From contig JALGVJ010000053.1 of the NCBI GenBank assembly GCA_029838195.1, forward strand, positions 1 to 21,077: a stretch of DNA of 21,077 bases. Reading direction: 5' to 3'. This document shows positions 1 to 21,077 of this stretch, one piece after another. This DNA comes from Promethearchaeota archaeon (GTDB taxonomy: Archaea; Asgardarchaeota; Lokiarchaeia; Sigyniarchaeales; SOKP01). The position numbers and the translations under genes are program-made. The notes under the pieces were generated by a model, which was not told where the DNA came from, did no database searches, and saw nothing but the letters and a program-made list of their open reading frames with translations. Position 1 is the stretch's first letter, and every line of letters begins with the position of its first letter.

Positions 1-232
1 TTTTACGTAAAAAAGTCACCCATAATACTTTTTTTAGCACGTTTAAGGAATTTCAACGGGCAATCTTTAAATTTATTAGAAAATATAAATATACATCCAC
101 GGAAATTAAAACGCGGTGCAATTTTACGAAGTTATTTAGTGCATCATAAATAGTTTCCCCCAAATCATGGAAATTAAAAAGAAAAAAAACTGAATAATGA
201 TAATAATAAAAAGAGATTTGGTTAAAATAAGC

Positions 233-769
233 TTAAAGATAAATGATTTCTAAATTAACATCCGAATGAGTTAAATGCAAGAAAGCATAGGAATTAATAT
301 CCGTGAATCGTTTATCAGTAGGTGTTCCGGGATTGAGATACCATTTTCCATCTCTCCATTTTTCGTTATACGGGCGGTGAACGTGGCCAAAAATGATGAT
401 ATCATATTTACTTAAATCAAAATTCTTGTTTAATCGCTTTATAATGATATTAGGCCCGCCCATTCCATGGGTCATGAAAATCTTATGACCAAGTAATTCG
501 AATTCTAATTGAGAAGGAAGGGTTTTTCTGATTTTATTGTCGTCCATGTTCCCTGAAATACCTATGACTTTGTCTTTTCCAAACGTTTCTAGGAGATTTT
601 CGTACACGAAATATTTTTCAAAGTCTCCTAAATGGAAAAGAAAATCAATTTTTCGCTTTTTAAAATCTTCGATAATGGAAGCAGGAATCGCAGGTTCTCT
701 TGAGGGTACGTGTGTATCAGAAATTAATCCTATTAAAAGTTCTTCTTTATCTGTTTTTAGCACGGTCAC
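233..769 (-). CDS. Metallophosphoesterase, YfcE/MJ0936/Vps29 family
   Basis: Calcineurin-like motifs in order: SDTH, HLGD, GNMD, THG, FGHVH, LNPGT. GTG start preceded by SD-like GAGGT. Confidence 0.9.
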   Translation of the reverse strand: MTVLKTDKEELLIGLISDTHVPSREPAIPASIIEDFKKRKIDFLFHLGDFEKYFVYENLLETFGKDKVIGISGNMDDNKIRKTLPSQLEFELLGHKIFMTHGMGGPNIIIKRLNKNFDLSKYDIIIFGHVHRPYNEKWRDGKWYLNPGTPTDKRFTDINSYAFLHLTHSDVNLEIIYL

Positions 770-815
770 ATAACCTCATGAAATCATCTTGATGGGGGAT
801 TGAAATATTTCATAA

Positions 816-1781
816 TTAAGATTCTTTTGGATTTTCTCGTGGTTTTGATAGTTTTTCTTCTCTTAATTTAATAACTCGTAGAGCGAAATTTAATATTTCT
901 TTAATATTGTTCCATTTCCCCTCTTGGATTTTATCTTTCATCCAAGTATATAAATCATGGTCAATAGGAGTCGTCATCATTATCGGAAGGGTTTTTTTAG
1001 CCTCTTCTGAAAAAGCTTTATTGAGAAGCCATGAAATCGTGTTAGCAATTAGTTTAAAATTATCTGCGGCTTTAATTCCATATAAATCTTGCAAGCTTGA
1101 AAAAGGAGATAAATTCCCTATTGCTGCAACTTTTCCTAATCCATAATGTGCTACAGCAAAAATGCCCCAGCTTTTATTTGATTCTTCCACCCATTCTTGT
1201 CCATTGAAAAGAAGACGATATGAGGTTTTTTCAGAGGAGAAGGCAAGATCGGTCACATGGATCTTAAACTCAATATCTTGCTCTTCCTCGATGGATTTAT
1301 CCACGGTAAGCGTGCAGCCATTTGAATAAATTATTTGGGCTATATCATTGGTAATAAAATGATTTCTAAATTTTGTAATGATTAATCGGGAAGGATCACT
1401 AACGAAATGTTCTTTATCAAAAAGTTTATCAGGGTTGAAATAAATTCCAAACTGCTTCATTAAACTAGAGAGATTATTTTTATTTTCTATATCTCCTCCT
1501 TGATCATTAATAACGAGTAAACTTCCTCCATCTTTTACATATTTTACTAGATCTACGATTTCATAATCTTCTAAGCAAGCATCTTGCGGTAATCCGATTA
1601 TGAATATGTCATAGACTGAGAGTTTTTTATAATCTAATCCCGCTTGAATAGTCCCGATCTTAAAGTTGGAGGTGAAAAGGAATTCCATGAAGTCGGAAAA
1701 GGCCGGATTTTCAATGTTTAATTTGTTCTCATGCGATTGGTCAAATCCGATGGCATTCCTTCTTTCGCCCGTCATAAGCAT
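816..1781 (-). CDS. GIFT-type (GldG/IFT52-N/DUF4350-like) domain protein with putative C-terminal ribbon-helix-helix domain
   Basis: IGFDQSH, YDIFIIGLP, YVKDGGSLLVI, LMKQFGIYF, HFIT, YGLGKVAAIG and DNFKLIANTISWL fit the GIFT/DUF4350 pattern. The tail MTTPIDHDLYTWMKDKIQEGKWNNIKEILNFALRVIK resembles CopG/ParD-type RHH. Start may be the ATG at 1775. Confidence 0.65.
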   Translation of the reverse strand: MLMTGERRNAIGFDQSHENKLNIENPAFSDFMEFLFTSNFKIGTIQAGLDYKKLSVYDIFIIGLPQDACLEDYEIVDLVKYVKDGGSLLVINDQGGDIENKNNLSSLMKQFGIYFNPDKLFDKEHFVSDPSRLIITKFRNHFITNDIAQIIYSNGCTLTVDKSIEEEQDIEFKIHVTDLAFSSEKTSYRLLFNGQEWVEESNKSWGIFAVAHYGLGKVAAIGNLSPFSSLQDLYGIKAADNFKLIANTISWLLNKAFSEEAKKTLPIMMTTPIDHDLYTWMKDKIQEGKWNNIKEILNFALRVIKLREEKLSKPRENPKES

Positions 1782-2141
1782 TCTCGAAATAAATTAATTA
1801 ATCAAGAGGATACCTTTCTTACTTCTTCTTTTTATTTATATATATAATATCAATGTAGTACGCATTTAATAATCTATTTAATTTGCCTCATTAATGATTT
1901 AGAATTCTATTTATTAAAGAAGAATAATGCGTTAAATATTTCTCATATCATATCAATTCCCGGATTTATCTTGGTAATCTTTTCGAAAAAGTCCTGGAAT
2001 GGAACATCCTAATAAGAATTATTTTTTCATTTATCAAATTAATTGAAATTTTTTGATTTTTCATTTAGGGTCAAAACTTAAAAATTAAGAATTGAAAAGA
2101 AATAACATAACCAATAAAAGATGAAATTATCAGTTAATTAG

Positions 2142-4595
2142 TTAATGATTGCCCATATCTTTAGCACATTTTCCAATAGCACTTACGTGATCATCTTCAT
2201 ATAACGTGATTACTTTCACTCCTTTTGCCTTGCGATGGGTAATGCGAATGGAATCTACGGGAACTCTAATGACTTGTCCTTGTTCAGTTCCGATTATTAA
2301 ATCTTTATCTTTCGCAATACGGGACGCAATGACTTCATCTCCATCATCTTCTTGTAAAGAAATATTAATCACGCCCTTCGTGGCTCTCCCCGTTTTTCGA
2401 TATTCATTCACGTGAGTTCTCTGAGCATGTCCGTTTTTTGTAATGGTTAAAATAATATCATCATCCGTTACGAGTAATAAATCAATCACCTCATCCCCTT
2501 CACGTAAATCAACTCCCTTTACGCCCATGGAATTTCTTCCCAATTCCCTTAATTCACTTTCATCAAATCGAATGGCATAGCCTAATTTCGTTGTGATGAA
2601 AATATCTTGTAATTCATTGGTTAATTTTTTCACCCGCACTAATTTATCATTGGGACGAATTTTTTGAGCTCGAAGTCCCGTTTTCTTTATTCTCGAAAAT
2701 AATTTTAATTTACATTTTTTAATGATTCCTTTTTGAGTTATCATGATGAGATGATAATCCGTATTGAAGTTATTAATGGGGATCATGTCTGAGATTTCTT
2801 CATTTTCTTGAATCTGAATTAAATTAACAATGGGTTTCCCTTTTGCGGTTCTTTTTTGTAAAGGAATTTCGTATGCTTTTATGGAATAGACGCGTCCTTT
2901 TGATGTAAAAAATAAAATTGTATCGTGTGTGGAGCAAACAAATAAATCTAAAATGAAATCTTCTTCTCCTATCTTAATCCCTTTTTTTCCCTTGCCCCCT
3001 CTTTTTTGAGCTTGATATTCATCGAGAGAGATCCGTTTAATATAGTGATTATTCGTCATTATAATCATAGTAGGTTCATTTTTTATCAAGTCTTTCTCCT
3101 TTATTGTTTTAATTTTCTCTTGCTGATGAATTATTGTTCGTCGCTCATCGCCGTATTTTTTACTCATTTCCACGAGTTCTTGTTTTATAATTTCCAGACG
3201 TTTTTTCTCTGAAGCTAAGATTTTTGATAGGTCTTTAATCGCATTAGTTAGAGATGTTTGTTCCTCAATTAATTTTTGTCGTTCAAGACTCGTTAAACGG
3301 GATAAAGGCATGGCTAAGATGGTTTTTACTTGGATCTCACTGAGACTCCACGTACTCATTAACTGGTTTTGGGCTTCTTGCTTGTCTTTTGATGCCTTTA
3401 TAATTTTAATCACTTCATCAATATTATTTAGCGCAATTAAAAGACCATCCACTTTATGTAATCTTTCTTCTGCTTTTTTCAAATCAAATTCAGTTCTCCG
3501 CTGAATGATGGTTAATCGATGATTAATGTATTCTTGTATCAGTTCTTTTAAAGTAAGTATTTTTGGGAGTTTACCATCATTCGTGAGCACCAAGTTTACC
3601 ACGTGAAATTGAGTGAGTAGTCTCGTGTGCTTGAATAGAACATTTTTAATTATTCGGGGTTGAGCCGATTTTCTAAGCTCTAATACGATTCTTATACCAG
3701 TCCGATCAGACTCATCTCGCAAGTCCTTGATATCTTTTAATTTACCATCTCGTATTAATTTCGCAATAGACTCTACTAGATCAGTTTTATTAATCAAATA
3801 AGGAATTTCCGTGATAATTAACCTTCTTTTTTCTCCTTCTTGTTCTAATTTTATTTTTCCTCTAACAGTTATTCGGCCTCTTCCTGTAGAATATGCATTA
3901 TAGATGCCGTTTGTATTTGTAATAATTCCTCCCGTTGGAAAATCAGGACCCTTAATTATTTCCATTAATTCTTCCACCGAAATATCCGGATTATCGATGG
4001 TAGAAATAATTCCTTGGCAAATTTCCATTAAATTATGAGGTGGCATGGAAGTAGCCATTCCTACAGCAATCCCTTTTGTTCCATTTATTAAGATATTGGG
4101 CAATTTCGCAGGAAAATAACGGGGTTCTTGAAGCGTTTCATCAAAATTTGGCTGAAAATCCACGGCATTTTTATCTAAATCCTCAACCAATTCATTTGCT
4201 ATTTCAGAAAGGCGTGCCTCCGTATAACGCATGGCAGCAGGCTCATCTCCGTCAATTGATCCAAAATTTCCCTGCGGATCGATTAATGGATATCTCATGG
4301 AAAAATCTTGGGCCATTCGTACTAAACTATTATAAATTGCTGCATCTCCGTGAGGATGGAATTTCCCTAATACATCGCCCACAATTCTGGCACTCTTTAC
4401 ATGAGGCCGATTAAAAAATTGATTATTTGCATACATGGAATAAATAATCCTTTTATGGACGGGTTTGAGACCATCTCTCACGTCCGGAATTGCTCTTCCG
4501 ATGACTACTGACATGGCGTAGTCAATATAACTACTTTCCATCTCATTTTTTAATGAAACTTCCTCGATTTGTTCAATTGTCATGATTACAACCAA
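2142..4595 (-). CDS. gyrA: DNA gyrase subunit A
   Basis: RAIPDVRDGLKPVH, FHPHGD, catalytic Tyr in AAMRYTE, GyrA-box QKRGGKG, and repeated beta-pinwheel blades in the C-terminal domain. True start may be the ATG at 4583 rather than the TTG at 4595. Confidence 0.97.
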   Translation of the reverse strand: MVVIMTIEQIEEVSLKNEMESSYIDYAMSVVIGRAIPDVRDGLKPVHKRIIYSMYANNQFFNRPHVKSARIVGDVLGKFHPHGDAAIYNSLVRMAQDFSMRYPLIDPQGNFGSIDGDEPAAMRYTEARLSEIANELVEDLDKNAVDFQPNFDETLQEPRYFPAKLPNILINGTKGIAVGMATSMPPHNLMEICQGIISTIDNPDISVEELMEIIKGPDFPTGGIITNTNGIYNAYSTGRGRITVRGKIKLEQEGEKRRLIITEIPYLINKTDLVESIAKLIRDGKLKDIKDLRDESDRTGIRIVLELRKSAQPRIIKNVLFKHTRLLTQFHVVNLVLTNDGKLPKILTLKELIQEYINHRLTIIQRRTEFDLKKAEERLHKVDGLLIALNNIDEVIKIIKASKDKQEAQNQLMSTWSLSEIQVKTILAMPLSRLTSLERQKLIEEQTSLTNAIKDLSKILASEKKRLEIIKQELVEMSKKYGDERRTIIHQQEKIKTIKEKDLIKNEPTMIIMTNNHYIKRISLDEYQAQKRGGKGKKGIKIGEEDFILDLFVCSTHDTILFFTSKGRVYSIKAYEIPLQKRTAKGKPIVNLIQIQENEEISDMIPINNFNTDYHLIMITQKGIIKKCKLKLFSRIKKTGLRAQKIRPNDKLVRVKKLTNELQDIFITTKLGYAIRFDESELRELGRNSMGVKGVDLREGDEVIDLLLVTDDDIILTITKNGHAQRTHVNEYRKTGRATKGVINISLQEDDGDEVIASRIAKDKDLIIGTEQGQVIRVPVDSIRITHRKAKGVKVITLYEDDHVSAIGKCAKDMGNH

Positions 4596-4614
4596 AAAAT
4601 TAGTTAAACAATTA

Positions 4615-6642
<2,028 letters not shown>

Positions 6643-7113
6643 TTAAAGAAGAAATGATTTGAATTAGAAAAAATACATCTCTCTTATATAACAATAATGT
6701 TTTGCCCTTATTAATGTTTATATATTTTTTATCATCCTTTAATGGAAGATATCTTTAAAATCTTTAATCAATATTAAATTTTCTAATGAAATTCATTTCC
6801 CATTCTCAAAATTAGTGATAGTTTTAAGCCCTTTTACTTCAAGCACTCTTGAAATGTAATTTAAATTTTCGACATTTTCAGAAGTGCTAAAAAGGTTCTT
6901 TTTATTTTCTCTTTCTCAAGTTGTCTTTTCAATTAAATTAAAAATTGGCTTAGAATTTCGAATAAAAAATAGTTTAGAGCTAACATTTTTGGTTAAAAAT
7001 ACAGAGTTAAAGTTTGGGCATTTTTACCATCTTTTAATCTCAAATATCTTGTCCAGATTAGTATATAATAAATTTTACTTGTATAATTTTTTTTTAGCGT
7101 TTTTAATTACTCC

Positions 7114-7977
7114 TCATTTCTGCCTTCTTAATTCTTCAGCAACTTTAATGATCTCAAATAATTGTGAATTGACATCGTGAGTTCTGATGATATGAGCTCC
7201 ATTATATACAGCAATAGCTGTAGCTGAAAGCGTTCCATTTAACCGATCTCTTGGATCAGGTAATTGTAAGATTTCCCCAATAAAAGATTTTCTTGATATT
7301 GCCACCAAGATGGGTTTATGTAATCGCTTTAATCGTAGTAGCTCATTAATTATTTTTAAATCGCATGTATATATTTTTTTTTCAACCCAATGACCTATCC
7401 CGGGATCTAAAATTATTTTATTTGTATCATGTCCCTTATTTTTTAATTGTTTTAAGGTTTTTTTAAATTCAGCGATAATATCTTTCATTTTTAATAAATC
7501 ACCGGGATCTTTCTTAGAGGCCATGATAATGGCAGGAATTTCTGTTTTCAAAATGAAATTCATTAAATCCGGATCTGTTTTGAAACAACTAACATCATTT
7601 AAAATCATCTTTTTTTCATGACTTGAAACAATTTCATGAGCTTTTTGAGCAACTTCTTTATATTGCGTATCAACAGAGATTATAATATTTTTTGGAACCT
7701 GTTCACACGTGATTTCTAAAGCAGGGATGATGCGAGCAATTTCTTCTTTTACTGTTATCTTTTCCGACCATGGAGCCGTGGAACGGGCCCCAACATCTAA
7801 AATTTTAGCGCCGTTTTGTATCATGGTATTAATCGCATTTTTTAAATCTTCTGGAGTGGTAAGCACGGAATTCTTATAGAACGATTCGGGGCTCAAATTA
7901 ATAACACCCATCACTACAGTGGGAACATCATCCCCAAGTTCCAAGCAATCGAATAATTTAACGTGGATTTTATTCAT
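7114..7977 (-). CDS. folP: Dihydropteroate synthase
   Basis: MGVINLSPESF, DVGARST, ISVDT, LNDVS, ILDPGIG, SRKSFIG and IIRTHDV are the pterin-binding TIM-barrel motifs. Confidence 0.9.
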   Translation of the reverse strand: MNKIHVKLFDCLELGDDVPTVVMGVINLSPESFYKNSVLTTPEDLKNAINTMIQNGAKILDVGARSTAPWSEKITVKEEIARIIPALEITCEQVPKNIIISVDTQYKEVAQKAHEIVSSHEKKMILNDVSCFKTDPDLMNFILKTEIPAIIMASKKDPGDLLKMKDIIAEFKKTLKQLKNKGHDTNKIILDPGIGHWVEKKIYTCDLKIINELLRLKRLHKPILVAISRKSFIGEILQLPDPRDRLNGTLSATAIAVYNGAHIIRTHDVNSQLFEIIKVAEELRRQK

Positions 7978-8117
7978 TTTCTTACGATTTACACCATTTA
8001 AAATTAGTTAAAACCTCGAAGCATAAAAAAGACTTGAATGAATTTTCTCATGTTATTATTAATCATTAAAAAAGTCCTTAAAAACTTTTTTAAATTAAAA
8101 CTAAATCTAGTTAAGAA

Positions 8118-9059
8118 TCACTCATCTTTCTCTTTTATAATCATCACGATTGAAATAATTACAATTAGAATTCCTATGAAATGATATATTGTGAAAATTT
8201 CTCCTAATAAAAGCGTGGCAAAAAAAGCTGTTATGAAAGTAGAAAAAGAAATTAAGATGATAGTTTTTCCCATTTTAATGTAAGAAAGGGTCTTGCTCCA
8301 CGTTAGCAACCCAAAACCATAAACAAATCCAATTAATAAAAAATAGAGTTGATTTAAAGGATCAAGAAGAAGGGAAAGATTTTTTAAAGGATAAAAAATA
8401 AAATACGTGGAAGCTAAAATCGTCCCTCCAATAAGAGTTCTGAATAAGACGAATTGATTTGGTGTAAGCTCTTTTCTGTCGTATAATTTTTTTGAAAAAG
8501 AATGTCCTAACATATAAAGGCCAACATCGAAGATTATTATCAATACCCCTAAATTAAACTCAAGTCCATGAAAGCTCCCTTGAGTAACCGCTAAAAAAAG
8601 ACCAAAAAAAAGCACGATTGAAAAGATTACTTGGATTTTCGTGATTTTTTCTTTTAAAATCAAATATCCAAATAAAATGGAAAAAATGATTTCACTCTTT
8701 AAAGCTATAGAACCATTAATTGCCCCCGCTAATTCTAAGCCAATGAATAATAATAGGGGTACGAATGTGAAAATAAGCCCGATAAGAAATAATAGCTTTT
8801 TATTATTTTTCCACCCATTTAATAAAGATTCCGTTGTAGAATCATCTCCGGACGAATTTTTCAAAATAAATTTCAGTTTTCTACGTTCCAGCATTACAAG
8901 AGGGAGGAAAATAAAAAACTGAACTATATTCATCATGGTGGAGAAAAGATATGCATCAATTATTTTTGGTCTCGAATTAGCTACGATGGGCTGGAGCCCC
9001 ACGAGAACGATTGCTATTAATCCCCAAATTAACCCTTTTTTATGATTTTCGGATACCAA
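8118..9059 (-). CDS. DMT/EamA family transporter
   Basis: About 10 hydrophobic segments in two repeats, ending FGYLILKEKIT and FATLLLGEIFT...GILIVI. TTG start is uncertain. Confidence 0.85.
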   Translation of the reverse strand: MVSENHKKGLIWGLIAIVLVGLQPIVANSRPKIIDAYLFSTMMNIVQFFIFLPLVMLERRKLKFILKNSSGDDSTTESLLNGWKNNKKLLFLIGLIFTFVPLLLFIGLELAGAINGSIALKSEIIFSILFGYLILKEKITKIQVIFSIVLFFGLFLAVTQGSFHGLEFNLGVLIIIFDVGLYMLGHSFSKKLYDRKELTPNQFVLFRTLIGGTILASTYFIFYPLKNLSLLLDPLNQLYFLLIGFVYGFGLLTWSKTLSYIKMGKTIILISFSTFITAFFATLLLGEIFTIYHFIGILIVIISIVMIIKEKDE

Positions 9060-9123
9060 CCTACAGCAACAATAAAAAAATTCTAATTTTTTAAATATTA
9101 ATACGAATTAAAAAAATGAGGAT

Positions 9124-9990
9124 TCATTTTAATTTTTCACTTTCCTCTGCTTTGGTTCTAAAAAATTCCATTATTTCACTGAAAGTCACCTTGGCATCAT
9201 TCCCAAATATCTCTTTTCTAAAAATGAGTAAAATTGTGATTAAAATAATTGCTTTTATTAGGAGCACGTAATAAATATTGACCGGGAAATTAAACACCAA
9301 TGTGGCATTTGCCGTTCCGTGTAAGAGTAAAACCGTGAGCAAGCACCCTTTACCCTTGTTATAAATCCATGTTTGAATAATGGAAACAAGGATTACAAAC
9401 AAGAGAAAATTCCAAATAGAACCGTATAATTGAAGCATGGGGCTATCCTTAAGCAGGAAATGTGGCCAATGCCAAGCCGCCGTGATGATACTCAAGATTA
9501 GTGAAGAGTAAAAAGGAGAAAATCGCTCTTGGAGATGGGGGAGAGCAAAGGATGACCATCCGAATTCCTCTCCCATGCTAAAAATAAAATTAACAATGAC
9601 GGCAGGAATGAATTCTATCCAAAGAATGAGAGAGAGATTGTAAGGCCCCACGAATAGAAAATATAGAAACACTTGGCCAAAAAACTGAATTAATGGTAGG
9701 ACAAAAGCGAGGAGAACCCAGGGGAATGCTTTCTTAGCATTTAAATTAAATTGACCGAAATTATATTCAGGCCCATCCTTACCATAGACAATTCGTGAAC
9801 TAATGAGAGCTCCAAGCAAGGGTGAAACACCTCCTATATACACGTAGAGCGTGATGAAGGGAATAAGACCATAAGAAGATAATACCCAAGGTAGATACCC
9901 AATAGCCCCAATAAGGAAGGTAAAAAAGAGGAACCATGATAGCGGTGTAATTAAGGATTTTTTATTATTCTCTGGTGAGTTATTATTCAT
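9124..9990 (-). CDS. CPBP (Abi/type II CAAX) intramembrane glutamic protease family protein
   Basis: Multi-TM protein with GEEFGW, AAWHWP and LHGTAN motifs. Confidence 0.85.
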   Translation of the reverse strand: MNNNSPENNKKSLITPLSWFLFFTFLIGAIGYLPWVLSSYGLIPFITLYVYIGGVSPLLGALISSRIVYGKDGPEYNFGQFNLNAKKAFPWVLLAFVLPLIQFFGQVFLYFLFVGPYNLSLILWIEFIPAVIVNFIFSMGEEFGWSSFALPHLQERFSPFYSSLILSIITAAWHWPHFLLKDSPMLQLYGSIWNFLLFVILVSIIQTWIYNKGKGCLLTVLLLHGTANATLVFNFPVNIYYVLLIKAIILITILLIFRKEIFGNDAKVTFSEIMEFFRTKAEESEKLK

Positions 9991-10108
9991 TTTTTTACCA
10001 CAATATCATTGATATTAAGTGAATTGTTTACACAAATAATTTAAAAATTACTATTTAATTTTATTTTTTCCTTGAAATAAGATAGTCTTTCAATGATTTC
10101 AAGTGGAA

Positions 10109-10116
10109 TTTAATAA
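10109..10116 (+). promoter_or_regulatory. Candidate archaeal TATA box for a leaderless cofE-like transcript
   Basis: TTTAATAA lies 25-32 nt upstream of the ATG at 10141, preceded by purine-rich AAGTGGAA, with no SD before the ATG. Weak evidence in AT-rich DNA. Confidence 0.3.
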
Positions 10117-10140
10117 CCATAAAATCTTCTGTTATGTAAC

Positions 10141-10935
10141 ATGGAATTGTTTTCAATTCGATTGCCGTTCATAAAAAAAAATGCTCCACTCCTTAGAATC
10201 ATCATTAATTCCATTCAAGTTCAAGGAAAAGAGCTTAAAAATGGAGATATTATAGTTATATCGGAAAAAGTTATTGCTACTTCGCAAGGACGAATTATAA
10301 AGCTAGAAGATATAAAAGAAATATCTAAGGAAGCAAGCGAAATGGCAAGAAAATACGATATGGATGAACGATATGTGGAAATAATTTTAAGAGAAGCTTC
10401 CATGATTCTCGGAGGAATGAAGCACGTGATTTTAACGAAAGTTAATGATTTCTTGATTGCGAATAGCGGAATTGATCAATCCAATGCTGGTTTGGGGAAT
10501 GTCGTGTTATTGCCTAAAAACGTGAAAAACGTGGCTTGGGAATTCAGAAAAGTTCTTAAAGAGGAATTCAATCTCGATGAACTTGGCGTTATCATTGCCG
10601 ATTCAAGGGTTCAGCCTCTAAGAAAGGGCACTATTGGCATCGCTATCGCAACGGCTGGGTTTGAGCCCGTTGAGGATTGCAGGGGAAGGGAAGATTTATA
10701 TGGACGTCCCCTACAAATCACCTTGAGAGCAGTTGCTGATGATTTAACCAGTGCAGCACAATTTTTATTGGGGGAAGCAAATGAACAAACTCCTGTCGTC
10801 ATAATTCGAGGAGCTAACGTGAAATTCACCGAAAATCCTCAATTAACCACGGAAATGTCCCCTGAAGAATGCTTGTACATGAATATTTTTTCTCGGTATC
10901 TTTTAATGATAGATTCGAAGGAGGATAATTCTTAA
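10141..10935 (+). CDS. cofE: CofE-family gamma-glutamyl ligase (F420-0:L-glutamate ligase or FolC2-like folylglutamate ligase)
   Basis: GDIIVISEKVIATSQGR, ANSGIDQSN, GVIIADS, DLYGRPLQIT, AVADDL and GEANEQTPVVIIRG are CofE-family motifs. Substrate is uncertain. Confidence 0.85.
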   Translation: MELFSIRLPFIKKNAPLLRIIINSIQVQGKELKNGDIIVISEKVIATSQGRIIKLEDIKEISKEASEMARKYDMDERYVEIILREASMILGGMKHVILTKVNDFLIANSGIDQSNAGLGNVVLLPKNVKNVAWEFRKVLKEEFNLDELGVIIADSRVQPLRKGTIGIAIATAGFEPVEDCRGREDLYGRPLQITLRAVADDLTSAAQFLLGEANEQTPVVIIRGANVKFTENPQLTTEMSPEECLYMNIFSRYLLMIDSKEDNS

Positions 10936-11068
10936 TACTTTTATTTGGTCGTTATTTCTTCCAATCGTGGTAAAAAAGTAGAAAAATTATAAAATTTTAT
11001 GGGCTGTTCATATATCATCAATTCAAAAGACCTCTACCTTTTTTATAAGATAAAAAATTTTCAATCTC

Positions 11069-11764
11069 ATGAAGAACATCTTGAATTCTCTACGATTAAC
11101 TAAAAATCGAATATATGAATTTTTAATTACCCCTAAAATAGTTAAAATTAGCATGATTTTCAGCTTGATTAATTTTATCTCTTGCGTTTGCACGGGTATC
11201 GCCATAGCTTCCTTGTTTGGACCGGTAGGATATTCTATAATGGATAATTACATTAGTGATTTAGGATCATTAAGATATACTCCCCTTCCTATCTTCTTGG
11301 ATTATGGCGCCATGTCAAGTTCCATTACCATGCTTCCTTTTGGATTTTATTTGGAAAACATTTTAAATCGCGTTCCAAGGACCATGAATGATGTTAAAGA
11401 ATTAAAAAGAAATCGGATTCGATTAAGTAATTTAGGCATGTTGAGCTTTTTAATGGGCGTGGTGGGATTTTTTGGAATAGGATTATTTTCTGAAGACAGA
11501 ACCACGTCTTTAAATCTTCATTATTTCTTTTCGGTTGTTGTATTTTCAGGGTTTATCTTCGCCGGTATTTTTTTTGGTTTAGTTATAGTTTTATATACCA
11601 CGACAATTCCAAAAGTTATTGGCATCTACATGACGTGCATTCCGATTATTCCCGGTATTATTTTTGTTTTCACCCGTGCACCCTTGATGGAATGGTTCAT
11701 GTTTTTTTCCTTGCTCATTTGGATTTCCGCTATCATGATCACCTTCTTTAGGACATTTAATTAA
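11069..11764 (+). CDS. DUF998-like (Frag1/DRAM-related) membrane protein
   Basis: About 6 TM segments with NYISDLG, GIGLFSED, LHYFFS and a late EW motif. Confidence 0.65.
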   Translation: MKNILNSLRLTKNRIYEFLITPKIVKISMIFSLINFISCVCTGIAIASLFGPVGYSIMDNYISDLGSLRYTPLPIFLDYGAMSSSITMLPFGFYLENILNRVPRTMNDVKELKRNRIRLSNLGMLSFLMGVVGFFGIGLFSEDRTTSLNLHYFFSVVVFSGFIFAGIFFGLVIVLYTTTIPKVIGIYMTCIPIIPGIIFVFTRAPLMEWFMFFSLLIWISAIMITFFRTFN

Positions 11765-11946
11765 GAGAAAATTAATATGAGATGTATTTTTTTACTTACT
11801 GAATAGGTTTTTAAAATTTATATCATCCTTAAAATGAGTTTAAAGCAAGCTGAAAAACGCGCGATAAAATTACATTCCTTCCTATAATTAAATTACCGAG
11901 CATGCTTATTTTTTAATTAATTGTTTAATAGAGATGTTGATGCTTT

Positions 11947-13413
11947 ATGAAATATCATGAATATATGGCCCATGAATTACTTGAACAAATAAAAAATAAA
12001 GAAATAAAAGTACAAGACGTTATTCAGGAAATTTTTGAAAGAATTAAAGAGGTAGAAAAAAAACTCCATTCTTTCGTGAATTTGGCTGAAAATGAAGCCT
12101 TGTTGAAGGCGAAAAAAATAGATGAGCAAATCAAAAGAGGTAAGAAAGGAGGCCGGTTATTAGGTCTTCCTTTAGCCAATAAGGATCTCATTTGCATAAA
12201 AAACTTTCCCACGACGTGTTGTTCTAAGATCTTACAAAATTTTCATCCTCCCTATAACGCAACTGTAGTAGAAAAATTAATTCATGAGGGAGGGGCCATT
12301 CACATTGGAAATACAAATATGGATGAGTTTGCGATGGGTAGTTCGACCGAAAATAGTTGCTATGGTTCTACACATAACCCTTGGGCTTTGGATAGGGTGC
12401 CGGGAGGGTCTAGTGGAGGCTCTGGTTCAAGCGTGGCAGCTGGTCAAGCCATCGCAGCATTAGGAAGTGATACGGGGGGAAGTATCCGCTGTCCAGCATC
12501 ATATTGTGGGATCGTTGGCCTTAAACCTACGTATGGAAGGGTTTCCCGGTATGGATTGGTTGCATTCGCTAATTCCTTAGATCAAATCGGGCCTTTAACT
12601 AAGTGTGTACATGACGCAGCCCTTCTTTTAGAAGTCATGGCTGGTAAAGATCCCTTGGATTCTACATCGGTCGATATTCCTGTAAATTCTTACACTGCCT
12701 CATTAAACGTCCCCCTAAAAAATAAAGTCATTGGTGTGCCGAAAGAATATTTTGGAGATGGAATAGAGAAGGATGTTAAAAATGCTGTTGAGAAATCTAT
12801 AGAAATTTTAAAAGAATTAGGAGCTAAAACCATGGATATTAGCTTACATCATCTTGAATACACGGTTCCCACCTATTTTTTATTGTGCATGAGCGAAGCT
12901 AGCTCTAATTTAGCTAGATATGATGGATTGCGTTATGGAAAGATGACAGATAATCTCGAAGGTGATGTCTTTCAAGTATATAGTAGAACTCGAGGAGAAA
13001 AATTTGGTCCCGAAGTAAGGAGAAGGATTATCTTAGGTACCCATGCCTTATCTGCCGGCTATTATGACATGTTTTATATTAAGGCGTTGAAAGTGCGTAC
13101 TCTCATTAAAAAGGATTTCCTGGATGCCTTTAAAAAGTGTGATGTACTCGTAGGTCCTACCATGCCAACTACGGCCTTCAAAATCGGTGAATTAATCAAT
13201 GATCCCTTATCGATGTACATGATGGACGCTCTCACGTGTCCTGTCAATTTAGCAGGCCTTCCTGCCATTTCAATTCCTTGCGGGCATGATAAAAATCACT
13301 TGCCGATAGGATTTCAAGTAATTGGAAGATATTTTGATGAAAAAACAATATTAAATGTGGCTTATCATCTCGAACAAGAATTAAATATTTATCGAACCAT
13401 GCCACCAATTTAA
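11947..13413 (+). CDS. gatA: Asp-tRNA(Asn)/Glu-tRNA(Gln) amidotransferase subunit A
   Basis: Amidase signature KD, TNMDEFAMGSS, GGSSGGS, GSDTGGSIRCPA, plus GatA-specific SNLARYDG and EVRRRIILGT. Confidence 0.97.
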   Translation: MKYHEYMAHELLEQIKNKEIKVQDVIQEIFERIKEVEKKLHSFVNLAENEALLKAKKIDEQIKRGKKGGRLLGLPLANKDLICIKNFPTTCCSKILQNFHPPYNATVVEKLIHEGGAIHIGNTNMDEFAMGSSTENSCYGSTHNPWALDRVPGGSSGGSGSSVAAGQAIAALGSDTGGSIRCPASYCGIVGLKPTYGRVSRYGLVAFANSLDQIGPLTKCVHDAALLLEVMAGKDPLDSTSVDIPVNSYTASLNVPLKNKVIGVPKEYFGDGIEKDVKNAVEKSIEILKELGAKTMDISLHHLEYTVPTYFLLCMSEASSNLARYDGLRYGKMTDNLEGDVFQVYSRTRGEKFGPEVRRRIILGTHALSAGYYDMFYIKALKVRTLIKKDFLDAFKKCDVLVGPTMPTTAFKIGELINDPLSMYMMDALTCPVNLAGLPAISIPCGHDKNHLPIGFQVIGRYFDEKTILNVAYHLEQELNIYRTMPPI

Positions 13414-13415
13414 AA

Positions 13416-13421
13416 GAGGAG
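13416..13421 (+). promoter_or_regulatory. Shine-Dalgarno-like site for gatB
   Basis: GAGGAG 8 nt before the gatB ATG, in the 16-nt gatA-gatB spacer. Confidence 0.55.
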
Positions 13422-13429
13422 TAAAGAGA

Positions 13430-14887
13430 ATGAATTCAGAAAATGATGTGATCATTGGTTTAGAAGTACATGTTCAATTAAATAATTTGAAAACTAAATT
13501 ATTTTGTAGCTGTAGTACCGATTATAGAGGAAAAGAACCGAATACGCATGTTTGCCCGATATGTCTTGGCTTGCCGGGATCCTTACCCGTTATCAATGAA
13601 AAAGCAATTGAATTTGCCACCAAGGTCGCACTTGCGCTCCAATGTGAAATAAATGAACGGTTCTGGTTTTTCAGGAAAAATTATTTTTATCCCGATATGG
13701 CAAAAAATTTTCAAATCTCCCAATATAATAAAGCGGGGGGCAGGGCTTTTGGAAATAAGGGCCATATTACGATAAAAATAAATGGAGTAAAAAAAGATAT
13801 TCTCTTGAATAGGATTCATTTAGAAGAAGATCCGGCAAGGATCGTTCATTTTGGAAGCATTATTACCTCTCCCTACACGCTGGTAGATTATAATCGTTCG
13901 GGAATTACCTTGCTTGAAATTGTGACGGAACCTCTCATTAATTCTCCAGAAGAAGCACGAGAATTTTTGAACCAATTAAAATTATTAATTGAATATACCG
14001 GCGTGTCTAATCTTGACTTAGAAGGTTCTTGTCGTGTCGATGCTAATATTTCCATTAAGGGATATCCTCGCGTTGAGGTAAAAAACATTAATAGCTTTAA
14101 AGAAGTAGAGAGCGCTTTAAAATGGGAAATTACTCGCCAAAAAAATTTGATCAAGAGAAATCAATCCTTCACGCAAGAAACGCGCCACTGGGATGGAAAA
14201 GTAACCATTCCCTTGAGAACAAAGGAATTTGAAAAAGATTATCGGTATTTTCCCGAACAAGATCTTGTTCCTATTGAATTGACGCAGGAATATATTGAGA
14301 AAATACGGAAAACCTTACCTGAAATGCCTAATGAACGCTTCGAACGCTTGCGAAAACAATATCAACTTTCTGAATTTGATGCTGAAAATTTGATCTTGAA
14401 CAAATCACTTGCTGATTTCTATGAAGAAGGCGTGAATTTAGACCCTTCTTTTGGTCCCGAAGAATATAAACTCTATTGTAATTGGTTAATGAATGACGTG
14501 TTAGGATGGCTCAATGATCATAAATTAACTATTGACCAAACCCGATTAAAACCGCATCACCTCGTAGATCTCATTAAATATCTTCAATCCGGAAAAATTA
14601 CCTCAAAAATCGCAAAAACATTAACGGATGAGATAATGAAAGGCATTCCTTTAGAAAAAATCCTTAAAAAACACGGGAAAGTGAGAATTGATGATGAAAC
14701 TTACATTCGAAAAATCGTTCGAGAAGTGATTAATGAGAATCCAAAGATTGTCGAAGATTATTTTAAAAAACCAAAAGCCATGCAAGCTCTCATTGGAAAT
14801 GTCATGAAAAAAACAAGAGGCCAAGCAGATCCTAAATTAACTCAAACCATCATGCAAGAAGAACTAAAAAAATTAGAAAGAAATTAA
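13430..14887 (+). CDS. gatB: Asp-tRNA(Asn)/Glu-tRNA(Gln) amidotransferase subunit B
   Basis: IGLEVHVQL, KLFCSC, CPICLGLPGSLP, RKNYFYPD, IHLEED, EVKNINSF, DYRYFPE, and a C-terminal YqeY-like domain (GNVMKKTRGQADP). Confidence 0.97.
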   Translation: MNSENDVIIGLEVHVQLNNLKTKLFCSCSTDYRGKEPNTHVCPICLGLPGSLPVINEKAIEFATKVALALQCEINERFWFFRKNYFYPDMAKNFQISQYNKAGGRAFGNKGHITIKINGVKKDILLNRIHLEEDPARIVHFGSIITSPYTLVDYNRSGITLLEIVTEPLINSPEEAREFLNQLKLLIEYTGVSNLDLEGSCRVDANISIKGYPRVEVKNINSFKEVESALKWEITRQKNLIKRNQSFTQETRHWDGKVTIPLRTKEFEKDYRYFPEQDLVPIELTQEYIEKIRKTLPEMPNERFERLRKQYQLSEFDAENLILNKSLADFYEEGVNLDPSFGPEEYKLYCNWLMNDVLGWLNDHKLTIDQTRLKPHHLVDLIKYLQSGKITSKIAKTLTDEIMKGIPLEKILKKHGKVRIDDETYIRKIVREVINENPKIVEDYFKKPKAMQALIGNVMKKTRGQADPKLTQTIMQEELKKLERN

Positions 14888-14897
14888 TTTTTTTTTT
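14888..14897 (+). terminator. Oligo-T archaeal-type terminator candidate for gatAB
   Basis: A run of 10 T directly follows the gatB stop and fills the 8-bp gap to the convergent Roadblock gene. Confidence 0.5.
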
Positions 14898-15249
14898 AAA
14901 GGACTTGTTCTAATGCGTTTTTAGCTGCACTTAATTTTAAATTCACGATACCCAGTTTTACTTCCAGAGAGGCTAGAACGCATAAAATGTTTCCTTTTAC
15001 TTCCGTGAATAAAATTTTTCCCTTTTGAGATTCTAAAATTGCATTATTAAACGCACCTTGTTCCAATTCTTTCGTAGCTCGCTGCGAAGCTTTTAATACT
15101 AAAGTGACCATCGCCGCCACGGCTTCAGGATTAACCCAGCCAGGTAAGGACGCGCCTTTAATGAGACCAAACTTCTCTATTAGTGCCGCTCCATAGACAC
15201 CCTTAATCGCTTTTAGAGAATCCAAAATTTCTGTTATCTTTTCACTCAT
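14896..15249 (-). CDS. Roadblock/LC7 (MglB/LAMTOR2-like) domain protein
   Basis: 117 aa: N-terminal helix, GVYGAALIEKFGLI, AVAAM helix, ELEQG, strands, and VKLGIV before a C-terminal helix. This is the typical Roadblock pattern. Confidence 0.88.
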   Translation of the reverse strand: MSEKITEILDSLKAIKGVYGAALIEKFGLIKGASLPGWVNPEAVAAMVTLVLKASQRATKELEQGAFNNAILESQKGKILFTEVKGNILCVLASLEVKLGIVNLKLSAAKNALEQVL

Positions 15250-15302
15250 GATAGCAATTTAATCATGTTATTTTTTAAATTTAATAGTATTATAATAAGA
15301 TT

Positions 15303-15659
15303 TTAACTATTTAAGTTTTTAAGTATGAGAATTTTTGATTTATCTTCAAAAAGTTTAATTTGAAGGTCTTTCTGAGTAATTATGGCTATAATGTAGCCCC
15401 CAATAACACTTATTAACAGATTAGCTTCCGCATTCTCCGCTACCAGCTTCATTACTTTTCCTTGCCGAAGTTCTTGGAAAACCTCATTTGAAATCGTTAA
15501 AAGAGAATTTAGAAAATCCATTATTTTATCAAGATTTACCCAATTAGGCAATGCATCGTGCTTAATCGTGCCAAACTTATTCATGATCAAAAAACCTATC
15601 ACTCCTTCTACATTGCTCAAAGCATCAATGATTTCTGAAATATTAATCATGGAAGGCAT
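15303..15659 (-). CDS. Roadblock/LC7 domain protein, divergent paralogue
   Basis: Aligns with its neighbour (EIxDxL, GVxG, KFGxIK, LPxWVN, ELxQG). Start placed at ATG 15659, which has GAGGAG 6 nt upstream and gives 118 aa. The ORF track starts at 15692. Confidence 0.8.
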   Translation of the reverse strand: MPSMINISEIIDALSNVEGVIGFLIMNKFGTIKHDALPNWVNLDKIMDFLNSLLTISNEVFQELRQGKVMKLVAENAEANLLISVIGGYIIAIITQKDLQIKLFEDKSKILILKNLNS

Positions 15660-15826
15660 TTTTTTCTCCTCTTTTTTATTATTGGGTTCCATTTTTTAAT
15701 GACTCGTCTCCTCTCTTAAGTTAATATTAAAATTTATTTTAATTAAATTTTTTAATATTTCATTCTTCTATTCTCGATCCCATAGTACAAGCATGATAAA
15801 ATAATAAAATCAAATAAAAGAAAAAG

Positions 15827-16894
15827 TTATAGCTTGATAATTTTACCTTTTAGATCTAAGATGATCACTAAAACGGATATCAGAGCTATCATGATCAATC
15901 CAATAAAGAGAGTAAGGTCCATTCCAATAATATCTTCGATTAAAAACTTCAACACAATCGCCACGATATAAATCAAAAAAGGACTCTTTCCATAACTCCC
16001 TAAAAAGAAAATCGGCTTTTGATATTTCTTATCAATCGCAATAAATATGAAAGCCATCAAAATTGAAACTCCCAGACTAATATAAATATATGATGCAGTC
16101 ACCTGGCGCTTGTTTGGATACCACTCTGGAATTAGCATTAGTAATAAACCCCCAACTAACGTGATGATGCCGATAATAGCCAAATTACGAAATTTTATGG
16201 ATTCATCGGGATTCTTTTCGACAAGCAAGTATTCACCGATGGAGGTAGCATATATCATAATGGCAGAAAACCCAAAAATCGTCCCAAGAATGCCCCCATG
16301 AACCGAGGCAATCGCATATTCTCGCCATCCCCCGTATATCAACATGAATTGATAAAAAATCAAGAGGATCGTGGCCAAGACCGCACGAAGCTTAGGAGAT
16401 ACCCAGAGAAAAGGAATAGCAATTATTCCAACTAATCCTAGCGTCGGTAACACGTCCCAGACAATCACGACCATCCCTGAAACAATGAGAGGCTCTCCAT
16501 CTACTTTTTTAATGAAGGAACCTTGGTCTATCAATACTACTAATAATCCTAATCCTAATATAATTCCGTAGCGAATGAGAATATGGAACACGGCTTTACC
16601 TAAGCCATCTCTCTGCTTTCTTTTAGTAAAGGATAATGGCATGAGTAAACCCATTACTATTATGAATGCTGGTGCCCCGATGTCATAAAAATTCATTACT
16701 AGGGTCGTTTTCGAATGTTCTGGATGTTCCAAAAAGAATCTCAATGAACCTTCCCTAATCCAATCGGGTAAATACATGGTGACTACCAAGAGGATCATTA
16801 TAAAGCCACGGGCGTGGTCAATCCAATGGATTCTCTTCTTCTCAAGAATGGTTTCAGAAGGTTCCGTTTTTATTTCATTCATGATTAGTATCAT
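15827..16894 (-). CDS. HGSNAT-like (heparan-alpha-glucosaminide N-acetyltransferase/DUF1624-type) transmembrane acyltransferase
   Basis: RIHWIDHARG, LEH, FYDIGAPAFIIVMG, IRYGII, DVLPTLG, GILGTI, PNKRQVTASY and YGKSPFLIY; roughly 10 TM segments. Confidence 0.75.
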   Translation of the reverse strand: MILIMNEIKTEPSETILEKKRIHWIDHARGFIMILLVVTMYLPDWIREGSLRFFLEHPEHSKTTLVMNFYDIGAPAFIIVMGLLMPLSFTKRKQRDGLGKAVFHILIRYGIILGLGLLVVLIDQGSFIKKVDGEPLIVSGMVVIVWDVLPTLGLVGIIAIPFLWVSPKLRAVLATILLIFYQFMLIYGGWREYAIASVHGGILGTIFGFSAIMIYATSIGEYLLVEKNPDESIKFRNLAIIGIITLVGGLLLMLIPEWYPNKRQVTASYIYISLGVSILMAFIFIAIDKKYQKPIFFLGSYGKSPFLIYIVAIVLKFLIEDIIGMDLTLFIGLIMIALISVLVIILDLKGKIIKL

Positions 16895-17134
16895 CTATTT
16901 TTTTAATTCTTTAAATATAATTCCTTCAAGTAGCTAGTTAATTTTGATCTTATTTAATTCTTTTTCGTGAACAAAACAAATGATGTTTAACATGAAGGGG
17001 AAATTAATCAAAAAAAAGCTTCATGGCACCACAATCTCTCTTATACCATTCCTTCACGCTTGGATCTAGGGAAAAATAAAATCCGAGGTGGGTAAAAAAA
17101 GAAACAAAGTGATATCGTAATTTAAACTTATCTT

Positions 17135-18541
17135 TCATGAGTTAAAATTAAAATAATTGACGGCATTATTATAACATATATCCTCGACAATTTTTCCCAA
17201 AAGGCTCATATCATTAGGAAGTTCTCCCCTTTCTACTTCCGTCCCTATTATATTACAGAGGATCCTACGGAAGTACTCATGACGTGGAAAGGACAAAAAA
17301 CTTCTGGAATCTGTGGTCATCCCTACGAATCGACTCAATAAGCCCAAATTTGATAAAGCATTTAATTGCATTTCAATCCCCTCTTTTTGGTCTAAAAACC
17401 ACCATGCGGGCCCAAATTGAAGTTTGCCGGGAATTGAACCATCTTGAAAAACCCCAATCATGGATGCAACTAAGTAGTTATCACGGGGATTGATGTTAAA
17501 GAGTACAGTTTTAGTCAGTTCATTAGTTTGGTCTAATTTATCCAAGAATTTAGCCATATCAGAAGCAATGAGGAAGTCCCCAATAGAATCAAATCCTGTA
17601 TCTGGGCCAAGAAGCTTGAAATGGCGCGTGTTATTATTGCGAAGGGCTCCAAAATGAAATTGTTGAACCCACCCTCTTTTGTGGTTCATCTTACCCATTT
17701 CAAGAAGGAAGGCTGTTTTGAATTTAGCTTCTTCTGCTTCATTAGCATGATGGCCGGAAAGCACTTTTTTTAAAATGAAATCAAGTTCCTCCTCTTTATA
17801 ATCTTCAGCATGGAATTTGAGGATACCATGGTCGGATAATCGACAACCATTTTGATGAAAATATGCATGCCGCAAGTCTAAAGCACTCATTAACGTGTAA
17901 AAATCATTAATTTTAAAACCGCTAACCTCTGATAACGCTTGGATGTATTGCTTGAAGTTGCGTGTATCATTGATGGCCATTGCTTTATCCGGCCGAAATG
18001 CCGGGAAAACTTTTATTTCAAAATTTTCTTTTTTAATTTGCCGATGGTATTCGAGAAAATCAATAGGATCTTCCGTTGTACACACTAAGGCTACCTTCAT
18101 TTTTCGCAATAAATTGCGAGTAGAAAAGTCGGACGTGGTTAGCAAGGAAGAACAATGATCATAAATTTTCTTACAAGTGAATGCATTTAACAATTCTTTC
18201 ACATTGAAATATCTCTGGAGTTCTAAGTGAGTCCAGTGATATAATGGATTTCTTATCGTTATGGGAACCGTCATGGCCCATTTTCGAAATTTTTCAAAAT
18301 CCGTGGCATCACCCGTACAATATTTCTCTTCAATTCCGTTTGAACGCATGGCTCTCCACTTGTAATGATCACCCGCTAACCATGCTTCCGTGAGATTCTT
18401 AAAACATTTATCCTCAGCAATCTCTTTTACGGGCAAGTGACAATGATAATCGAAAATGGGCATTTTTTCAGCATGCTCGTGATAAAGTAACCGAGCTGTC
18501 TCTGAATGCAATAAAAAATCATCATCCAAGAATTTCCTCAT
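17135..18541 (-). CDS. uxaC: Glucuronate (uronate) isomerase
   Basis: PIFDYHCHL, GDHYKWRAMR, NPLYHWTHLEL, WWFLDQ, GMTTDSRSFLSFPRHEYFRR and DICYNNA. Confidence 0.96.
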   Translation of the reverse strand: MRKFLDDDFLLHSETARLLYHEHAEKMPIFDYHCHLPVKEIAEDKCFKNLTEAWLAGDHYKWRAMRSNGIEEKYCTGDATDFEKFRKWAMTVPITIRNPLYHWTHLELQRYFNVKELLNAFTCKKIYDHCSSLLTTSDFSTRNLLRKMKVALVCTTEDPIDFLEYHRQIKKENFEIKVFPAFRPDKAMAINDTRNFKQYIQALSEVSGFKINDFYTLMSALDLRHAYFHQNGCRLSDHGILKFHAEDYKEEELDFILKKVLSGHHANEAEEAKFKTAFLLEMGKMNHKRGWVQQFHFGALRNNNTRHFKLLGPDTGFDSIGDFLIASDMAKFLDKLDQTNELTKTVLFNINPRDNYLVASMIGVFQDGSIPGKLQFGPAWWFLDQKEGIEMQLNALSNLGLLSRFVGMTTDSRSFLSFPRHEYFRRILCNIIGTEVERGELPNDMSLLGKIVEDICYNNAVNYFNFNS

Positions 18542-18803
18542 GATCTCTATTTCTCACTAAATTATTTACCATGATGAATGATTGCTTGAGTACTTTAATT
18601 CTAAAAAGAATTTAAGCCTAAAAAATTATCTAAAAAAACAGAAATCTTGAAGAATTCATTCGCTTTGCTAATTAAAATTTCAAAAATAAAGATTCTCTTT
18701 AAAATAAAAGATCTCTCAAGAACAACTCGTGTAATATCTTAAGCCAAACGATATTAAAAGAAAAGAAAATAAAAAAAAGTAGTAATTATAGAGAAAAAGG
18801 GGT

Positions 18804-19748
18804 TTATAATTTCACTAGCTCCCCTGCTACGGACATTATATCTTGTTTTTTTGGTATTCCTTTAAGCAATTCTGAAGGAATGCGTTCTGCTAAAATCTCT
18901 GGAGTAAAGGGACTGCCAGCATTATCGATTCTCTTTACCGTATGCCATCCTCTAAATATCCAGACTTTGTCTCCGGCTATTCGAAAAACTTCCCCATTGA
19001 TCCTCCGAGCTTTATCCGAAGCTAAATAAACGACTAATGGAGCGACGTTAGAAGGGTGAAATACATCTAACCCTTTTTCGTCCTTTTTGGTCATGATGCC
19101 CACCATCTTCGGCGTAGCATCAGTCGTCAATCTTGTCCTTGCCATCGGCACGATACAATTTACAGTTGCGTATTTTTTTAATTCCATGGCGGTTATGAGG
19201 GTAAAAGCAGCAATGCCTGCTTTAGCTGCCCCATAATTGCTCTGCCCCATATTTCCAAGAAGTCCGGCGTCTGAAGCTGTATTAATGATTCTGCCGAAAT
19301 TTTTCAATTTAGGATCTTCCTTGCCCCGTTTTCTAAAATATTCTGCTGCATGGCGGGTCGTATTAAAGGTTCCTTTAAGATGAACGGCGATGACGGCATC
19401 AAATTCTTCCTCGGTCATGTTAAAAATCATACGATCTCGGAGGATACCTGCATTATTTACCACGATATCAAGTTTTCCGAATTCTTTTATGGCTTGTTCA
19501 ATCATTCCTTTTGCTTTATTGAAATCTGCCACGGAATCATAATTTCCGACGGCTTCAACTCCTAATTTTTTACATTCTTCCGCAACTTCATCAGCGACTT
19601 TAGTTTCAGCGCCTGTTCCATCAAAAGAGGCGCCCAAATCATTAATCACTAGATTGCATCCTTCTCTTGCCATGGCTAGGGCTTCTTCTCGCCCTAATCC
19701 TCTTCCAGCGCCCGTAATTAAGGCGACTTTTCCATCCAGCATGCCCAT
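18804..19748 (-). CDS. SDR oxidoreductase, 3-hydroxyacyl-CoA dehydrogenase-like (MFE-2/HSD17B4 N-domain type)
   Basis: TGAGRGLG, INDLG (acidic residue suggests NAD preference), NNAGILRD, catalytic Ser in NTAS, and YGAAK. Confidence 0.88.
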   Translation of the reverse strand: MGMLDGKVALITGAGRGLGREEALAMAREGCNLVINDLGASFDGTGAETKVADEVAEECKKLGVEAVGNYDSVADFNKAKGMIEQAIKEFGKLDIVVNNAGILRDRMIFNMTEEEFDAVIAVHLKGTFNTTRHAAEYFRKRGKEDPKLKNFGRIINTASDAGLLGNMGQSNYGAAKAGIAAFTLITAMELKKYATVNCIVPMARTRLTTDATPKMVGIMTKKDEKGLDVFHPSNVAPLVVYLASDKARRINGEVFRIAGDKVWIFRGWHTVKRIDNAGSPFTPEILAERIPSELLKGIPKKQDIMSVAGELVKL

Positions 19749-19952
19749 GCTTTATTTCACTTCCATTTATCATCAATTTTTATTAATTTCGAAGTTGATA
19801 TAATAATTAAAATTGACTTTTACTCCTTAAAAAATTTCACATTCTTATGGTTATAGAATAGCTTAATTGGCATGAAAGATAATTAAACGATATTTAAAGA
19901 GATTTTTTTTACAGCCGATTCATTTAAAAAATTAGGAACGTGATCAGTAACC

Positions 19953-20456
19953 ATGGAAGCCGTAACGCACAATTTAACGGGAGTAGTAATCCAGATATTA
20001 TGTTTTAAATATCTCATGGCGCCTTATAGTTATATTTTCACAATGCTTTTCGCCTTTTTGTCTCACTTTCTAATAGATGCCCTTTCGAAAATCACGTATC
20101 ATACTCCAGAACCGAGAACGGAGGATAAATTTTGGGTCATTTGGCACATAATTATTTTATTATTCTCAATTTTGTCATTTGGTATCTTTATTCTTGAATT
20201 TTGGTTAGGAATGCTATTTGCTAATCTCATTGATATTTGGGATTGGGTGATAATTAGAAATATTCAAAATTATAAAAAAAAGAAAAATTCAGATTCGAAG
20301 TGGTGTGCGCATTGCTATTTTCATCCCGTGGCAGATGCCGTGAGAAATAAACTATTTTTCTTCTTACCAAATTTGAATTACAGGCGAATTGGTATCATAC
20401 CTGAGATTTTCCTCATTAGTTGTTTATCCTTTTTTATCGCTTTTCTATTAATTTAA
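19953..20456 (+). CDS. Membrane protein, putative metal-dependent hydrolase
   Basis: Hydrophobic protein with N-terminal TH, SHFLID, YH, WH, DIWD and HCYFH His/Asp motifs, reminiscent of YdjM-like membrane hydrolases. Confidence 0.5.
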   Translation: MEAVTHNLTGVVIQILCFKYLMAPYSYIFTMLFAFLSHFLIDALSKITYHTPEPRTEDKFWVIWHIIILLFSILSFGIFILEFWLGMLFANLIDIWDWVIIRNIQNYKKKKNSDSKWCAHCYFHPVADAVRNKLFFFLPNLNYRRIGIIPEIFLISCLSFFIAFLLI

Positions 20457-20776
20457 AAGGAATTCTATTCTATTTCAATAAAAGTAATAAGGAAAAAAAG
20501 GAATAAGGGCTTGTAAATCAAAATTTAGGTATTATTCTTCAATGATTTTCGAAGGCTTATAGGACCAAATTGAATAAAATTAGAAATTGAAAAAGATACT
20601 ATTGGTTAGAAGCGAAATCCAAGGGAAGAATCAATAGATATTGAAATATTCAAATTAATACACATATGCCAACACTTAAAAATTTTATAGTTTTATTTTT
20701 TTTTTATCACTCGTTTTTATCTGAGGGTATTTTTAAGTTTATAATTTAGCTTGATTTTTAAATCTTTTAACTTTAA

Positions 20777-21077
20777 GGGCGACAAAAATCGAGATTATAG
20801 CAATCGCAGTTTTGTCGGCTCTCGCATGTAATCCGGTAAAAGAATCTGAAATCCATCCTTGACGGCAACCTCGGGAAAAACCGAATAAAAATCCACGCCT
20901 TTCGTCACGGTAAAAATGCCCGTTTTGCCGATCAAGTCAGGCCTGCCCACTTTATAGGCCGTGAGGATCTTGAGAAGGTCCAAAATTAAAATTAAATAGC
21001 GGTGCTTGGATATCATTTCAAGACCGCGCACGTTTGCCCGTCTCGCATGGTATACCACTATATTGTGCGAAAATTGC
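20777..21077 (-). mobile_element. Probable right end of an insertion sequence
   Basis: Abrupt shift from very AT-rich DNA to higher GC at TTAA|GGGCGACAAAAATC, just past the stop of the transposase-like ORF. The other end is outside the window. Confidence 0.4.
20795..21077 (-). CDS. Partial ORF (C-terminus), probable DDE transposase
   Basis: Frame stays open to the window edge (QFSHNIVVYHARRANVRGLEMISKHRYLILILDLLK). It resembles the 'F...R...RGL..V....L....NL' tail of IS4/IS5/IS1182-like transposases. GC is higher than flanking DNA (27/60 in 20821-20880). Confidence 0.5.
   Translation of the reverse strand, partial: QFSHNIVVYHARRANVRGLEMISKHRYLILILDLLKILTAYKVGRPDLIGKTGIFTVTKGVDFYSVFPEVAVKDGFQILLPDYMREPTKLRLL

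Follow-up and report, generated by a model that had tools for sequence, protein, structure and literature searches.

A non-canonical CofE-family ligase linked to folP in a Lokiarchaeon as a candidate FolC2-like folylpolyglutamate synthase

The closest described counterpart of the locus considered here is FolC2 (CT611) of Chlamydia trachomatis, which complements E. coli folC (PMC1971073). FolC2 is a CofE-family protein and is clustered with folP in genomes without folC (PMC1971073, PMC4161248). That a CofE homologue can replace FolC is a principle on record since 2007, and this makes a further instance less surprising. The ligase described here is likewise clustered with folP in a genome without folC. 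Unlike FolC2, however, it is archaeal, lies far under the curated cut-off of the FolC2 model TIGR04132 (132 vs 350) and is encoded alongside a canonical CofE in a genome that has an F420 pathway; it is also some 15-20 aa longer than FolC2-like proteins and ends in ECLY, not DDIY. It shares its fold with CofE (A. fulgidus AF2256, PDB 2PHN/7ULD; TIGR01916) and with FbiB's N-terminal domain. With FolC/FPGS (Mur-ligase fold, TIGR01499) it would share acyl-phosphate activation and addition of L-glutamate to pteroate or folate, but the two are non-homologous and show no similarity. We found no paper on this Asgard ligase clade. Judging from its sequence and genomic setting, we consider it likely that the protein is a FolC2-like dihydrofolate/folylpolyglutamate synthase that substitutes for FolC.

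The window, by which we mean the whole 21,077-nucleotide stretch analysed, comes from a Lokiarchaeon (Promethearchaeota). Its minus strand carries folP (7114-7977), encoding a dihydropteroate synthase of 287 aa (PF00809) that scores 204 bits on the TIGR01496 DHPS model against a cut-off of 162.6, followed by genes for an EamA transporter (8118-9059, PF00892) and a CPBP/Rce1-like protease (9124-9990, PF02517). The ligase gene lies on the plus strand (10141-10935) and encodes 264 aa, a second, non-canonical paralogue of the COG1478/PF01996 gamma-glutamyl ligases that matches PF01996 with 216 bits (E 4.7e-64) in a profile search. folP and the ligase gene are divergent, with 2163 bp between their start codons. 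An earlier note on this DNA had placed the two about 2.2 kb apart with only EamA and CPBP between them and had seen neither folC nor a further cof gene in the window; the ORFs are as it described, and neither kind of gene is among the 18 main ORFs scanned. A sigma-70 promoter scan, using a model not apt for archaea, gave a result below chance.

The association of the ligase with folP is not chance: 75 of 80 related loci carry folP within 6 kb of the ligase, invariably divergent and mostly less than 250 bp away; four of the other five loci have less than 1 kb of upstream DNA. EamA and CPBP are each found in none of these 80 loci. One relative, whose ligase is 93% identical, shows the order folP-CPBP-ligase and no EamA, and only in this very close relative does CPBP also stand between the pair. 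Two further EamA paralogues are encoded elsewhere in the source genome. The EamA gene has recently been inserted between folP and the ligase, the CPBP gene is likewise a recent local insertion, and neither belongs to the module; the suggestion that EamA moves a precursor is not supported, given its absence from the related loci and from the relative with the 93% identical ligase.

Across the phylum, 69 of 112 Asgard genomes have the ligase no more than 6 kb from folP (in 58 of them no more than 0.6 kb), spanning 10 families and three gene orders. These genomes are kin and the counts are not independent; the independent part is formed by the three gene orders together with a fusion, P0155, a metagenomic homologue of 555 aa that joins ligase and DHPS. 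In five genomes the ligase occurs without a folP match. Its neighbours elsewhere include an overlapping mptE, gcvT/gcvH, 5-formyl-THF cycloligase and a PurN-type formyltransferase, and further contexts are a metF-mtrH cluster and the order SHMT-ligase-folP. No ligase of this type was seen beside cof genes in the loci retrieved. Plasmid, phage and viral collections yielded canonical CofE only, or nothing, and a search for longer fused forms of the ligase returned canonical fusions only.

No folC was detected in the source genome by HMM, by motif scan or by tblastn with E. coli FolC (best E 2.9). Among 151 Asgard genomes folC exceeded its cut-off in none, and folP was present in 131. Weak folC matches in eight Asgard genomes proved to be short P-loop matches within ORFs of about 880-950 aa, far under the cut-off. 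Methanosarcina acetivorans, included as a control, gave matches for DHPS and FolD and none for FolC. The source genome does carry the F420 genes cofC, cofD, cofG and cofH and, on another contig directly upstream of cofD, a canonical CofE-nitroreductase fusion that passes PRK13294/PRK13293. It is this paralogue, and not the window ligase, that neighbours cofD. The lack of folC and the presence of a second, canonical cofE near cofD are in keeping with the FolC-independent module that had been suspected.

Membership of the window ligase in the COG1478/PF01996 superfamily is evident from the profile match, the CofE fold (AF2 model with pLDDT 96; TM 0.84 to A. fulgidus CofE 7ULD) and conserved acidic active-site residues. 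It passes the curated cut-off of TIGR01916 (191.9 vs 180.65), falls under that of PRK13293 (191 vs 274), and is named F420-0 ligase in databases. In an alignment to 2G9I it keeps the residues corresponding to A. fulgidus (Af) D109, N112, D150, T151 and E208, which are reported to have a metal/GTP role in CofE (Nocek 2007). The three motifs quoted in the earlier note were all located. In DSRVQPLRKG (aa 154-163; 10600-10629, plus strand) D154 and S155 are kept, and V157-Q158-P159 stand in place of Af G153-R154-C155; GEANEQTP (aa 211-218; 10771-10794, plus strand) supplies E212, aligned with Af E208; and the C-terminal MSPEECLY (10855-10878, plus strand), which contains EECLY (aa 242-246), has M239 in place of the ring-stacking arginine Af R234 and C244 in place of an aspartate. 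In Af CofE the G153-R154-C155 segment faces the F420 ring and R234 stacks on it (PMC10861534). Unlike CofE, then, the window ligase lacks these ring contacts, as well as a basic residue (Lys/Arg) aligned with Af K45, and has no linkage to cof genes. At the Gly-Arg columns canonical CofE has G in 94% and R in 100% of rows, where Asgard ligases have T/V and Q and FolC2-like proteins T/L and T/S; at the ring-stacking column 81% of canonical rows have R. The pattern of loss is common to FolC2-like proteins. Those nearest TIGR04132 share DS[RK]xxP[LM]RxG and GExxEQTP and have likewise lost the canonical Gly-Arg and the C-terminal Arg; the nearest among the proteins retrieved carry DSKTTPLRWG and GEGAEQTP.

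In the tree, canonical CofE makes up one side of a branch supported at 100/100. The window ligase falls outside it, on the side where FolC2-like proteins from bacteria lie, and does not cluster with canonical CofE. Proteins scoring 266-306 bits on TIGR04132, some of which carry the JGI name dihydrofolate/folylpolyglutamate synthase, served there as proxies for CT611; they have the motif in common with the window ligase and fall with it on one side of the main split, but are not its sister. Groups set by gene context still split at 99 after the motif columns were dropped. The Asgard ligases and FolC2-like CPR proteins form no clade, and the backbone is without resolution. An AU test did not reject a Loki clade forced together with canonical CofE (p 0.91), a constraint that only makes the two sisters; as the test also showed the quick tree search to be under-optimised, we rely on the careful tree.

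If the ligase acts as we propose, FolP would join pABA to dihydropterin pyrophosphate, supplied by MptA, MptD and MptE whose genes lie elsewhere, and so give dihydropteroate. Aligned with solved DHPS structures, the window FolP keeps the pterin-site residues N, D, ND, DPG, SRKS and RxHD; its pABA-side loops are altered (STAPW, DPGIGHW), and these motifs are conserved in relatives. A CofE-fold dimer of the ligase would then use a nucleoside triphosphate, with two divalent metals, to convert the benzoyl carboxylate of (dihydro- or tetrahydro-)pteroate into an acyl phosphate, attach L-glutamate and probably extend the gamma-glutamyl tail too. The folate so made would feed FolD, PurN, PurH, GcvT, SHMT and MetF. 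Homology to CofE suggests the chemistry, context and the CT611 precedent suggest the substrate, and the nucleotide, the redox state of the substrate and the tail length are presumed. GTP is the nucleotide of CofE; the Lys/Arg that aligns with Af K45 is missing from the window ligase. Glutamylation of dihydropteroate or folate rather than F420, as the earlier note had suggested, gains support from the phylum-wide linkage, the DHPS fusion and the co-occurrence. Its further suggestion that the ligase completes a C1-carrier pathway is overstated: no DHFR, PabB/TrpE-type enzyme or Fhs was found in the source genome, so the pathway still has gaps. A simple and unreliable motif scan of the genome found neither thyA nor thyX.

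Other products are conceivable. FolP and the ligase might together make a modified pterin C1 carrier, with FolP accepting RFA-P or some other arylamine and the ligase glutamylating a methanopterin-like phospho-hydroxyglutarate end, which is chemically like the phospholactate of F420-0. The altered pABA-side loops of FolP would fit, as would the RFAP synthase and mptD genes of the source genome (RFA-P is also made) and a family, f7 (probably Thorarchaeia), whose ligase lies behind mtrH/mtrA-like genes and DUF2114. We nevertheless regard this as improbable. The folP-ligase pair is kept in five families without an RFAP synthase match (f3, f5, f15, f20, f21), 5-formyl-THF cycloligase and metF are folate-type neighbours, and FolP retains SRKS. 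The genome moreover has a separate ORF near mptA, mptD and RFAP synthase that from its sequence we take to be an MJ0107-type DHPS-like protein, and another ORF that we read in the same way as a probable RimK/MptN-like ATP-grasp.

The chance that the ligase is instead a second F420 ligase, such as an F420 tail extender, left near folP by inherited synteny seems very slight. The TIGR01916 score, the database name and the genome's own F420 production speak for it, but the F420-ring contacts are lost, cof neighbours are missing from the loci retrieved, and the folP link recurs across three gene orders, besides one fusion. The pair is also kept where cofD was not found, in f20 and in f2, where its ligase is the only PF01996 gene, and no ligase of this type was found in f9 and f16, which are cofD-positive and folP-negative. 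Equally hard to credit is an amide ligase for some unrelated substrate whose folate link is historical: some homologues do have uninformative neighbours or odd fusions, but folate neighbours recur in distant lineages, and the missing FolC of the 131 folP-positive genomes would be left without explanation. Since FolC is absent and a diverged second CofE copy lies beside folP, the label 'F420 ligase' is probably wrong for the window protein.

Folate-dependent carbon metabolism is ascribed to Asgard archaea, but not one of the 151 genomes searched has folC, and the FolC2-like ligase is a specific candidate for the missing step. A more speculative extension, which we think rather doubtful, is that paralogues of this folate type, spread over nearly all Asgard lineages as well as Bathyarchaeia, Hadarchaea, Geothermarchaeota, Thermoplasmata and CPR bacteria, represent an ancient, widespread enzyme defining a FolC-free archaeal folate route, with F420-specific CofE as one specialised branch, some lineages coupling FolP to an extra domain (maybe a pteroate reductase), and folate glutamylation in eukaryotes not inherited from an Asgard ancestor. 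If the assignment of the window ligase is true, a systematic misannotation would be put right, as proteins of this kind score above the cofE cut-off and could lead to F420 being overpredicted, and the natural paralogue pairs within one genome would allow the switch of the CofE fold between F420 and pteroate to be mapped. FolC2, to date demonstrated in Chlamydia alone, would then reach into the archaea as well.

The four ORFs and three motifs claimed by the earlier note were all recovered when the window's ORFs were checked, and folP (7114-7977, minus strand) passed the DHPS cut-off in a profile search. The 264 aa ligase (10141-10935, plus strand; PF01996) passes the cofE model TIGR01916 (191.9 against a cut-off of 180.65) yet fails three other tests of membership in canonical, F420-type CofE. 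It falls below the cut-off of PRK13293 (191 against 274) and, although proposed to work like FolC2 (CT611 of Chlamydia trachomatis), below that of the FolC2 model TIGR04132 (132 against 350); we therefore do not file it as a FolC2 member, the comparison being drawn through FolC2-like proteins and not CT611 itself. Sequences 60-77% identical to it are labelled mostly Promethearchaeota, which marks the source as a Lokiarchaeon.

Of 80 related loci, 75 have folP no more than 6 kb from the ligase, always divergent, with a gap mostly under 250 bp and a cluster of values near 56 bp. The EamA (8118-9059, minus) and CPBP (9124-9990, minus) genes that separate them in the window are absent from all 80; one relative, its ligase 93% identical, has CPBP without EamA. 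We take the underlying unit to be folP and the ligase head to head, with the other two genes as recent insertions, so EamA, to which the earlier note gave a possible role, is not part of it. The pair is flanked by gyrB-gyrA (2142-6594) and gatA-gatB (11947-14887), an order kept in most relatives (gyrB in 63, gyrA in 56 and gatA in 50 of the 80 loci); no gatC was identified among window ORFs of at least 80 aa. Profile matches also place an IFT52 GIFT-domain protein (816-1781) and a Roadblock/LC7 protein (14896-15249) in the window, kinds commonly counted as eukaryote-like genes of Asgard archaea.

The predicted ligase model (pLDDT 96) has A. fulgidus CofE as its sole structural match (TM 0.84), and the acids and asparagine aligned with D109, N112, D150 and E208 of that enzyme, reported as its metal/GTP residues, are kept. 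The columns that would face the cofactor differ. In A. fulgidus CofE the F420 ring is faced by G153-C155 and R234 (PMC10861534); at these columns 36 canonical rows show Gly in 94%, Arg in 100% and Arg in 81%. The window ligase has V157, Q158 and M239 there, and T/L, T/S and I stand in the seven proteins that come closest to the FolC2 model. The window group and the FolC2-like group share two further changes: at position 156 each has acquired a basic residue, and at position 47 each has lost the canonical Lys/Arg. A third F420 contact, F92, does not discriminate. In a maximum likelihood tree of 63 rows, a branch with 100/100 support sets canonical CofE, including a second copy from the source genome, apart from the window ligase, all Asgard paralogues and the FolC2-like proteins. 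This split stood at 99 after dropping the motif columns, and also for groups set by gene context. The tree is unrooted with an unresolved backbone, and hence speaks to neither Asgard-CT611 orthology nor the order of functions.

Across 151 Asgard genomes folC exceeded its cut-off in none and folP in 131, and most have two PF01996 genes. A profile built from the window's orthologues, run at a strict threshold under which distant families are undercounted, found the ligase in 112 genomes; it lies within 6 kb of folP in 69 of these and within 0.6 kb in 58. Linked pairs come from ten families, in three arrangements: divergent (f1, f18, f20), folP then ligase (f2, f3, f12, f15), and ligase then folP (f4, f5, f21). 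Adjacency kept through rearrangement favours function over inherited synteny, and as the samples are related and partly incomplete, we rest the case on the pattern and not on the counts. Where the two genes lie apart, the ligase often still neighbours folate genes. In f7 it ends a metF-mtrH-mtrA-mtrH-DUF2114 cluster (L128, L135), in genomes mostly lacking RFAP synthase, which suggests that these Mtr-like proteins use folate. Two complete f13 genomes without folP have gcvT head-to-head with the ligase, consistent with extension of the tail of salvaged folate. In f3, one of the linked families, the ligase overlaps mptE. Family f2 lacks cofD, its sole PF01996 gene being a window-type ligase adjoining folP; cofD is present in f9 and f16, which have no folP and no window-type paralogue.

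No folC was matched in the source genome (4.5 Mb; 96.6% complete, 7.9% contaminated) by profile, tblastn with E. coli FolC, or P-loop motif. It encodes mptA, mptD and mptE for pterin supply, and the folate users folD, gcvT, SHMT, metF and purN, plus purH-like motifs. DHFR, Fhs and a chorismate-binding enzyme (PabB/TrpE) were not found there, though folP and folD are present, leaving the folate reductase and the pABA source as gaps in the pathway. A flavoprotein (C72:99551-99961) partially matches the MJ0208/DmrX model, under cut-off, and a RimK-like ATP-grasp ORF lies at C92:36790-37674. The reading of the earlier note is supported by a tree position outside canonical CofE, by folP linkage, and by the lack of folC beside a second, canonical cofE that adjoins cofD.

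We propose that FolP would convert pABA to dihydropteroate, and that the ligase, on the model of CofE chemistry (PMC10861534), would activate the pteroate carboxyl as an acyl phosphate, add glutamate, and possibly add further gamma-glutamates. CT611 complements E. coli folC (PMC1971073), and it is from this precedent and gene context that pteroate is assigned as substrate. We consider such a folate-type role, acting on a pteroate that derives from FolP, to be probable. That the ligase is instead a second F420 ligase is very unlikely. The genome's only other PF01996 gene (L006:8088-9536, on contig C38) is an FbiB-like fusion of CofE to a nitroreductase domain. It scores above the cut-offs of PRK13294, PRK13293 and TIGR01916, shows the canonical motif DSFGRPFRNG and has cofD directly downstream; with cofC-like, cofG and cofH genes also present, F420 glutamylation is already covered. 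ORFs of this sort, ~470-480 aa long, turn up repeatedly in the family. A modified pterin as substrate deserves somewhat more weight but is still improbable. The genome does have a methanopterin branch: RFAP synthase lies with a second DHPS, which is MJ0107-like, in a pterin/F420 cluster (C92:70091-96340; L007, L144, L180) that also holds mptA, a RibD-reductase-like ORF, cofG, cofH and mptD; however, the pair persists without RFAP synthase in f3, f5, f15, f20 and f21, which counts against methanopterin. Any other role we give only a slim chance.

The FolP of several Asgard families has a C-terminal extension of ~135-140 aa with the motif KQE(M/L)L..GGD.AI (L126:6956-8191, L127:7107-8315, L161:7861-9141), which has no Pfam match and was not found in the source genome. 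We take it to resemble the N-terminal part of Helicobacter FolP, a dihydropteroate-reductase region; in the atlas this is a lead only, at a score of 0.85.

A profile search against 1.8 billion representatives found the window-type motif in proteins named from Bathyarchaeia, Hadarchaea, Geothermarchaeota, Thermoplasmata and CPR bacteria. One homologue, P0155, known from a single metagenomic contig, is a ligase-DHPS fusion with each half over its own cut-off. Others adjoin a 5-formyl-THF cycloligase, sit in an SHMT-ligase-folP run with gcvT opposite, overlap a PurN-type formyltransferase, or lie 3 kb from folD; several have uninformative neighbours. Single fusions to a cytidine deaminase, PcfJ-like or PemK-like domain (P0130, P0180, P0185) may be read-through artefacts. 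The control Methanosarcina acetivorans, with DHPS, FolD and PF01996 matches and no FolC match, is a cultured candidate for the same FolC replacement. The literature searched, which omits most subscription papers, describes FolC2 for chlamydiae only and holds nothing on an Asgard or archaeal FolC2-type clade. We regard the Asgard folP-linked ligase as a real, well-supported variant of the FolC2-like kind.
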